Origin: Patescibacteria group bacterium
GTDB taxonomy: Bacteria; Patescibacteriota; Minisyncoccia; UBA6257; GWB1-50-10
Length of the DNA: 49,311 nt
Direction: 5' to 3'
Assembly (NCBI GenBank): GCA_038064775.1
Contig: JBBTSG010000006.1
Span: forward strand, 32,168 to 81,478
Part shown: positions 1 through 49,311 of the stretch, one piece after another
Layout: each line of letters opens with the position of its first letter
Numbering within the stretch: position 1 is the stretch's first letter
Translations under genes and position numbers: made by a program
Notes under the pieces: model-generated
What the model was told of the DNA's origin: nothing
The model's database searches: none
What the model saw: the letters and a program-made list of their open reading frames with translations, nothing else

Positions 1-39
1 CTCGATAAACAACTCACAAGAGTACCCATCCTAAAGACC

Positions 40-55
40 ATATATATATATATAT
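40..55 (+). repeat. (AT)8 dinucleotide microsatellite
   Basis: acc-ATATATATATATATAT-cgc read directly from the sequence. Confidence 0.95.
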
Positions 56-127
56 CGCGCCCTTCGTTGGCGAGTTTCAAACCTATTTCATAAAGGAGCT
101 AAATTAGATTGGCAGATTCATTGGTGG

Positions 128-916
128 ATGCTAGATGGATTAGAGTTTGTTAAGAAAAATAAATTAAGAGATTTTATTTTTACCGAAGAAGGAGGATTTG
201 TGAGGATGCCGAACGGATTAGAGTTTTGGTTTGACCCTACTAAGTATAACGGCATGATCCACCCTCTTATGTTTAGCGATATGAGATGCGATATAGAGGA
301 AGTAACTACGCTTCAAACTATATTAAAAAATATATCGAACTCGATTATTATTGATGCTGGAGCTGGTTATGGAGATTATGCTTGTGGAATGGCTTTTAAT
401 ACTAATGCGATTGTTTATGCTTTCGAACCAGAACTTGCACTCTATTCCTCTTTGGTTAAAACTGCGCAACACAATAAACTTGATAAAAGAGTTCATTGTT
501 ATAACTTAGCTTTAGCAGATAAGGAAGGATTTTTGGACGTAAAAATTCCTAATCAAAAAATTATTTTTCCTACGACTACCATAGATAATCTTATAGAAAA
601 AGAGAATGTTGAACGAGTTGATTTTATCAAAGCGGACATTGAGGGAGCTGAACTCAATATGTTAAAGGGTTCGGTAGGGTGTCTTAAAAAATTTAAACCT
701 CACTTATTGCTTGAAATCGTTGAAGAACACTCAGAACGAATGGGAAACTCGGTTGATGAATTATTAAAATTTCTACACGAATTTGGTTATGAAAATTGTG
801 CTTACGTGACTGAAAAAGAACAAATATTTATTAATCCGATTGAGGATCTAAAGAAAGTTTTGTCAAAAGAATATAATTTTTTCTTCTGGCATAAAGATAA
901 AAAATTCAATCTTTAA
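128..916 (+). CDS. FkbM family SAM-dependent methyltransferase (likely glycan O-methyltransferase); reading frame stays open upstream to nt 35 and may be frameshifted at an (AT)8 tract
   Basis: IIDAGAGYGDY SAM motif, VYAFEP, LALAD, TTIDNL and VDFIKADIEGAELNMLKG are FkbM hallmarks. Confidence 0.85.
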   Translation: MLDGLEFVKKNKLRDFIFTEEGGFVRMPNGLEFWFDPTKYNGMIHPLMFSDMRCDIEEVTTLQTILKNISNSIIIDAGAGYGDYACGMAFNTNAIVYAFEPELALYSSLVKTAQHNKLDKRVHCYNLALADKEGFLDVKIPNQKIIFPTTTIDNLIEKENVERVDFIKADIEGAELNMLKGSVGCLKKFKPHLLLEIVEEHSERMGNSVDELLKFLHEFGYENCAYVTEKEQIFINPIEDLKKVLSKEYNFFFWHKDKKFNL

Positions 917-1005
917 TTAACAAAGAACCCTTTAAAATAGTAAGGGCATCGTTTATATCCCCCACCTTCAAAAATAAAAAACCTAATGCTGTTTTCAAGG
1001 AAATC

Positions 1006-1515
1006 CTATTTATATGAAACGTGATTAGACATTGATTTACCAAGGAGTAATGGTTTAATAATTTGCCACAGTTTTCTATGTTCCGGAATAATATCTTGAG
1101 GCATCTTCGCAAACCACACCCCGTGCTTTGCGGTTTTTAAAGTGGCGCATGAAAAAAATATTGAAACGCATTTAAAACGTCGACTATCGTATACGATTAC
1201 TCTACGAGCCGAGAGTGATTTGCTATTTTTAATTTTCAATCCCGCCTCCACTCGCGCAGTTCTTTGGCAAGTCGTTAAAAAAGTTTCTCTGGGACTCATA
1301 TAACTTCCGGGAAAGTGCCAGCCCTTAAAATATTTGTCATTCCGATATATTAAAAGCACTTTTCTATTTTGAATTAAAGCAAGCTCCGTTGCCACTGGGA
1401 CATTTTTTCTCATAAGCGATACAAAAACATTTTCTGGAATATTAGGAATTGACGGAAGTCTTTTCAATAATTGTGCCAATGTTTTAATTTCCGCTTTGGT
1501 TAAATGTTTTTGCAT
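1006..1515 (-). CDS. Nudix-fold hydrolase with degenerate Nudix box (GDP-mannose mannosyl hydrolase-like)
   Basis: VLLIYRNDKYFKGWHFPGSYMSPRETFLTTCQRTARVEAGL resembles the Gmm/WcaH region; paralog of 9145-9642. Confidence 0.7.
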   Translation of the reverse strand: MQKHLTKAEIKTLAQLLKRLPSIPNIPENVFVSLMRKNVPVATELALIQNRKVLLIYRNDKYFKGWHFPGSYMSPRETFLTTCQRTARVEAGLKIKNSKSLSARRVIVYDSRRFKCVSIFFSCATLKTAKHGVWFAKMPQDIIPEHRKLWQIIKPLLLGKSMSNHVSYK

Positions 1516-1532
1516 ATTTTCTGGATATAAAA

Positions 1533-2483
1533 CTATATTTTTTCTCCTGTGCGTGTTTTTTTGAGATAAATCGCCCCCCTTTTTAGGAGCTTTATATTAA
1601 GCGATTTGTAATTAGCTTCATACCACCGATATAATTTCTCTATAGCTGTATCAAGTATTGTAAATTTAAAATTAGGCATTGATTTTAACAACTTGCTTAT
1701 GTCGGCGCTGTATTCTCTATCAAGGCCTTTGTTTTGAACCACAATAGGAACCTTATTTTTGCCAAATTTGTTTATTTTATTAGCAATACTTAAAAGATCC
1801 CTAGATTTACCGGTAGCCACATTAAAGACATCTCCCTTAATCTTGGAATTTATAAAAAAATCTATGGTGGCAACCAAATCATCAATATACATATAATCAA
1901 ACTGGACGTTTCGGGCAATTAAGATTGGCAAACCAAAAATGTTCCGCAAAATTGCGTTAGAAATAAACCTGAGATGATATTTTTCATATTTGCCAAAAAC
2001 ACCAAATAGGCGCAAACCAACAATATTTTTCGACGTCGCCAATATATACTTTGAACAAATATATTTTGAAAACCCGTACTCGTCTGACGGAATATGAGCG
2101 CCAAAATATTCTTCACGCATTCTCGGATGATAGTTGTGCACATCATATTCCGCTCCGCTTCCTAAAAATATCATCCGCTCAGCAATATCCAAGCATCGCT
2201 CCAAATTGAAAAACATGCGAATATTCCCTTCTGCCGCTCCTTTCAAATTAACCGTATCTCGCCTACCACCGACGTTTGCGCAGTGTATAATTACTTGTAT
2301 TTTATTTTTTTTAACGTACCGCCGCACCATATCTGCGTCCAATAAATCCAACTCGGTATGAGATGGGGCACTAACTAAATATTTTGCGGAAATAAATTCC
2401 GCAAGATTCCTACCTATGAACCCACGTCCACCAGTAATAAGAATGCGTTTTTTTCTTTTTACTACATTAGTATGACTGCTCAT
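1533..2483 (-). CDS. NAD-dependent epimerase/reductase (extended SDR, GDP-fucose synthase-like)
   Basis: ITGGRGFIG, ELDLLD, IIHCA, GSGAEY, YGFSK (YxxxK), FNVATG. Confidence 0.88.
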   Translation of the reverse strand: MSSHTNVVKRKKRILITGGRGFIGRNLAEFISAKYLVSAPSHTELDLLDADMVRRYVKKNKIQVIIHCANVGGRRDTVNLKGAAEGNIRMFFNLERCLDIAERMIFLGSGAEYDVHNYHPRMREEYFGAHIPSDEYGFSKYICSKYILATSKNIVGLRLFGVFGKYEKYHLRFISNAILRNIFGLPILIARNVQFDYMYIDDLVATIDFFINSKIKGDVFNVATGKSRDLLSIANKINKFGKNKVPIVVQNKGLDREYSADISKLLKSMPNFKFTILDTAIEKLYRWYEANYKSLNIKLLKRGAIYLKKTRTGEKI

Positions 2484-2486
2484 TAT

Positions 2487-3218
2487 CTATATAGCTGTTG
2501 GACCGACGTACTCTACATCTTCAGAATCAAGACGACGATAAGACTTCTCGTTTTTACACTCCTCCTCAACGTGAGCTATTATACCCGGTAATCGGCCCAA
2601 AATAAAAAATGCTTTGCCAAGTCGCCAATTAAATCCAAGCTCGGAAATGATTGCAGCCACTGCCCCATCAACGTTCAATGGTAGCACCTTACCTGTCTGG
2701 CGAAACAGTTCCGACTCAATTTCCCGCGCTCGATTTAAATACTTCATGGAAAGCTTCAATTCTTGCGATTTTTTAAAAAGCGCCGTGGTTCTATGATCCT
2801 CTGTTTTATAAACCTTATGGCCATATCCGGGTAACCGTTCTTTTCTCTGAATTGAGCGCTCTACTATTACCTGTGGCGAATCAGCCGACTGGAAATAAAA
2901 AGCAGCTTTTTCAATCGCGCCACCATGCATGTCTCCTATGGCGAGAATGCCCGCGGCGATGGCCGCATTCTGAGAATTGCCGGTAGAAACTACACTTCTC
3001 GCAACAAATGCTGACGGCACCTCTATTCCATGCTCTACCATGGAAATTAAAATCGCCTCCAGCATCTTAGCCTGGTTTTTAGAGGCCTGTTTTCCCTGTA
3101 AAATAAAGAATATGGTCTCCGCCAAATTTGCATCGTCCACCAATTTAGCCAAACGAACACCTCTTATATAAAACTCCCCGTCTTTATATGAGCTGATTGC
3201 AGTTTTCCATTTCATCAC
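2487..3218 (-). CDS. Citryl-CoA lyase (citrate synthase-like domain of ATP-citrate lyase)
   Basis: EHG..PSAFVAR, GDMHGGA, LPGYGHKVYK.ED.R, PLNVDGAVAA, GRLPGIIAH; about 240 aa stand-alone citrate-synthase fold. Confidence 0.88.
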   Translation of the reverse strand: MMKWKTAISSYKDGEFYIRGVRLAKLVDDANLAETIFFILQGKQASKNQAKMLEAILISMVEHGIEVPSAFVARSVVSTGNSQNAAIAAGILAIGDMHGGAIEKAAFYFQSADSPQVIVERSIQRKERLPGYGHKVYKTEDHRTTALFKKSQELKLSMKYLNRAREIESELFRQTGKVLPLNVDGAVAAIISELGFNWRLGKAFFILGRLPGIIAHVEEECKNEKSYRRLDSEDVEYVGPTAI

Positions 3219-4123
3219 CTTATTTTCCCACGAAGTTTTTCTTTAATCAACGGTGGCACGTCTTCTAAGGTGTTTACCACATAAACTCCGGCGCGTTTTA
3301 AAGAACTTACCTTTGAGGTGTAACTACCCCTTCCTTTCATGACTATCGCGCCAGCATGCCCTAAAACCGTGCCACTCGGAAGCTTTTCTGTGAATTTCCC
3401 GGCAATCAAAGCTATTATTGGTTTTTTGAATTTTGACTTTTTTATAAATCCGGCCAGTTCTTCCTCATAAATTCCGCCCACTTCGCCGAAAATTACTATG
3501 GCGCGCGTATCGTTATCCGTACCAAAGAGTTTAACTATGTCTATAAAATCAGAACCAGAAATTTGATCACCGCCAATACCAATAACAGTGCTTTGACCCA
3601 AACCTGCGTGATTTAATGTAACTGCGATTTCTGCAACCATACCACCACTTTTAGAAATAACTCCAATTCTGCCTGGTTGAAAAATATTTTTTGGATTACT
3701 ACCGCCGATACTCCCTACTTTCCCATAACCCGGAGAAATAATACCGACAGATGATGGACCGATAATAGTTGCTTTGTTTTTTCTAGCCCAAGCAAGAATT
3801 ATCGCGGTATCCATAACCGGCACATGTTCGGTTAAAATATTTATTAGCGGGATTTTATGATTAATAGCTTCAAGCGTGGCATCTTTTACCGCAAGCGCTG
3901 GCACAACAATAAGAGACGTGTTTATGGTTGGATGTAGACGTAAGACATCTTCTACCGTGTCATAAATAGGCACTCCATAAATTATTTGACCACCCTTACC
4001 GGGCGTAACGCCAGCTAGAACCTTAGTACCATAATTCCGCATCCCCTCCATGGCACGCAACCCCTCCTTGCCAGTAATTCCCTGAATAACTACTCTTGTT
4101 TTTTTATTAACGAGAATGCTCAT
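3215..4123 (-). CDS. ATP-citrate lyase/citryl-CoA synthetase CoA-binding subunit (SucD-like); start reassigned to MSILVNKK
   Basis: VIQGITGKEG, GVTPGKGG, IIGPSSVG, SKSGGM, IGIGGD, GEVGG, phospho-His motif LGHAGA. Confidence 0.88.
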   Translation of the reverse strand: MSILVNKKTRVVIQGITGKEGLRAMEGMRNYGTKVLAGVTPGKGGQIIYGVPIYDTVEDVLRLHPTINTSLIVVPALAVKDATLEAINHKIPLINILTEHVPVMDTAIILAWARKNKATIIGPSSVGIISPGYGKVGSIGGSNPKNIFQPGRIGVISKSGGMVAEIAVTLNHAGLGQSTVIGIGGDQISGSDFIDIVKLFGTDNDTRAIVIFGEVGGIYEEELAGFIKKSKFKKPIIALIAGKFTEKLPSGTVLGHAGAIVMKGRGSYTSKVSSLKRAGVYVVNTLEDVPPLIKEKLRGKIR

Positions 4124-5198
4124 AGTTTTTCTTTTTTTTTGACAAATCAACAACTAATTTAGCGGTTTCGGACATTGGCGTCCTTGAATCAAAGATATGA
4201 AAATCATAACCCTCTTTTTCTGCCACGGCCCTTAGCATCTCCTCGGCCTCCTTTTGCCGTGGTCCATCACGCCTTATAACAAAGGGATAGTTCGGCTTTG
4301 GTTTAACGCTTCTTAAGCCATCTAAAAACCCGCGCATTGTTTCATATATATCCGTAAAGTTTGCCGTACCACCTATAACCCAACAGCCCTTGAGTCCTTT
4401 TTGCGCAAGAACACGCTTCGTTAACTCCTCAACTATTTTAGCCGGTGGATTACCGGAATATTCCACATAGTTTGCTGGACGACCGCCATAAAAAAATAAA
4501 GCGTCAATATTTAAAAGAGAGGCACCCCCACCTGATGCAAGAATTGCGATATCTCCATTTAGATTTAGAAAGCTTCGTTCGTTCGGATTTATTTTCTCAT
4601 TATCCAAAATTACTTTTGCGTCACCCGCGATGAATTGACCATTTGAAGTTTTGAGTATCGGGTTAATTTCGGCAAGTAATGCATCCTCATCTAAAAATAA
4701 TTGCCATAAATTCTTAAGTAATAGGGAAAGTGGCGGGATATCCGACGAAACAAAACCGCTTTTCTGTAACGCCTCGCGAAAAAAAAATGGTTGGACGCCA
4801 GAAACCAGATCGATGGGAAATGTTTTTGCTTTTGAAATGCCAGATCCGCCTTTTGTGGAAAGCATTAGAATTGGACTTCGCAACATTAAATCATAACTGA
4901 ACGACGCATAATATTCATTACTTGCCGTGATTTTTTCTTCGACTAGAACGCTGATAATTTTTTTACCGGAAAGACCTCTTCTTAAAAGAACTTTTAATTG
5001 TTTTTTTACTTCCGATTTGGTTTTAGCGAATAATATTCCTCCGGCCTTCTTCCTCTCTCCAAAAAGAACTTGCGCTTTTACAGCATAAGGACCAGCGAAC
5101 CGAATTTTGGTCGCCGGACTACTCGCTATAACTCGACGAGGCGTAGGAATGCTGTATTTTTCAAACAATTCCTTCCCTTGAAACTCATATAATTTCAT
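4107..5198 (-). CDS. ATP-citrate lyase ATP-grasp/citrate-binding subunit (AclB/SucC-like)
   Basis: MKLYEFQGKELF, KAQV, EINP, DAK, SGGGAS, PANYVEYSGNP; GGTANFT and IRRDGP match the ACL citrate-binding motifs (GGIANFT/RRGGP) rather than SucC (GGIVRCD). Confidence 0.85.
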   Translation of the reverse strand: MKLYEFQGKELFEKYSIPTPRRVIASSPATKIRFAGPYAVKAQVLFGERKKAGGILFAKTKSEVKKQLKVLLRRGLSGKKIISVLVEEKITASNEYYASFSYDLMLRSPILMLSTKGGSGISKAKTFPIDLVSGVQPFFFREALQKSGFVSSDIPPLSLLLKNLWQLFLDEDALLAEINPILKTSNGQFIAGDAKVILDNEKINPNERSFLNLNGDIAILASGGGASLLNIDALFFYGGRPANYVEYSGNPPAKIVEELTKRVLAQKGLKGCWVIGGTANFTDIYETMRGFLDGLRSVKPKPNYPFVIRRDGPRQKEAEEMLRAVAEKEGYDFHIFDSRTPMSETAKLVVDLSKKKKNYEHSR

Positions 5199-7003
5199 GG
5201 ATTTGTCTTAGCTTCTTTCTCCAAGTCGGTCACCATTTGTTGTTTTAGTTCCGCGGGATCCAAAAACGGATACATGTCTTCGTATGGTTTGGGCACAAAT
5301 CTGCCATCGGGTAATTTATCCGACATAGTTCTTGGCGCCAATATTTGCCACTCTGGCGTCATTACGTCACAAATTACTGGCCCATCATAACTTAAAACTT
5401 CAGCTATTTTTTCATCAATCCCGTCCACTGAATCGATTCTAACGCCTTTAATTCCGTAAGCCTCCGCTATCTTAAGAGAATCCGGACACCAAAGACCAGT
5501 AGCCGGACTCTCGCCTATTAAATGTTTGTTCATAAAATTAGCTTGACTTAGTCGCATCAATAAATATCCATTGTTATTAAAAATAAAAATCTTAAGTGGT
5601 AAATTATTGTGTTTAACGGTGGCGAGCTCCTGCAAATTCATTTGCAAACTACCATCTCCAGTGATAACAATAGTATTTTTCCTATCATTAGCCACACAAG
5701 CCCCAATTCCGGCTGCCCAGTAACCCATAGTGGAAAATCCACCAGTCGTTAAAAATTTTTGACCTTTCTTTATTTTCCATGTTTGACACGCGACATGAAA
5801 ACAGGAACCGGTATCAACTAAAATCCAATCGTCTTTTGTCGCGGCCGCGGAAAGTTTGTCAGTAAAATAATATGAGTTTACCGGTTTTTCATTCTTGTAA
5901 GAAGGTTGAACAACTGGATACTTAATTCTCCATGCCTTACATACTCTTACCCACCCTCCCCAATCCGGCAATTTTTTATCGGTAATTTCTTCAAGTAACG
6001 TTTGAAGGAATTTTTTTGCCGTGCTCTTTATTTTAAGATCAATTTCAACCCCTGGCTTGTCCAGTTCTTTTTGGTCAACGTCCACAACAATTTTTTTTGC
6101 GTTTCTTCCGAAATCTTTGGGGTTATGTCCAACTAATGACGTGGCTAATCTGCAACCAACAACTACTATTAAATCTGAATTTTGAATCGCAAAATTTGCA
6201 GCTCTTTCCCCATACGTACCCGGCCTACCAACATACAATTTATGCTCGCTATCAATTAAATCTATTGCTAAACGCGCGGTTAAAATTGGAATTTTTAGCA
6301 AATTAATAAGATTCTCGAATTCTCCCTCCGCGCTACCCAATTTTATCCCTTGCCCAACCAAGAGTATTGGTCTTTTTGCACTTAGTAACATTTGGACTAG
6401 TTCTGCGATTTGACCTTTGTCAGACGCGAACTCTTCTTCCGTTTCTTGTTCATTAAAAATCTTTGCCGGTTTTTCCGGAACTTCAGCTCTTTGTATATCC
6501 AACGGCACATCAAGCCAAACCGGACCAGGCCTGCCGTTCATGGCAAGATAATAAGCCTTCTCCAAATAATATAATAAGTTAGCGGGGTTATCGACGGTAA
6601 CAAAAAATTTAACTACGTCTTTTACTAACGGTTTTATGTTTATACCCTGGACTCCAACTTGCCGAATTTTATTTTTTTCCTGATAATCGACAAACGCTAA
6701 ATTCGTCTGTCCAGAAATAATAATCATTGGCGAAGAATCTACCCAGCCGCCAACCACGCCGTTAATAACGTTCACCGCGCCGGGCCCCGCGGTTACCATA
6801 GCAATCGCTGGCTTTTTTTTTAGCCGTCCGTAGGCTTCAGCTGCCATTCCGGCTGCCTGTTCGTGATGAGAACAAATAACCTTAATTTTCTTACTCCTAT
6901 AAATCGCGTCATTTAGAAACATGGATTGCCCACCAGCAACCATAAACACCGCCTCAACTTCTTTTTCTTCAAAAAATTTTAAAATATAATCAGCAACAAT
7001 CAT
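5195..7003 (-). CDS. ThDP-dependent acetolactate-synthase-like enzyme, YerE/ErwE type (branched-sugar acyl transferase)
   Basis: HHEQAAGMAAE, VTAGPG, RPGPVWLDVPLDIQ, TGDGSLQMNLQEL..NNNGY; glycan-locus context. Confidence 0.85.
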   Translation of the reverse strand: MIVADYILKFFEEKEVEAVFMVAGGQSMFLNDAIYRSKKIKVICSHHEQAAGMAAEAYGRLKKKPAIAMVTAGPGAVNVINGVVGGWVDSSPMIIISGQTNLAFVDYQEKNKIRQVGVQGINIKPLVKDVVKFFVTVDNPANLLYYLEKAYYLAMNGRPGPVWLDVPLDIQRAEVPEKPAKIFNEQETEEEFASDKGQIAELVQMLLSAKRPILLVGQGIKLGSAEGEFENLINLLKIPILTARLAIDLIDSEHKLYVGRPGTYGERAANFAIQNSDLIVVVGCRLATSLVGHNPKDFGRNAKKIVVDVDQKELDKPGVEIDLKIKSTAKKFLQTLLEEITDKKLPDWGGWVRVCKAWRIKYPVVQPSYKNEKPVNSYYFTDKLSAAATKDDWILVDTGSCFHVACQTWKIKKGQKFLTTGGFSTMGYWAAGIGACVANDRKNTIVITGDGSLQMNLQELATVKHNNLPLKIFIFNNNGYLLMRLSQANFMNKHLIGESPATGLWCPDSLKIAEAYGIKGVRIDSVDGIDEKIAEVLSYDGPVICDVMTPEWQILAPRTMSDKLPDGRFVPKPYEDMYPFLDPAELKQQMVTDLEKEAKTNP

Positions 7004-7008
7004 CGTTT

Positions 7009-8013
7009 TTATTGGTGTTTTTTTGACAAATTCACGGCTACATCTACAATAACATCTTCTTGACCAGCAACAACTTTTCGTTTTCCTAACTCCATAAAAA
7101 TATCTCTAGCATCAACTCCAAACTCTTCGGCCGCTTTCTTTACATGCGGAGTAAAACCAGAAAACACCCCCGCTAAACCGCTTACAATACTGATCGGGTC
7201 AATCCCTTGGAGGGTTTTCATTATCGGCTTTATTATCTCCTCGCCAGCATCCAAAAGCTTATATAGCTCTACGCCCGTATCTATCCCAGCTTTCTGCATC
7301 AAAGCCATCAAAGCTTCGAGTTGGCAATTACCCGCACCCGCCCCAAATCCCCTCACCGTGCCATCAATAATACTTGCCCCGGACTCTAAAGCGATAAAAG
7401 AATTGGCCACGGCCATACTTAAATTATTATGGGCGTGAAAGCCAACTAGAATTTTTAAATTATCCGCCAAGTGTTTAACCGTTTCCCTAACCATAAGAGT
7501 GGTGGATGAACCAGCCGAATCCATAAGCAACACGCCCTTTACGCCATAGCTTTGCATTTTTTTTGCCTCTTCTAATAATCTTTCTTTCGAAGCCATATGA
7601 TACATCATTAGAACGCCAAAAGCCTCTTTTCTTTTACTAACCACATACTCAATATGCTGCTGGGTAATATCAGCTTCCGTACAATGCGTTCCTACACAAA
7701 CCAAATCTACTCCAGCATCAAGCGCTGGAGCCAAATCATCTTTAATAGTGCCAAATCCAGGAATCAAAAAGGTTCCTAGTTTGGTTTTTTTTAACGCTTC
7801 GCGCGCCGTAGAAATTATTTCCAAATCAGAATAAGCCGAAAGTCCAACCTGAAGAGTTGAAGCACCCAAGCCATTACCGTGTCCAACAATAACAGCGTAG
7901 AGACCAGACCCGTCAACTTTTTCACAATAGCTTTTGATTGTGAGGGGGTTAATTTGGTGCCTTACTGCGTGCGACCCATCCCTTAAAGTGGAATCAAAAA
8001 AAATAGGTTTCAT
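7009..8013 (-). CDS. dmpG: 4-hydroxy-2-oxovalerate aldolase
   Basis: DSTLRDGSHAVRHQ, VGHGNGLGAS, THCTEAD, GFHAHNNL, LGKRKVVAGQED. Confidence 0.93.
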   Translation of the reverse strand: MKPIFFDSTLRDGSHAVRHQINPLTIKSYCEKVDGSGLYAVIVGHGNGLGASTLQVGLSAYSDLEIISTAREALKKTKLGTFLIPGFGTIKDDLAPALDAGVDLVCVGTHCTEADITQQHIEYVVSKRKEAFGVLMMYHMASKERLLEEAKKMQSYGVKGVLLMDSAGSSTTLMVRETVKHLADNLKILVGFHAHNNLSMAVANSFIALESGASIIDGTVRGFGAGAGNCQLEALMALMQKAGIDTGVELYKLLDAGEEIIKPIMKTLQGIDPISIVSGLAGVFSGFTPHVKKAAEEFGVDARDIFMELGKRKVVAGQEDVIVDVAVNLSKKHQ

Positions 8014-8891
8014 TTGTTTTTATATTTTTTTCTGGCGTATTCTTCTGCAACTTGTACGGCTGCGGAGGTTATTATGTCTAAGTTTCCGGAATACTCTGGT
8101 AAAAAATCGCCTAGGCCGGTCACTTCGGTGGTAATGGTAAGACGACCATTTTCGTAAGTCGGCCCCAAAATAAGCTTGTATCCAGACGCATATTTTTTGA
8201 TTTGCGCAATAATTTCTTTTATTTTTTCCTCTATTTCCTTCAATTTTGGCTTTTCAATTTCAGCGTAAATCGTATTGCGCATCCGAACCGGCGGTTCTGC
8301 CGGATTCAAAATAATAACGGCTTTTGCTTTAGGCACCCCGGAGTAATGCTCAATCGCGTCTTTGGTTGTCTGAGTATATTCATCAATGTTTGCTCGCGTA
8401 CCAGGACCAGCTGATTTAGAAGAAATTGTCGCAACGATTTCAATATATTTTATCTCCGGGTGTATTTCCATTAGAACCTTAGCTATTGGCGCCGTGGCTT
8501 GACCGCCACAAGTCACCATATTAATGTTTTCCGCGCCGATACTTTCTTCCAAGTCAATAACCGGAACGCACATTCTGCCAAACCTTGATGGAGTTAAGTC
8601 AATTACAAATTTGCCAAGTTTTTTTAAAATTGGGGCGTTAACCATATGCGCTTTCGCAGAAGTCGTGTCAAAAACAACTTCACAAATATCTGGCTCGTCT
8701 AAAATTACCTGAATTGAATCCGCAGAAGTCCTGATGCCCATCTCTTTTGCTTTTTGAATTCCTTTGGACTTAGCGTCGCGCCCGGCAAAAATACTACATT
8801 CCAAAAGATCAGACCGTCGTATCTTAAATAGCAAGTCCATCCCAATATTGCCAGTACCGATAATGCCTATTTTAACTTTTTTATTTTCCAT
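8010..8891 (-). CDS. dmpF: Acetaldehyde dehydrogenase (acylating)
   Basis: IIGTGNIG, DLTP, NMVTCGGQAT (catalytic Cys), SKSAGPGTRANIDEY, GNLDIITSAA. Confidence 0.93.
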   Translation of the reverse strand: MENKKVKIGIIGTGNIGMDLLFKIRRSDLLECSIFAGRDAKSKGIQKAKEMGIRTSADSIQVILDEPDICEVVFDTTSAKAHMVNAPILKKLGKFVIDLTPSRFGRMCVPVIDLEESIGAENINMVTCGGQATAPIAKVLMEIHPEIKYIEIVATISSKSAGPGTRANIDEYTQTTKDAIEHYSGVPKAKAVIILNPAEPPVRMRNTIYAEIEKPKLKEIEEKIKEIIAQIKKYASGYKLILGPTYENGRLTITTEVTGLGDFLPEYSGNLDIITSAAVQVAEEYARKKYKNK

Positions 8892-9045
8892 TTAATGAAT
8901 CTATATATAATGTGAGCTCCGCACGAAAGCTTCAACGAAAAATTACCAGGTCCTTGCCTTGATTTATAGTCTGTTTTCCAATAATTCCCATTTAAACATA
9001 CAATCAACTAGGTTTCAAGCTGATTCGAAAAAAATCGTCCCACAC

Positions 9046-9074
9046 TTGACAAATCTTTTGTGATACGTTAAGAT
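9046..9074 (+). promoter_or_regulatory. sigma70 promoter of the Nudix gene at 9145
   Basis: TTGACA-N17-TAAGAT. Confidence 0.8.
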
Positions 9075-9144
9075 GTGTCTAGCATTCGGAAGCTTCGATC
9101 GACGTGGCAATCCGAAAAAAACTGAATAAAAGAAAGGTGGAAAA

Positions 9145-9642
9145 ATGCTCGTAGCGCACGAAATAGAACTACTCGTTGCACTTCTTCAAAGGGTCGAATG
9201 GCCGCTGAATCCGAAAATTTTTCGCGCGTTCGTTAATATCGTAGTATCCGTTCCTATTGAACTAGCGGTACTTAATGAACGGGACGAAATCCTTATGTTC
9301 TATCGCAAGGACGAAGAGTACGATGGGAATCATATTCCCGGTACGGTGCTCCGCGATAATGAGACTGTTTCCGATGCAATTGCTCGTTTGCGCAAGAGCG
9401 AAGTAGTCGGCGGCAACATATCGGATCCTATCGACATAGGACACATAGAGATCGTGAAAGGAAATGGTTTTGGCGAGAACCCGACGCGCCATGAAATTTC
9501 TCTCGTTCATGTATCGCGACTCATGGGTCCTTATACAGGGAGTGGAAAATTTTATCTCCTAGACAGATTACCAGAAGATACACTGCCTCATCACCAAAAG
9601 CTAGTCAGTAAAGTTATCGAATATCTGCAAACGCTGAACTGA
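9145..9642 (+). CDS. Nudix-fold hydrolase with degenerate box; paralog of 1006-1515
   Basis: VPIELAV..ILMFYRKDEEYDGNHIPGTVLRDNET; SD AGAAAGGTGG upstream. Confidence 0.7.
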   Translation: MLVAHEIELLVALLQRVEWPLNPKIFRAFVNIVVSVPIELAVLNERDEILMFYRKDEEYDGNHIPGTVLRDNETVSDAIARLRKSEVVGGNISDPIDIGHIEIVKGNGFGENPTRHEISLVHVSRLMGPYTGSGKFYLLDRLPEDTLPHHQKLVSKVIEYLQTLN

Positions 9643-9678
9643 TGGGAGCGGCTGATAATGACTTGATAATTCAAATCC

Positions 9679-9707
9679 GTGGGAGCTAAATTGCTCCCAC
9701 TTTTTTT
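9679..9707. terminator. Intrinsic terminator between convergent genes
   Basis: GTGGGAGC-taaatt-GCTCCCAC followed by T7 on the plus strand. Confidence 0.8.
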
Positions 9708-9728
9708 ATCAAAAAAAAATAGTATTTT

Positions 9729-10973
9729 TTATTTAATTCCGCGCTTTTTTAAAAAAAATCCTGTTATTTCACAAACATAATCAATCATTTTATCTGTCAA
9801 GCCGTGATGTAAGCCAATAAGAAAGGAATTCCCCGTTATAAATTGCGAATTGGCTAGATTGCCAATCTTTCTGTATTTCACATTCGCATAAGCCGGTTGC
9901 TTTATTATATTCCCCGAGAAAAGTGGTCTTGTCTGAATCTTATGGCGCTCCAAATATCTAACCAGCTCATTTCTCGTAAATGGAGCGTCTTTTTTTATCG
10001 TTAGTGGAAAGGCTAACCAATTAACGTTCGTTCGGGGAAATTCTTTCGGTAAAATGAAGTATTCCTCAAATTGTCCAAAAAATTCGTAGAGCCGCTTAAA
10101 ATTATTCCTGCGCAAACTTGTAAAACCTTTCAATCTATTTAACTGCTCTAACCCAAATGCGGCCTGAATCTCGGTAGGCTTGAAATTATATCCTAGTTCC
10201 ACGAAAACGAAGGCGCTATCATACGGTTTACCATCAATCTTAAAAGTGGCTAACCGGGAACGAATGTCTTGATCGTGGCGCGAGATTCCCCTCCCCCAGT
10301 CACGAAACAACCTGGCTCTTTCCCTCAATTTTTTATCGTTGGTCATGAGCATACCGCCCGCCCCGCCAGTTGTTATTAGATGAGAGGCATAAAAACTCGT
10401 AGTCGTAACATCGCTCCATTTCCCCGATGGCTGACCGTTAAATTTCCCGCCAATAGTGTCACAGCTATCTTCAATGAAAACTAATCCATGTTTTTTGCAA
10501 AAACTCCTAATAGTTGGCAAATCCACAAAATTGCCGATCAGATGCGGCGCCATAACCGCCACGGTTTTATTGGAAATAGTTTTCTCTAATTCTTTTGGAT
10601 TTATTTGATAAGTTCCCGGCTCCACATCCACAAACACCGGAACCAAACCAGTTTGGATTATCGGAGCCACGGTCGTATTAAATGTGCACGCCGGGGTAAT
10701 TATCTCAGAACCCTTAGGGAATTTTAAGGCGCAAAGCGCTAAAAGGTTTGCGGAAGAACCAGAATTTACGAAAAGTCCGTACCTTTTTCCATATAATCCC
10801 GCTACCTTATTTTCAAATTCTGCAGTAATTTTTCCGGTTGTTAACCAACCACTTTTTAGTGCTTTATTAACAGCTACTATTTCTTTTTTACTGTATGCGT
10901 CAGTAGTATTCGGCGCATACCAAACCCAATCTTTTCCGGGAATAAATTTTTTACCGCTTATAAGAGAATTCAT
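9729..10973 (-). CDS. E1/RfbH(DdhC)-like PMP-dependent NDP-4-keto-6-deoxyhexose 3-dehydratase, lacking the Fe-S cysteine loop
   Basis: VNSGSSANLLA, SFYASHLIT (His at the Schiff-base Lys site), FRDWGR, GYNFKPTEIQAAFG, TRPLFSGNI.KQP. Confidence 0.85.
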   Translation of the reverse strand: MNSLISGKKFIPGKDWVWYAPNTTDAYSKKEIVAVNKALKSGWLTTGKITAEFENKVAGLYGKRYGLFVNSGSSANLLALCALKFPKGSEIITPACTFNTTVAPIIQTGLVPVFVDVEPGTYQINPKELEKTISNKTVAVMAPHLIGNFVDLPTIRSFCKKHGLVFIEDSCDTIGGKFNGQPSGKWSDVTTTSFYASHLITTGGAGGMLMTNDKKLRERARLFRDWGRGISRHDQDIRSRLATFKIDGKPYDSAFVFVELGYNFKPTEIQAAFGLEQLNRLKGFTSLRRNNFKRLYEFFGQFEEYFILPKEFPRTNVNWLAFPLTIKKDAPFTRNELVRYLERHKIQTRPLFSGNIIKQPAYANVKYRKIGNLANSQFITGNSFLIGLHHGLTDKMIDYVCEITGFFLKKRGIK

Positions 10974-10986
10974 TATTCAATAATGA

Positions 10987-12045
10987 TTAATGCATTTCCG
11001 TTCTGCCTTTTTCGGTCTCTATCGGAACGTGACGCATCCACAGTTTTTCTTTCCACCAATTTTCATTATTGATATACCAATCGATAACTGACCGGAGACC
11101 GCTTTCAAATGAGATTTTTGGCTCCCAACCAAGAACTTTTTTAATTTTATCTACTCCTGCAGTATGCCGAAAAACTTGACCTGGGCGATCCCCAATATTC
11201 ATAGATGAAAAACTGTATTGGACCTTACTGCTTTTATTCTTCATATATTCCATGATAAGATCAGCTATTTTTGAAACAGAGTAATCTTCCCCAGTACCAA
11301 CATTAAAAACCTCACCTTCAACTTTTTCCGCGGGAGCGTGCAAAATTAAATCTATAGCATTAGATAAGTCGTCTACGTAAGTAAAATCCCTTTTGCTATT
11401 ACCTGTGCCGTGTATAGTAAGCGGCTCTCTCAAAATACAGCTGGTGATAAAGCGGGGAATTAACTTCTCAAGATGTTGGTTCGGACCAAACATGTTAAAA
11501 GGGCGGACAATCACTGCCGGAATTTTATAAGTTGATACATAAGAATAAACTAGTCGATCAGCTCCAGCCTTGGCGGCGGCATAAGGACTTGCGGGATTAA
11601 GAGGGTGATCTTCATGCATTTTATCAGTAACCGCCGTACCATAAACTTCACTGGTCGAGATGTGAATAAATCTCTTGATTCTGTCTCTGTGTCGCAAAAC
11701 CGCGTTTGCCACCCGTTGAGTACCAATAACATCCGTCTCAAAAAATCTTTCGTCATCATAAATCGAACGAGCCACATGAGTTTCGGCGGCAAAATGAATA
11801 ACGACATTCGCTCGCGAGACAAGCTCTTCAACGAGTTTGGCATTTTTTACATCTCCATAGACGAAACGAAAATTTGAGGATTCGTGAATCCTTTTTGAAA
11901 TATTATGAATATCTCCCGCATACGTGAGCGCATCGAGAACAATGAAATTATATTTAGGGTATTTATCGAACAGATAAGCGAGTACATTGCTACCAATAAA
12001 TCCGGCAGCCCCAGTTATTAAAATTGTATTTCTGTCAGATATCAT
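10987..12045 (-). CDS. RmlB-like NDP-sugar 4,6-dehydratase (or decarboxylase) with a TSE active-site variant
   Basis: ITGAAGFIGS, DALTYAG, HFAAETHV, HISTSEVYG, PYAAAK, RDFTYVDD, DRPG. Confidence 0.85.
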   Translation of the reverse strand: MISDRNTILITGAAGFIGSNVLAYLFDKYPKYNFIVLDALTYAGDIHNISKRIHESSNFRFVYGDVKNAKLVEELVSRANVVIHFAAETHVARSIYDDERFFETDVIGTQRVANAVLRHRDRIKRFIHISTSEVYGTAVTDKMHEDHPLNPASPYAAAKAGADRLVYSYVSTYKIPAVIVRPFNMFGPNQHLEKLIPRFITSCILREPLTIHGTGNSKRDFTYVDDLSNAIDLILHAPAEKVEGEVFNVGTGEDYSVSKIADLIMEYMKNKSSKVQYSFSSMNIGDRPGQVFRHTAGVDKIKKVLGWEPKISFESGLRSVIDWYINNENWWKEKLWMRHVPIETEKGRTEMH

Positions 12046-12056
12046 TAAAAATGATA

Positions 12057-13091
12057 TTACCTCATACTCTCAAATATATCAAGAATAGACTTAACTCTAT
12101 TGATAAAAAGGTGTCCACCATTCACGATTTTCTCTTGGCCGTTTTTGGCTATGTTTTTCCGTAATAGATCGTGCTTCAAATAAAAATCTATTTTGTTTTT
12201 CATCTCATCATACGAATCGAAAAATTCTGCCTCCTTGCCTTCTTCAAGGAATTCACCAATTTTTGAAGTCCGGCTATGAAGCATGAAAGCGCCGCAAGCA
12301 GGAATTTCAAATGTGCGACAAGCCAAGGTCTCATCGTTGTGTTCCCGCACAAAAGCGAGAGCGATTTTGCTTGAATTCAAAACCTTAGACATATTGCCAC
12401 AAGACGCTTCTTTAAATTGAATACAACCTTTTTTAAAAAGACATGAGCTCTTAGGACATTTCTCCCAACTATTACCATAAATTTTTATATCATAACCCTC
12501 TCCACACAACTTTTCCATATATTCAAATCTATTCTCTTTAGCATAAGTTCCTATAAAAACAATGTCGGCGCCAAGTCGGTCTTTTTCTTCCGGTGTCACT
12601 TCGGTGGGTTTATGACAGTCGGGATCGGCGGCGCAGGTTAAAAAGATAGCTTTTTTAGCTCCAAGTTTTAATAATTCTTTTGAATTCGCGAAATTAAAGA
12701 AAAAATGACAGTCATACAAAGGAATTGATTTATAAAAATAGGTGCTACAGGTTTTTGGAAATAAAACATAATCCGGATACCAAGAAAAAACTTTCGTAAT
12801 ACCGGACAATGCTTTAACGGTTTTTGGTTTAATTAATATGGGTTTAAAGCATAAAATGAAATCGGGTTTAAAGCTCTTGACGCGTTTTATGAGTTCTTTA
12901 TTAAGTTTTCCAGTAAAGAAATAATAAGGGGTCCTAAGGAGGCGATAACTTATTTTATTTATTAAGGATGTATTAAAATATTCTTCTTGACGCACAATAT
13001 CAACCTCAATATTAAGTTTTTTAAGAGCTTTGTAAATAAAATTTATTTCTCCTCCACCTCCAGTCCATTTGCCTGTTAATAATACTTTCAT
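12057..13091 (-). CDS. CgeB-like glycosyltransferase (GT-B fold)
   Basis: DIVFIGT, IKIYGNSW, LNSSKIAL, RTFEIPACGAFML, FLEEGKEAEFF. Confidence 0.85.
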   Translation of the reverse strand: MKVLLTGKWTGGGGEINFIYKALKKLNIEVDIVRQEEYFNTSLINKISYRLLRTPYYFFTGKLNKELIKRVKSFKPDFILCFKPILIKPKTVKALSGITKVFSWYPDYVLFPKTCSTYFYKSIPLYDCHFFFNFANSKELLKLGAKKAIFLTCAADPDCHKPTEVTPEEKDRLGADIVFIGTYAKENRFEYMEKLCGEGYDIKIYGNSWEKCPKSSCLFKKGCIQFKEASCGNMSKVLNSSKIALAFVREHNDETLACRTFEIPACGAFMLHSRTSKIGEFLEEGKEAEFFDSYDEMKNKIDFYLKHDLLRKNIAKNGQEKIVNGGHLFINRVKSILDIFESMR

Positions 13092-13094
13092 GAG

Positions 13095-14342
13095 TTAAGT
13101 GTAATTAATATTATCTCTGTATTTTTTCATTAGACCAATTTTCTCCAACGCAAAAAGTATTCCATTAATATCCTCGTCGTAACTCGTTTTTTCAATAAGT
13201 TTGATTGATTCGAGAGAGAAATTTTTTCTCATCTTTGAATCAACCACAAGGTTATACAAAAACATACTCAGCTGATTAAAATTTCCACATTCAAAAATAA
13301 AACCGTTTTTACCTTCACTAACGCGATCCTTACTTGTTCCAATTACATCAGACACGATAATCGGCAAACCGAAACACATTGCTTCATTAAGGGGCATGGG
13401 GGCGGTATCTCCTAAACCAGAGGGTTGCACGTAAATATCCGCAAGAGCATAATAATTTTCAATTTCCATTTGGTCAACGAAACCGGCGAAATATACTGGC
13501 AGGTTTTTTTCTTTTGCATAAATCTCAAGGCGTTCTCGTAAAACCCCATCCCCCATAAAAACAAGAATTGCGGGTTTAGCGTTTGACTGCTTAAGTTTTT
13601 CTTGGAGTAATTCGTAGGCCATTAAAAGATCAAGCGGTCTTTTTTTGTCTATAAGCTTTCCGGAAAAAAGTATAACTACCGCATTTTCATCAATTCCTAT
13701 TTTTTTTCTAAGCTCTGGTTTCTTTCTTATCAATTTTTCTCTCTTGGCAAAAAAACGATCATTGTCTACGGCGTAGGGAAGTGAAACAAGTTTGTTCTCT
13801 GGAACGCTATAATATTTGTAGAACTTTTTATTTTCAGTACTTATGTAAAAAAATGTGGAAATAAACCTAAAAAGTGATGGAAATATAATTTTTTTTAAAG
13901 CTTTATTAAAATCTGACTTTAAAAGTTCCTGATTTAAAGGACTTTCTCCCCTTAAAAAGACTGGTAGGCCTTTTATAAAAGATGAGATAAGCGCAAGCCA
14001 CATAGTGAAAACTTGCCAACCCATAATCAAAACTGCATCGTGTTTTTTCCTTGATAGCGCGGAAATAACGCCAAGATTAATTAAGCCAAAAAACCGACTA
14101 GAGGTTTTCCAAGGATGAATATTTTTCAAAAATTCATATCTATACCCCTCGAGAAAAGATTTATCCCAAAGAACACTTTTACCAAAACCAGGATCGTAAC
14201 TTTCTTTAACTCCAAAATCCCAACAAAAATAAACCGTAAGATCAATATTCTTTTCTTGCGCTATTTTACGAAACAGTGGTACTTGAAATTCAATAGGATG
14301 TGTTGTTAAGATTGCTAATCTATAAACTTTTTCTTTATGCAT
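13095..14342 (-). CDS. Glycosyltransferase family 4
   Basis: HPIEFQVPLF, YAVDNDRF, FSGKLIDKKRPLDLL, NEAMCFGLPIIVSD. Confidence 0.9.
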   Translation of the reverse strand: MHKEKVYRLAILTTHPIEFQVPLFRKIAQEKNIDLTVYFCWDFGVKESYDPGFGKSVLWDKSFLEGYRYEFLKNIHPWKTSSRFFGLINLGVISALSRKKHDAVLIMGWQVFTMWLALISSFIKGLPVFLRGESPLNQELLKSDFNKALKKIIFPSLFRFISTFFYISTENKKFYKYYSVPENKLVSLPYAVDNDRFFAKREKLIRKKPELRKKIGIDENAVVILFSGKLIDKKRPLDLLMAYELLQEKLKQSNAKPAILVFMGDGVLRERLEIYAKEKNLPVYFAGFVDQMEIENYYALADIYVQPSGLGDTAPMPLNEAMCFGLPIIVSDVIGTSKDRVSEGKNGFIFECGNFNQLSMFLYNLVVDSKMRKNFSLESIKLIEKTSYDEDINGILFALEKIGLMKKYRDNINYT

Positions 14343-14346
14343 AAAA

Positions 14347-15426
14347 TTAGAACAAATCCGCCCAAATCACCATTGCCCGCCTAATTTTATTCCAATACTC
14401 ACCTGGATGAGGTAGTTTACTCGAGATCTCTTTATATAAATCCTTAACATTTGTCCCACTCAGATTCATTTCGTAAACTATCTGCCATAAATTCTCGTTT
14501 ATTTCTAATCCTGATCTCTCTTTTTCCAAATTAACGTATGGATCGCTCGCCCGATCATGCCAAACCACCGGATGACCAGAAGCGGCGCGGTAGTCCAAAA
14601 CATCAATAATCTTCTTCGCAAATACGCCAGCCCAAATATCATCAAATCTGTCATAACCCCACAGCTCGCCCGCTGCGTTTTTGCCCATTAACAGAAAATA
14701 CATTGCGGGCGTAAGTTCGCGCTTCCAAGCTACGTTCATTCCACACATTGGAAAAAAACTCCACCGCGGAATCATACGGTCGTGAAAATAGTGGTCGATA
14801 TGGGGAATTTCCTTCATATTTATTTGGGTCTCGGCATCCACGTCTGGCACGTTTGCCCAAAGACCATGAGAAAGCATTACTCGTTCGGAACCGAGAGGGT
14901 GCTCGAAATTTTTATGTGGGAACCCGCGAGGATTCAAATTGAGCGTCGAAGATACCCATGCCGGCTCCCGAAATTTCCTTTCAAAGAGATTGTGACGGTG
15001 AGTCTCCACGAGATCGTAAATATGATGCGCCTTGAGGTGAGCGCTATAATTCAGGGAAGGATAACAATCGTCGTCCAGAGAAATTATCATATCCGCACCA
15101 AGTTGATAGGCCTTCCAAAAACCGTAGGACTTAATAGAGCTCGAACGCCGCGGGATTATCCAATTGTCTAAACCGAGATCATTTTCAATATCTGCCCAAC
15201 TCAGATGAAGAACATTAAAATCAAGTTTTTTGTCGTCAATTCCAAAGGCCTTAACGGGATTATCCTCAACCACTACCAAAACCACCTCGTTTTTTTTAAA
15301 AATATCCTTCCATTCGTCCAAAAATCTCAAAATTGATTCTTGTCGTATAGTTGGAACAACAACGAATATTCGTGTCGTCGCTTCTTTTTGCTCTTTATGA
15401 GATTTTGTTTTTTGAACGTGAAGCAT
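14347..15426 (-). CDS. Reversibly glycosylated polypeptide (RGP)/UDP-arabinopyranose mutase family (GT75) homolog
   Basis: VVPTIR, SLDDDCYP (DxD), RGFP, SHGLWANVPDVDAETQI, FPMCGMNVAW, PAMYFLLMG, RFDDIWAG, WHDRASDPYVNLEKE occur in the same order as in plant RGP/UAM. Confidence 0.88.
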   Translation of the reverse strand: MLHVQKTKSHKEQKEATTRIFVVVPTIRQESILRFLDEWKDIFKKNEVVLVVVEDNPVKAFGIDDKKLDFNVLHLSWADIENDLGLDNWIIPRRSSSIKSYGFWKAYQLGADMIISLDDDCYPSLNYSAHLKAHHIYDLVETHRHNLFERKFREPAWVSSTLNLNPRGFPHKNFEHPLGSERVMLSHGLWANVPDVDAETQINMKEIPHIDHYFHDRMIPRWSFFPMCGMNVAWKRELTPAMYFLLMGKNAAGELWGYDRFDDIWAGVFAKKIIDVLDYRAASGHPVVWHDRASDPYVNLEKERSGLEINENLWQIVYEMNLSGTNVKDLYKEISSKLPHPGEYWNKIRRAMVIWADLF

Positions 15427-15493
15427 AATTAACTATATAACTTAATCTATTTTAACAGTTAATTTTAAAAATACTATTTTTGGAAATGAATTC

Positions 15494-16741
15494 TTAAAAT
15501 TGTATGAGATGAGATAAGAGATTATTTGAATAATTCTCCCATGTGTATTTAGAAAGAGCTTGCTTCGCTTCATTAGCCGAAATAGATTTTGTATCTAAAG
15601 CAGTTTCAATCACCTTAGCCATAGAAACCGGGTCTGGACTTGCCTTAAAAAGCAATTTGTCTTTGAGTTCGCCTAAATCTCCGGAGAGGTCGTAATCAGT
15701 TGAGCAAATAACTTTTTTACTCAAAGAAAGCCCCTCCATAACAGTAAGATCGAAATCAATCCATGCGGGATGAAAAACAGCCGTGGCGCTTGCATAGAGA
15801 TCTAATAAATCTTCCTCCGCAACAAAACCGCCAAGCACTACATGACTCTCTATGTGAAGTTCTTTAATAAGCGCTTCAAGATTTTCTTTCTCCGGACCTT
15901 TACCACCCACCACAAAATAAATATCATCCCTTTTTTTCGTGAGCTCCGCTATTGTCCGGATGCAAAGATCAATGCGTTTCCCAGGAATTAGCCGACTCAC
16001 ATCAACAAACATCTTAGCGTCGGAAGGAAAACCATATTTCGCTCGCATATCTTTCTTCGGTTTATAATTAAAAAGAGAAGGGTTTATGCCGCTTTTTAAG
16101 TCAATTACGGAGCGACCGTAGAATTGTTCGTTCTCCCAGGCCATCTGCCGAGTCATAGAAAAAGTATAAATAGCCCGGCGTACCACAAAATAATTCATCC
16201 AGGCATGGCACTGCAACACTAACCTAGCGAAAAGTCCTCTTACAGGATTTTCTAAAGGAATGAAAGTTTGGTGCCCAGAAATTGAATTTCTGACCTTGGT
16301 AAAAACTCGATTGAATGGCGCCATATATTTCAGTCCGTCTTCTGGAAAATTAAAAAATGAGGCATAAAGAAAAACAGCGTAAGGAATATTCGTTCCTAAC
16401 GAGGATAAGTAAAGCAATTCCGCGTCAGCAGGATTCTGCCCTAACGTGATGTCCGGCCGGAAAGTTTTAATCTCTTTGCGAAGCTTTAGAATACTCACTA
16501 AAGAAATCCAAATTTTTTGAAGTAAGTGGTCTGGGTAATCACCTTCGTAAAAACTCGTGACAGGAATGTCCGCGTAAGCACCCTTAAAAAGGTTTTTTGT
16601 GCTGTTGCTTTTTACCACTACCATGCGTACCTCGCAGCCAGATTTTGTAAACCATTTGGCGATCTCAAACATCAACCGCTCCGCTCCGCCCTCCTGCACG
16701 AGCGCCTTCCTAAACAAAAGTATTTTTTTCTTTCTACTCAT
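15494..16741 (-). CDS. Glycosyltransferase family 4
   Basis: GGAER, VSRLIPGKRID, GGKGPE, GFV.EEDL, FDLTVMEGL. Confidence 0.85.
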   Translation of the reverse strand: MSRKKKILLFRKALVQEGGAERLMFEIAKWFTKSGCEVRMVVVKSNSTKNLFKGAYADIPVTSFYEGDYPDHLLQKIWISLVSILKLRKEIKTFRPDITLGQNPADAELLYLSSLGTNIPYAVFLYASFFNFPEDGLKYMAPFNRVFTKVRNSISGHQTFIPLENPVRGLFARLVLQCHAWMNYFVVRRAIYTFSMTRQMAWENEQFYGRSVIDLKSGINPSLFNYKPKKDMRAKYGFPSDAKMFVDVSRLIPGKRIDLCIRTIAELTKKRDDIYFVVGGKGPEKENLEALIKELHIESHVVLGGFVAEEDLLDLYASATAVFHPAWIDFDLTVMEGLSLSKKVICSTDYDLSGDLGELKDKLLFKASPDPVSMAKVIETALDTKSISANEAKQALSKYTWENYSNNLLSHLIQF

Positions 16742-16798
16742 ATATTTTTATAATACTTCTTAAATTTTTAAGAACTAAGAAGTTATTATTATGTGAAA

Positions 16799-17809
16799 TT
16801 ATTTTATCTCAGAAATATTTACGATTCGTTTCTCCGCGTCTGAAACCCTAGCCGCTTCAAGAATACGAGCTTGAGCTAAAAGGTCGCCTTCGTAATCTTT
16901 TTTGCCATCCCCTCCTTTTAAAATTTCTCCGCAAAAATCATCGAACATTAATTTAAAATGGTCAGCAGGTTCAACTGTAATTTCTTGTATCTTATCATTT
17001 TTATCAAGGAAAATTTTTGTCGCTATATCTCTAGGAACTGCATACGCTCTTCCCATTCTTAGATATGCTTTACTACCTAAAACACCATACGTGGACTGAA
17101 AATAAGAACCATAAATAGTGGAAGCGAAGGCAGTTTTGTCACCCGAGTAATATAAAACCATATCAGCTTTTACATCAACGCGACTTTCAGGATCAAATTT
17201 CATTTTACATAAAATACTCTTAGGTTCTTCGCCGAAGATCATCCGACTCGCATAAATTGGGTAAGGCCCTTGGTAATTCAACGAACCGCCGCCAAGATTT
17301 TTATTCAATAAATTTACTCCATTACCCGATCCTGGAATTCCAAAACACGCATCAAACCTAATAAGATCGCCTAGTACGTCCTGTTTTATCAACTCTTTTA
17401 CTTTTTCGTGTTGCGGGTGATAGCGAAACATTAACCCCTCAATAATACGAACTCTGTTGTTTTTAGCGGCTTCAACCATTCGCTTTGCAGAGGCGTAAGA
17501 AATTGCGGCTGGTTTTTCGCAAATCACATGTTTCCCGGCCTTAATCGCTTGCATAGACCACTCTTCGTGAAAAGCGTTTGGCAACGAAATATAAATAGCG
17601 TTAATGTCTTTATTCTTTAAAACATCTTCATATGTTCCCCACGCGCTAACTCTAGATTCTTTAGAAACCTCCCTAGTTTTTTCCGGATTTCTTGAACCAA
17701 TCATAACTAACTCAACAAACTCCGAATCCCGCATTGCCGGAAATACATTTTTAATAGCTACGCTAGAACAACCAATCACGCCAAATTTAACTTTTGAGCT
17801 GGTTTTCAT
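16799..17809 (-). CDS. Gfo/Idh/MocA family oxidoreductase (NDP-sugar 3-keto reductase/dehydrogenase-like)
   Basis: FGVIGCS, YISLPNAFH, HVICEKP, MFRYHPQH, LGGGSL. Confidence 0.88.
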   Translation of the reverse strand: MKTSSKVKFGVIGCSSVAIKNVFPAMRDSEFVELVMIGSRNPEKTREVSKESRVSAWGTYEDVLKNKDINAIYISLPNAFHEEWSMQAIKAGKHVICEKPAAISYASAKRMVEAAKNNRVRIIEGLMFRYHPQHEKVKELIKQDVLGDLIRFDACFGIPGSGNGVNLLNKNLGGGSLNYQGPYPIYASRMIFGEEPKSILCKMKFDPESRVDVKADMVLYYSGDKTAFASTIYGSYFQSTYGVLGSKAYLRMGRAYAVPRDIATKIFLDKNDKIQEITVEPADHFKLMFDDFCGEILKGGDGKKDYEGDLLAQARILEAARVSDAEKRIVNISEIK

Positions 17810-17810
17810 T

Positions 17811-18932
17811 TTAAAATGACCGGCAAATTTCTATAAGCGACCGAGCAACATATTTTTTTTCCTCTTCGCTTAAAATCGGCCCGCTCGGAATATAAAAACC
17901 ATTTAAACCGATTTTATTGGCGACAAGACAATCATCGTGATTAGTAAAACCTCCTTTAATAAAAATTTCTTGCGTGTTATAAGGAATAAATCCTTCTCTG
18001 GTTTCTATACCCAATTTTGAAAGCTCTTCAAGAACTGTTTTTCTTTTGCCTTCCGCTTTACCCCGAAGCACCACGTAATACATCCAGTAAACATTTTTAG
18101 CGTAGGGTTTTTCAACGGGTAATTGGATTTCAGGAATGTTCTTGAAAGCGTCATTGTAAAAAGCTGCGATTTCTCTTTTTTTACCGATGATAAAATCTAT
18201 TTTCCCGATTTGAGCTAAACCTAAGGCTGCTTGAAGATTCGTCATCCGGTAGTTGTAGCCAATATCCTGATGCATAAATTTATTTGTCGCGCCAAAAGCT
18301 AATGATTTTAGCATTCTCGCCCGATCAGCTAATTCTTTATTATTCGTGGTAATCATCCCGCCTTCACCGGTTGTAATAATTTTATTGGCATAAAAACTGA
18401 AACAACCAATGTCTCCGAGCGATCCAACTTTCTTACCTTTATATTCCGCGCCATGGGCTTCCGCGCAATCTTCCACAACAAAAAGATTGTGTTTCTTGGC
18501 GATTGCCAAAATTGGATCCATATCCACCGGATGGCCATAAATATGAACCACCATAATAGCTTTTGTCCGCGGTGTAATTTTTTGCTCAATTAGACTAGGA
18601 TCAATATTCCAAGTATCTTTCTCAATGTCAATCGGAATCGGTTTTGCGCCGCAATAATGAACGGCAAAAAAAGTAGCCATGTTTGTAAATGTTTGAACGA
18701 GTACTTCATCGCCCGGCCCGATTTTCAGCGTTGCGAGAGCCAAATGGAGCGCGGTTGTTCCGCTTGTAGTTGTAATCGCATATTCGGTGCTACAATATTT
18801 TGCAAAACTTTTTTCGAAATCGTTAATATAGCTCCCGGAAAAACCGGAAATTTGACCCTTATCCAAAGCATCCATTACAATTTTTTTTTCTTCCTCTCCT
18901 AAAAATGGTTGGGAAACGGGAATTTTCCTCAT
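17811..18932 (-). CDS. DegT/DnrJ PLP aminotransferase (perosamine synthase-like); start reassigned to MRKIPVSQP
   Basis: TSGTTALHLAL, VHIYGHP, EDCAEAHG, SFYANKIITTGEGG (catalytic Lys), YNYRMTNLQAALG; the longer ORF start would run through the upstream terminator. Confidence 0.9.
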   Translation of the reverse strand: MRKIPVSQPFLGEEEKKIVMDALDKGQISGFSGSYINDFEKSFAKYCSTEYAITTTSGTTALHLALATLKIGPGDEVLVQTFTNMATFFAVHYCGAKPIPIDIEKDTWNIDPSLIEQKITPRTKAIMVVHIYGHPVDMDPILAIAKKHNLFVVEDCAEAHGAEYKGKKVGSLGDIGCFSFYANKIITTGEGGMITTNNKELADRARMLKSLAFGATNKFMHQDIGYNYRMTNLQAALGLAQIGKIDFIIGKKREIAAFYNDAFKNIPEIQLPVEKPYAKNVYWMYYVVLRGKAEGKRKTVLEELSKLGIETREGFIPYNTQEIFIKGGFTNHDDCLVANKIGLNGFYIPSGPILSEEEKKYVARSLIEICRSF

Positions 18933-18980
18933 AAAACCCATTATGGCAGAAAGGAGCGAAAAATAAAAGATGTTAAAAAA

Positions 18981-19016
18981 ATCCCCCAGTCTTATTTTAA
19001 GAACTGGGGGTATTTT
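18981..19016 (-). terminator. Intrinsic terminator of the 19015-19791 gene
   Basis: CCCCCAG-TTCTTAAAATAAGA-CTGGGGG followed by ATTTTTT on the minus strand. Confidence 0.7.
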
Positions 19017-19791
19017 ATAGTAATTGGCTTTTGATAAAACCAAGTTTTTTTGCGACCGCGAAAAAGGTTCTAATCTGGTCTTCTTGCTGTTGTAATCTTT
19101 TTTCTACCATCTCCAAAAATCGCGGCCCTTCCTCTTCTGTTTTTTGTTCCGGCGGATATTCAAAATCAATATATACTGCCGAAACTCGAAGCCCTCTAGC
19201 GAAAGCTTCAATCGGAGCGATCGCCTGAAGATAAGGACTAGGAAGTTTTTGCCCATAATTCTTTGAAAAACAATCGACAAAAACTTGAGACGCGTCAGGC
19301 GAATAAGCTTCTGGTCCAAAACTTGGATCAGCAAGAATGCCTGTTAGCTCACAGTAAGTAAAGTTTATTAGCTTCTCTGTCTTTTGCTGAAAAGAAGGAT
19401 AACTTCGCCACGCCTTTTCGCTACGGGACGGAATAACAACATCAGCTTGTCCTGTGATAATCGGAGCAATAATTTCCGGAATGTATTTGATGATTTGAAC
19501 CTTTTCTGGCTCACTCCAAATTATTGCTGAAATCAACTGTTTTTTCTTTTCATCAGCTGCTAGCTCAAATGCCAAGCGCCGTTGTTCCTGAAAACTTCTT
19601 CCCTTGCCGTCTACTACGGTAGCACCGATTGCTTGTAAAACATCGGAAATAATGTTTTCTGGGGAATTATCAATAATCAGTACTTGATATCCTTTTTCAA
19701 TCGCTTGCCTTACAAACTCACAGGCAAGTTTAAACCTTACTTCCTCGATATTCTGATACATCGTCGTCGTAACAACCAATACTCGACCCAT
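19015..19791 (-). CDS. Hypothetical protein, possibly GT-A fold glycosyltransferase-like
   Basis: N-terminal VLVVTTT...VLIIDNS, WSEPEK, ADVVIPSR resemble the GT2 layout; SD AAGGAG upstream. Confidence 0.5.
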   Translation of the reverse strand: MGRVLVVTTTMYQNIEEVRFKLACEFVRQAIEKGYQVLIIDNSPENIISDVLQAIGATVVDGKGRSFQEQRRLAFELAADEKKKQLISAIIWSEPEKVQIIKYIPEIIAPIITGQADVVIPSRSEKAWRSYPSFQQKTEKLINFTYCELTGILADPSFGPEAYSPDASQVFVDCFSKNYGQKLPSPYLQAIAPIEAFARGLRVSAVYIDFEYPPEQKTEEEGPRFLEMVEKRLQQQEDQIRTFFAVAKKLGFIKSQLL

Positions 19792-19853
19792 ATAGATCTC
19801 CTTGTTTTTTCTCTAAAGAATAATGGTGATTTATGTTAAATAAGCTAATTTAG

Positions 19854-19882
19854 ATCTTAGCATAGTAATATTAATTTGTCAA
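19854..19882 (-). promoter_or_regulatory. sigma70 promoter with extended -10
   Basis: TTGACA-N17-TAAGAT preceded by TGc. Confidence 0.8.
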
Positions 19883-19936
19883 TATTAGCAAAAAGGGCCG
19901 TGGGCGTTCGGTCTCTATCTTATTTTTTGCAACAAT

Positions 19937-20668
19937 TTATTTTTTCTCTGCCGCCGCGAAGATGTTTTGAGTGTAAAATCCTGCACTGCCACCAGCTTCA
20001 ATCAAACGGTAAAGCTTTATTTTAAACTCAATGCAAAACCATAAAACATATCGGATAAATGATATTAGGCCGTGAACAACCGGCCGCATCGGATATATCC
20101 GAATATTTTTAAAACCGCAAACCATTAGAACTTGCTTTAAGCTACTGCCGGTAAAACTCACGTCGTGAGTAAAATCGCCGTAGCGCAAACGGCCGCTCAA
20201 TGGACTCTCCGCATTTGGAGTTTTCACAATTAAAACCCCACCGGCCCGCAAAGATTTAAAAACTGAATCCAAAACCAAGAGAACTCCTTCTTTATCAAAA
20301 TGACCAAGAACATCCCTTAAAAAAATTAAATCGTAAAGATTACCTTTATCGCGAATAAATTCTAAAATATTGGCCTCTTTTAAATTTTTGATGCCGAATT
20401 TTCTACCAAGTTCGATTTGCTCTGAACTCACATCAATTCCTTCCGCGTTTTTAAAACCTAGGTCTTGCAACCAGTTTATAAGGGCGCCTTCACCACATCC
20501 CAAGTCAATAATCTTCGCTTCTTTGTTTTCCGGCAAAAATACTGAAAAATATTTTTGCCACGAAGGGAACTGGCTTTTCAAATAATTAAAATCTCTTTCG
20601 CCGTAAAGATTGAGATTGTGAGTCGAAATATATTTTGAATAAAATTTTTCTTTGTAACCGTTTTCCAT
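19937..20668 (-). CDS. Class I SAM-dependent methyltransferase
   Basis: IIDLGCGEG, GIDVS, DLIFLRDVLGH, L..GGVLIVKTPN. Confidence 0.88.
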   Translation of the reverse strand: MENGYKEKFYSKYISTHNLNLYGERDFNYLKSQFPSWQKYFSVFLPENKEAKIIDLGCGEGALINWLQDLGFKNAEGIDVSSEQIELGRKFGIKNLKEANILEFIRDKGNLYDLIFLRDVLGHFDKEGVLLVLDSVFKSLRAGGVLIVKTPNAESPLSGRLRYGDFTHDVSFTGSSLKQVLMVCGFKNIRIYPMRPVVHGLISFIRYVLWFCIEFKIKLYRLIEAGGSAGFYTQNIFAAAEKK

Positions 20669-20711
20669 AATCCTGAAAATAATTATCGCTTTTATAGCAA
20701 TTTTTGCAAAT

Positions 20712-20743
20712 AAAAAAGGCGGGGATTTAATTCCCGCCTTTTT
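20712..20743 (-). terminator. Intrinsic terminator
   Basis: AAAAAGGCGGG-loop-CCCGCCTTTTT. Confidence 0.8.
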
Positions 20744-20746
20744 AAA

Positions 20747-21436
20747 TTAGACGAACGGATAAGGCATGAGTCCAGAATCTTTAAGTTGCAGTTCAATTGT
20801 TTGAATGAACGTTCTCAGAGCCGCAAATCTTGATTTTGCCATTTCAACCGCTCGAGGCAATCTAATCTGAAATCTTGAATCGGTTTCCCATTCAAGAGAA
20901 TGAAAAATATCACGAAGCACGGATTTTGGATTTTTATAATCCGCGGTAGGGTCGCTTAAGAAAAAGACAAAATCCACTGCTGGAAGGTCTGGCTGAAACT
21001 GACCAGAACGAATTACGAGATCCAACTCGATATTTACTAGACGGTCGGCATCCATCAGCGCCACAAGTATCGGACTGTCAGAATCATCATTCTTGCCGCC
21101 GTGTTTTAAAACAGCGTCAATAATTGTTTCTTTATCTGAATCTATAAAAGCCGACTCAGAAGAAAGCCATTCCAAAACCAGATCACGGATTTTATCTGCT
21201 GAAACATCACGCCGCCCAACTTTAAGCCTAGTTTGAAGAACGCGATCAGCGTTATGACAAAGCCCAGCGGCACCAGCAAGATTTCTAAAAACTTCTCCTT
21301 CGGAAACAATATAAGCGTATTGAGCTACTCTTGCCGCATGTTCAAAATCATGACCGCCTCCCGTTATTTTTTCGTCAAGATGGGTTTTACGAACCACTGC
21401 CGCAAGATTTGGAAAAATTTCCCATATCTTTTTCAC
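20747..21436 (-). CDS. HD-domain protein with HN in place of HD
   Basis: GHDFEHAARV, GLCHNADR, KH, DADRL; GTG start with SD AAAGGAG. Confidence 0.75.
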   Translation of the reverse strand: MKKIWEIFPNLAAVVRKTHLDEKITGGGHDFEHAARVAQYAYIVSEGEVFRNLAGAAGLCHNADRVLQTRLKVGRRDVSADKIRDLVLEWLSSESAFIDSDKETIIDAVLKHGGKNDDSDSPILVALMDADRLVNIELDLVIRSGQFQPDLPAVDFVFFLSDPTADYKNPKSVLRDIFHSLEWETDSRFQIRLPRAVEMAKSRFAALRTFIQTIELQLKDSGLMPYPFV

Positions 21437-21442
21437 TATAAA

Positions 21443-22000
21443 TCACTCCTTTCTTTTTTTGGCCCATAGGCCGGTTTTGTATTTTACGTCTCCCACTTTT
21501 TTTAACATCACGAGTTCGATATTACCTTTACCTACAAGCCCGGGAATATTTCCCACATGAATATATCCTGCTTTGAGATAAAGTCGCTGTCCTACAGGAT
21601 TGTCCTTACTTGTGGAAAGATATATTGTCGCAAGGTTCGGAATGCCACAAACTTCTTTTATGTATCGCACCGCAAGTTTATCGCCTTTGATAAGAAGTTT
21701 TATGCCAATGCCTTGCCCCTGCATGTTCTTACTTATGCCAATCATGTTCAAATAAACCGTGCCGTTGGTCGGGGGTTTATTCTCATAGTGAATGAAACCG
21801 ATAATCTTGTCTCCTTGTTTTGCAACAATTACGATTTCATTCTCATCATTAAGAGCTGTTCTAAAAAATCTTCGGCATTTTTCTCTGTCGAAACCCTTCC
21901 CATAATTAAAGTCCTGCGGAAATGTACCTTCGACAACGTCAATAATGCCACGCTCATCTCCCCGGATGGCTAACCGAATTTGAATTCTTCTCTTATTCAC
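21443..22000 (-). CDS. GNAT family N-acetyltransferase
   Basis: IGFIHY, LNMIGISKNMQGQGIGIKLL (motif A), N..GQRLYLKAGY. Confidence 0.85.
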   Translation of the reverse strand: MNKRRIQIRLAIRGDERGIIDVVEGTFPQDFNYGKGFDREKCRRFFRTALNDENEIVIVAKQGDKIIGFIHYENKPPTNGTVYLNMIGISKNMQGQGIGIKLLIKGDKLAVRYIKEVCGIPNLATIYLSTSKDNPVGQRLYLKAGYIHVGNIPGLVGKGNIELVMLKKVGDVKYKTGLWAKKRKE

Positions 22001-22074
22001 GTGCCTTTCCTTTCTTTTGATTCGTTATTATTTAATTAGAAAAATACTAAAAACAGTATAGCAAAGCATTGTTA

Positions 22075-22695
22075 TTATGTCAAGTTTGTAAAGTTTTTGT
22101 TTTTATAATGCTCTTTTCTTAACCAGAATAATTCTTCGGCTTTCTTTTTAGCGAAGGGGGTGACAAACCTTGAAATTCTTGTTTTCAATGTCTTTGTCAT
22201 ATATTTTTCATTATCTTTTTTATTGAATGTCGGGGTTGCCCTGGTTATATCAAGTTGCCCCAACGTGTCTGCTTCCATAAATACCAATTCATCTTTTTGG
22301 TTAAGCTTTTCAAGATTGTCGTGGACAAGAACCAAATGGCATATCCTTTCTTTTTGTCCGGCGCTTAAAAAACTAAATATCGGATCTTGCAAAAGTGCGG
22401 AGATCTTTTCCATACTTATTTGCGCATGCATGATCTTCACATTTTGAATATCTTCTCTTCCTATATAAATTCCCTTTTTGAATAGGTTTGCATACCCCCA
22501 ATCGTGAGCATAAGCAACTACAACAAGAACCGCCCGGTCCAGGTTTAAATCAAGGGTATTTTTAATAATTTCTTTTGTGTAAAAAACGACTGCTTCGGTA
22601 TGTGGCTTATCCCAATTTGGACGTCCTTGTTCGAGTTCCGGAAAAATATTTTTTTTCAAATAAGGTTCAGCTTCCTCAATTGTATTAATTCCCAT
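22075..22695 (-). CDS. HD-domain protein
   Basis: WDKPHTEAV, AYAHDWGY, HA, VHD, EADTLG. Confidence 0.8.
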   Translation of the reverse strand: MGINTIEEAEPYLKKNIFPELEQGRPNWDKPHTEAVVFYTKEIIKNTLDLNLDRAVLVVVAYAHDWGYANLFKKGIYIGREDIQNVKIMHAQISMEKISALLQDPIFSFLSAGQKERICHLVLVHDNLEKLNQKDELVFMEADTLGQLDITRATPTFNKKDNEKYMTKTLKTRISRFVTPFAKKKAEELFWLRKEHYKNKNFTNLT

Positions 22696-22723
22696 AACTA
22701 CGATGATATCGCCTTTGATTAAA

Positions 22724-22751
22724 ATAAAAAAGCCCCCGATAAACTGGGGCT
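22724..22751 (-). terminator. Intrinsic terminator
   Basis: AGCCCC-loop-GGGGCT followed by TTTTTATTTT on the minus strand. Confidence 0.75.
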
Positions 22752-23299
22752 TATTTATTATAATGTTGCTTTATCATCTCCGCGACTTCTCTCGGAGACA
22801 GATCGGTGTTGTCAATGCACAAACTACTAGCAATGCTCGCCGGTACTTTGTCGGAGATGAATTCTTCTCTTAAGACTTCCCGCAATTTTTCAACTTCGAC
22901 AATCTTTCTCGTACCGATGCGGGATGAGCTTATAACCCTTCTCTCAAGCTCTTTCGTTTCACACGAAAGCCGGACTAGACAAAACTCGCCTCCTAAGTCC
23001 TTCATCAAATTAGCCCAAGCTAAGAGTGCATTATTTGAGTGCTCAGTACGAGGCCCGGTATAGTAATTAAAAGTCACTATTAATCCCTTAAGGCCCTTCT
23101 CTGCGGCTGTCTTATAAACAATCATTCGGATGCGATGATTCAATTCTGCGTGAGCGGGGGTTCCTGGATCAAAAATCATCGTGCATAAATCGGCAAAGAG
23201 ATGATTGTGCAGAAACTTGAATCCGGTAATCTCCTGAAGCGCCTTGCCAACAGTAAACTTGCCAACAGCGGGAATGCCATATAGTAAAACCAACTTCAT
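22751..23299 (-). CDS. P-loop kinase (shikimate/nucleoside kinase-like AAA family)
   Basis: LYGIPAVGKFTVG Walker A, FLHNH, ELERRV...SR, IDNTDLSP. Confidence 0.8.
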   Translation of the reverse strand: MKLVLLYGIPAVGKFTVGKALQEITGFKFLHNHLFADLCTMIFDPGTPAHAELNHRIRMIVYKTAAEKGLKGLIVTFNYYTGPRTEHSNNALLAWANLMKDLGGEFCLVRLSCETKELERRVISSSRIGTRKIVEVEKLREVLREEFISDKVPASIASSLCIDNTDLSPREVAEMIKQHYNK

Positions 23300-23339
23300 A
23301 TAACTCTCCTATTAATTTAATTGTTGATGAACTGAACTC

Positions 23340-23367
23340 AGTATAATACGAACTAGAAAATTGTCAA
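23340..23367 (-). promoter_or_regulatory. sigma70 promoter
   Basis: TTGACA-N16-TATACT; SD AGGAG near the start. Confidence 0.75.
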
Positions 23368-23406
23368 GTGTTTAAAAATATTCGAGTATTCCTCGAGTAA
23401 CCTAAT

Positions 23407-23694
23407 TCAAAACTCGTAGTCCACAACGTGCCAATCGGCGATTTCTTTTGTGAAATCAGTAAGTTCCCTATGTGCAGGATGTGCTTGAAATTTAAAAAGC
23501 GCGGCTTCGTCAGGAAAAGTTGCCACCTCAACTACATCCCAGCGTTTTTCTGACGGCGCATATTGTGTCCCGATTTTCCATATGTCTATTTCTTTAATCT
23601 TATCCTTCATGCTATGAAGTAGTGCAACCGCTTGCTCCCGCTCATCCGCAGAAGCAGTTGGACGAAATTTGAACATGACTACATGGCCAATCAT
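23407..23694 (-). CDS. Dabb family (stress-responsive A/B barrel) protein
   Basis: MIGHVVMFKF, FQAHPAH, VDYEF C-terminus. Confidence 0.9.
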   Translation of the reverse strand: MIGHVVMFKFRPTASADEREQAVALLHSMKDKIKEIDIWKIGTQYAPSEKRWDVVEVATFPDEAALFKFQAHPAHRELTDFTKEIADWHVVDYEF

Positions 23695-23698
23695 TAAA

Positions 23699-24784
23699 TT
23701 ATTTAGCGCCTCCCTTAAGTTCGTGCTCCATCATTAAAGCTACGAGGTCGTCAAATTTTGTTTTAGGATTCCAACCCAATTTGGCTTTCGCTTTTGTATA
23801 ATCTCCTCGCAAATCATGAACTTCCGCCGGTCGGAAATAGTCCGGATCAATCTCCACTAAAACTTTGCCGGTTTTTTTGTCTAGGCCTTTTTCTAAAAGT
23901 CCTTGGTCTTGCCAAACAATATCAATACCAGCGTACTTAAAAGCTCTTTCAGCGAATTCCCGAACTGAATGGTTTTCACCCGTCGCAATAACGTAATCAT
24001 CGGCTTCCGGCTGTTGGAGCATCAACCACATTGCTTCAACATATTCGGGTGCGTAACCCCAATCTCTTTTAGCGTCTAAATTTCCTAAGTGAAGTTTTTC
24101 CATCCGACCGCGTTTTATTTCCGCGACAGCTCTTACGATTTTCCGCGTAACAAAATTAATGCCACGACGAGGCGATTCATGATTAAAGAGAATGCCATTT
24201 GCGGCAAAAATATTATAGGACTCGCGGTAATTTATCACAGTGTGGTAAGCGAATGCTTTAGCGCAACCATAAGGGCTTCTTGGGTGAAAAACTGTCTGTT
24301 CGTTTTGCGGCGGCGGGGAAAACCCGAACATTTCTGAACTCGATGCTTGGTAAAATTTAATTTTTGAATTCGGATTCCTTGCTTCGTGATTCCTTACAAG
24401 CTCAAGTAATCTCAATGTTCCAAGACCAGTTACATTCGCAGTGTATTCTGGCATGTCAAAACTAATGCGCACATGTGATTGAGCACCTAAATTGTAAATT
24501 TCATCCGGCGGAAATTTAAATTCGTAAGAGCCATAACGGTTGTAAGATTCAACATTTCCATCAATGAAGCGTGATAAACTATGACTGTCAGCTAAATCGC
24601 CATAATCCCGAAAAAGCACAACACCTTTGCTGTGAAGATCTTTAAGAATGTGATCGATCCGTTCAGTATTAATAGAAGATGAACGGCGAACCACACCCAT
24701 AACCTGGTAACCTTTGTTCAACAAAAATTCCGCCAGATACGATCCGTCTTGACCGGTAATGCCTGTAACGAGGGCGCTTTTCAT
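23699..24784 (-). CDS. gmd: GDP-mannose 4,6-dehydratase
   Basis: [66 protein letters not shown]. Confidence 0.97.
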
Positions 24785-24790
24785 GGCATT

Positions 24791-24858
24791 ATATTATTAA
24801 AAAAACAAAATTCTGTCAAACTAAATTATTGACAGTGATACCTTAGTTATCTTAATAT
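24791..24858. promoter_or_regulatory. Divergent sigma70 promoters for gmd and the C-methyltransferase
   Basis: Minus strand: TTGACA(24814-24819)-N17-TAATAT, 6 nt before the gmd ATG. Plus strand: TTGACA at 24829-24834 with a weaker -10. Confidence 0.65.
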
Positions 24859-24861
24859 AGG

Positions 24862-26100
24862 GTGGATATGCCAGCCATAACTAAATGTCGCTTTTGCAAA
24901 AGCATAAAATTAATTCCTTATCTTGATTTAGGGTTCACTCCGCACTCGGATCATTTTCCAACCCAAGAAGAACTAAAAGAATCGGAAACGTCTTATCCGC
25001 TTGTTGTCGTATTTTGTGGAAAATGCGGTTTAAGCCAACTTTCTTACACGGTTGACCCGCGAGAAATGTATCAGAAAGATTATCTTTATCAATCTTCAGT
25101 TACTAAAACGGGCGTAGAACATTACAATAATTTTGCCCAATCCGTCACAAAAAAACTAAATTTGGGAAAAAAAGATCTTGTGGTGGACGTTGGAAGTAAT
25201 GTCGGAGTTCTTCTCCAAGGGTTTAAAACGGCTGGCACAAAAATTTTAGGCGTAGACCCGGCGCCAAACATCGCGCGTATTGCGAATAAGCGTGGTATTC
25301 GCACTATCCCTGATTTTTTTACGCCTAAAGTTGCGAAAGATGTAGTCAAAAAATACGGTAAAGCGAAGGTTATCGTCGGCACGAATGTTTTCGCGCACGT
25401 GTTCAACCATCATGAATTCGTAAAAGCGGTTAAAATCTTAATGCAAAATAACGGAGTTTTTATTTTTGAATCGCCGCATTTTTCAAACCTTATGGAAAAT
25501 TTAGAATATGATACTGTCTACCATCAGCACCTTCTTTATCTCTCATTAAAACCTGTTATTCAATTTTTCAAGAACTATAAAATGGAGGTTTTTGATGTTG
25601 AAACTAAAAAAATTCACGGCGGTTCTTTTAGAGTTTTTATCGGCAAAAATAGCATCCACCCAATAAATAAAACGGTTAGAGCAATGCTTAAAATGGAATT
25701 AAAAGATAATATTCATTCCCTGCCGAAACTAAAAATCTTCGCCAAGCTTGTAGCAAATCACCGTGTAGAACTAAAAAATCTACTTCGGGACCTGAAACGT
25801 AAAAATAAGAGCATTGCAATTGTAAGCACGCCGGCCAAAGGCATGACGCTTTTAAATTACTGCCGAATTGGCCCGGAACTTATTGATTTTGCGACTGAAA
25901 AATCCGAGCTTAAAATTAACCGTTTCACTCCAGGCACGCACATTCCCATTCTTCCGGACTCCGAACTTTTAAAACGCCAACCTGATTACGCTCTTCTTCT
26001 CGCCTGGAACTTTGCTCCGGAAATTATGAAAAATTTAAGCGATTACAAAAAACGCGGCGGTAAATTTATTGTGCCAATTCCGAAACCTAGTATAATATAA
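24862..26100 (+). CDS. NDP-sugar C-methyltransferase (NovU/TcaB9-like; zinc-binding N-terminus, C-methyltransferase C-terminal domain)
   Basis: CRFC..CGKC Zn site, VDVGSNVG, TNVFAHV, YDTVYHQHL, IHGGSFR, PAKGMTLLNY, LLLAWNFAPEI. Confidence 0.92.
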   Translation: MDMPAITKCRFCKSIKLIPYLDLGFTPHSDHFPTQEELKESETSYPLVVVFCGKCGLSQLSYTVDPREMYQKDYLYQSSVTKTGVEHYNNFAQSVTKKLNLGKKDLVVDVGSNVGVLLQGFKTAGTKILGVDPAPNIARIANKRGIRTIPDFFTPKVAKDVVKKYGKAKVIVGTNVFAHVFNHHEFVKAVKILMQNNGVFIFESPHFSNLMENLEYDTVYHQHLLYLSLKPVIQFFKNYKMEVFDVETKKIHGGSFRVFIGKNSIHPINKTVRAMLKMELKDNIHSLPKLKIFAKLVANHRVELKNLLRDLKRKNKSIAIVSTPAKGMTLLNYCRIGPELIDFATEKSELKINRFTPGTHIPILPDSELLKRQPDYALLLAWNFAPEIMKNLSDYKKRGGKFIVPIPKPSII

Positions 26101-26104
26101 AAAT

Positions 26105-26482
26105 ATGAAAATAGATAAAAAACCGATTAATTTTGAGGACTCGCGAGGATCAATCAGAGACATTATTGTCGGACAAGACGTTGATTCGGTGACAATTATT
26201 ACCTGTAAAAAAGGTTCTGTTCGCGGTAATCACTTTCATAAAAAAAGTTCGCAATATACTTATATAGTTAAGGGGAGTTTTACTTACGCCTCAAAGAAGG
26301 ATAACAATCCTGTAGAAACAATCGAAGTGAAAGAAGGTGATCTTACGTTAAGCATTCCTAATGAACAACACGCTTTTAAGGCTCTTGAAGATTCCGTTCT
26401 TCTCCAGTTATCAAAAGGGCCTCGCCAAGGAGAAAATTACGAAAACGACACTTTTCGCCTAGAAAAACCAATTTTGGAATAA
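26105..26482 (+). CDS. Cupin (FdtA/WxcM-like sugar ketoisomerase/epimerase family)
   Basis: FEDSRGSI, RGNHFHKK, PNEQHAF. Confidence 0.78.
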   Translation: MKIDKKPINFEDSRGSIRDIIVGQDVDSVTIITCKKGSVRGNHFHKKSSQYTYIVKGSFTYASKKDNNPVETIEVKEGDLTLSIPNEQHAFKALEDSVLLQLSKGPRQGENYENDTFRLEKPILE

Positions 26483-26498
26483 GCTTTTCTCGAAAATT

Positions 26499-27089
26499 TT
26501 AGAGAGAGGATATTAAGCCGCGAATTTGATCATTATCCGGCCAATAATTCAAAATAATTTGGCCTATTTCTTTAGCTTTATCCTTTTGTCCGCTTTGTAT
26601 ATACAAATTGAACAAGCCATAAAGTACTGGTGGTAATTTCGGACCGATCATAAAAGCTCGCTCGTAATAATTAAGCGCCTTTTTAAAATCTTCCGGTTTT
26701 TGACCATAATTATTAAAAAGAGTTAAGTACAACTGACCGCCCGTCATTAGATGACGAACATTATTATTTAGAAAAAGGTGTGGCTCAATGTAGCGAACAA
26801 GCTCGCGACTTACTGCTTCTGGTTGTCCTTGCTGACTGGTCAAATTTAAAATGTCATTGCTTAAAAATTTAACCACCTCTTCCGAACCAACCGGCGAATA
26901 AAAATTAAAAACTCTGTCAAAGACGGCTTCAAAATCTTGAATGGTGTGCACGTTCGAAATAGTGCCTAGCGCGGTGATGTATTTGCGGGCTTTCACGAAA
27001 GGTGAGTAAGCGCCGAAATACAAACTCAAAAGAGCAGCGATAATTATCACAATGTACAATATTTTTCTAAATTCTTTTATTATGAACAT
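26499..27089 (-). CDS. Membrane-anchored TPR-like protein; in frame with the upstream ligase gene
   Basis: N-terminal TM helix; KALNYYERAFMIGPK...LFNLY...KAKE helical-repeat pattern. Confidence 0.65.
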   Translation of the reverse strand: MFIIKEFRKILYIVIIIAALLSLYFGAYSPFVKARKYITALGTISNVHTIQDFEAVFDRVFNFYSPVGSEEVVKFLSNDILNLTSQQGQPEAVSRELVRYIEPHLFLNNNVRHLMTGGQLYLTLFNNYGQKPEDFKKALNYYERAFMIGPKLPPVLYGLFNLYIQSGQKDKAKEIGQIILNYWPDNDQIRGLISSL

Positions 27090-27098
27090 AATTAAGAC

Positions 27099-28523
27099 TT
27101 AATTCTGATAAGTATTTTCTTTAAGCTTGTAAGTGGCTAGGGCGAGGACTAAAAACAAATTTATATAAATTGGTAGAACGTCAAAAAGCACTATTCCCTG
27201 CACCAAATAAGCTATCAAAACCGCGAAGAGCAAAGCGAGCTCTGAAGATAAATATTTTTGGTTAGTTAATTCTTTTTCATTGTGATTATTATTCTTTTTC
27301 AGTTGATTATTTTCTCTAAGATTGGTTTTTGTTTTTTTATAGAGTTGGATGAAGAAGATGGTGAAGATACTTAAGAAGCTTAAGAAACCGAAAGCGCCTG
27401 TTTCCACCAGATAATCAAAGTAAATACTGTGAGCACGATCAAACCAAGCGCCAAATCCCTGACTCGGCGTAAAATAGGCGGTATTGAAACGCCGATCAAA
27501 AACCTGAATAAAATTTTCTGGTCCCCAACCGAAAATTGGTCGCGCCTTAAATCCGTCCCAAGCAATTTGCCACATAAGAGCCCGAGTTTTAAATGTGTTC
27601 GCGTCTAAAGAAATGGTAAAAATGCGCGAAGCGGGAAGAGATTTCACAAACGGCGTATCTTGGAATTTTATGAACAAACCTACAACAAGAACAAAAAGAG
27701 TTACCCCAACCAAAAGCCGCTTACGCCAAGCTTGATGAACATAGATGAAGTAACCGAGAAATGCGACAATAGCTACGACGAAACCGAGAAAAGCGCCGCG
27801 GGTCGCAGCAAGATAAAGAACGGCTAAGAAAATTGCGCCAAGACCTGCAAGCGCAAAATTTTCAAAAGACAATTTTTTCTTGCTTCTATTACCAATAAAA
27901 AGCATTGCTAAGTAAAAAAGTATGAAAATGGCATAAGCACCAACATAAGATGAATTTCCAATCGAACCATCGAACCGAAAACCGGGCTGGCTAAATGACG
28001 GTCCGATAAAGTCCTTAAAAGACTGGAAAAACGAGCCGTTTGCCGCCTGATCTATATATTTTAATCCTGCTCCCGCGCCATACGCTGTCATTAGCAAACC
28101 AGTAATAATGGATGACCAAAAAATTTTCCGCCAATCCTTATCGTCGTGGAAAAGCATAATTAAGAGCCAAAAGAAAATTAATAGATGGAGTAATTGTAAA
28201 CCTCCCTCGCCGCGCTCAAAATTAGACCAAAAAGAAAATGACGGATCAACGCCAAAAAGAGAAGCTAAAATAACCGCTAAGACGAAAATCGAAACCGCGA
28301 TTGCAAGCGGCGACTTCAAAAGTTTAATAAATTTTTTCTCATAAATCTCCGCCTCTGGTGAAAGTACAAGACCGAGAAGAAAAGATATGAGCGCAAGATC
28401 AACAGTTGTCCGAAACCAGGTGTACTTACCGACAATAAAAGGAAAAAGCGTGGAAACGGTAACAACCGCAACTGCTAAAACAGAAATAATTAGAAAAAAT
28501 TTTGCCGTCTTAAAATAAGCCAT
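27099..28523 (-). CDS. O-antigen ligase/O-oligosaccharyltransferase family (Wzy_C) membrane protein
   Basis: About 12 TM helices, SFWSNFERGEG, GSIGNSSY, TRGAFLG, R..MW..AW, FGWGPENF, DRAHSIYFD. Confidence 0.88.
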   Translation of the reverse strand: MAYFKTAKFFLIISVLAVAVVTVSTLFPFIVGKYTWFRTTVDLALISFLLGLVLSPEAEIYEKKFIKLLKSPLAIAVSIFVLAVILASLFGVDPSFSFWSNFERGEGGLQLLHLLIFFWLLIMLFHDDKDWRKIFWSSIITGLLMTAYGAGAGLKYIDQAANGSFFQSFKDFIGPSFSQPGFRFDGSIGNSSYVGAYAIFILFYLAMLFIGNRSKKKLSFENFALAGLGAIFLAVLYLAATRGAFLGFVVAIVAFLGYFIYVHQAWRKRLLVGVTLFVLVVGLFIKFQDTPFVKSLPASRIFTISLDANTFKTRALMWQIAWDGFKARPIFGWGPENFIQVFDRRFNTAYFTPSQGFGAWFDRAHSIYFDYLVETGAFGFLSFLSIFTIFFIQLYKKTKTNLRENNQLKKNNNHNEKELTNQKYLSSELALLFAVLIAYLVQGIVLFDVLPIYINLFLVLALATYKLKENTYQN

Positions 28524-28581
28524 ACTTCCAGTTTTTAAATACTATCTAATTAAAGAGTTTTGTTCAAGTAAAAAATTAAAT

Positions 28582-28610
28582 CAAAAAGACCCCTTCTCGG
28601 GGTCTTTTTG
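28582..28610 (-). terminator. Strong intrinsic terminator of the S-layer-like gene
   Basis: CAAAAAGACCCC-N5-GGGGTCTTTTTG. Confidence 0.9.
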
Positions 28611-28654
28611 TTCGATTATATGCTATCGAAAAACTAGAAATCAGTTAAGCAGAA

Positions 28655-31600
28655 TTAGCTACTCGACAAGGTCGTCACCTCAACCGACGGCATTATTCCA
28701 GGAATAACACCATCAATATAGAGACCAGTGGGTACGCTTGCAGAGTTTGTCGGGTTAGACGGGTAACCATAGAGATCACTACCTTTTACGTAGTAAAGAA
28801 GGTTGCCGATCGTCTGAATAGAGAACTTGAAGGTGTTGCCGTTATCCGCCGCAACGTTCGTCTTGATAATCAAGTATCTTGAAGAACCTCCAAGAATCGT
28901 TCGATTTGCTTCAGATGCAGAAATTGTGTATCCGAAAGGAACGCTTGAAGAACCAAGGGAGGTCGCCCATGTAGAAGTGCTGTAGGTGATATCAGCGCTT
29001 GAATTAGACATCTGGGAAGCATACAGCGTGTAAGCGCTAGATGTTGCCGTTGTCGTACCAGCGCCACTATTGTAGAAGGTCATACCCGTAGTGGAAGTTG
29101 AAAGATAAATCGGGGTTGCGCCGTTATTCGTAATCTTAAATGTCGCAACTGTCTGACCAGATGTTAAACCAATTATCTTTGTTGCCACCGTTGGCGAAAC
29201 TCCTGTAACAACAACACTCTGCGGTACAACGAATGAATAGCCGGTAGAAACAACCGTGCTAGCACCGGTACTGATTCCAGGTTGACCTGTCACCGTACCA
29301 GTCGTAAGTCCACTCACTGAACCCTTTACGGTCACATGAGTGCTTGAAGCAATAACGAACGCGAAGCTATTACCAAGGTCATCTATCGTGCCGACCCCAA
29401 CATCAGCTTTCACGTAAATCGTCGTGCCACTAACTGGCACCGGCGCAGTCAAAATATTATCTGACGTACCACCGACGGATGGGAAAGTAACAACGCATTC
29501 ACCGGCAATACAAGTATCAAACTGTCCTTTTGTTAATCCTGCTGGTACAAGATCGCCAGAAAGCGTGATATTCCTTAGAGTCGTCGTTGTTAAACCAGTT
29601 GAACCGGAACTTGTCGCTGTAAGCTTCAAGGAAGTAATTTTTTGCGTTTCATTAGCTGAACTCAATCTAACCGCAAACCACGTTCCTTGAGTTGCGCCAA
29701 CCGAAACCGTTTGGTTATTACTTGGTGTAGCGCCTGCGCCAGTTACGAGGTTCATATTAAGCGAACCGGAAGTAACTATAGTTTGCGCCTGACCACTACC
29801 GGCGAAACTAATATCCGTACCGTTCGTCAAACTATTACCTGTTGTCACGCCAACGGCGGTTATAGCCGATGTTGACGAAGCAACATTGAAAGTGTGTGTG
29901 ACGTTAGCGGATGTGGATGAAGCAACATTAGCCACTAAGTAAAGAGTGATTGGTGTTGCGCGGTTGACCACAATCGGCGATGAGAAATTGAAGTTTGTGG
30001 TAGCGCCGTTTGTCGCTGTTGAAGCGGTTGTTGAAAGAACTGTACCGCCACTCACTGGGTTACCTTTGTACATCACAAGACTAGTAATTCCGGTGTAATT
30101 GGAGTCACTGCTTGAATCTGATACTTTAACGGTCGTCACATTCACGTCTTCACCGCCCGCCGAAGAATTCAAAGTAATAGTGGCGAAAACATAATCGTTC
30201 GTGCCCACCACTACTGATTGGCCGGCAAGTGGCAATGATGCAAGTGTTGTCACCGTAAGAGCGGCTGCTTTAACTGAAAGCGCGAGGCCATCAGTCGCCG
30301 CCACAGTCGGATCAACGAGGTCATTTGTTACTAAACGTTTGGCTTGAATAATATCAAAGGACTTCACTTGATAACTATCAACCGCTGTCGCGGTCGAAGG
30401 AATCGAAGTTTCAACCGTTATAAAGTTATCCACGCCTTGAGTGGCAACCGGATAACTCGACAAGGTAAAGGTAGCTGCCGTAATCGGCGAAACATTGGAA
30501 CCGCCAGTGCTGTAGACAATCGCGCCGTTAAACTTCACATAAACCGTGCCGGTTAATGTTTTAGCGGCTGCAGTCGAAGTCGCAATGTAGAAACTAACCT
30601 GCCGCACTTCCATGTTCTCGCCACTCGGCCTAAAGTTGTATTTCGCTAAGAGAACATTGTTCGCGGAAGGAGTAACCGCCGCGCTTGGCGAATCAATTGT
30701 TCGCGTCAAAGTCGCCGTGCCGGTACCAATCGTCTGGATGTTGAAACCATTACCGATCGGGAACGCGGAGTCATTCGTCGCCGCCGCGCCCGGAATAACG
30801 GAGACACCGGTCGTCACGCCCATCAGATTAATATCGTAGTTGTTGTAAACCACAAGGTTAATTGTTTTTGTCGTGCCGCCGATAAGCTTCGCTTTTACGG
30901 TGAAATTTTTCGTTAACCCCTTATCAATGAAGTAAGCGGGTGTAATCGTAAAGTTTACATACTGGCCCATTGGCTGAGCAGTCGCCAAAATATTACCGGA
31001 TTGATCAAGTAACTGAACATCCGCGTAATCGCCTGCTCCCGCGTTGCCATAGTTATATAAGGTCAAAGCGGAAAAGTTTACTCCTTCATTAGAAGAGGTT
31101 TCTCGAACCTGGAATTTTGTAATTTCCTGTTGGCTCACTGGATCAACACTTAAAGAGCTTGAACCGGTTGAGGTCAAAACATCTAAAGTAGTGGAAGCTA
31201 ACGCGCTCGCGCCACTTACGATGTTCATTCCATTACCAACAATCGGGTAACTACCACCAATTGAAGTTGTGTCAGCCATAATTGCCGACGCCGAATTAAT
31301 GTTAAACGCAACCGTGCCGGTAATAGAACCTGTCACAAGGTTGAATCGCACTGTAAACGAAGTTGACTGTCCTGCCGCAACCATAATCGGGCTGCTTGGG
31401 AAAGTAATACCGATTGTGTTATCAGCGTTAATAGAAGTTATAACATTGCCGTGCCGCACACCCATGGCGTCAATAACGTCAACACCATTAAGAGATGTGT
31501 TCGCGACAAAGCCACTCTTCTGCAAAGTAACGCCTGTCACATTCACTGCTTTAGAACCAGCCGTCAAGTTAACCTTTAAAGCTGGATTGAAAGCTGTTCC

Positions 31601-32113
31601 TGAACCGATTGTTCTTGCCGCTGGCGTATCAACCGCCAAAGAAGCAACTAAATCAGTACCGGAAGGCACAATTACGACTGGCGGAATACCACCAGTACCT
31701 CCTGTTGCTGTACCCACAAAAGCCGCGCGGGTTTTCGGACCGAAGTAACCGACGGAAGGAGTAACTCCCTTCGCCGCCTGCCAAGCCGCCAAAGCCGCCT
31801 TAGTCAAAGAACCAAAGAAGGCTGTCGGGGCCGCGACCTTCAAATAACCGCCGCTAATCAAGGTTTGCTGCAAAGCCGTCACATCTGCTCCTTTGCTACC
31901 CACGGTGAGGTCGCGAGTAAACGTGTAAGAAGATGCTGGGGTGCCGCTGTTACCTTGCAAAGCTGCTATTTGCTGTTGAAGAGCTTGAATTTGCGCGAGC
32001 AAAGCGTTGATATCAACGGATTGAGCGCTTACTGGAACTACTGAACCAGCCAACCAAACCATCGTTGTGATGGAAAGACCGACTGATAAAATTTTACTAG
32101 TTAATTTACTCAT
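28655..32113 (-). CDS. Large secreted S/T/G-rich surface (S-layer-like) protein with N-terminal peptidoglycan-binding domain
   Basis: Signal peptide, LLAQIQALQQQIAALQG coil, FTRDLTVGSKGADVTALQ...GYFGPKT PG_binding_1 motif, beta-rich repeats, strong terminator. Confidence 0.85.
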   Translation of the reverse strand: MSKLTSKILSVGLSITTMVWLAGSVVPVSAQSVDINALLAQIQALQQQIAALQGNSGTPASSYTFTRDLTVGSKGADVTALQQTLISGGYLKVAAPTAFFGSLTKAALAAWQAAKGVTPSVGYFGPKTRAAFVGTATGGTGGIPPVVIVPSGTDLVASLAVDTPAARTIGSGTAFNPALKVNLTAGSKAVNVTGVTLQKSGFVANTSLNGVDVIDAMGVRHGNVITSINADNTIGITFPSSPIMVAAGQSTSFTVRFNLVTGSITGTVAFNINSASAIMADTTSIGGSYPIVGNGMNIVSGASALASTTLDVLTSTGSSSLSVDPVSQQEITKFQVRETSSNEGVNFSALTLYNYGNAGAGDYADVQLLDQSGNILATAQPMGQYVNFTITPAYFIDKGLTKNFTVKAKLIGGTTKTINLVVYNNYDINLMGVTTGVSVIPGAAATNDSAFPIGNGFNIQTIGTGTATLTRTIDSPSAAVTPSANNVLLAKYNFRPSGENMEVRQVSFYIATSTAAAKTLTGTVYVKFNGAIVYSTGGSNVSPITAATFTLSSYPVATQGVDNFITVETSIPSTATAVDSYQVKSFDIIQAKRLVTNDLVDPTVAATDGLALSVKAAALTVTTLASLPLAGQSVVVGTNDYVFATITLNSSAGGEDVNVTTVKVSDSSSDSNYTGITSLVMYKGNPVSGGTVLSTTASTATNGATTNFNFSSPIVVNRATPITLYLVANVASSTSANVTHTFNVASSTSAITAVGVTTGNSLTNGTDISFAGSGQAQTIVTSGSLNMNLVTGAGATPSNNQTVSVGATQGTWFAVRLSSANETQKITSLKLTATSSGSTGLTTTTLRNITLSGDLVPAGLTKGQFDTCIAGECVVTFPSVGGTSDNILTAPVPVSGTTIYVKADVGVGTIDDLGNSFAFVIASSTHVTVKGSVSGLTTGTVTGQPGISTGASTVVSTGYSFVVPQSVVVTGVSPTVATKIIGLTSGQTVATFKITNNGATPIYLSTSTTGMTFYNSGAGTTTATSSAYTLYASQMSNSSADITYSTSTWATSLGSSSVPFGYTISASEANRTILGGSSRYLIIKTNVAADNGNTFKFSIQTIGNLLYYVKGSDLYGYPSNPTNSASVPTGLYIDGVIPGIMPSVEVTTLSSS

Positions 32114-32460
32114 TTTTTGTAATTTTAGAATTTTCTTAAATTTATCGACCTAAATTATTTATCCTTCGATTTCACTCAGAATAATACTGAGCTTGCCGAA
32201 GTATTAAATTTGGTCGCCGACCTTTGATTTTGTCTGGAACGTCTTCCGTCGCTCTCGACTTGCCGCTAATCTAGTGAGGATTATTTAGCAGAAGAGCTAA
32301 ACGAAAAACGGTTGGTAATAATTGGACGTATAAACAAAATCTCGCTAGAGCGAGATAAAACTACTTAAATCGTGGAGAACAAACAGACGCTTGCCGATAA
32401 TTCGGCCGACGTCGCTTGTTTCTTTTGATTAAAGTAGCTTAGCCTCACTCTAAGCTAGAA
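32114..32460 (-). ncRNA. Putative long structured 5' leader of the S-layer-like gene
   Basis: TATAAT at 32464-32469 and multiple stems (TAGCTTAG/CTAAGCTA, CTACTT/AAGTAG, GCCGA/TCGGC, ATCTCGC/GCGAGAT, TTTAGC/GCTAAA). Confidence 0.5.
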
Positions 32461-32573
32461 ATCATTATACAAGCTAGAAAAGTGCTTGAAAGCCCCGCTG
32501 TTGATAAACTGCGCTTTCCTTAGGGTTTCAATAGATATAACGAATAATTGCCCTTGAAGTTACGCTTTTTAGT

Positions 32574-33344
32574 TTAAACCGTCCAAGAAGAAAAAGCGAA
32601 TATAATAACCATTAAAATCGTAAAAAAAGCCGCTTCTTCAAAAACTAGGGTCCGGTTCAATAAACCGCGCTCCCGGACGATAAAAAGATCGCGGCTTATG
32701 GCGGTAAAAAGCGTAAGTAGCGCGGCGGAGTTTAAAAAACCTAGTGGCAAAAAAGCAATAAACCAGCCAACTTGAAAAACAAGAAAAGCTAACGCGTAAC
32801 TCCCCCCAAGAATTATTTTTTTTGACAAGAAACCGAAAAAAACGAAATCCTCGCGGAAAGAAAGACCGATTAAAAGCATTAGGCCAACGGCAAAGAAAAA
32901 GTTTTGAGGCAACAGGTAATAAAAAATATAAGCAGTGATTACTAGCAGGGTTTTAAAAATATTAAAAACCAAAAAACGGTTGTTGAAAAATCTTTGATTC
33001 AAACCCAACCAAAGAAAAAGAAGACCGCTCCAAAAAATAACGATAAACGGGGAATTAATAAAAAAAGTAAAAAAGTTCCAAACACCTTCGAACTTATAAA
33101 GATTATTCAGCTCGAGAAAAACCAAGCTTAAAAAAAATAAAAACCAGAAAGAAAAACTAATACCTTCACTACTGCCTTTCTCGGAAAAATAAATCAGGAT
33201 AGCAACAAGAAAAAATAAAAAGACCGGCCAAAAACCGAAACCGACTTGCGTTAACCAAAAAAGAATAATTCCGTAGAAAAAAGCTTTAAACAGTAACTTC
33301 CACGTTATTTGTTTGGTTAAGAGAAATGTTAACTTTTTTACCAT
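32574..33344 (-). CDS. Hypothetical multi-pass membrane protein
   Basis: 256 aa, almost entirely hydrophobic (F/L-rich), about 8 TM segments. Confidence 0.7.
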
Positions 33345-35964
33345 CTTTCACTAAACCTCTAATCATTTTATCAGCTAAAGCATCAATAATCACTTTTTGA
33401 ATCAGCCGCTTGATTGGCCGAGCGCCGTATTCTTTATCAAAACCGTTTTTAACTAAGTATTCTTTAACCGCCGGTTTTATTGTGAGTTCAATTCGGCGTT
33501 CGGCTAATTTTTCAGTCAGTTTCTGAAGTTGGATATCAACGATTTTCCCGATATCAGCGGGTGTAAGCGCGTTAAAGATGACGGTTTCATCAAGGCGATT
33601 TAAAAATTCTGGCCGGAATGTTTCACGTAACGCTCGCCGCGCTTTTTCCCGATACTCTTCTTCTTTCGATTTTAATTCCTCTTTATCTCCTTGGGCAAAA
33701 CCTAAACCCGACATTTCGTGGAAATAATTACTGCCGACATTAGAAGTTAAAATCACAACCGCGTTCCGAAAATTAACAAGCCGCCCTTTGCCGTCGGTTA
33801 AGCGGCCGTTATCCAAAACTTGCAGTAAAACATTGAAAACTTCCGGGTGAGCTTTTTCAATTTCATCAAATAGGATCAAGCTATAAGGCCGATGCCGAAT
33901 GATTTCTGTAAGTTGGCCGCCTTCCTCAAAACCAACGTAACCCGGCGGCGAACCAATAAGCCGGGAAACAGCGTGCCGTTCCATATATTCCGACATATCA
34001 ATCCGAATAAGGGCTTTTTCGTCATTGAACATAAATTCCGCAAGTGCACGCGCTAATTCTGTTTTACCAACGCCAGTTGGTCCCAAAAACATAAATGAGC
34101 CAGACGGCCGGTCTTCCGGCGCAAGGCCGGCGCGCGATCGGCGCAACGCCCGCGCAACAGCGTTAATTGCTTCGCCCTGACCAATCACTCTCACGCCAAG
34201 CTCTTCTTCTAATCGGCTTAATTTTTTTACTTCCGATTCAAGCATTCGAGAAACCGGAATACCCGTCCAACGAGAAACTACGGAAGCAATATCTTCTTCG
34301 TTAATACTTTCTTTAATAAAACGGCGATTGCTTACAGGAATTTTTTTGCTGCTAGATTTCTTTTTTGATTTTATTTCTCCGCCTATGTGTTTTTTTTCAA
34401 AAGCGGCAGCTTCCTTTTCAGCGGCCGGCAGTTCGCCGTAAACAATTTGCGCCACTCGTTCTAAATTACCGTCTCGTTCCGCCACTTCCGCTTCCCGTTT
34501 CAAATTCTCCACTTTCTTTCTCAAGTTATTAAAATTGTCTTGCTGAATTTTTTCGGCGTGCCAGCCGGCAGATAATTCGTCGTTTTCCTCCCGTAAGCGG
34601 TTTAATTCTTTTTCTACTTCCTTGAGGCGCGGCGATTTTGTTTTTGATTTTGCTTTTTCTTTCAACAATGCCGAGCGTTCCACTTCAAGTTTTACGATAC
34701 TCCGCCGCAATTTATCGAGTTCCGCCGGCACGCTATCGCTTTCAAGTCGCTGAGCAGCCGAGGCCTCGTCAATCAAATCCACCGCTTTATCGGGCAAAAA
34801 ACGGTCGGTAATGTAGCGGGCGGATAAATTCACCGCCGCCATAATCGCTTCATCGCTTATTTTTAGCCCGTGATGCATTTCATATTTTTCTTTAAGTCCA
34901 CGCAAAATAGCAACCGAATCTTCGAGCGTTGGTTCTTCAACCACAATCGGTTGGAAACGGCGCTCAAGCGCGGCGTCTTTTTCAATATATTTTTGATATT
35001 CTTTTAGTGTTGTGGCGCCAATCGCGTGAAGATCGCCACGGGAGAGCGCCGGTTTCAATAAATTACCGGCGTCAATTGCCCCCTCAGCCGCGCCTGCCCC
35101 TACGATCATATGAATTTCATCGATAAAAAGAAGAAGTCGGCCGGCTGATTGCTGAACTTCCCGCAAAAATGCTTTTAAACGGTCTTCAAATTCACCGCGA
35201 AATTTCGTGCCAGCAATCAAAGCGCCTAAATCGAGCATAATAATCTCTTTTCCCTTCAAAGATTCAGGCACGTCACCGGAAATAATTCTCTGCGCCAAAC
35301 CTTCCACAATTGCTGTTTTTCCAACGCCCGGCTCGCCGATTAAAACCGGATTATTTTTTGTTCGTCGGGAAAGAATTTGCATCAACCGCCGCAATTCTTC
35401 CTCACGGCCAATTACCGGATCAAGCTTGCCGTCTTTCGCCCGTTCGGTTAAGTTCACGGCATATTTATCAAGTACTTGAAATTTTGATTCCGGCGTTTCA
35501 TCGGTCACCCGCACCGAACCACGCAGTTGGGCTAAAATTCGTATTAATATTTCCCGTTTTACGCCAAAACGGCTCAAAATTTCTTGCGCCGCGGAAGGCA
35601 CGTCAATTAAAGCAAGAATTAAGTGTTCGCAAGAAATGAAATCGTCTTTTTGTTTTAAAGCAATTTCACCCGCTCGATCTAAAACTTTCATCAGTTCCGG
35701 CGAAAGATAAAGTTGATTAACTGTTCCACCGCCCGCGAAAATTTTAGGAAGCGCGTTCAAATCCCGATCAAGTTCTTTTTCAAGTTCGGCGAGATTCATA
35801 TTCGCTTTTAGAAGCATTGGCCGGACAAGAGTGGATTCATCACCCAAAAGAGTAACTAAAAGATGAAGCGCTTTCAGTTCGCCGTGATGATGGCGGCCGA
35901 CTAAATCTTGGGCCGCTTGAAGTGCTTCTTGGGCCTTAATTGTAAAGCGATGGAATTGTGGCAT
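33286..35964 (-). CDS. clpB: ATP-dependent chaperone ClpB
   Basis: [26 protein letters not shown], coiled-coil M domain, [33 protein letters not shown]. Confidence 0.95.
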
Positions 35965-36006
35965 AGTTTTTATTAATTATACCAAGATTATATTATTATA
36001 ACAAAA

Positions 36007-36033
36007 TTAGCAAACTAGTGTGTAGATTGCTAA
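36007..36033. promoter_or_regulatory. CIRCE (HrcA operator) overlapping the clpB promoter
   Basis: TTAGCAAAC-N9-GATTGCTAA versus consensus TTAGCACTC-N9-GAGTGCTAA; TGtTATAAT extended -10 at 35995-36003 on the minus strand. Confidence 0.78.
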
Positions 36034-36059
36034 TGGTGGAAATATTAATTAATTTCTAT

Positions 36060-37346
36060 TTATTCCGAAGTCGGCCGCTCGGCAAGCGTAATACTTAAAG
36101 TAATAACGTCTTTCCCCCGTTCCACTTTTAGATTCAACGTGTCGCCGATTGAATATTCTTGGACTATATTGCTTAAGGTTTTTTCTTTGTTAATTTTTTC
36201 GCCGTTCACTTCCAAAATAATATCTTCCGCCTTCAAGCCGGCTTTTTCCGCTGGCGAACCGGGCACAATCGCGGGACCGTCAGGCGTTCCCCGCACAAGA
36301 GCGCCATTTTGAACCGGTAAATTTTGTTTTTTTGCTAAACCCTCATCAATCATCAGATAGCGCACGCCGAGATAAGGTGTTTTTATGCTGCCGGTTTTTT
36401 TCACCGATTCAATCGCCCGCTTCACTTGATTTATAGGAATTGTAAAGCCAATGTTCTGGGCGCCCGAGACAACCGCTGTGTTAATGCCGATCACTTCACC
36501 TTTCAAGTTCAAAAGCGGACCGCCGGAATTGCCAGGGTTAATTGCCGCGTCCGTTTGAAAAACTCCTTGAATTGTCTCCGAGCCAAATTCGCCACCGCCA
36601 GCCGTCACTGTTCGTGAAAGGCCGGAAATCACGCCAACTGAAACAGTGTTACGAAATTCGCCTAAAGCGTTACCAATCGCGATTGCTGTTTGACCAAGTT
36701 TCACACTATCAGAGTTGCCAATTATTGCGGCTTTTAGGCCAGTTGCTGAAATTTTTATAAGCGCAATATCGTTTGTTGTGTCACGCGCTAAAACTTTAGC
36801 GTCATATTTTTTGCCGTCGTTTGTGAGCACCGTATAATCCGCGTTTTTGTCGTAAACCACATGTTTGTTAGTGGCAATTAAGCCTTCTTCGCTCACAATA
36901 AAACCACTACCGCCGCCCACTTCTTTTTTTTGCGTTCCTTTTTCACATGGCTGCGAAAATTGGAAACCCTGGCCAGGCAGACCGCCGTTACCGCCAAAAA
37001 ATTGCTTAAACTCCGGCGGTAAATTAGAAAAAGGATCGTAACCGCAATTCTCAATTACCGGTAAATCTTTTGAAATGACGATTGAAACAACTGATGGCGA
37101 AGCGGTTTCAACCGAGCGAATCACCGCTTCTTCATAATCAATAGTCGGTTTGTAGAGTGGAATTTCTTTTATGGGCGATCCGCCAGCTGGCGGATTAGGC
37201 GCGGTCGTTATAGCGCCGCCTTTTAGATAATTTAATAAATCGTCTAAAATATTCGCCTGCGCTAATCTTGAAGAAACAAGCGAACCAAAAAATCCGCCAA
37301 CAATCGCGGCAATAATTATAAAAACTAAAAGTTTTTTATTATTCAT
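36060..37346 (-). CDS. degP: DegP/HtrA serine protease with one PDZ domain
   Basis: GGGSGFIV, TNKHVV, DIALIKI, FQTDAAINPGNSGGPL, PDZ (GSPAEKAGLKAEDII). Confidence 0.93.
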   Translation of the reverse strand: MNNKKLLVFIIIAAIVGGFFGSLVSSRLAQANILDDLLNYLKGGAITTAPNPPAGGSPIKEIPLYKPTIDYEEAVIRSVETASPSVVSIVISKDLPVIENCGYDPFSNLPPEFKQFFGGNGGLPGQGFQFSQPCEKGTQKKEVGGGSGFIVSEEGLIATNKHVVYDKNADYTVLTNDGKKYDAKVLARDTTNDIALIKISATGLKAAIIGNSDSVKLGQTAIAIGNALGEFRNTVSVGVISGLSRTVTAGGGEFGSETIQGVFQTDAAINPGNSGGPLLNLKGEVIGINTAVVSGAQNIGFTIPINQVKRAIESVKKTGSIKTPYLGVRYLMIDEGLAKKQNLPVQNGALVRGTPDGPAIVPGSPAEKAGLKAEDIILEVNGEKINKEKTLSNIVQEYSIGDTLNLKVERGKDVITLSITLAERPTSE

Positions 37347-37351
37347 ATTTT

Positions 37352-37403
37352 GTAATTATTCGTAGCAATTCGCAGATTCGGATGTTATCCGTAGATTCGT
37401 ATC
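37352..37403 (-). repeat. Degenerate 8-nt tandem-like repeats (consensus TACGAATM) in the SIMPL-degP spacer
   Basis: TACGAATC, TACGGATA, TCCGAATC, TGCGAATT and TACGAATA within about 50 bp. Confidence 0.55.
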
Positions 37404-37406
37404 GGC

Positions 37407-38180
37407 TTATTTTATTTCGTACCTTAAATTAACCGTTACTTGGATTTCTTGTGAACCCGGTTGAATTACAGGCGCTGGCGCCGCCCCGCCTAAACCAAAA
37501 GTTTCTTTAGCTGAGTAATAAGGAACTGGCGAATAACCTTCATCAATTGAAAGCAATCGGCCGATTGAAAAACCGCCGGAAGTCGCAATTACTTCCGCTT
37601 TTTCTTTTGCCTTTGAAATCGCTTCTGCCCGCGCCTGGTTTTGCAACGCATTTGAATCATCAATCGTAAAATTCAAGCTTGATACGGTATTCGCGCCGTT
37701 TAGAACAACGCCCGAAAGCGCCTCGCCAATTTTTGAAAAATCCCGCACTTTAACGCTCACCGTTTGATTAATTGAGTAACCGACAATTTCCGCGGGCGGA
37801 CAAGACACTGAACCACTTGTTTCCGGATGATTACAGCTGTAAGTTAGGTAACGCGGCGTAAGCGAATAATTTTCGGTTTTAATGTCTTTATCCGCCACTC
37901 CTTCGCTTTTCACAAACGCGATTGCCTTATTAACCTTAGTGGTGTTTTCATTCGTTAACGCCGCAATGTCTTTACCGCCTTCGGTTAAAACACCGAAAGA
38001 AAATTCAGCAACGTCCGGCACGGCGGTTACTTTCCCTTCGCCCGAAACTGAAAAACTCCGGAAAGACGACGGTTCGATTGATTTTGAATAAGTGTCGGCG
38101 AAACTCCACGCCGCGAAAGCCGAAACTAAACTTACAACTATAAGCGCCCCACCTAAATAATTTTTTATTTTATCATTCAT
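37407..38180 (-). CDS. SIMPL domain protein (DUF541/YggE-like)
   Basis: VSGEGKVTAVPDVA, VKVRD, GAN.VSSL.F, A..KAKEKA, IQPG.QEI.VTV...Y. Confidence 0.92.
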   Translation of the reverse strand: MNDKIKNYLGGALIVVSLVSAFAAWSFADTYSKSIEPSSFRSFSVSGEGKVTAVPDVAEFSFGVLTEGGKDIAALTNENTTKVNKAIAFVKSEGVADKDIKTENYSLTPRYLTYSCNHPETSGSVSCPPAEIVGYSINQTVSVKVRDFSKIGEALSGVVLNGANTVSSLNFTIDDSNALQNQARAEAISKAKEKAEVIATSGGFSIGRLLSIDEGYSPVPYYSAKETFGLGGAAPAPVIQPGSQEIQVTVNLRYEIK

Positions 38181-38298
38181 AATTTAATTATATTATATCT
38201 GCGCTGAAAATAAAAAATCCCCAAAGGCCAAAAGGTCTAAGGGAATTCAAGGTTGAAAGAACAGAATTAAAGAACAAAGGACGAAAGGGTCAAGCCAG

Positions 38299-38319
38299 CC
38301 CGCCTGCGGAACGGGCAGG
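38299..38319. repeat. GC-rich REP-like palindromic element abutting the stop codon
   Basis: CCTGCCCGTTCCGCAGGCGGG (minus strand) can form two alternative stems, CCTGC/GCAGG and GCCCG/CGGGC. Confidence 0.55.
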
Positions 38320-38949
38320 TTACGGAACAACCACCTGATGGCGATCGTCGGCAGACCAAACGTTCGAGTTCTCAAACCGGTGCACGCTCACCTCGAGCGC
38401 GTCGTCCGAGTGCACGTCCACGTAGGCAACGAAGAACTGGTTATTACTTTCAAAGAGGAAAAATGTTCCATAACCTTCTCCTCTTAGCCAATTCTTGTGG
38501 CGTTTCACAAACTGCTTGATCTGAGCTTGGGTGAGGCAGAATTTGGTCAAGTCAGAGTCGAGAGATCCGAACATTTTGGAGAAGGTCGCGTCTTCATTCA
38601 TTTCATAAACCTGAAGGGCGGTTTCTTTGGTTGGCGCTCCTTTTTGATCGGTGCCGTAGTTATTGAAATCGGAGTCAATCCAGCTGAAAAGGTCTTTCGC
38701 TTTCGCGAGAGTTTTTGTGCCGTCTTCGGAGTCAAGAATAATAGATTCTCCTTCGGAAATTAGTTTGAGAATCGGGTGTAACAGTTCGGAAAAAATTTCG
38801 CCGAACTTCACCTGTAATTCTTTGCCTTTTTTCAAAACGGTTTGCGCTCCAGTTCTTGAAGGATTAAGTTTAATTAGCTTATCCTCGACTACACGGAGAA
38901 TTTGTTTCTTTTGGTTTGATGTCATCATAAGTTTTTCTTTCGTACTCAT
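38320..38949 (-). CDS. Hypothetical protein (apparently CPR-type family)
   Basis: Own promoter and SD AAAGGAG; C-terminal FFVAYV...LEVSV.RFE...VW...R..VVVP; no function recognised. Confidence 0.65.
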   Translation of the reverse strand: MSTKEKLMMTSNQKKQILRVVEDKLIKLNPSRTGAQTVLKKGKELQVKFGEIFSELLHPILKLISEGESIILDSEDGTKTLAKAKDLFSWIDSDFNNYGTDQKGAPTKETALQVYEMNEDATFSKMFGSLDSDLTKFCLTQAQIKQFVKRHKNWLRGEGYGTFFLFESNNQFFVAYVDVHSDDALEVSVHRFENSNVWSADDRHQVVVP

Positions 38950-39043
38950 GTGATCATCTCCTTTCTTTATTTTATGCCAATCGTTCGTTTCCTACTTTTT
39001 TTCGGAAAATCCCGAAATGGCGGTTGGTAAATAAACTAGAAGT

Positions 39044-39072
39044 AATTTATCACGCTATTTGATATTTGTCAA
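39044..39072 (-). promoter_or_regulatory. sigma70 promoter with extended -10
   Basis: TTGACA-N17-TAAATT preceded by TGa. Confidence 0.75.
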
Positions 39073-39075
39073 TCA

Positions 39076-39137
39076 CGTTAGAAATCCGCTTTGCTGAAGG
39101 CACGGCGGCAGCCGCTAGAAGCGGCTTATTTCTAACG
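39076..39137. repeat. 62-bp element with 10-bp terminal inverted repeats overlapping the iscS-like stop codon
   Basis: CGTTAGAAAT...ATTTCTAACG with internal hairpin AGCCGC/GCGGCT. Confidence 0.65.
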
Positions 39138-40437
39138 GAATCAATATTTCCAAAACTTTTTTTAAATCAGCTATTTTTGTCTCTCTACCGAAACTAAACC
39201 GCAAACTGCTCATAATCCTCTCTTGCTCTAATCCGATTGCGGTTAAAACATGCGAAAGTTTAGTCGCCCGCGCGGAACAAGCCGAACCGGCGGAAACCGC
39301 CACGCCCACTTTATCAAGTTTTATAAGCATTTCGTCCGCGAGCGTGCCCGGCAAATAAACATTTAAAATATGGGGCGCGGACTTATCATCAATCGGTCCG
39401 TTTACGGCGAGTGCCGGAAAAATTTTCTCGAGTCGCGCGAGAAAATATTTTTTTAATTTTTCAGTTTTGAGACAATTTTGCTTGCGGCGCGCGGAGACAA
39501 GTTCAACCGCTTTGCCGAAACCGACAATTAGCGGTGTATTTTCCGTTCCCGACCGCAAACCAAATTCCTGCCCGCCGCCGGTAATAATCGGCTTTATCTC
39601 TTTTTTAATCTTTTCCCGAAGGTAGAGCGCGCCAATGCCTTTCGGGCCATAAATTTTGTGGGCGGAGAGCGTCATTAAATCAACGCCTAATTTTTTAACG
39701 TCACAATCGAAAAACTGAAACGCTTGAACGGCGTCAATATGGAATAAGGGGTAAGAAGAAAGAAGATTTTTCTCTAAGAAAAGTGTCTCGGAGCCCGAGC
39801 GGGCACGGTCTCCGACGAAGTCGGAGGAGCGAGGGCGAGAGTCAAGCGGGCGAGCGAGCGGCTGGGCGAGCGAGACCCCGTCTTTTTGTGAGATAAATTT
39901 TCTTTCTTTGAATTCGGAAATTATCTTTGAAATTTCCGCAATCGGCTGGACCGTGCCAATTTCATTATTCACATACATTACCGATACCAAAATTGTTTTA
40001 TCGTTTAAAGCTGATTTCAATTTATTTAAATCGACTAAACCTTCACGGCTAACCGGTAAATAGATAACATCAAATCCGTCGCGCTCCAAGTCGCGAGCCG
40101 TTTCCAAAACCGATTCATGCTCAATCGCCAAAATTATAATCCGTGAATCTTTCGGTTTATCTTTAAGCGCGCCGCGCAACGCCAAGTTATTCGCTTCCGT
40201 TGCCGAACCGGTAAAAATTATTTCCCGAAATCCGGCGGCCGCCGGACGCCCGATCGCTTTCGCGATTACCTCCCGGCTTTCATCAATCGCTTTAATCGCT
40301 TCTTGGCCAAAACGGTGAAGTGAACCAGCGTTGCCAAAATTTTCTAGAAAATAAGGCATCATCGCTTTCAAAACCGCGGGGTGAACCGGCGTTGAAGCGG
40401 CATAATCAAGATAAATATTGTTTGTTTTAACTCTCAT
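39115..40437 (-). CDS. iscS: Cysteine desulfurase (IscS/NifS group I) with in-frame insertions
   Basis: YLDYAASTP, FTGSATEANN, NNEIGTVQP, HIDAVQA, SAHKIYGPKG (PLP Lys), RSGTEN, SAGSACS (catalytic Cys). Confidence 0.92.
   Translation of the reverse strand: MRVKTNNIYLDYAASTPVHPAVLKAMMPYFLENFGNAGSLHRFGQEAIKAIDESREVIAKAIGRPAAAGFREIIFTGSATEANNLALRGALKDKPKDSRIIILAIEHESVLETARDLERDGFDVIYLPVSREGLVDLNKLKSALNDKTILVSVMYVNNEIGTVQPIAEISKIISEFKERKFISQKDGVSLAQPLARPLDSRPRSSDFVGDRARSGSETLFLEKNLLSSYPLFHIDAVQAFQFFDCDVKKLGVDLMTLSAHKIYGPKGIGALYLREKIKKEIKPIITGGGQEFGLRSGTENTPLIVGFGKAVELVSARRKQNCLKTEKLKKYFLARLEKIFPALAVNGPIDDKSAPHILNVYLPGTLADEMLIKLDKVGVAVSAGSACSARATKLSHVLTAIGLEQERIMSSLRFSFGRETKIADLKKVLEILIPLEISRF
39785..39876. 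repeat. GC-rich structured in-frame insertion inside the iscS-like gene
   Basis: About 74% GC, bounded by GTCTCG/CGAGAC, internal hairpins CTCCGAC-GAA-GTCGGAG and GCCC-GAGC-GGGC, repeated GCGAG. Confidence 0.75.
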
Positions 40438-40445
40438 TTATGAGG

Positions 40446-40496
40446 ATTATAGCTATATATTCTCTATTTGACAAAATTATTATAGTATGCTATACT
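40446..40496. promoter_or_regulatory. Divergent sigma70 promoters sharing one TTGACAA -35 heptamer
   Basis: Plus strand: TTGACA(40468-40473)-N17-TATACT. Minus strand: TTGTCA(40469-40474)-N17-TATAAT, 8 nt before the iscS ATG. Confidence 0.82.
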
Positions 40497-40535
40497 TTAA
40501 ACAGTAAATTAATACTCACTAATTTCGAGGTAAAT

Positions 40536-41267
40536 ATGTTTGATTTGATTGATTTAAAACGCGGTCATGGAAAACTTTTTGCAAATAAAGACAAAAGGGT
40601 TTCGATGACCATTCATGTGGCGATATTCAATAAAAGTCGGGATAAAATTCTTCTTGTTCACGATCTCGGCGGTAGCGAAAACGGATTAAAAATCGGCGGA
40701 GTAAAGCCAGAGCGTTGGGTGCTTATCACTGGCAAAGTTCATGCCGGCGAAACGCCTTACGAAGCGGCGAATCGGGAAACACGAGAAGAAGGAAATCTTT
40801 TAATAGAAGATGTGCCTTTCTTTATTTCTCGCCTGCCAGCGCTTACCGAAAAAAAAGGAAAAGAAGAAAGCATTCATATGGAGATTTTTTTTATCGGGGA
40901 ATTGAAAAATTCTAATGAAAAACTTCCTGAAAAAACCTTTCCTGTCCGCGACCCTCTTCGCCACGTGGTTGAGGGGTATTGGCACTCTATTGATGACTTA
41001 CCTACTGACGAAGAAGCTCGTCGGTCATGCTATTTATTTGACCAAGCTAAACTAGAAAGAAAACCTATCGAGCAGCTGGAAGAATTACCTTATTTTTCCA
41101 TAGACAAAGAAACGGTTTTCCCAATCTCACCTCCTCACCTCCGATTTATTCGAAATAAAGGAATTTGTGACTCGCCAGAAGAACTTGATTCTAAAATACA
41201 AAATCTTCTAGCAATAGCCAAAACTTCCTTTTTCCGGTTGCCGTTAATTCCCAAAACCTCCTTGTAA
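40536..41267 (+). CDS. Nudix hydrolase; start reassigned to MFDLIDLK
   Basis: GKVHAGETPYEAANRETREEG Nudix box; SD CGAGGT; the promoter lies inside the longer ORF. Confidence 0.8.
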   Translation: MFDLIDLKRGHGKLFANKDKRVSMTIHVAIFNKSRDKILLVHDLGGSENGLKIGGVKPERWVLITGKVHAGETPYEAANRETREEGNLLIEDVPFFISRLPALTEKKGKEESIHMEIFFIGELKNSNEKLPEKTFPVRDPLRHVVEGYWHSIDDLPTDEEARRSCYLFDQAKLERKPIEQLEELPYFSIDKETVFPISPPHLRFIRNKGICDSPEELDSKIQNLLAIAKTSFFRLPLIPKTSL

Positions 41268-41282
41268 TTACAAGGGGGTTTT
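41253..41282. terminator. Bidirectional terminator between convergent genes
   Basis: AAAACCTCCTTGT-AATT-ACAAGGGGGTTTT. Confidence 0.7.
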
Positions 41283-41749
41283 TATTTTTCTTCTTTTTTT
41301 TCAAGCAGCTCGTAAACGTTAATCTTTCTCAAAATTATTAAAATAATTAATAAGCTCACCGTCGCGATCGCGGCGAAGCTAGTAAGTCCAATGCCGCACA
41401 AAACGCCGATTGCCGCCACAAACCAAACGGAAGCGGCCGTAGTAAGGCCACGAACGTGAATTCCTTGCTGGATAATAATTCCCGCGCCCAAAAAACCGAT
41501 GCCAACCACGATGTTCGCGATCACATTCAAAGAACCGCTATTATTTGAAATAACCTGATCCAAATTAGAAGTAGCGACTAGATACGGCAAAGTTAAACCG
41601 ATTAGAGAAAAAATCGCCGCGCCGGAGGCAACCATTATATCAGTGCGGACACCAGCTTCTTTACCAACCATTTCCCGTTCAAAGCCGATTAAAGCGCCAA
41701 GTAGGGCTGCGATTCCTAATCTCAATATCATTTCTCCAGTGGTAAGCAT
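41282..41749 (-). CDS. MgtC/SapB family membrane protein
   Basis: LGALIGFERE, AGVRT, GIGFLGAGII, GLTTAASVW. Confidence 0.93.
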   Translation of the reverse strand: MLTTGEMILRLGIAALLGALIGFEREMVGKEAGVRTDIMVASGAAIFSLIGLTLPYLVATSNLDQVISNNSGSLNVIANIVVGIGFLGAGIIIQQGIHVRGLTTAASVWFVAAIGVLCGIGLTSFAAIATVSLLIILIILRKINVYELLEKKEEK

Positions 41750-41767
41750 TAGATTAATTATACAAAA

Positions 41768-42349
41768 TTATTGATAGTTTGGCCGATCTTCTTCTATTTT
41801 TAACTGGAAATTTGCGTAGCGGGCTAAAGCAAAAAGAAAGCTGGAAAGCCGGTTAAAAAACTGAAGCAATTCCGGCGTGAGACGCTTAATTTCAGAATTG
41901 TAACCGACCGCCTCACGTTCAGCGCGCCGAATAATTGTCCGGCCAAAATCAAACATTGCCGAAATTTCACTGCCGCCCGGAATAATAAAATGTTTTAATT
42001 CACTGACTTGCTGATCAATCAAACTAATCTTCCCCTCAATTTTTTCAGTTGTGGCAGATGTAATTTTCGGACTTTTTGGATAAGCGAAGGCGATGGCGGC
42101 CACTTCCGCCTGGGCGATAAAAAGAAGTTGCTGGATTTCTTTGATAACGTTTTCAAGGTTCAGCGGATCGCCTTTCTCAAAACTAAAATTTTTCTCTTTG
42201 TTGATTTTCGCCCGACAAAGCCCAAGCCAAGAATTTAATTCATCAAGCGTTCCTAAAATAGCCATCGCCGGATCAGTTTTTGAAAACTTTTTCTCGCCAA
42301 TCTGGCTTTCGCCCTGATCGCCCTTACCAGTAAAAAATTTTGTCTTCAT
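41768..42349 (-). CDS. PduO-type ATP:cob(I)alamin adenosyltransferase
   Basis: TGKGDQGES, GTLDELNSWLG, FIIPGGS, RTIIRRAER, NRLSSFLF. Confidence 0.9.
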   Translation of the reverse strand: MKTKFFTGKGDQGESQIGEKKFSKTDPAMAILGTLDELNSWLGLCRAKINKEKNFSFEKGDPLNLENVIKEIQQLLFIAQAEVAAIAFAYPKSPKITSATTEKIEGKISLIDQQVSELKHFIIPGGSEISAMFDFGRTIIRRAEREAVGYNSEIKRLTPELLQFFNRLSSFLFALARYANFQLKIEEDRPNYQ

Positions 42350-42380
42350 TACATTTTTAATTTTAACAGAGTTATAAAGA

Positions 42381-42407
42381 AAAAACCCCGCAGTTGCGGG
42401 GATTTTT
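42381..42407 (-). terminator. Intrinsic terminator
   Basis: CCCCGCA/TGCGGGG stem with T-tract. Confidence 0.78.
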
Positions 42408-42427
42408 CTAACGAACTAAAAAACTTT

Positions 42428-42649
42428 CTACAGACCATTTATGTCTTGATCGATATTGTCAAAACCACTATCTACACTACCAACATCAATACCGCTTAAA
42501 TCATTGCTAATATTTACCGTGCTGTCCGGCGCGGTTTGTAAATTAGCCCTCGGATCAATTGAAGGAACGGAATTTGAGCTTTTCATAAACCACCAAACGA
42601 GCAAAACAACGACTAAAATAATTAACCAAATAATTGTGTTCTTTTTCAT
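42428..42649 (-). CDS. Small single-pass membrane protein
   Basis: MKKN + hydrophobic helix + acidic S/D-rich tail; co-transcribed with the upstream secreted protein. Confidence 0.65.
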   Translation of the reverse strand: MKKNTIIWLIILVVVLLVWWFMKSSNSVPSIDPRANLQTAPDSTVNISNDLSGIDVGSVDSGFDNIDQDINGL

Positions 42650-42650
42650 A

Positions 42651-43406
42651 TTATTGATTGCTGGTTGAAGTTGCGGTTGAAGTTGCGGTTGAAGTCGCCT
42701 CTTTGTCTTCGTCTACGCGGGGAATTTTAGCGAGGGTCGTCGCTGCGTTATGAACAGCGTCGCGAGCGGCAACGACTAATTTTTGTACCGCGTTTAAATC
42801 ACTTTTAAGTGTTTCGCGAGTGCTCTTAACAAGACTTTGGAGATCGCTCATCGTTGAGCTTGAAATAACGGTTGGCAAATTAATCGGATAAGTTTTTGCG
42901 AGCTGGGCTTTCACCGCTGTTTGCGCCGTTGTAATTGCGCTCTGCGCGGCGGTAATTGCTGTTCGCGCCGCGGTTACGTCATTACCACGAGCTTGAACTT
43001 TGTCCGTGCGACTCACGATTCTTGTGAGCACGCTATTTAGCTTATCTAAAACATTGCTAAAATGATTAGCTGAACGTTGATTTAAATCATTCAGATTGTT
43101 TTGAAGTCGATTTAAAACTTCTTTCTTGCGAGTGTCTTTGATTTGCTCAACTTTTGATTTAAAAGTTTCTCGCTCTTTTTCAATCTTTTGTCCGACTGTT
43201 GCTTTAAGCGTTTTCACGTCCGATTGGAACTTTTCCTTAAGCGATTCCATTACTTCACGCGATTGCGCCTTAACATTCTGCACGCTCGTCTTATAATCAC
43301 CGCGCATTTTATTCAACTCATCACGATAGGGTTTTGTTGATGTCTGAGCACTCACGAAAAACGCGAGCCCAAAAAACAACGCAACCGCTAAAACTGATTT
43401 CTTCAT
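42651..43406 (-). CDS. Secreted helical/coiled-coil hypothetical protein with an (ATST)3 tail
   Basis: Signal peptide MKKSVLAVALFFGLAFFVSA; heptad-rich body; 12-nt tandem repeat x3 at 42663-42698. Confidence 0.72.
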   Translation of the reverse strand: MKKSVLAVALFFGLAFFVSAQTSTKPYRDELNKMRGDYKTSVQNVKAQSREVMESLKEKFQSDVKTLKATVGQKIEKERETFKSKVEQIKDTRKKEVLNRLQNNLNDLNQRSANHFSNVLDKLNSVLTRIVSRTDKVQARGNDVTAARTAITAAQSAITTAQTAVKAQLAKTYPINLPTVISSSTMSDLQSLVKSTRETLKSDLNAVQKLVVAARDAVHNAATTLAKIPRVDEDKEATSTATSTATSTSNQ

Positions 43407-43481
43407 ATAATTTTTATTTTATTATGGATTGACCTTTATATTTACTTACTTAAGTATAACGCATTCAAACACGCAATGTTT

Positions 43482-44783
43482 CTAGGAATAGATTTTCCCC
43501 CGTAAATAATTTTTTAATTCGGCGATTTTCACTCTTTCTTGTTTTGCCGTGTCGCGATCGCGGACGGTTACATCTCCATTATCCAAACTATCAAAATCAA
43601 CGGTGATACAATAGGGCGTGCCGATTTCGTCTTGGGAATAATAGCGTTTGCCGATATTCCCCCGCTCGTCCCAAGCAATGTTTCCGCCGGCTGGCGGATC
43701 TTTTTTCAAATCAGTGTAAATTTTTCTGGCAAGCTCAACTAATTTCGGTTTATTCGCCAAAAGCGGAAACACCGCCGCTTTGAACGGCGCGAGACGCGGG
43801 TGAAGCTTTAAAAATACCCGATCTTTTTCTTCCGTGTAAGCATCTACCAAGAAAAATAAAGCGGCCCGATCCACGCCACCGGAGGTCTCAATTATAAACG
43901 GTAAAAATCTTTCCTTGGTTTCTTCATCAAAATAAGTAAGGTCCTTTTTTGAAAATTCCTGATGCCGGCGAAGATCAAAGTCACCCCGGTGATGGATACC
44001 TTCCATTTCCCGCCATTCATTATCAACACGATATTCAATATCAAAAGCCGCTTGGGCGTAATGCGCCAACTTTTCATGTTCTTTGAAACGCAAATTATTT
44101 TTGCTCATCCCCAAGTTTTTGTACCAATCCATTCTTTTTTCTTTCCAGTTTTCTAAAACCTTCATTGATTCTTTTTTGTCAGGCCGCACATAATATTGAA
44201 GTTCCATTTGTTCAAACTCGCGGGAACGGAATGTAAAATCACCTGGCGTAATTTCATTCCTGAAAGCTTTGCCGATTTGCGCGATGCCAAACGGCAATTT
44301 AACGCGGGTGGAGTCCAAAACGTTTTTAAAATTAACGTGCACGCCTTGAGTAATCTCGCCCCGCAGATATGTTTTTGTTTTTTCGCCTTCAACCACGCCA
44401 AGATAAGTTTCAACCATTAGATTAAAAGTTTTCGGTTCGGTAAGCGCACCGCCGCAATCAGGGCATTTATTTTTATCTACCTGGTCGGCTCGAAAACGGT
44501 GATGGCATTTTTTGCATTCCACAAGCGGATCGGAAAAAGAATCCAAATGACCCGAAGCTTCCCAAACTTTCGGATTCATGATTATTGCGGCATCCATTCC
44601 CACAATTTCATCGTTTTCCCGAACAACCGATTTCCAAAACTCATTTTTAATATTCCGCTTTAGTTCAACGCCAAGCGGGCCGTAATCCCAAGTGCCGGCC
44701 AATCCGCCGTAAATTTCCGATCCGGGATAAATAAACCCCCGTCTTTTTGCTAACGCCGAAATTTTTTCTAAAGCATTTGCCAT
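43482..44783 (-). CDS. glyQS: Glycine-tRNA ligase (homodimeric alpha2 type)
   Basis: SEIYGGLAGTWDYGPLG, YLRGEITQG, GKAFRNEI, RSREFEQMEL, IETSGGVDR, GKRYYSQDEIGTP. Confidence 0.96.
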   Translation of the reverse strand: MANALEKISALAKRRGFIYPGSEIYGGLAGTWDYGPLGVELKRNIKNEFWKSVVRENDEIVGMDAAIIMNPKVWEASGHLDSFSDPLVECKKCHHRFRADQVDKNKCPDCGGALTEPKTFNLMVETYLGVVEGEKTKTYLRGEITQGVHVNFKNVLDSTRVKLPFGIAQIGKAFRNEITPGDFTFRSREFEQMELQYYVRPDKKESMKVLENWKEKRMDWYKNLGMSKNNLRFKEHEKLAHYAQAAFDIEYRVDNEWREMEGIHHRGDFDLRRHQEFSKKDLTYFDEETKERFLPFIIETSGGVDRAALFFLVDAYTEEKDRVFLKLHPRLAPFKAAVFPLLANKPKLVELARKIYTDLKKDPPAGGNIAWDERGNIGKRYYSQDEIGTPYCITVDFDSLDNGDVTVRDRDTAKQERVKIAELKNYLRGKIYS

Positions 44784-44788
44784 AATAC

Positions 44789-46717
44789 CTAAGGAATAAC
44801 TCTGCCCGCGTCTTGACCAACCGTTCGATCGTCCGGCAGAGCAGTTGTGATTGTAATATCGCTTGCGTTTAACTCAAGTCCGGTAAAATCATCAACCGCC
44901 TTTAATATTGTATCGCTTAAAATATTTTTATACCTACCAACCTCCGTCACGTTCGGCGTCGCCCGCACTTGGAAAATCGCTTCAACCGGATTGCTTAGCA
45001 CGCCTTTTGTGGCCGGAATACGATCAATTGTCCAAACTATTTCCTGCGTTCGATCGTTGTATAATGGCACGGTATCAATATTACTTTTCACAAGACCGGT
45101 CCAAGCAACGCCGCCGGCTAAAGAAGCGTGAATTTCAATATTTTTAATATCCGTTGAAAAATTTTTAATAAGCCAGTGAATTGTGTAATCAGTTGGCTGA
45201 TTAACTTTTGGCGGTAAAACGCCATTATTCACAAAACCAGAAAGGGCATCGCGATAAAAAGCTTGAGCGCTAACCGTTGCAAAGCCGCTTACTTTTATAT
45301 CGGACGCGGCGACCACTGAAGTTTCGGAGGCGGCAAGATAATAAGGCACCGAAGGCGATGTAAGAGTCGCGTTCACTTTCAGGTAAAAATTTTTGTCGTT
45401 TAAGTGTTTAATCGGAAAATCTTTTTTCAGACCAACGTTGATTTTTACTTCGCCGGAGGCACCCGCATCAAGTAATTTAAAATTGGGAAGATTAGCCGCA
45501 TTCCAAGAAACAGTGTTTGTAATAGAATTTAGAGCGCCGTCGGTCTTCATGGTTCCAAAATCAAATAACTCACCGGCGAGCGAAACGTTCAAAACCGTAT
45601 CGGCCAAAGCAATGCCGCTGTTGTTTTGATAATTAATTGTGTAAGTTAGTTGGTCGCCAATGCGGGCAATATAATCGGTTTGGTGATTAACAGCGATTGC
45701 GAGCGTAACAGGTGACGGAGCAAGATCAACGCTTACTGCCTGCTCAAAAATCGGGTAATCCCGACCTAAAAAACCGGCGGAAACCGTAACTGGAATCGCA
45801 AATTGTTGATCGGTTATGCCCGTGACCAATCCCTTTATTTCCAAATCCCCGCTCGAACCAGCGTTTAACTCGCCCAAACGCCAAACATTATTCAAAGAAT
45901 CGGGCGCTAAACTGGCGGAAATAAATTTGAAAGTTGTCGGATAATTCAAAACAAGAGAAACGTTTGGGAAATCAAAATTGGAAATATTTTTATAACGCAC
46001 TTCAAGCGTGAAGGCAGAACCTTGAACAACGTGGTCCGGCTTCACAATCTCAACGCTCACGCCAGGAGACTTAATAAGAATTTCTTTTGTTTGGCTGGTC
46101 TCAAATCGGGACCGGCCGCCCGCGCCGTAAGAAAAAGTAATATTTATTTTTTGAAGCGAATTTACTTCGCCGGTTGGTAAAAATTTAAAAGTTTTTTTAG
46201 CAAAACTGCCACTACCGACATCACCCACATCTTCGTTAACGAGCATGCTTTGATTACTATTTAAACCGCCTCCTAAATAAACCAAGCCGATTGGTAAGTT
46301 TAGCGTAAAAGACGCTTGGTTAAATAAAATATCTGATTGATTAGTAACTTGAAGCGTTAAATCAAAAGGCACGCCACGAGAAATTTCGTTAGGAGCCACC
46401 ACTTCAAGGTTAGCGCCCTTCGCGCTTCGACCAAGATTTAAAAGAAAAATAGCGAACACAACAATAATAATCACGGCTAGCGCGGCGCCAAAAAAAAGCG
46501 CTGACTTTGGTAAAGCGGAAAAAAATGAATTTTTCGTGTTTTTTAGCGGCTCTTCTGAATTTTCCTCCGACCAATTTTCATTAATCAGATGTTTTGTTTC
46601 TTCGTTAGTTGACGAATTCTGCGACGAAACAAACCGCGATTTTTTTTGAAATTCGCCGCTACTGTCACCTTTAAATCTTTTTTGGTAAAGCTTTTTTTCT
46701 AAATCTTCTAAAGCCAT
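44789..46717 (-). CDS. Membrane-anchored protein with DUF11/Ig-like repeats; start reassigned to MALEDLEKKLY
   Basis: Single TM after a charged N-terminus; repeated Ig-like modules (GDQLTYTINYQN, NNVWRLGEL, YTIHW.IKN). Confidence 0.7.
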   Translation of the reverse strand: MALEDLEKKLYQKRFKGDSSGEFQKKSRFVSSQNSSTNEETKHLINENWSEENSEEPLKNTKNSFFSALPKSALFFGAALAVIIIVVFAIFLLNLGRSAKGANLEVVAPNEISRGVPFDLTLQVTNQSDILFNQASFTLNLPIGLVYLGGGLNSNQSMLVNEDVGDVGSGSFAKKTFKFLPTGEVNSLQKINITFSYGAGGRSRFETSQTKEILIKSPGVSVEIVKPDHVVQGSAFTLEVRYKNISNFDFPNVSLVLNYPTTFKFISASLAPDSLNNVWRLGELNAGSSGDLEIKGLVTGITDQQFAIPVTVSAGFLGRDYPIFEQAVSVDLAPSPVTLAIAVNHQTDYIARIGDQLTYTINYQNNSGIALADTVLNVSLAGELFDFGTMKTDGALNSITNTVSWNAANLPNFKLLDAGASGEVKINVGLKKDFPIKHLNDKNFYLKVNATLTSPSVPYYLAASETSVVAASDIKVSGFATVSAQAFYRDALSGFVNNGVLPPKVNQPTDYTIHWLIKNFSTDIKNIEIHASLAGGVAWTGLVKSNIDTVPLYNDRTQEIVWTIDRIPATKGVLSNPVEAIFQVRATPNVTEVGRYKNILSDTILKAVDDFTGLELNASDITITTALPDDRTVGQDAGRVIP

Positions 46718-46739
46718 ATAATTTCCTAAGTAGTAGTGC

Positions 46740-47270
46740 TTAGAAATATAATAACTTATTCCGAGGAAATTTAACACGACAATCAGAACACAAAAAATTC
46801 TGATCGGCCAAAGAAAAAGCTGTAACGTTTTTTAAACCGCAAATTTCACAGCGAGCGCTTAAAGAATCATATCCTAAAATTTTCAAAAAATTTCCGAGTT
46901 TTACCCGGCCTTCTTTTATGGCGCGGCTTAAGGAATACCAAAGGTTTAAATCAGGATTTAACTCCGGCACAATTGATTTTGTAAGAAAAATAAGTTCAAG
47001 CCCAAGCTCATAACTTCTTATCCGTTTTTTTATCTCCGGCGCGCTTTGCGCTAAAACATCCGTAATAATAAAACCGCCTTTTTTTGCGAGTCGCACGGTC
47101 ACTAAATTTAAAACATTTAAGTGGGGCGAAAATTTAGAAAGAAAACGGTGACCGCTTACCACTTTCGCTCTCAACCGGCCTAAATCTTTAGTGTAGAGAT
47201 CGGCCACTAAATCGTGTTCTTTCCGAGGCTTCACGCCTAAAATAATTGCTTCAGTAAGGTATTCTTTCAT
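46740..47270 (-). CDS. recO: DNA repair protein RecO (short form); start reassigned to MKEYLTEA
   Basis: AIILG...EHD...LYTKDLGRL.A OB fold, K.SPHL, CEICG...C..C Zn finger. Confidence 0.82.
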   Translation of the reverse strand: MKEYLTEAIILGVKPRKEHDLVADLYTKDLGRLRAKVVSGHRFLSKFSPHLNVLNLVTVRLAKKGGFIITDVLAQSAPEIKKRIRSYELGLELIFLTKSIVPELNPDLNLWYSLSRAIKEGRVKLGNFLKILGYDSLSARCEICGLKNVTAFSLADQNFLCSDCRVKFPRNKLLYF

Positions 47271-47272
47271 TT

Positions 47273-48742
47273 TTATTTTTTTGGTGTTTTCCAAAAACCC
47301 AATCGGAAACGACCGCCCAACATTAGCCGCGTTTCAGCTTCAAGCGCGGGCAAACTGCCAAAAAGTAAAATTGTTGCCGGCGTTAAAAGCCACTGCAAAA
47401 AGTAGATGAAATAAAATTTTATGCTGAAACCTTTGAGTCGCGGCAAAAGAATTAGAATGCTAAGCCAAGCCGAAACAATAATACCGATAACACTAAAGTT
47501 CATTAAAAAGCCTGTCACTCGCGGCAGATTATAAGAAAAAACGCTTCGGTTAAATTCCGCGCCGCCCAAAAGCACTGGTAAAAAACCGAAAAGAAAAATA
47601 ATAAAAGAACTAGCTGCCCAAGAAAAAGAACCTTCAAAAAGCACAAAAACCCACAAAATTTTTCTGCGAAACGAAATCATTTTATTATTTAAAAAATTGC
47701 TGAAAACATAAGCAATATTCTCTACTCCCCACGCCCAACGTCGCTGTTGTTTGTAAAGATTTTGCATGGCTTTCATAAAACTTCCTCCGGAAACCGCGTC
47801 CATATAAATCGGGTAATAAAGCGGCACTGAACGCCAATCGCCTTTATAGTGGAGAAAACATTGGAAAAAAATCCTTGAATCTTCTGAAACAATATTGACG
47901 TTCCAAAAACCGACTTCGTGAAGAGCTTGAAGCGGCATACTGTGCGAAGAAAAAGTTATTAATTGTTCTGGGCGAGCTTGCTGCATAAATTGCCAGAAAG
48001 TCGAAGTAAAAGCGATAAGCCGGGCAAAAGGCGAAACATCGTGAATATTATTTATGAAAAGTGGAACGGGCTGAAAACTCGAGCGATTGCCTTTCTCTGA
48101 ACTAAAAAATTGATAAGTGAGAATAGCAAAATAATCGCCTCCCGGCCTTGTGTCAATATCAAAAACCGAAACCAAAACATTTTGAAAATTTAAATTTTTT
48201 GGCTCAATTATTGTTCTAATCGCTTCTTTCGCCGCCCAAGTTTCGTTTGAGCCCTTGCCCGGCAATTCCCCCGGCAGATTTTGCGGATGTTTTGTCACTA
48301 AAAATCCGCCGAACTCTTTTTTAAATTCTTCTTCAATTTTTAAAGCTACGCGCGCGTCTTCTTTAAAACCGCGCTCTTCGGTTGCAAGCACAACAAATAA
48401 TTTATCTTTGGGATAATTGGCTTTCACCAAACTTAAAAAACTTTCCCGGACAAGATCGTAGGATTCCTGATACATTGGGAAAATAATAAGGTGGCGAATA
48501 TTGCTCCAAGCTAAATTTGAAGATTGAAGTTTAGTGAGCCAGTCAATTTTCAAATTCGCCCGCAACTTCAAAAAAGAAAAACGGAGATGGAGCAAAAGAT
48601 AAAGTGTCCGCAAAAGCCAAAAAAGATCGTAAAGCACAATAAAAATCGCGACCGTAAGCGGCGTAAGATATGACAAAATAACAAGCGTTATAAGAACAAG
48701 CCAAACCGTAAGCCCCGGTAAAATTTCAAAAAACCGGTACAT
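47273..48742 (-). CDS. Membrane-bound glycosyltransferase family 2
   Basis: IFPMYQE, GKGSNE, VFDID (DxD), SEDSRIF, QQRRWAW (QxxRW), flanking TM helices. Confidence 0.9.
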   Translation of the reverse strand: MYRFFEILPGLTVWLVLITLVILSYLTPLTVAIFIVLYDLFWLLRTLYLLLHLRFSFLKLRANLKIDWLTKLQSSNLAWSNIRHLIIFPMYQESYDLVRESFLSLVKANYPKDKLFVVLATEERGFKEDARVALKIEEEFKKEFGGFLVTKHPQNLPGELPGKGSNETWAAKEAIRTIIEPKNLNFQNVLVSVFDIDTRPGGDYFAILTYQFFSSEKGNRSSFQPVPLFINNIHDVSPFARLIAFTSTFWQFMQQARPEQLITFSSHSMPLQALHEVGFWNVNIVSEDSRIFFQCFLHYKGDWRSVPLYYPIYMDAVSGGSFMKAMQNLYKQQRRWAWGVENIAYVFSNFLNNKMISFRRKILWVFVLFEGSFSWAASSFIIFLFGFLPVLLGGAEFNRSVFSYNLPRVTGFLMNFSVIGIIVSAWLSILILLPRLKGFSIKFYFIYFLQWLLTPATILLFGSLPALEAETRLMLGGRFRLGFWKTPKK

Positions 48743-48751
48743 ATTTTTACC

Positions 48752-49153
48752 TTAGTAAAGAATTAGGCCTAGAAAATGATCGATTGAATAGCCGCCCGCG
48801 CCCAAAGTGGCTAATGCGAGCGCGGAGGCAAGAATTAACAAATCAAATTCGTAGCCACCAACTAATCCTTTTCGCCAATTCAGTTTTATAATTATCACGA
48901 TAAATTCGATCGCGACGATAAACGCGAAAATTTGCGTGAGAAAACCGAAAATTAGAAAAATTCCGCCGACAAATTCCGTAAGCGCCACAACCGTTGCCCA
49001 AAACATCCCGAGCTTAAAAATTTTGCCTATCCATTCGGCGGTGCCGCGCAAATTTTTAATTTTTGGCCAACCGTGGGCGATAAGAATCAAGCCCAAAACT
49101 AACCGTAAAACAAAAATTCCCCAATCACTAAAAACAAATAAAAAGTTGATCAT
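48752..49153 (-). CDS. DoxX family membrane protein
   Basis: LRLVLG..LIAHGWPK, EFVGG.FL..G, GGYEFDL, GAGGYSID. Confidence 0.92.
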   Translation of the reverse strand: MINFLFVFSDWGIFVLRLVLGLILIAHGWPKIKNLRGTAEWIGKIFKLGMFWATVVALTEFVGGIFLIFGFLTQIFAFIVAIEFIVIIIKLNWRKGLVGGYEFDLLILASALALATLGAGGYSIDHFLGLILY

Positions 49154-49180
49154 TTGGTTACATTATAGCCAAATTTTGGC

Positions 49181-49223
49181 AAAAAAAAAGCGCCGATATC
49201 AATTATTTAATTATCGGCGCTTT
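49181..49223 (-). terminator. Intrinsic terminator of an element entering from the right edge
   Basis: AAAGCGCCGATA-loop-TATCGGCGCTTT plus T-run. Confidence 0.85.
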
Positions 49224-49252
49224 AGAGCTCTCGTTACGCTTTGGATTGAACC

Positions 49253-49311
49253 TTAGGCGGCTACCTGGAGAATTTGAATTGCTCTTTGGTTCGCCTCGCG
49301 CCGGCTCGTAA
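49253..49311 (-). other. Truncated 3' end of an unknown element: ssrA-tag-like reading frame or a protein C-terminus
   Basis: Frame reads TSRRE-ANQRAIQILQVAA*; cut by the window edge. Confidence 0.35.

Follow-up and report, generated by a model that had tools for sequence, protein, structure and literature searches.

Why does the mRNA of a predicted S-layer protein, in a bacterium with a genome of 605 kb (40% GC), start with a long folded leader that contains a hairpin shaped like a transcription terminator? The question is raised by a 460-bp intergenic gap on the minus strand of the window, that is, the whole stretch of 49,311 nucleotides analyzed here. The gap separates an ORF encoding a membrane protein from the gene of a large secreted protein (Table 1). 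A preliminary description of the DNA had listed in this gap a TATAAT box, a 5' hairpin, an exact complement of the hairpin loop further downstream, a nested multistem, a terminator-like hairpin, and a UUUAGC/GCUAAA stem, and had proposed a new cis-regulatory leader RNA in which attenuation could operate. The box, the 5' hairpin with its loop, the loop complement, the multistem, and the terminator-like hairpin followed by UUUGUUU are all present in the sequence, and their coordinates are given in Table 1 together with those of the elements identified in relatives.

Patescibacteria (CPR) are mostly uncultured bacteria with tiny genomes and few recognizable regulators, and to our knowledge almost nothing is known of the control of gene expression in them. 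The region studied here is, with high confidence, a conserved, cis-linked structured leader RNA. Taken as a whole, the minus-strand region 32457-32114 is on balance best explained as the 5' leader of the S-layer protein mRNA and as part of an undescribed leader RNA family. What is new here is the covarying architecture of its four elements, the 5' hairpin P1, the terminator-like hairpin T, the antiterminator helix AT, and the distal hairpin K, and the taxonomic range of the leader family.

Table 1. Coordinates of the leader elements and of the adjacent genes (positions in the window; listed in the direction of transcription of the leader)
Feature	Position	Strand	Remarks
Upstream neighbor, ORF of a 256-aa membrane protein	33344-32574		
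DnaA-box-like word TTATCAACA	32499..32507	-	Precedes the -10 box by about 30 nt
-10 box TATAAT of the leader promoter	32464..32469	-	
P1, 5'-terminal hairpin UAGCUUAG-AGUGAGG-CUAAGCUA	32435..32457	-	Loop 32449-32443
P2, long nested hairpin (CUACUU.AAUC/GAUU.AAGUAG and so on)	32361..32437	-	Borders approximate
T, intrinsic-terminator-like hairpin AUCUCGC-UCUA-GCGAGAU plus UUUGUUU	32332..32356	-	Stem 32356-32339; also found by the terminator scan
AT, 3' strand (T 5' arm and its loop)	32345..32355	-	Partner 32453-32443, the P1 5' arm and loop
ACCAACC word just after the terminator	32310..32316	-	From alignments of relatives
K, hairpin CUGCUAA...UUAGCGG	32263..32291	-	CCUCACU (32279-32273) in the apical loop, exact complement of the P1 loop
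First GGUCGA-type motif (here AGUCGA)	32255..32260	-	Directly after K
Conserved word GUUCCAGA	32233..32240	-	GUUCC(A/U)GAA in most leaders
Second motif AAAGGUCGG	32217..32225	-	AAAGGUCG(A/G) block nearly invariant among relatives
Inserted REP-like hairpin UUCGGCAAGCUCAG...CUGAG...AUCGAAGG	32163..32200	-	Outside the conserved core
Third motif GGUCGA	32145..32150	-	37 nt before the ATG
Regulated gene, 1152-aa secreted protein (predicted S-layer protein)	28655..32113	-	PG_binding_1 domain

The regulated gene

The product of the regulated gene starts with a signal peptide and contains a coiled coil as well as a PG_binding_1 domain. S-layer proteins have been predicted in Patescibacteria, including Paceibacterales (2024 preprint, bioRxiv 10.1101/2024.05.28.596244), and, following the role given to the family there, the 1152-aa protein is predicted to be an S-layer protein. 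The text of the same preprint (bioRxiv 10.1101/2024.05.28.596244) mentions no UTR or promoter. The closest named relatives found for the studied bacterium are Patescibacteria such as 'Candidatus Sungiibacteriota'. A search for related loci with the whole protein returned six distant loci, one of which (L059) possesses the leader. The ATG of the gene is not preceded by a Shine-Dalgarno sequence.

A conserved leader confined to one order

The 363-nt leader folds at -111.4 kcal/mol compared with -74.1 +/- 5.4 kcal/mol for dinucleotide shuffles (z = -6.86), and none of 100 such shuffles folds as well, which indicates structure well beyond chance. An Rfam search, proposed as a check in the preliminary description, yielded zero matches across the whole window at the gathering thresholds of Rfam 15, and a scan of positions 31900-32800 by E-value produced only chance-level matches to miRNA-precursor hairpins, far below the cut-offs. 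BLAST comparison of the gap with 60 relatives revealed short collinear blocks; in several genera, these included 100%-identical matches to the 5' hairpin.

A covariance model of the 5' domain (R1, comprising P1 and T and built from 27 leaders) matches 65 of the 96 genomes and 36 of the 43 genera of the bacterial family, almost always once per genome. In nine further families of the order, matches were found in 7/7, 6/7, 6/7, 4/5, 4/7, 3/4, 2/5, 1/2, and 1/6 genomes, respectively, and 150 other genomes sampled across the class, which double as a specificity control, contain a single weak match. Judged by the distribution of these matches, the leader RNA family is confined to one order of Patescibacteria.

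The element is also linked to the surface-protein gene. At the loci of the family with enough downstream DNA, the next long ORF, located 226-537 nt 3' of the element, encodes a homolog of the surface protein that starts with a signal peptide of the MSKLT.. type followed by LQAQIAALLAQIQ. At the loci read in the rest of the order, the same gene lies 268-588 nt downstream in 11 of 11 cases. The proposal of a new cis-regulatory leader RNA is thus supported, as a leader that matches no Rfam family is conserved before the orthologous surface-protein gene across one order. Its conserved anatomy comprises, from 5' to 3', the -10 box, P1, P2, T, an ACCAACC-like word with a pyrimidine tract, K, GGUCGA-type motifs, and the ATG.

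The 5' hairpin and the promoter

The 22-mer forming P1 occurs once in the genome. Searched with up to two mismatches, its 19-nt core is found exactly once per genome in 38 of the 96 genomes of the family, representing 25 of the 43 genera, and the reversed pattern used as a control gives two matches. The stem, of 6-8 bp, drifts among the leaders (for instance, GCUUAG/CUAAGC, GUUUGG/CCAAAC, GUUCAG/CUGAAC, and GACAGG/CCUUGUC), and the loop NGUGAGG, usually of 7 nt (6-8 nt overall), contains the hexamer GUGAGG that is invariant in 64 of 64 distinct leaders. Covariation was counted in gap-free alignments of 47 columns, each row of which joins the P1 segment of one leader to its terminator 5' segment; these rows are constructs with P2 removed and do not represent contiguous sequence. 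The P1 cells are paired in 92.4% of cases versus 11-57% with a slid partner. Double changes occupy 80 cells versus 24 +/- 5 in shuffles, a value reached by none of 500 shuffles, and since the genomes compared are related, this and the other shuffle-based significance values overstate independence.

In about 50 cells of the P1 stem the pair is G.U, with pairing kept. The many G.U pairs, which become A.C mismatches on the other strand, indicate that the structure is an RNA of the minus strand. They also bear on the idea that P1 is a palindromic repressor site in DNA, suggested by the overlap of the inverted repeat with the presumed +1. Such an operator is hardly credible: the G.U cells are mismatches on DNA as well as on the opposite strand, the arms drift around a fixed 7-nt center that is itself asymmetric, and this center also pairs with two other RNA segments. 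A leader peptide starting at the GUG of the loop was rejected too, as the frames, read by eye, end after 4-27 codons across the leaders and show no conservation.

The -10 box is followed, after 6 nt, by the extended P1 stem, and transcription probably starts at about 32458-32456, a few bases before P1, as judged from the position of this box. A -10-like hexamer (at least 5 of 6 positions) occurs not more than 38 nt upstream of P1 in 37 of the 64 leaders and is exact in 18 of them, whereas a segment of the same size after the terminator holds such a hexamer in five leaders, with no exact case. The promoter scan called no promoter on the minus strand, and a second promoter after T was rejected on the grounds of both observations. 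The same counts argue against P1, P2, and T being a separate small RNA gene of about 125 nt with a terminator of its own, whose GUGAGG would act in trans on the K hairpin of an mRNA transcribed from a second promoter. The order of promoter, hairpins, and terminator would suit such a gene, as would the seed-like loop complementary to a downstream target. Apart from the missing -10 box, however, the U-run abuts the conserved ACCAACC word in several relatives, and the covarying helix AT (see below) would be left without a role, so that we consider a separate small RNA very improbable.

Further upstream, 15 of 39 relatives carry the DnaA-box-like word in the corresponding position with no more than one mismatch, 13 of them exactly as TTATCCACA. 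Its membership in the leader element is uncertain.

Terminator and antiterminator

P1 is followed by the nested multistem P2, the base of which overlaps the P1 3' arm by three bases. The sequence of P2 varies among relatives and its fold is kept. In the 64 leaders the spacer between P1 and T has a median length of 82 nt (range 29-243 nt), a median folding dG of -28.6, and a median z of -4.4, with z below -2 in 91% of cases. This variable middle and the constant linkage to one and the same downstream gene rule out 6S RNA, a rod of about 180 nt with a conserved central bubble and without an Rfam match here, as well as any other stand-alone RNA.

In an initial survey, 26 of 29 leaders had a hairpin with a U-run at roughly the position of T, and the folding energy of T ranges from -7 to -17 kcal/mol among 33 leaders. 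Its common form is (C/U)CUCGCUC-loop-GAGCGAG followed by 5-8 U, and single-sequence folds reveal covariation in the stem (e.g., G-C to A-U and U-A to C-G). Most relatives have a stronger U-tract than the window itself, where it reads UUUUGUUU if the U closing the stem is included. The preliminary description had made its proposal depend on conservation or covariation of the stems, and both the P1 and the T stems do covary in relatives.

A third helix, AT, was added by the present analysis. The P1 5' arm and loop (CUUAG-N-GUGAGG) are complementary to the T 5' arm and loop ((C/U)CUCGC-N'-CUAAG). In alignments anchored by regular expressions on the conserved cores, 85.9% of the cells are paired over 12 columns in the 64 leaders, versus 32-55% for slid partners, and the double-change cells number 46 versus 24.5 +/- 3.8, with none of 500 shuffles as high. 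The inner eight pairs are mostly formed in more than 90% of the cells (the variable base of the loop is paired in 78%), and the outer four in only 58-75%. Individual positions track their partners: the loop base N follows N' (A-U 25, U-A 4, G-C 2, and G.U 4), stem position 4 alternates between A-U (20), G-C (12), and G.U (3) with a permutation p of about 1e-4, and stem position 1 between C-G (15) and U-A (9); the permutation p per position ranges from about 1e-4 to 4e-3. For instance, leaders with the P1 arm UUCAG carry UUUGAA in the terminator loop, and those with UUGG carry CCAA.

As P1, AT, and T share strands, they are mutually exclusive, and this exclusion is the layout of a classical attenuator. 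The attenuation suggested in the preliminary description thereby gains support from three covarying helices, namely the 5' hairpin, the terminator stem, and AT. When the pairs are enforced, AT is favored over P1 plus T in 49 of the 64 isolated 5' domains, with a median difference of 3.5 kcal/mol; the two states lie within 3 kcal/mol of each other in 21 leaders. The 5' domain of the window yields -53.8 kcal/mol with AT and -44.5 kcal/mol with P1 plus T, and the unconstrained fold of its whole leader also picks AT.

The distal hairpin and its contact with P1

The complement of the P1 loop is situated about 170 nt downstream of this loop and about 70 nt beyond the terminator, in the apical loop of K, which across the leaders reads (GAU)CCUCAC(UA). 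The word CCUCAC is found downstream of T in 45 of the 64 leaders, and K is absent from about 30%; a few lineages either lack the CCUCAC hairpin or have it before the terminator. In 20 of 28 minimum-energy single-sequence folds the word falls into an apical loop, with quite different flanking stems, and all 40 K regions tested contain at least five pairs enclosing it (median 10 versus 6.9 for shuffled flanks). The energy of the stem has a median z of only -1.5 in single-sequence folds because the flanks are compositionally complementary, and RNAalifold returned no consensus pairs for the K region because the stems are out of register in the sequence alignment. The support for the K stem is therefore moderate. 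The UUUAGC/GCUAAA stem of the preliminary description does exist in the window (32301-32296 with 32289-32284); however, none of the inspected leaders of relatives showed a counterpart, and this stem and the recurrent K stem (32291-32285 with 32269-32263) compete with each other. We rejected it as a conserved part of the leader.

The seventh pair between the P1 and K loops covaries (A-U 16, G-C 4, U-A 4, G.U 2, and mismatch 9; p = 4e-4 in a permutation of Watson-Crick pairs), and in two leaders with G in the loop the complementarity reaches 9 bp (GGGUGAGGC with GCCUCACCC). The long-range complementarity first noticed in a single leader thus recurs in relatives and covaries at its one variable position. 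On the strength of these comparisons, we consider pairing of the P1 and K loops probable, their complementarity being conserved in about 70% of the leaders.

An invariant GUGAGG on a freely drifting stem is also typical of a recognition loop. A possible reading is that an RNA-binding protein recognizes NGUGAGG or the CCUCAC loop and sets the balance of P1, AT, and T, as is done by factors of the BglG/SacY, PyrR, or LoaP type, and its three-state architecture would be identical to that of the RNA attenuator. The invariance of the loop is explained equally by its two RNA partners, the T arm and the K loop, and genomes of 0.5-1.4 Mb presumably encode few regulators. We regard control by a protein as unlikely.

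Proposed mechanism

We lean towards the reading of the leader as a transcription attenuator based on RNA structure and joined to a long-range contact that organizes the mRNA. In this reading, where transcription starts, whether it ends at T, which way control works, and what kind of signal drives it are inferred. Transcription would start a few bases before P1, as the position of the -10 box suggests, and P1 would fold first, exposing GUGAGG in its 7-nt loop and serving both as an anti-antiterminator and as a cap-like hairpin at the 5' end. When, after P2, the terminator 5' strand (U/C)CUCGCNCU emerges, it could begin to pair at the P1 loop and then push aside the P1 3' arm, so that an AT helix of 9-12 bp results. 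As AT is usually the more stable state of the isolated 5' domain, the default would be read-through and high expression, which would fit a very abundant coat protein. If the P1 loop were occupied or P1 locked, T would form and transcription could stop at the U-tract after about 125 nt.

The best candidate for the blocking partner would be the K loop CCUCAC(U). Acting in cis after read-through, K may re-form P1 and anchor the 5' end in the rest of the leader; once K has been made, P1 plus T together with the P1-K kiss, which the folding tool does not score, would be predicted to be more stable than AT. A 5'-terminal hairpin tied to the leader body would also be expected to stabilize the mRNA. 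Alternatively, the input could be provided by a K loop in trans, by a protein bound to the invariant loop, or by folding kinetics alone. A counterpoint to attenuation is that there is no obvious need for a terminator before a gene requiring high expression.

The trans version leads to a more specific possibility, in which the attenuator titrates itself without any protein: the CCUCAC loop of finished mRNA would kiss the nascent GUGAGG, block the toehold of AT, and cause a stop at T. We consider this possibility speculative and quite unlikely. If true, it would mean that a lineage with very few regulators meters its most abundant mRNA solely through contacts between RNAs.

Whatever the input, the leader is a well-supported structured RNA that occurs throughout an order, before what is probably the most highly expressed gene. 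Its layout provides a concrete, testable model of regulated or programmed read-through, the fully conserved 6-nt loop offers an experimental handle, and the leader adds a candidate family for RNA databases.

Comparison with known systems

Attenuators, such as those of the trp and pyr operons, the bgl/sac RAT elements, and the riboswitch platforms, are characterized by three mutually exclusive helices in a 5' leader, by a GC-rich hairpin with a U-tract upstream of an ORF, and by an alternative pairing that sequesters the terminator 5' strand. The leader described here likewise contains a terminator-shaped hairpin with a U-tract, the AT helix, and a competing P1 that shares its 5' arm with AT. 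It differs in having no recognizable leader-peptide, tRNA-, protein-, or ligand-binding module (no conserved leader peptide was seen by eye, and no known aptamer was matched in Rfam). Further, the anti-antiterminator would here be the very 5' hairpin, its loop acting as a toehold for the antiterminator, and there is a fourth partner, the K loop, past the terminator. The leader has no sequence relation to any Rfam family.

Leaders of S-layer mRNAs are known from Lactobacillus slpA, Aeromonas vapA, and Thermus thermophilus slpA, and the ompA leader is a 5' stabilizer. Judged from general knowledge, the likeness to these RNAs consists in the long structured leader (here of about 345 nt), the hairpin presumed to be 5'-terminal, and the abundant surface protein. 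The likeness raises the possibility that the leader is purely a stabilizer or scaffold, which protects and organizes a long-lived mRNA: P1 would block RNases that depend on the 5' end, the contact of P1 with K would compact the RNA, and T would never terminate. Long leaders with 5' hairpins generally are known to stabilize S-layer and ompA mRNAs, P1 lies within a few bases of the presumed start site, and the P1-K pairing is conserved, all of which would be expected of a stabilizer. What this explanation leaves unaccounted for are the U-run after the hairpin in nearly all relatives and the covariation that links the terminator 5' strand and its loop to the 5' strand of P1. As far as we know, neither a conserved terminator inside the leader nor an alternative helix with covariation occurs in the S-layer and ompA leaders. 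A role restricted to stabilization is, in our opinion, rather unlikely.

The attenuator reading may be compared with two further groups of RNAs. In kissing-loop systems, such as ColE1 RNA I/RNA II and the fold-back of the hok/sok type, a 7-nt apical loop nucleates pairing that can spread into the stem, and a long-range contact connects the 5' end with an internal site. GUGAGG and CCUCAC show the corresponding Watson-Crick loop complementarity of at least 6 nt retained in relatives, as far as can be told from sequence. Here, in contrast, a single leader contains both partners and couples them to a terminator, and there is no antisense gene. Processive antitermination RNAs, HK022 put and Bacillus EAR, resemble the leader in having hairpins right after the promoter followed by a terminator that has to be read through, and EAR is located in an operon for cell-envelope polysaccharide. 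These RNAs act on RNA polymerase and possess no helix competing with the terminator, whereas the helix found here covaries and the leader has no similarity to the Rfam models. Finally, ANTAR targets consist of two tandem hexaloop hairpins, the second of which overlaps the terminator, whereas the leader has a single hairpin about 95 nt before the terminator.

Conserved words before the start codon and translation signals

The part of the leader between K and the ATG forms a series of short conserved words (Table 1). The leaders carry at least two (A/G)GUCG(A/G) motifs, which are surrounded by A-rich sequence. In the studied genome, 12 genes have (A/G)GGUC(G/A)A or AAGUCGA beginning 21-40 nt ahead of their ATG, versus two genes for the reverse-complement control. 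Genes in which the motif occurs at positions -60 to -15, named here by their N-termini, include those for HU, DnaK, a pilin-like protein, an RRM protein, ribosomal protein L15, and several secreted proteins. These observations suggest that, in a lineage that lacks Shine-Dalgarno pairing, the GGUCGA motif acts as a signal for the expression of abundant proteins. The motifs probably serve translation or stability and constitute a separate module common to other highly expressed genes.

GGAGG precedes none of the 443 ORFs of this genome. In six relatives, the conserved AAGTCGTAACAAGG block of the 16S rRNA is followed by ...GGATCAATTAAA, which contains no CCTCC. The 16S rRNA thus appears to have no anti-Shine-Dalgarno tail, as read from these six relatives in place of the own 16S gene, which is not in the assembly. 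The GAGG of the P1 loop could recall a STAB-SD of the cry3A type, in which a Shine-Dalgarno-like word at the 5' end pairs with the 3' tail of 16S rRNA. This reading was rejected, as the 16S rRNAs of the relatives contain no CCUCC after the 3' block and the genes here lack Shine-Dalgarno sites. The leader, the apparently missing anti-Shine-Dalgarno tail, and the shared GGUCGA motif together point to lineage-specific rules of expression.

The REP-like hairpin inserted before the third motif has similar copies at two other sites of the genome, each located just 5' of a start codon, and copies of it are also found in the leaders of some relatives.

Candidate signals upstream of start codons

The word GGAGG was found upstream of none of the 443 open reading frames in the genome to which the window belongs. 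In the 16S rRNA of six relatives (loci L052-L057), a conserved AAGTCGTAACAAGG block is followed by ...GGATCAATTAAA, and the anti-Shine-Dalgarno word CCTCC appears to be absent 3' of AAGTCGTAACAAGG, as judged from these six gene sequences. Genome-wide, the words (A/G)GGUC(G/A)A or AAGUCGA are enriched 21-40 nt before start codons, with 12 cases versus 2 for the control. Genes with the motif at -60 to -15 include those encoding HU, DnaK, a pilin-like protein, an RRM protein, L15, and secreted proteins. The GGUCGA-type motif is a candidate expression signal standing in for the Shine-Dalgarno site.

The leader of the predicted S-layer gene also contains a small REP-like hairpin. Similar copies were found at two other sites of the same genome, on C4 (at about 8.4 kb) and at C6:100518-100558, both directly upstream of a start codon, which on C4 is that of a 991-aa secreted protein. 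A related sequence lies upstream of DnaK on C21, and copies of the hairpin are present in the S-layer leaders of some relatives (L038, L112, and L114). In relatives (for instance, L011, L005, L032, L059, and L127), the variable hairpin P2 of the leader is often made up of short repeats in phase, examples being CGAAT/ATTCG words and TTAGG runs.

DnaA-box-like word at the S-layer promoter

A DnaA-box-like word precedes the -35 region of the S-layer promoter by approximately 20-30 nt, also in relatives such as L005, L006, L008, L010, and L016. Exact TTATCCACA occurs upstream of this promoter in 13 of 39 relatives, and two further relatives among the 39 have a form with one mismatch. The genome itself contains eight exact copies, and several of these immediately precede a TTGACA...TATAAT promoter. 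Transcription may be regulated by DnaA or by some other factor.

Features located in the window.
Feature	Position	Strand	Remark
Wzy_C (O-antigen-ligase-like) membrane protein gene	27099-28523		next gene after the S-layer gene
Strong 12-bp terminator	28582-28610	minus	3' of the S-layer gene
GGUCGA-type motif	32145-32150, 32217-32222, 43430-43437
REP-like hairpin UUCGRCAAGCUCAG...CUGAG...AUCGAAGG	32163-32200		insertion in the S-layer leader
DnaA-box-like word TTATCAACA	32499-32507	minus	one mismatch to TTATCCACA

Follow-up and report, generated by a model that had tools for sequence, protein, structure and literature searches.

Three essential genes in the window, the 49,311-nt stretch of Patescibacteria DNA analysed here, each bear an in-frame copy of one 16-base GC-rich hairpin, which is also found in many uncultured bacteria. 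These palindromes probably derive, as solo repeat copies, from a GIY-YIG selfish element associated with tRNA genes that would be comparable to REP/RAYT and to the Rickettsia palindromic elements (RPEs). The first copy, at positions 37178..37195, is ATCCGCCAGCTGGCGGAT, a perfect 18-bp palindrome made up of the canonical 16-mer TCCGCCAGCTGGCGGA and an A/T pair. It is located in a minus-strand gene (36060..37346) encoding an HtrA/DegP-type serine protease of 428 aa with Trypsin_2 and PDZ (PDZ_2) domains, the orthologs of which are named Protease Do, and its coding strand, AAT CCG CCA GCT GGC GGA TCG, is read as N-PPAGG-S. The second copy, TCCGCCGGCTGGCGGA at 43683..43698 (TCCGCCAGCCGGCGGA on the coding strand), lies in the minus-strand gene (43482..44783) of a class II GlyRS (glycine--tRNA ligase alpha2 type; 433 aa, tRNA-synt_2b and HGTP_anticodon domains), where GAT CCG CCA GCC GGC GGA AAC encodes D-PPAGG-N immediately before IAWDERGNIGKRY, in a reading frame identical to that of DegP. 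The original prediction had placed one palindromic element in these two genes, and its positions, its in-frame state, the PPAGG coding, the perfect 18-bp palindrome of degP and the 15/16 identity of the glyQS copy with the degP copy core were all found in the sequence. The element and the frame are the same in glyQS; however, this copy is a hairpin with a 6-bp stem and a 4-nt loop and not a perfect palindrome. In addition, the pair of genes had to be extended by a third copy at 40231..40246, the perfect 16-bp palindrome TCCGGCGGCCGCCGGA, which is read as R-PAAAG-F in the minus-strand gene (39115..40437) of a cysteine desulfurase (NifS/IscS-like; 440 aa, Aminotran_5) and differs from the canonical 16-mer in two symmetric substitution pairs.

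The number of palindromes in the window is far above chance expectation. The degenerate pattern, with up to two mismatches, gave three matches against 0.01 expected from shuffles, and the PPAGG pentapeptide occurs twice in the approximately 16,000 ORF residues of the window, for which 0.009 occurrences are expected.

Alignment of GlyRS with its close relatives upheld the predicted insertion. The nearest orthologs (82–85% identity), in which exactly 4 residues are missing at this loop, present D--WM where the window has D-PPAGG-N, and comparison with PDB 8u2q also gave a clean 4-residue gap at the insert. As judged from these alignments, the GlyRS copy represents a clean insertion of 4 residues in the loop that joins helix 1 to strand 2 in the anticodon-binding domain, in agreement with the loop position that had been anticipated. 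Four further unrelated GlyRS lineages have an insert at the same loop and with the same codons (xxT CCG CCA GCT GGC GGA), one of the inserted sequences (P0080) having a compensated stem, CCTCC/GGAGG. The five inserted sequences are spread over the tree; insert-free neighbours at 85–92% identity exist for four of them, and for P0097 the nearest one is at 75%. Orthologs carrying the peptide without the DNA palindrome would have refuted the original prediction, but in the GlyRS orthologs with PPAGG or PPGGG the peptide is encoded by the same palindrome.

In the cysteine desulfurase (IscS), A/R-PPAGG-F is found precisely at the position of the third copy in around 20 of 120 orthologs, and the rest are 4 residues shorter. 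Both orthologs for which the DNA was checked (loci L267 and L268) contain the canonical 16-mer, GCT CCG CCA GCT GGC GGA TTC. Since the canonical element is located at this very codon in orthologs, the third match of the window is a genuine copy. Moreover, the nearest neighbour of 16 of the 25 insert-bearing IscS sequences is insert-free. The DegP copy is found in a hypervariable, length-variable Ser/Thr/Pro linker, which fits the predicted linker siting. The PPAGG of the window is the only one among 120 DegP orthologs, and the closest of them (70% identity) has TPPAAS, encoded by CCG CCG GCT GCA TCT, its linker being shorter by one residue. Because of the hypervariability of this linker, a clean insertion in DegP cannot be proved; thus, of the in-frame insertion claimed for both genes, that of GlyRS stands, whereas in DegP the element is present but its insertion is not demonstrable.

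An exact-match scan identified the 16-mer in at least 120 genome stretches (41 from Patescibacteria, 33 from Bacteroidota and 46 from other sources). Among the matches listed, most stretches belong to low-GC Patescibacteria and Bacteroidota, the identical 16-mer is also present in Elusimicrobiota and Cloacimonadota, and about 98 of the sites are in loci with less than 50% GC, in which the per-position chance is approximately 3e-11 according to our rough base-composition estimate. Low-GC Patescibacteria genomes are strongly enriched in the motif, and therefore the absence of a genome-wide excess, which would also have refuted the original prediction, was not observed. Among the matches listed, ORFs contain about half of the Patescibacteria copies, and when only ORFs of 150 aa or more from low-GC Patescibacteria are counted, the same matches gave 20 copies in the PPAGG frame, one in the RQLA frame and none in the SASWR frame. 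Further hosts include CysRS, MetK, a Mur ligase, RecJ, GDH, TsaD and PNPase; the copies in the unrelated housekeeping genes GlyRS, IscS, MetK, GDH, CysRS, TsaD and PNPase are in loops and linkers. MetK in locus L018 shows a 4-residue gap against 7r3b and GDH in locus L041 a 5-residue gap against 1gtm. The frame bias, the multi-phylum spread, the recurrence at the same loops in polyphyletic lineages and the insertion status in GlyRS, IscS and MetK are thus direct observations. Recurrent hits at one loop also fit an ancient insertion followed by many losses, with conservation at the nucleotide level.

Patchy recombination would likewise be expected to leave the insert at one loop of conserved genes in polyphyletic lineages, if the hairpin were a DNA uptake or recombination-drive sequence, with competent Patescibacteria favouring the fragments that contain it and short gene-conversion patches passing between lineages. 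The uptake sequences of Pasteurellaceae and Neisseria likewise occur within genes, in the frame that does least harm, and also as inverted pairs. However, no shared conversion tract is visible, because the synonymous sites flanking the inserts differ among the inserted GlyRS alleles. With three copies in 49 kb, against about one per kb for known uptake sequences, and an identical 16-mer shared by several phyla, against the lineage specificity of uptake sequences, the criteria for such a sequence are not met, and the GIY-YIG/tRNA context described below would be left unexplained. We consequently give this explanation very little credit.

Hairpin copies displace 0–13 nt of the target, with a net gain in genes of 12 nt (4 residues, Pro-Pro-Ala-Gly). 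The only bias seen in the flanks of the 16-mer is a slight preference for A at position −1, and neither a target-site duplication nor a consistent target motif was found at the copies. A MITE, which would have terminal inverted repeats enclosing an internal segment and a target-site duplication, was rejected, as the whole element is one hairpin that replaces 0–13 nt without any duplication seen, and a REP-type head was rejected too, since such flanks lack the conserved GTAG.

The original prediction had suggested looking for a RAYT/HUH transposase flanked by the motif. No such gene adjoins it in the loci searched: a jackhmmer search, seeded with an IS200 TnpA sequence, gave one IS200-like hit in all loci (an estimated 1.7 Mb), which was not adjacent to the motif but 2.7 kb from it on a high-GC viral contig. 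The gene associated with the hairpin is instead a GIY-YIG nuclease at tRNA genes. In 80 metagenomic loci, selected solely because they encode a small GIY-YIG nuclease relative, there are 20 exact 16-mers and 37 matches to TCCGCC-N4-GGCGGA; 53 hairpins are in the 42.9 kb within 160 nt of the GIY-YIG ORFs versus 13 in the other 148 kb, a density about 14 times higher. The hairpin is carried by 34 of the 39 loci at 45% protein identity or above, and a tRNA gene is present in 47 of 60 loci, typically directly adjoining the GIY-YIG ORF. In this home context the hairpin is placed 17–60 nt upstream of the nuclease start, within a duplicated, non-functional tRNA-gene fragment in which it replaces a few bases, and the intact tRNA gene is nearby, on the opposite side of the nuclease ORF. 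The pattern extends across tRNA species (Asn, Lys, Met and Val) and nucleases down to about 35% identity. Several GIY-YIG ORFs have the hairpin on both sides (L069, L234, L203, L215 and L222), and the loop variant of the GlyRS copy was also seen beside GIY-YIG genes. The three seed ORFs match PF01541 (E = 3e-14 to 3e-21), the match of the GIY-YIG proteins to TIGR01453 being far under its cut-off, and the proteins have 77–101 residues (roughly 85), comprising only the catalytic domain, with no DNA-binding domain beyond the fold. Dispensable tRNA fragments could be mere safe landing sites.

The hairpin is thus tightly associated, in physical terms, with the GIY-YIG/tRNA cassettes, but association is not causation, and to our knowledge no transposition chemistry has been described for GIY-YIG enzymes. 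Neither a GIY-YIG gene nor a tRNA gene is present in the 49-kb window, which is part of a 225-kb contig. Among the matches listed, only three of the 120 16-mer loci contain a GIY-YIG ORF, in all cases at no more than 121 nt from the 16-mer, so that most solo copies are far from any nuclease gene. This is expected of a trans-acting system, and equally of an unrelated one. The 117 loci without this ORF agree with an autonomous, ultra-short selfish palindrome that is spread by a host process, such as template switching or break repair copying an ectopic hairpin. Single-stranded loops would then be preferred and the cassettes would accumulate hairpins merely as neutral ground. Non-coding 16-mers indeed form the tips of longer hairpins unrelated to one another (L045, L091 and L073), lie inside a Mucilaginibacter REP-like repeat family in place of 8 nt, and are nested within the hairpin itself (L187 and L214), and chlorophyte organelle palindromes act alike, with repeats inserted into repeats (PMC2670323). 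Nevertheless, in the close GIY-YIG loci the hairpin is always in a displaced tRNA fragment, over several tRNA species and distant nucleases, and passive accumulation predicts less regularity than its frequency in those loci and its density in the flanks of the ORFs. Both the autonomous spread and the neutral-ground role of the cassettes are therefore possibilities that we consider unlikely without dismissing them.

The consensus of the module is (A)TCCGYC-RGCY-GRCGGA(T), with a 6-bp stem and a 4-nt loop. When TCCG/CGGA is kept fixed, pair 5 is Watson-Crick in 62 of 63 cases (C-G, T-A or G-C) and pair 6 in 61 of 63. This covariation preserves the stem, which is kept by compensatory changes even in solo coding copies, namely the IscS copy of the window and GlyRS P0080. 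The energy of the DegP hairpin is −7.3 kcal/mol as DNA and −12.0 kcal/mol as RNA, and RNA hairpins of the module are stable (−11 to −12 kcal/mol). Stem maintenance, RNA stability and a home position compatible with an operator or a 5′ stabiliser could indicate that the hairpin is retained in genes for a function of its own, as an mRNA structure acting as a processing signal, stabiliser or translational pause, a protein-binding DNA site or a selected PPAGG peptide. However, the closest orthologs lack it, the host genes are functionally unrelated and the IscS copies are decayed at the peptide level (SPAGG, PPADG, PLAAG and PAVAR). Selection on the peptide would not explain the identical codons, the non-coding copies and the rare copies in other frames, and symmetric change is equally the expected result of quasipalindrome template-switch correction. 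Retention for such a function is thus scarcely tenable.

RPEs are selfish palindromic repeats found in frame in unrelated Rickettsia housekeeping genes at positions tolerated by the fold (PMC10969869, PMC1779305). The likeness to RPEs or REPs noted in the original prediction holds in that a short palindrome colonises coding sequences in frame and creates new peptide segments, but the hairpin is a member of neither family. It shares with RPEs the insertion into unrelated housekeeping genes, the addition of peptide where the fold tolerates it and a small AT-rich genome, as in RPE hosts. In contrast, RPEs have about 100–150 bp, add 30–50 residues, are restricted to Rickettsia and have no sequence similarity to the hairpin, which has 16–18 bp, adds 4 residues, is present in several phyla, is found repeatedly, in separate lineages, at one and the same loop and is accompanied by a nuclease gene. 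Membership was ruled out on its size and its net gain of 12 nt. With REP/RAYT it has in common many short solo hairpins and a single-domain nuclease-type gene flanked by the same hairpin, an arrangement that by analogy suggests mobilisation in trans. REPs, however, are extragenic imperfect palindromes of 20–40 nt with a conserved GTAG head and an HUH/Y1 transposase, whereas the hairpin is partnered by a GIY-YIG nuclease located at tRNA genes and has copies inside genes as well. REP/RAYT membership was discarded for want of an adjacent IS200/RAYT-like gene in the loci searched and because of the ORF-borne half of the Patescibacteria copies among the matches listed.

The free-standing GIY-YIG gene of SegB in phages T4/T6 is lodged in a tRNA cluster and acts on that region (PMC13096335), and the likeness is that of a GIY-YIG gene among tRNA genes. 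Unlike the phage-borne Seg and Tev enzymes, which have a DNA-binding domain, the catalytic-domain-only proteins found here are encoded in bacterial chromosomes, in cassettes where they are accompanied by a duplicated tRNA fragment as well as a conserved GC hairpin, the latter also dispersing genome-wide. The autorepression of I-TevI is a further parallel, since the enzyme binds to an operator which lies upstream of the I-TevI gene and imitates the target sequence. Volvox organelle repeats are hairpins of 11–79 nt that proliferate in compact genomes, often inserted in one another (PMC2670323). The Volvox mitochondrial repeats are AT-rich, unlike the GC-rich hairpin. In yeast mitochondria, GC clusters form GC-rich islands within AT-rich DNA and are able to lie in frame in var1. 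Both are likewise very short hairpin repeats multiplying in compact genomes, but they are organellar, mostly non-coding, without an associated enzyme gene and unrelated in sequence to the hairpin. HIP1 of cyanobacteria and uptake sequences are also short over-represented motifs present in genes in tolerated frames; they have 8–12 nt and thousands of copies per genome, are lineage-specific and arise mainly by substitution, whereas the hairpin is a block insertion.

The reading that we prefer, that of solo repeat copies from a GIY-YIG element at tRNA genes, involves one dispersed 16-bp GC-rich hairpin module; its home next to genes for nucleases of about 85 residues at tRNA genes, and the scatter of identical hairpins alone in hairpin tips, other repeats and protein-coding genes, were both observed. 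The GIY-YIG nuclease, or the break repair that it provokes, may copy the hairpin to new sites in trans, a division of labour that would resemble that of REP/RAYT, although this insertion chemistry is inferred, as is the cleavage activity of the nuclease. Symmetric mutations may be kept through hairpin-templated correction. The copies that survive in genes add 12 nt net and are read in the PPAGG frame, giving a flexible turn in a surface loop or linker; by inference, these protein insertions would be tolerated passengers rather than adaptations.

We found no published description of this hairpin system; what is new here is the link of the hairpin with small GIY-YIG nuclease genes inside duplicated tRNA-gene fragments. 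That it constitutes an undescribed mobile system, in which tRNA genes are parasitised by a GIY-YIG nuclease that has only the catalytic domain and spreads a 16-bp hairpin in trans, is for now a tentative proposal that we consider somewhat less likely than not. If true, it would be a non-HUH counterpart of REP/RAYT with a hairpin so short that it fits in frame into essential genes, and therefore the same four-residue loop would have been created repeatedly in IscS, MetK, aminoacyl-tRNA synthetases and further core proteins, both within the candidate phyla radiation and outside it.

The window has a G+C content of 40%, and its proteins find their best matches in Patescibacteria (candidate phyla radiation), near Jorgensenbacteria and Wolfebacteria. 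The original prediction placed one palindromic element, encoding PPAGG, in frame in degP and glyQS, and both copies were found at the predicted positions and in the predicted frame. The first, the palindrome ATCCGCCAGCTGGCGGAT (37178-37195), is located in the minus-strand ORF 36060-37346 of an HtrA/DegP-type protease, where the coding strand AAT CCG CCA GCT GGC GGA TCG is read as N-PPAGG-S. The second, the hairpin TCCGCCGGCTGGCGGA (43683-43698), is in the minus-strand ORF 43482-44783 of a class II glycine--tRNA ligase (GlyRS), with the coding strand GAT CCG CCA GCC GGC GGA AAC read as D-PPAGG-N. In addition, a third match to the motif, TCCGGCGGCCGCCGGA (40231-40246), was identified in the cysteine desulfurase (IscS) ORF 39115-40437, where it is read as R-PAAAG-F. 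Allowing up to two mismatches, the degenerate motif had three matches in the window versus 0.01 expected, and PPAGG occurred twice in its ORFs versus 0.009 expected. All three copies are predicted to fold into a 6-7-bp stem with a 4-nt loop, with energies in kcal/mol of -6.4 to -7.4 for DNA and -11 to -12 for RNA. Unusual codon usage was dropped as evidence for insertion: because CCG is already the commonest Pro codon in the window (0.39), codon rarity is uninformative on its own, and on this reading the joint identity of the five codons is the only informative part of the argument. Separately, CCCCGCAGTTGCGGGG (42386-42401), within the 42350-42650 gap between two minus-strand ORFs and having an A-run 5' and a T-run 3', looks like a common intrinsic terminator, bidirectional and without relation to the element.

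The best 120 GlyRS homologs were aligned. The closest of them (82-85% identity) are four residues shorter, reading KK-D/E-WM-VAWD versus KK-D-PPAGG-N-IAWD in the window, and comparison with the solved structure 8u2q placed a clean gap of four residues in the loop that follows helix 1 of the anticodon-binding domain. As judged from these alignments, the GlyRS copy is an insertion, as had been predicted. The same loop carries PPAGG or PPGGG in four other homologs of this set, and the five inserted proteins are scattered on a neighbor-joining tree; four of them have uninserted close neighbors (85-92% identity), and for the remaining one, P0097, the nearest is at 75%. At DNA level, two of the other inserted glyQS genes contain the perfect canonical 16-mer TCCGCCAGCTGGCGGA, one ATCCGCC-AGGC-GGCGGAT and one the compensated stem CCTCC-GGGG-GGAGG. 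With respect to uninserted neighbors, about 4 nt are replaced by the 16-mer, giving a net gain of 12, and lineages differ by one codon in its position within the loop. The gene order downstream of glyQS in the neighbor contigs differs from that of the window, and two other loci, L267 and L268, are syntenic with it. In locus L131, the glyQS loop (protein P0047) is an uninserted neighbor of the inserted P0080 (L005) and reads K-GG-YM (GGC GGC) versus K-K-D in others; this GGC GGC may be the right arm remaining after loss of the element.

Approximately 20 of 120 Patescibacteria IscS orthologs have A/R/T-PPAGG-F, or a decayed form of it (SPAGG, PPADG, PPDGG, PLAAG), exactly at the position of R-PAAAG-F in the window, and the remaining ones read A-D-F and are four residues shorter, from which this copy is likewise taken to be an insertion. 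The inserted forms are scattered, 16 of 25 having an insert-free nearest neighbor (one pair at 88% identity). In the two orthologs whose DNA was fetched the insert is GCT CCG CCA GCT GGC GGA TTC, that is, the canonical 16-mer; relative to this, the window copy has two symmetric pairs of substitutions, which leave the palindrome perfect. Such symmetric substitutions in solo copies need not mean selection, since quasipalindrome template-switch correction would produce them. These data demonstrate that in genes the element is a block adding 12 nt, and that separate lineages have acquired it in the same loops, or have retained it there.

Other inserts were also observed in IscS. The ortholog P0265 has NPPAGG (residue 233) in place of KK in ...FDCDV-KK-LGVDLM, and P0360 another PPAGG (residue 235) within the variable GC-rich region described next. 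In the window, 39778-39892 (residues ~176-230) is an in-frame GC-rich insertion of ~55 residues with several internal hairpins, reaching 75% G+C, where solved cysteine desulfurases have ~5 residues. It is common to orthologs P0242, P0243 and P0246, and the length of the region among Patescibacteria orthologs ranges from 21 to 74 residues. This 100-nt insertion was rejected as a longer copy of the element, being dissimilar to the 16-mer, and no further copy of it was found in the window or the loci; it looks like a second hot spot, putatively for other GC-rich elements.

The DegP copy is located in a Ser/Thr/Pro-rich linker whose length is highly variable across 120 aligned orthologs, none of which has PPAGG. 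In the nearest ortholog (70% identity) the linker is one residue shorter and reads TPPAAS (ACG CCG CCG GCT GCA TCT), which could be an old copy decayed there or a half-palindrome completed in the window. Thus, of the two insertions predicted, only that of glyQS was established by alignment; with such a hypervariable linker that of DegP is not demonstrable and remains an inference. This copy was regarded as one of the element because its sequence is identical to the canonical 16-mer of a dispersed family. In the syntenic relative L267, TCCGCCAGTTGGCGGA (11669-11684) encodes PPVGG in a SIMPL/DUF541 gene showing no length difference with its window ortholog (37407-38180), so that it either replaced existing bases with no net gain or arose by chance.

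An exact-match scan for TCCGCCAGCTGGCGGA in one genome per species gave at least 120 stretches. Among the matches listed, Patescibacteria accounted for 41 and Bacteroidota for 33; the others included Elusimicrobiota, Cloacimonadota and a minority of high-GC organisms. About 98 of the sites listed are in loci below 50% G+C, where by our estimate from base composition a chance match would arise at about 3e-11 per position; the matches in high-GC genomes are for the most part natural RQLAE/D helices. In the low-GC Patescibacteria loci, 21 of 40 sites listed fall in ORFs of at least 150 aa, read 20 times as PPAGG, once as RQLA and never as SASWR, so that in genes only the Pro/Gly-coding frame is common. 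The hosts include CysRS, MetK, Mur ligase, RecJ, glutamate dehydrogenase, TsaD, PNPase, a VirD4-like ATPase and a DHODH-like protein; aligned with 7r3b, MetK has a clean gap of four residues (RK-N-PPAG-G-L versus RKD-G-T), and glutamate dehydrogenase aligned with 1gtm has one of five. Bacteroidota copies are mostly non-coding (31 of 38 listed). Non-coding 16-mers form the tips of longer, unrelated hairpins or terminators (L045, L091, L073) or lie within other repeat families, as in Mucilaginibacter flavidus, where three copies of a REP-like repeat have the 16-mer in place of AGCAACCT. An assembly or adapter artefact was rejected in view of the frame bias, the presence of the element in that isolate genome (L062) and the many independent studies concerned. 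A phage origin was also rejected, as there is no phage enrichment and IMG/VR contains only 55 stretches with the 16-mer, mostly high-GC with natural RQLAE helices. No target-site motif was detected beyond a weak A/T preference at the flanks, GAT or AAT often preceding the element, and the insertion junctions cannot be fixed because inserted and uninserted alleles are too diverged. The three window palindromes belong to one hairpin family dispersed in many genomes, and we are highly confident that they are copies of an inserted repeat.

Two further palindromes recurred in these loci. One, CCTGCCTGCCGGCAGGCAGG, was present in low-GC loci from several phyla (L023:3286, L025:4042, L026:133, L040:406, L045:7053, L102:893, L103:6169, L105:135), sometimes within 30 nt of the 16-mer (L023, L026) and in L025 inside a tRNA-like fragment directly upstream of tRNA-Met; the peptide that it would encode, LPAGR, is present in the IscS ortholog P0259. 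The other, the REP-like hairpin CGTCATTGCGAGGAACGAAGCAAYC, is widespread in Bacteroidota, Patescibacteria and viral contigs (L062:3700-4400 and 6900-7300, L072:1254, L076:2302, L133:8791, L147:8338), repeatedly with the 16-mer at its center and, in L062, around a GIY-YIG gene.

The original prediction suggested looking for a RAYT/HUH transposase flanked by the motif. No such partner was found near the hairpins: when all loci were searched for IS200/RAYT-like proteins there was a single match, which was not adjacent. The Wolfebacteria locus L069 has a small ORF that lies between two 16-mers and adjoins tRNA-Asn, and a local search identified small GIY-YIG ORFs in three of 120 16-mer loci, each within 121 nt of a 16-mer and all matching PF01541. 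A test set of 80 metagenomic loci (191 kb), selected solely for encoding a relative of these three aligned ORFs, contained 20 exact 16-mers and 37 TCCGCC-N4-GGCGGA. Hairpins of the form TCCG...CGGA numbered 53 within 160 nt of the GIY-YIG ORFs (42.9 kb) versus 13 in the other 148 kb, and were present in 34 of 39 loci whose protein was at least 45% identical to the query versus 11 of 41 with more distant relatives. A tRNA gene was found in 47 of 60 GIY-YIG loci scanned, typically directly adjoining the ORF. The hairpin family is thus physically tied to tRNA-associated GIY-YIG cassettes, although the window itself contains neither a tRNA gene nor a GIY-YIG ORF.

The anatomy of these cassettes is regular. 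In the type example, L191, a 5' fragment of tRNA-Asn, ATTCCGGAGTAGCTC (1452-1466), is followed by the hairpin (1467-1482), which replaces D-loop bases, by GGTAGAGC (1483-1490), by an 84-residue GIY-YIG ORF (from ~1499) whose TAG stop codon lies inside the 5' end of the tRNA, and by the intact tRNA-Asn (1740-1814). In tRNA-Lys cassettes the hairpin takes the place of bases in the D-loop or of the 5' anticodon-stem strand. Those of tRNA-Met and tRNA-Val have the reversed order, with the intact tRNA, the ORF and then a 3' tRNA fragment having the hairpin in place of the variable-loop region. L064:3990-4120 has a tRNA-Lys 5' fragment with the hairpin, ~95 nt still encoding MKYFTYVLKSDFKG..., the first residues of a GIY-YIG protein, and then an intact tRNA-Lys, and from its sequence looks like a decayed cassette. 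At L191:1735-1750 and L069:2217-2240 the GIY-YIG ORFs end in ...IPE* or ...IPQ*, and overlap the tRNA because the 5' end (ATTCCGNAGTAGCTC) of the intact tRNA-Asn gene serves as their last codons and TAG stop.

Hairpin variants near the nuclease genes include TCCGCCAGCCGGCGGA (the window glyQS form), TCCGCCGGCTGGCGGA, TCCGTCAGCTGACGGA, TCCGCTGGCCAGCGGA and TCCGGCAGATGCCGGA. With the outer four stem pairs fixed by the search itself, the fifth was Watson-Crick in 62 of 63 (C-G, T-A, G-C) and the sixth in 61 of 63, and positions 7-10 behave as a loop. A nested or stuttered hairpin, TCCGCCA TCCGCCA TCCGCCAACTGGCGGA GGCGGA, was observed at L187:~900-935, and at L214:~1770-1830 the 16-mer is split by another palindrome, which suggests that the apex is itself a target. 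The outer pairs TCCG...CGGA equal the first four acceptor-stem pairs of the adjacent tRNA-Asn (TCCGGAG...CTCCGGA) and also, once the -1 and discriminator bases are included, are similar to the acceptor stem of tRNA-Lys (T-CCGCCC...GGGCGG-A). An origin from the adjacent acceptor stem was dropped after comparison with the tRNA genes next to the ORFs in L188, L191, L208 and L212, since at its variable positions the stem does not track the local tRNA.

RAYTs are thought to copy REPs to new sites in trans. Similarly, the GIY-YIG nuclease, or the repair of its breaks, would copy the hairpin to new sites in trans; that this nuclease is the agent of the spread is a tentative proposal, about which we retain rather more doubt than conviction. 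The target bases replaced range from 3-13 nt in tRNA fragments to 8 nt in the Mucilaginibacter repeat and about 4 nt in genes, without a visible target duplication. Because of this variable replacement and lack of duplication, insertion by break, resection and patch repair, which is inferred, fits better than classical transposition. Within the cassette, the hairpin could be, by analogy with I-TevI, a binding site or operator for the nuclease; it could also be a device disabling the displaced tRNA fragment, or an mRNA-end structure.

Among known systems, the closest in behavior are the Rickettsia palindromic elements, which like this one colonize housekeeping genes in frame (PMC10969869). REP/RAYT systems share with it the solo hairpins and a nuclease gene adjoining the hairpin. 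The predicted resemblance to both holds for behavior, although the element fails the defining features of either family. Partial parallels are offered by short organellar palindromes, which insert into one another (PMC2670323), and, for the cassette, by free-standing GIY-YIG genes in phage tRNA clusters (PMC13096335). In the full-text literature, with incomplete journal coverage, we found no published description of the 16-mer sequence, the PPAGG peptide or the cassette, and nothing relevant linking GIY-YIG with palindromic repeats, Patescibacteria or REP.

We consider the 16-mer element a new variant of a kind already known, the selfish palindromic repeat within genes. We know of no shorter element colonizing protein-coding genes in frame; if our interpretation is true, it would be the shortest known and, among such repeats, the first linked with a GIY-YIG nuclease instead of an HUH transposase, and this link, if causal, would represent a new class of mobile system. 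Across phyla, the element can be traced simply by using the 16-mer as a sequence tag. The cassette here defined (tRNA fragment, hairpin, 85-residue nuclease and intact tRNA) is common but unannotated, and if unrecognized will confuse tRNA and gene annotation in metagenome-assembled genomes. Proteins of the candidate phyla radiation are known for unexplained insertions, and in the element their core proteins have a concrete source of loop insertions, and a recurrent one. The GlyRS and IscS sites are marked as insertion hot spots and, because the same event happened there repeatedly, may be used to study the tolerance of new loops.

Follow-up and report, generated by a model that had tools for sequence, protein, structure and literature searches.

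An in-frame insert in a Patescibacteria cysteine desulfurase gene as a probable member of a dispersed palindromic repeat family

The window analysed here is a 49,311-nt stretch of a Patescibacteria contig (JBBTSG010000006.1), whose minus strand carries a gene for a class-V aminotransferase of the cysteine desulfurase (IscS/NifS) type, hereafter IscS (Table 1). The gene lies in the order MgtC-(NUDIX)-IscS-SIMPL-HtrA-ClpB, which the window has in common with loci L002, L007, L070 and L072. No tRNA or tmRNA genes were found in the window. The ORF matched Aminotran_5 in Pfam (2.1e-74) and cysteine desulfurases (IscS/NifS) in the PDB (best match 1e-86). Its Aminotran_5 fold includes the PLP lysine, in SAHK, and the SGSACS loop with the catalytic cysteine, and residues H107, D235, Q238, K261 and C387 were invariant in an alignment of 64 sequences. 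Residues 7-175 and 231-430 aligned to residues 10-176 and 182-378 of solved cysteine desulfurase chains, leaving a surplus of about 50 residues at 176-230, which the solved IscS structures place between a helix and the HxDA strand. Apart from this insert, IscS is, judged by its sequence, otherwise normal. In the AlphaFold model (mean pLDDT 86.7) the insert, at about residues 187-222, is coil with a pLDDT of 47-65, and the residues on either side exceed 95. The model predicts an intact IscS core and a low-confidence coil at the surface, in a position that appears compatible with the host fold. The predicted tryptic peptides of the insert are DGVSLAQPLARPLDSRPR, SSDFVGDR and SGSETLFLEK.

The original prediction of a G+C-rich insertion inside the cysteine desulfurase was confirmed. 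The core has a G+C content of 72.8%, compared with 40.5% for the whole window and 43.5% for the remainder of the IscS gene, and only two places in the 49 kb have 92-nt stretches that reach 68%. While this core is indeed G+C-rich, the covariance model (R1) of the family described below set wider limits to the unit: the window copy matched all 138 model positions over 139 nt (144.5 bits, E 2e-37). The whole element encodes IscS residues 179-225, RKFISQKDGVSLAQPLARPLDSRPRSSDFVGDRARSGSETLFLEKNL, and adds about 47-50 residues to the protein. It is antisense to the IscS mRNA, because the model strand is the plus strand. Its ends lie in an inverted repeat of 26 nt (39756-81/39883-908; 81% complementary), and the repeated GCGAG motif noticed originally is present as GGGCGAG(CGAG). 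No second copy was detected in the window by blastn, tblastn, pattern search or the covariance model. A 23-nt inverted repeat at 48927/49034 was rejected as a candidate element, as it lies inside an ordinary membrane-protein ORF.

Table 1. Positions in the window of the IscS gene, the repeat element and its structural parts
Feature	Position	Strand	Remarks
IscS host gene (class-V aminotransferase/cysteine desulfurase, IscS/NifS type)	39115-40437	minus	440-aa ORF
G+C-rich core of the original prediction	39785-39876	plus	72.8% GC; residues 188-218
Whole repeat element, 139 nt	39763-39901	plus	Match to covariance model R1
P1 5' arm (outer stem)	39764-39783	plus	Pairs with 39882-39900; AT-rich in the window copy
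P1 3' arm (outer stem)	39882-39900	plus	Pairs with 39764-39783
P2 5' strand, TGTCTCGGAGCCCGAGC	39784-39800	plus	Pairs with 39829-39844; most conserved block of the family
P2 3' strand, GCGAGGGCGAGAGTCA	39829-39844	plus	Pairs with 39784-39800
Conserved unpaired junction, GGGCACGGT	39801-39809	plus	Nearly invariant GCGGGCAYGGT in alignments A2 and A4
P3 hairpin, CTCCGAC-GAA-GTCGGAG	39810-39826	plus	Inverted repeat I9
P4 hairpin, GCGAGCGAG/GCGAGCGAG, loop CGGCTGG	39848-39878	plus	

Covariation among the copies strongly supports a three-way junction as the family fold, with a variable outer stem (P1), a conserved P2 and two variable hairpins, P3 and P4. In the model-fitted alignment 92.0% of the cells were paired (68.4% in shuffles), 40 of 41 pairs changed on both sides, and the covariation score was 0.554, compared with 0.164 in shuffled alignments (0/500) and 0.06-0.09 in slid controls. 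A plain MAFFT alignment gave 91.5% vs 78.0% paired cells and a score of 0.378 vs 0.149. Every pair of P1 covaries across copies and its duplex was predicted in 40 of 40 distinct copies, so that the 139-nt unit, with its palindromic ends, could form a long hairpin. The central pair of P2 is C-G in 14 copies, G-C in 15, and U-A, U-G and G-U once each. The P3 hairpin of the original prediction is present, and its stem varies in sequence across copies with pairing kept (CTCCGGC/GCCGGAG, CTCCCGC/GCGGGAG, TGCCGC/GTGGCA and others). The pairs of P4 covary as well. In other copies P4 forms plain Watson-Crick stems (CAATTTTC/GAAAATTG, TATTCGCC/GGCGAATA, GCGGC/GCCGC); in the window copy, pairing would require G-C pairs to alternate with tandem G.A mismatches. 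One copy of the family is AT-rich (37% GC) and has kept both the loops and the fold.

Two pairings proposed originally were revised by these data. GTCTCG and CGAGAC, thought to close the segment, do occur (39785-90 and 39871-76) but are not paired with each other; in the comparative data TGTCTCGGAGCCCGAGC pairs with GCGAGGGCGAGAGTCA. Likewise, the GCCC motif of a supposed GCCC/GGGC hairpin is present, but covariation assigns it to GGGC at 39833-36 and not to the adjacent GGGC. On the model strand, G.T pairs outnumbered A.C pairs (88 vs 50 overall; 42 vs 10 in P1), and since this excess lies on one strand, a strand-specific single-stranded fold is plausible. Single-sequence folding energies were unexceptional for both strands (z -0.9 to -1.2) and were therefore not used; our structural evidence is comparative rather than thermodynamic.

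Peptide searches returned little. The plus-strand peptide shared too few exact words with anything, a profile of nine peptides drew no match among 5.8 billion proteins (E up to 0.01), and an exhaustive phmmer search for the sense peptide retrieved nothing beyond one IscS and a spurious eukaryote-like repeat protein. Because such short peptide queries lack power, we traced the family at the DNA level. Searching 185,579 species genomes with an exact 19-base pattern gave 21 true copies, all from Patescibacteria MAGs, and two chance hits; a further 37 copies came from metagenomes. With R1 we obtained 63 matches in 52 loci, including the 'family C/D' IscS inserts and the AT-rich copy. From these sequences, the window copy is a member of a dispersed DNA repeat family rather than a loop maintained at protein level, and the family was found in Patescibacteria assemblies only. 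The carriers are Patescibacteria (CPR) of Wolfebacteria, Liptonbacteria, Jorgensenbacteria and Brennerbacteria type. These host bacteria are ultra-small and come from groundwater.

Most copies are intragenic. Besides IscS, at least 12 gene families and intergenic DNA serve as hosts. MnmA, TsaD, FolD, DprA, a GT2 glycosyltransferase, LigA, RecG, ParB, a P-type ATPase (at the 5' end) and a class I tRNA synthetase (LeuRS by motifs) were confirmed with Pfam; a LepA-like gene and a Tgt gene with a remnant were recognized from motifs only. The ORF is kept in all of the approximately 30 distinct gene-borne copies, which occur in both orientations and in several frames of these unrelated genes, and the extra nested hairpins found in some add 36 or 21 nt, both multiples of three. 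Many intergenic copies begin 6-14 nt past a stop codon, and truncated and solo-arm remnants are present. Single genomes hold several dispersed copies, genic and intergenic, as indicated by pattern, model and read depth: the exact pattern found two loci in each of three MAGs, and R1 more copies per locus. In the source genome of the window, metagenome contigs break within the element and a 56-nt unitig is covered two to three times as deeply as the sequence around it. The alternative flank belongs to the LeuRS locus L040, which occurs in the same runs at 100% identity and equal depth. This indicates that the source genome holds at least two copies, in IscS and in LeuRS.

The same element occupies the same IscS site in syntenic orthologues of other lineages, in the opposite orientation. 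The copy in L007 is reversed and 94% identical over 121 nt (blastn), and that in L002 83% over 133 nt; for L007, the whole unit is 90% identical, compared with 75-77% for the flanking coding sequence. Read on the plus strand, the window copy gives KKSVSEPERA...ASETPSF, which is the insert peptide of the orthologues P0009, P0017, P0020, P0086 and P0120. These reversed copies, the other host families, the intergenic copies, the host ORF that is always kept and the second copy in the source genome support the original suggestion of a miniature non-autonomous element tolerated in frame; the segment is neither single-copy nor conserved as an ordinary protein loop. On the IscS tree the element is patchy, and many orthologues are without it. 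The inserts of L070, L071 and L072 at the same site were considered as decayed copies and rejected, as the model does not recognize them; the L070 and L072 inserts represent other kinds of palindrome, and the L071 insert has no clear fold.

Recurrent occupation of one site in several lineages was also found in TsaD, MnmA, GT2 and LigA. At orthologous sites the element was 85-97% identical and the flanking essential coding sequence 67-89%, and the element was the more conserved in 15 of 16 comparisons. In the closest pair, L012/L057, it has changed faster than its flanks (96% vs 99%). The general excess of conservation suggests that the element is under selection, evolves in concert or has re-invaded. 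Such conservation is unusual for decaying selfish DNA.

The element carries no gene of its own. Neither a mobilizing enzyme nor any filled/empty polymorphism was found, nor did we see an unambiguous target-site duplication. Copies of one subfamily are bordered by a direct repeat of 6 nt (consensus GAGCGA; in L048 both sides read GAATGA), which is absent or unclear around other copies, including that of the window. No family was common to more than two of the 56 ORFs next to intergenic copies, and the 25 families listed for these ORFs included no transposase and no RAYT or TnpA gene. Viral contigs and phage records gave no match, nor did plasmid records. We also considered a host origin of one outer arm, through copying of the flank, and rejected this because near-identical arms (93%) occur in different genes (GT2 of L039 and ParB of L066).

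Taken together, these results are best explained by a non-autonomous structured palindromic repeat, analogous to the Rickettsia palindromic elements (RPE), that is translated and tolerated in a permissive loop, and we consider this reading probable. By analogy, the element behaves like selfish DNA, or at least like DNA of a repeat type, whose copies have ended up in protein-coding genes. It presumably spread as DNA without a transposase of its own, with one particular strand folding by itself, as ssDNA or RNA, during spread or maintenance. The opposite orientations at one site may reflect flipping between the palindromic arms or re-insertion. A copy would survive only where the length of the insert keeps the frame, the frame lacks a stop and the site is a permissive surface loop; the G+C-rich core would help to keep the used frame free of stop codons. 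In the window, the copy would sit between a helix ending at about residue 186 and the IscS strand YPLFHIDA, and the ribosome would read through it, adding a disordered loop of approximately 47 residues and leaving the PLP-binding core untouched. The insert is expected to be translated. Several observations count against this reading: no movement was seen, the interior of the element is conserved and not its termini, its conservation exceeds that of the flanks, the same sites recur in several lineages although presence on the IscS tree is patchy, and the 49-kb window has one copy only.

One extension of the repeat reading is speculative, and we hold it only as a minority view: the strand-specific three-way junction, as ssDNA or RNA, might be recognized by a Patescibacteria enzyme through which the same loops in orthologous essential genes are repeatedly re-occupied or converted, whatever the orientation. 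If true, such homing-like or concerted-evolution behaviour would explain why the element is more conserved than its gene, why conservation is found in its interior and not at its ends, and why it is patchy on the host tree, and it would represent a mobile or maintenance system without a described counterpart.

Somewhat less likely still, the element might be a functional structured nucleic-acid module (RNA or ssDNA) that is under purifying selection at each locus and not merely tolerated in genes, such as an mRNA or replication signal or the site to which a lineage-specific protein binds. The strong covariation in all helices, the nearly invariant junction and loop nucleotides, the AT-rich copy that has kept them, the conservation beyond that of essential flanking sequence in nearly all comparisons, the G.T excess on one strand and the intergenic copies shortly after stop codons are consistent with such a function. 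However, one and the same gene site can carry the element in either orientation, which leaves no single role at the transcript level that would suit all copies. It is also missing from many orthologues, evolves faster than its flanks in L012/L057 and has left truncated and solo-arm remnants, and the covariation would also be expected if only structure-competent master copies multiply.

An intervening sequence that is removed from the RNA (intron-like or ribozyme) or bypassed, giving a mature IscS without the insert, had been left open originally; it is now disfavoured though not disproved, and we regard it as very improbable. The unit is highly structured and G+C-rich with conserved unpaired nucleotides, as such an RNA might be. 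However, Rfam gave no match at the gathering score across the window and no family in permissive mode over the region (E up to 10; one irrelevant hit at E = 9), and with gene-borne copies in both orientations relative to the mRNA, the element does not resemble a group I or II intron or a small self-cleaving ribozyme. No contig that skips the segment was found in the DNA runs, and no RNA-seq run contained the locus. Above all, every gene-borne copy keeps the frame without stops, down to the nested hairpins, a constraint that an excised sequence would not have. An ordinary protein loop, specific to the lineage and evolved in place, with incidental G+C richness and hairpins, would fit the variable linker of IscS orthologues (18-74 residues between anchors), but this idea is barely credible and is already contradicted by the family distribution and the opposite-strand copies: the same nucleotides are read on the other strand in orthologues and recur in unrelated genes and intergenic DNA, the peptide is a domain of no other protein family in the exhaustive phmmer search, and the DNA is conserved far beyond coding needs.

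If the preferred reading of a translated and tolerated repeat holds, it has practical consequences. Many strange low-complexity inserts and wrongly extended N termini in annotated CPR proteins would be explained by the family, and element segments should be masked in alignments and phylogenies because they are not homologous protein positions. For protein engineering, the insertion sites mark out, as a natural map, the permissive loops of IscS, TsaD, MnmA, LigA and other enzymes, and the family, with its defined structure, conserved loops and many natural variants, lends itself to the study of movement and maintenance.

Among known systems, REP/REPIN sequences with their RAYT (IS200/IS605-like HUH Y1) enzymes resemble the family as hairpin-forming non-autonomous repeats whose structure is maintained. 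REPs, however, are extragenic and shorter and have a conserved GTAG-type head, whereas the Patescibacteria copies are mostly intragenic and no RAYT was among the 25 neighbour families listed. MITE-type elements are sometimes intragenic and then give in-frame fusions (PMC10969869), and the element is likewise small, non-coding and multi-copy with inverted-repeat ends. In contrast to classical MITEs, its arms vary between copies, being complementary within a copy only, and its interior is conserved; a cognate IS sharing its ends was not found.

The closest likeness is to RPE (Ogata et al. 2000, 2002, summarized in PMC10969869), palindromic repeats of approximately 150 bp that lie in frame in unrelated housekeeping genes, are translated as fold-compatible extra segments and also occur in intergenic DNA. 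RPE have no transposase of their own, their means of movement is unknown, and their hosts have small reduced genomes (PMC10969869). The Patescibacteria family is similarly palindromic, in frame in many housekeeping genes, also intergenic and without its own transposase; this likeness is one of functional class rather than of demonstrated sequence relationship, and is not taken as membership of the RPE families proper. Unlike RPE, it belongs to the Patescibacteria and not to the Rickettsiales, has a G+C-rich core in an A+T-rich genome, folds into a branched three-way junction with a conserved interior and a variable outer stem, fills the same orthologous site in both orientations and is more conserved than its host gene across deep divergences. 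No paper linking palindromic elements or MITEs with CPR/Patescibacteria came up in full-text searches. Coding palindromic repeats have so far been treated as a peculiarity of Rickettsia; the Patescibacteria family would be a second, independent case, suggesting that small folded repeats repeatedly colonize essential genes in frame where genomes are tiny and gene-dense.

The GC-rich insertion that the original prediction placed in the cysteine desulfurase gene of the window was confirmed. Because only residues 7-175 and 231-430 of the protein aligned to solved cysteine desulfurases (chain residues 10-176 and 182-378), ~50 residues between these blocks are extra. GC content was 72.8% at 39785-39876, compared with 40.5% for the window and 43.5% for the remainder of the IscS gene. 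Only one other patch in the 49 kb reached ≥68% GC over 92 nt; it lies within an 892-aa ORF (ClpB by synteny with fetched loci), does not resemble the element and seems to be normal coding sequence. Every short complementarity and repeat listed in the prediction was present, and a 26-nt inverted repeat was found farther out; single-sequence folding energy was ordinary on either strand (z about -1). An AlphaFold model (64-sequence alignment) had a mean pLDDT of 86.7, with values >95 on each side of the insert; the helix ahead of it (166-186) was lengthened and residues ~187-222 formed coil (pLDDT 47-65). The invariant residues were all intact in the same alignment, including the PLP lysine and the catalytic cysteine loop. 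With a confidently modelled core and these residues in place, the gene seems to encode a functional protein that has gained a disordered loop at its surface.

Coordinates of the element, its helices, its host genes and related features (P1 to P4, helices; L numbers, fetched DNA loci)
Feature	Locus	Coordinates	Strand	Remarks
IscS/NifS-type class-V aminotransferase	window	39115-40437	minus	440-aa ORF; Pfam Aminotran_5, 2.1e-74
Element copy	window	39763-39901	+ (model strand)	in IscS
Inverted repeat	window	39756-81 / 39883-908		26 nt
Other GC-rich patch	window	34097-34197		in ORF 33286-35964
GT2 glycosyltransferase	window	47273-48742	minus	empty site 48500-48523
P1				long outer stem; sequence varies, complementarity kept
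P2				conserved helix; TGTCTCGGAG(C/G)CCGAGC paired with GCGAGG(G/C)CGAGAGTCA
P3				variable hairpin closed by P2; loop usually GAA-type
P4				second variable hairpin; conserved loop (T/G)CGCTGG
Host IscS				window copy and orthologues
Host TsaD
Host MnmA
Host NAD-dependent DNA ligase (LigA)
Host FolD
Host ParB
Host DprA
Host RecG
Host class I tRNA synthetase (LeuRS)				class by Pfam, LeuRS by motif
Host GT2 glycosyltransferase
Host LepA-like GTPase				motif only
Host P-type ATPase				element at 5' end of gene
Host Tgt (tRNA-guanine transglycosylase-like)	L035; L062	2735-2883; 4027-4175		truncated remnant; gene known by motif only
AT-rich intergenic copy	L001	5098-5228
Inverted pairs of copies	L001; L018; L069	4920-5228; 5323-5625; 177-511
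Second copy in IscS	L022	3775-3908		diverged; 35 bits
Copies directly upstream of IscS start codon	L004; L023; L047; L067	9947-10081; 5629-5763; 545-679; 2271-2405		full copies
Copies with nested hairpin	L010; L031; L019; L050; L065	5660-5832; 1453-1625; 3953-4112; 1494-1652; 124-273		perfect hairpin in P3 or P4 loop
IscS orthologues with unrelated inserts in the loop	L070; L071; L072	3001-4326; 848-2125; 2397-3695

In a set of 120 orthologues from Patescibacteria, 18 to 74 residues separated the anchors EISKII and YPLFHTDA, and the longer inserts comprised several peptide families. One of these (KDGVSLAQPL...ARSGSETLFLE) is that of the window itself and another (KKSVSE...GWASETPSFRE) is the exact translation of the window's opposite strand. 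In L007, which is syntenic with the window (MgtC-IscS-HtrA-ClpB), the element occupies the window's site in reverse orientation with 94% identity over 121 nt (blastn), and the two IscS proteins are only ~56% identical. The L002 element is likewise reversed at this site (83% over 133 nt), and those of L001 and L006 are oriented as in the window. The insert is a DNA element and not a protein loop.

The same loop also holds inserts unrelated to the element: an AT-rich palindrome in L070 (ARNPKQIPNSKNQIQ...SDLGFRNSDL type), a GC-rich palindrome of a different kind in L072 and, in L071, a short AT-rich stretch that shows no obvious fold. The covariance model of the element (R1) matched none of the three. 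Several families of inserts share this loop as a hot spot. Low-complexity inserts are also found in the orthologues P0008, P0009 and P0023 elsewhere in the protein, at one position following RGAIK... and at another following LY.R (such as LSPKPYPLNP). The copies directly upstream of IscS are mistaken by gene callers for a false N-terminal extension, as in P0023, which begins MTLALALSLRSNHARSGSETLLKNN... ahead of the true MKRIYFDY.

The window locus is present in four groundwater metagenome runs, in which contigs break within the element and a 56-nt unitig (39831-39886) has a depth 2-3 times that of its surroundings. One alternative flank (AACGAAGCCGAACCC...) is that of L040, a LeuRS gene whose copy matches that of the window with ~88% identity along the entire unit, contains the identical 56-nt stretch and encodes the insert peptide SRKDGVSLAQPLARPLDSRPHSSNFVGDHARSGSETLFLE. 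L040 was found at 100% identity in runs holding the window, with depths of 16.4-17.2 and 11.4-12.2 versus 15.4-16.9 and 10.6-11 for the window in the same runs. Because the two share runs and depth, the segment is not single-copy, whereas a single copy would have spoken against the original prediction; the source genome has at least two copies, in IscS and LeuRS. The 49-kb window holds only the IscS one.

A sequence taken from the conserved left block of the element (AAAAGTGTCTCGGANNNNGAGCG) served as an exact-match pattern to scan 185,579 species, one genome each. Of 23 matching loci 21 were real copies, all 21 in Patescibacteria MAGs (labels include Wolfebacteria, Liptonbacteria, Jorgensenbacteria and Brennerbacteria), and three MAGs had two loci each. 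Of 39 matching metagenome contigs, 37 were real, most of them from groundwater; the element was absent from the viral contigs, phage records and plasmid records searched. An R1 search gave 63 matches in 52 sources, including diverged copies missed by the exact pattern: the 'family C/D' IscS inserts of L004 and L005, paired intergenic copies in L001, L018 and L069, and the second copy within the L022 IscS gene.

Host genes were read from the ORFs around the copies, and most were then confirmed with Pfam (Table). In the Tgt-like gene (TDSGGFQ motif), the element is cut down to its first ~35 nt, which stay in frame (...GNHARSASETLFQ...); this truncated remnant shows decay of copies in place. About 12 more copies are intergenic, often starting just 6-14 nt past the neighbour's stop codon (L008, L027, L032, L036, L038, L048, L065). 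Since each end of these elements reads as a hairpin followed by a T-run, they may act as, or have replaced, transcription terminators. No family was common to more than two of the 56 ORFs adjoining intergenic copies, and none of the 25 families listed for them was a transposase.

The host ORF stays open in every gene-borne copy (~30 distinct), in both orientations and several frames. This dispersed, ORF-preserving family supports the predicted miniature non-autonomous element tolerated in frame. Where gene-borne copies carry a nested hairpin, the addition is +36 or +21 nt, each a multiple of three, so that the frame is kept; the two TsaD copies (L010, L031) share the nesting point with different hairpin sequences. 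Because all these copies keep the ORF and nested additions are multiples of three, the pattern would be the signature of a sequence that must be translated through, and its removal at the RNA level seems unlikely.

RNAalifold, applied to alignments of 20 and 32 distinct copies (A2, A4), gave a three-way junction as the consensus fold. When 40 distinct copies were folded singly, P1 was recovered, and P3 and P4 in most, with differing stem sequences. In a MAFFT alignment, which was not structure-fitted, 91.5% of cells were paired (shuffled, 78.0%; slid controls, 33-51%) and the covariation score was 0.378 (shuffled, 0.149, with 0/500 reaching the observed value; slid, ≤0.154). In the R1 alignment, 92.0% of cells were paired (68.4%; 41-47%), 40/41 pairs had changed on both sides (26.4; 19-26) and the score was 0.554 (0.164, 0/500; 0.06-0.09). 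The MAFFT result is the fairer control, because the R1 alignment is biased towards the model. Two pairings of the original prediction did not hold across the family: GTCTCG is unchanged in copies where CGAGAC is replaced, and instead of a local GCCC/GGGC hairpin, the GAG(C/G)CC switch is mirrored in GAGG(G/C)CG. No Rfam family matches the element.

The AT-rich intergenic copy of L001 (37% GC) still scores 57.5 bits with R1: its stems are AT-rich, and the P3 GCGAAGC hairpin, the CGCTGG loop and the junction nucleotides are all retained. A high GC content thus characterizes the family without being essential to it, whereas the fold and loops are essential. In the window, P4 has GCGAGCGAG opposite GCGAGCGAG, which on our reading would pair only via tandem G.A mismatches interleaved with G-C pairs; the stem at this position is ordinary Watson-Crick in other copies. 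G.T pairs are more frequent than A.C mismatches on the model strand (88 versus 50; P1 alone, 42 versus 10), a hint that it is one particular strand that folds in single-stranded form; the excess is no more than suggestive, since this alignment was model-fitted. The model strand is antisense to the IscS mRNA in the window and, by our own tally, sense about twice as often as antisense in gene-borne copies.

Element clustering follows the host gene only in part. The elements of L039 (GT2) and L066 (ParB) come from different samples and share 93% identity, including the arms; the spreading unit is therefore the whole hairpin, and copying of the arms from the host is ruled out. At orthologous sites the element is 85-97% identical versus 67-89% for flanking essential coding sequence, except in the closest pair (96% versus 99%). 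In the IscS tree, which is poorly resolved, genes with the element in either orientation are interspersed with genes lacking it. This pattern would follow from ancient insertions that were inverted in situ between their palindromic arms and frequently lost, and also from repeated re-insertion or gene conversion between copies.

One subfamily (L019, L039, L048, L052, L058 and others) has a 6-nt direct repeat just outside the palindrome (consensus GAGCGA, found on either side of the element in L019, L039 and L052; GAATGA in the same arrangement in L048), absent or unclear at the window copy. It could be a target duplication with strong target preference, or part of the element. The window's GT2 gene, an orthologue of the element-bearing genes in L019, L039 and L052, has an empty site (...KLQSSNLA/WSNIRHL). 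Its DNA, TCAAATTTAGCT TGGAGCAAT, resembles what the filled alleles have as left arm and right flank (CGAAACCTCGCC ... TTGAGCGAT), so that a copy may have been lost here and have left a solo arm behind; the IscS orthologue P0055 (KFKERNFAS-LSGAC-PLFH) looks similar.

Full-text searches found no literature linking palindromic elements or MITEs with CPR/Patescibacteria. We rejected a classical MITE, as conservation lies in the interior and not at the variable ends, no cognate IS turned up and a target duplication is only one reading of the flanking repeats, and also REP/REPIN, as copies are mostly intragenic and no RAYT gene was seen. The segment probably represents a new family of coding palindromic repeats, an already known kind. 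It merits follow-up for its well-supported branched fold with a conserved interior, its recurrence in the same loops in both orientations and conservation beyond that of the host genes. Its closest analogue is the Rickettsia palindromic element (RPE): ~150-bp palindromic repeats, many copies of which lie in frame in unrelated housekeeping genes, with extra peptides judged compatible with the protein fold and an unknown means of movement (PMC10969869). The phylum differs, real copies in our genome scan came only from Patescibacteria, and we claim likeness by behaviour and not membership; within those terms, the two families work alike.
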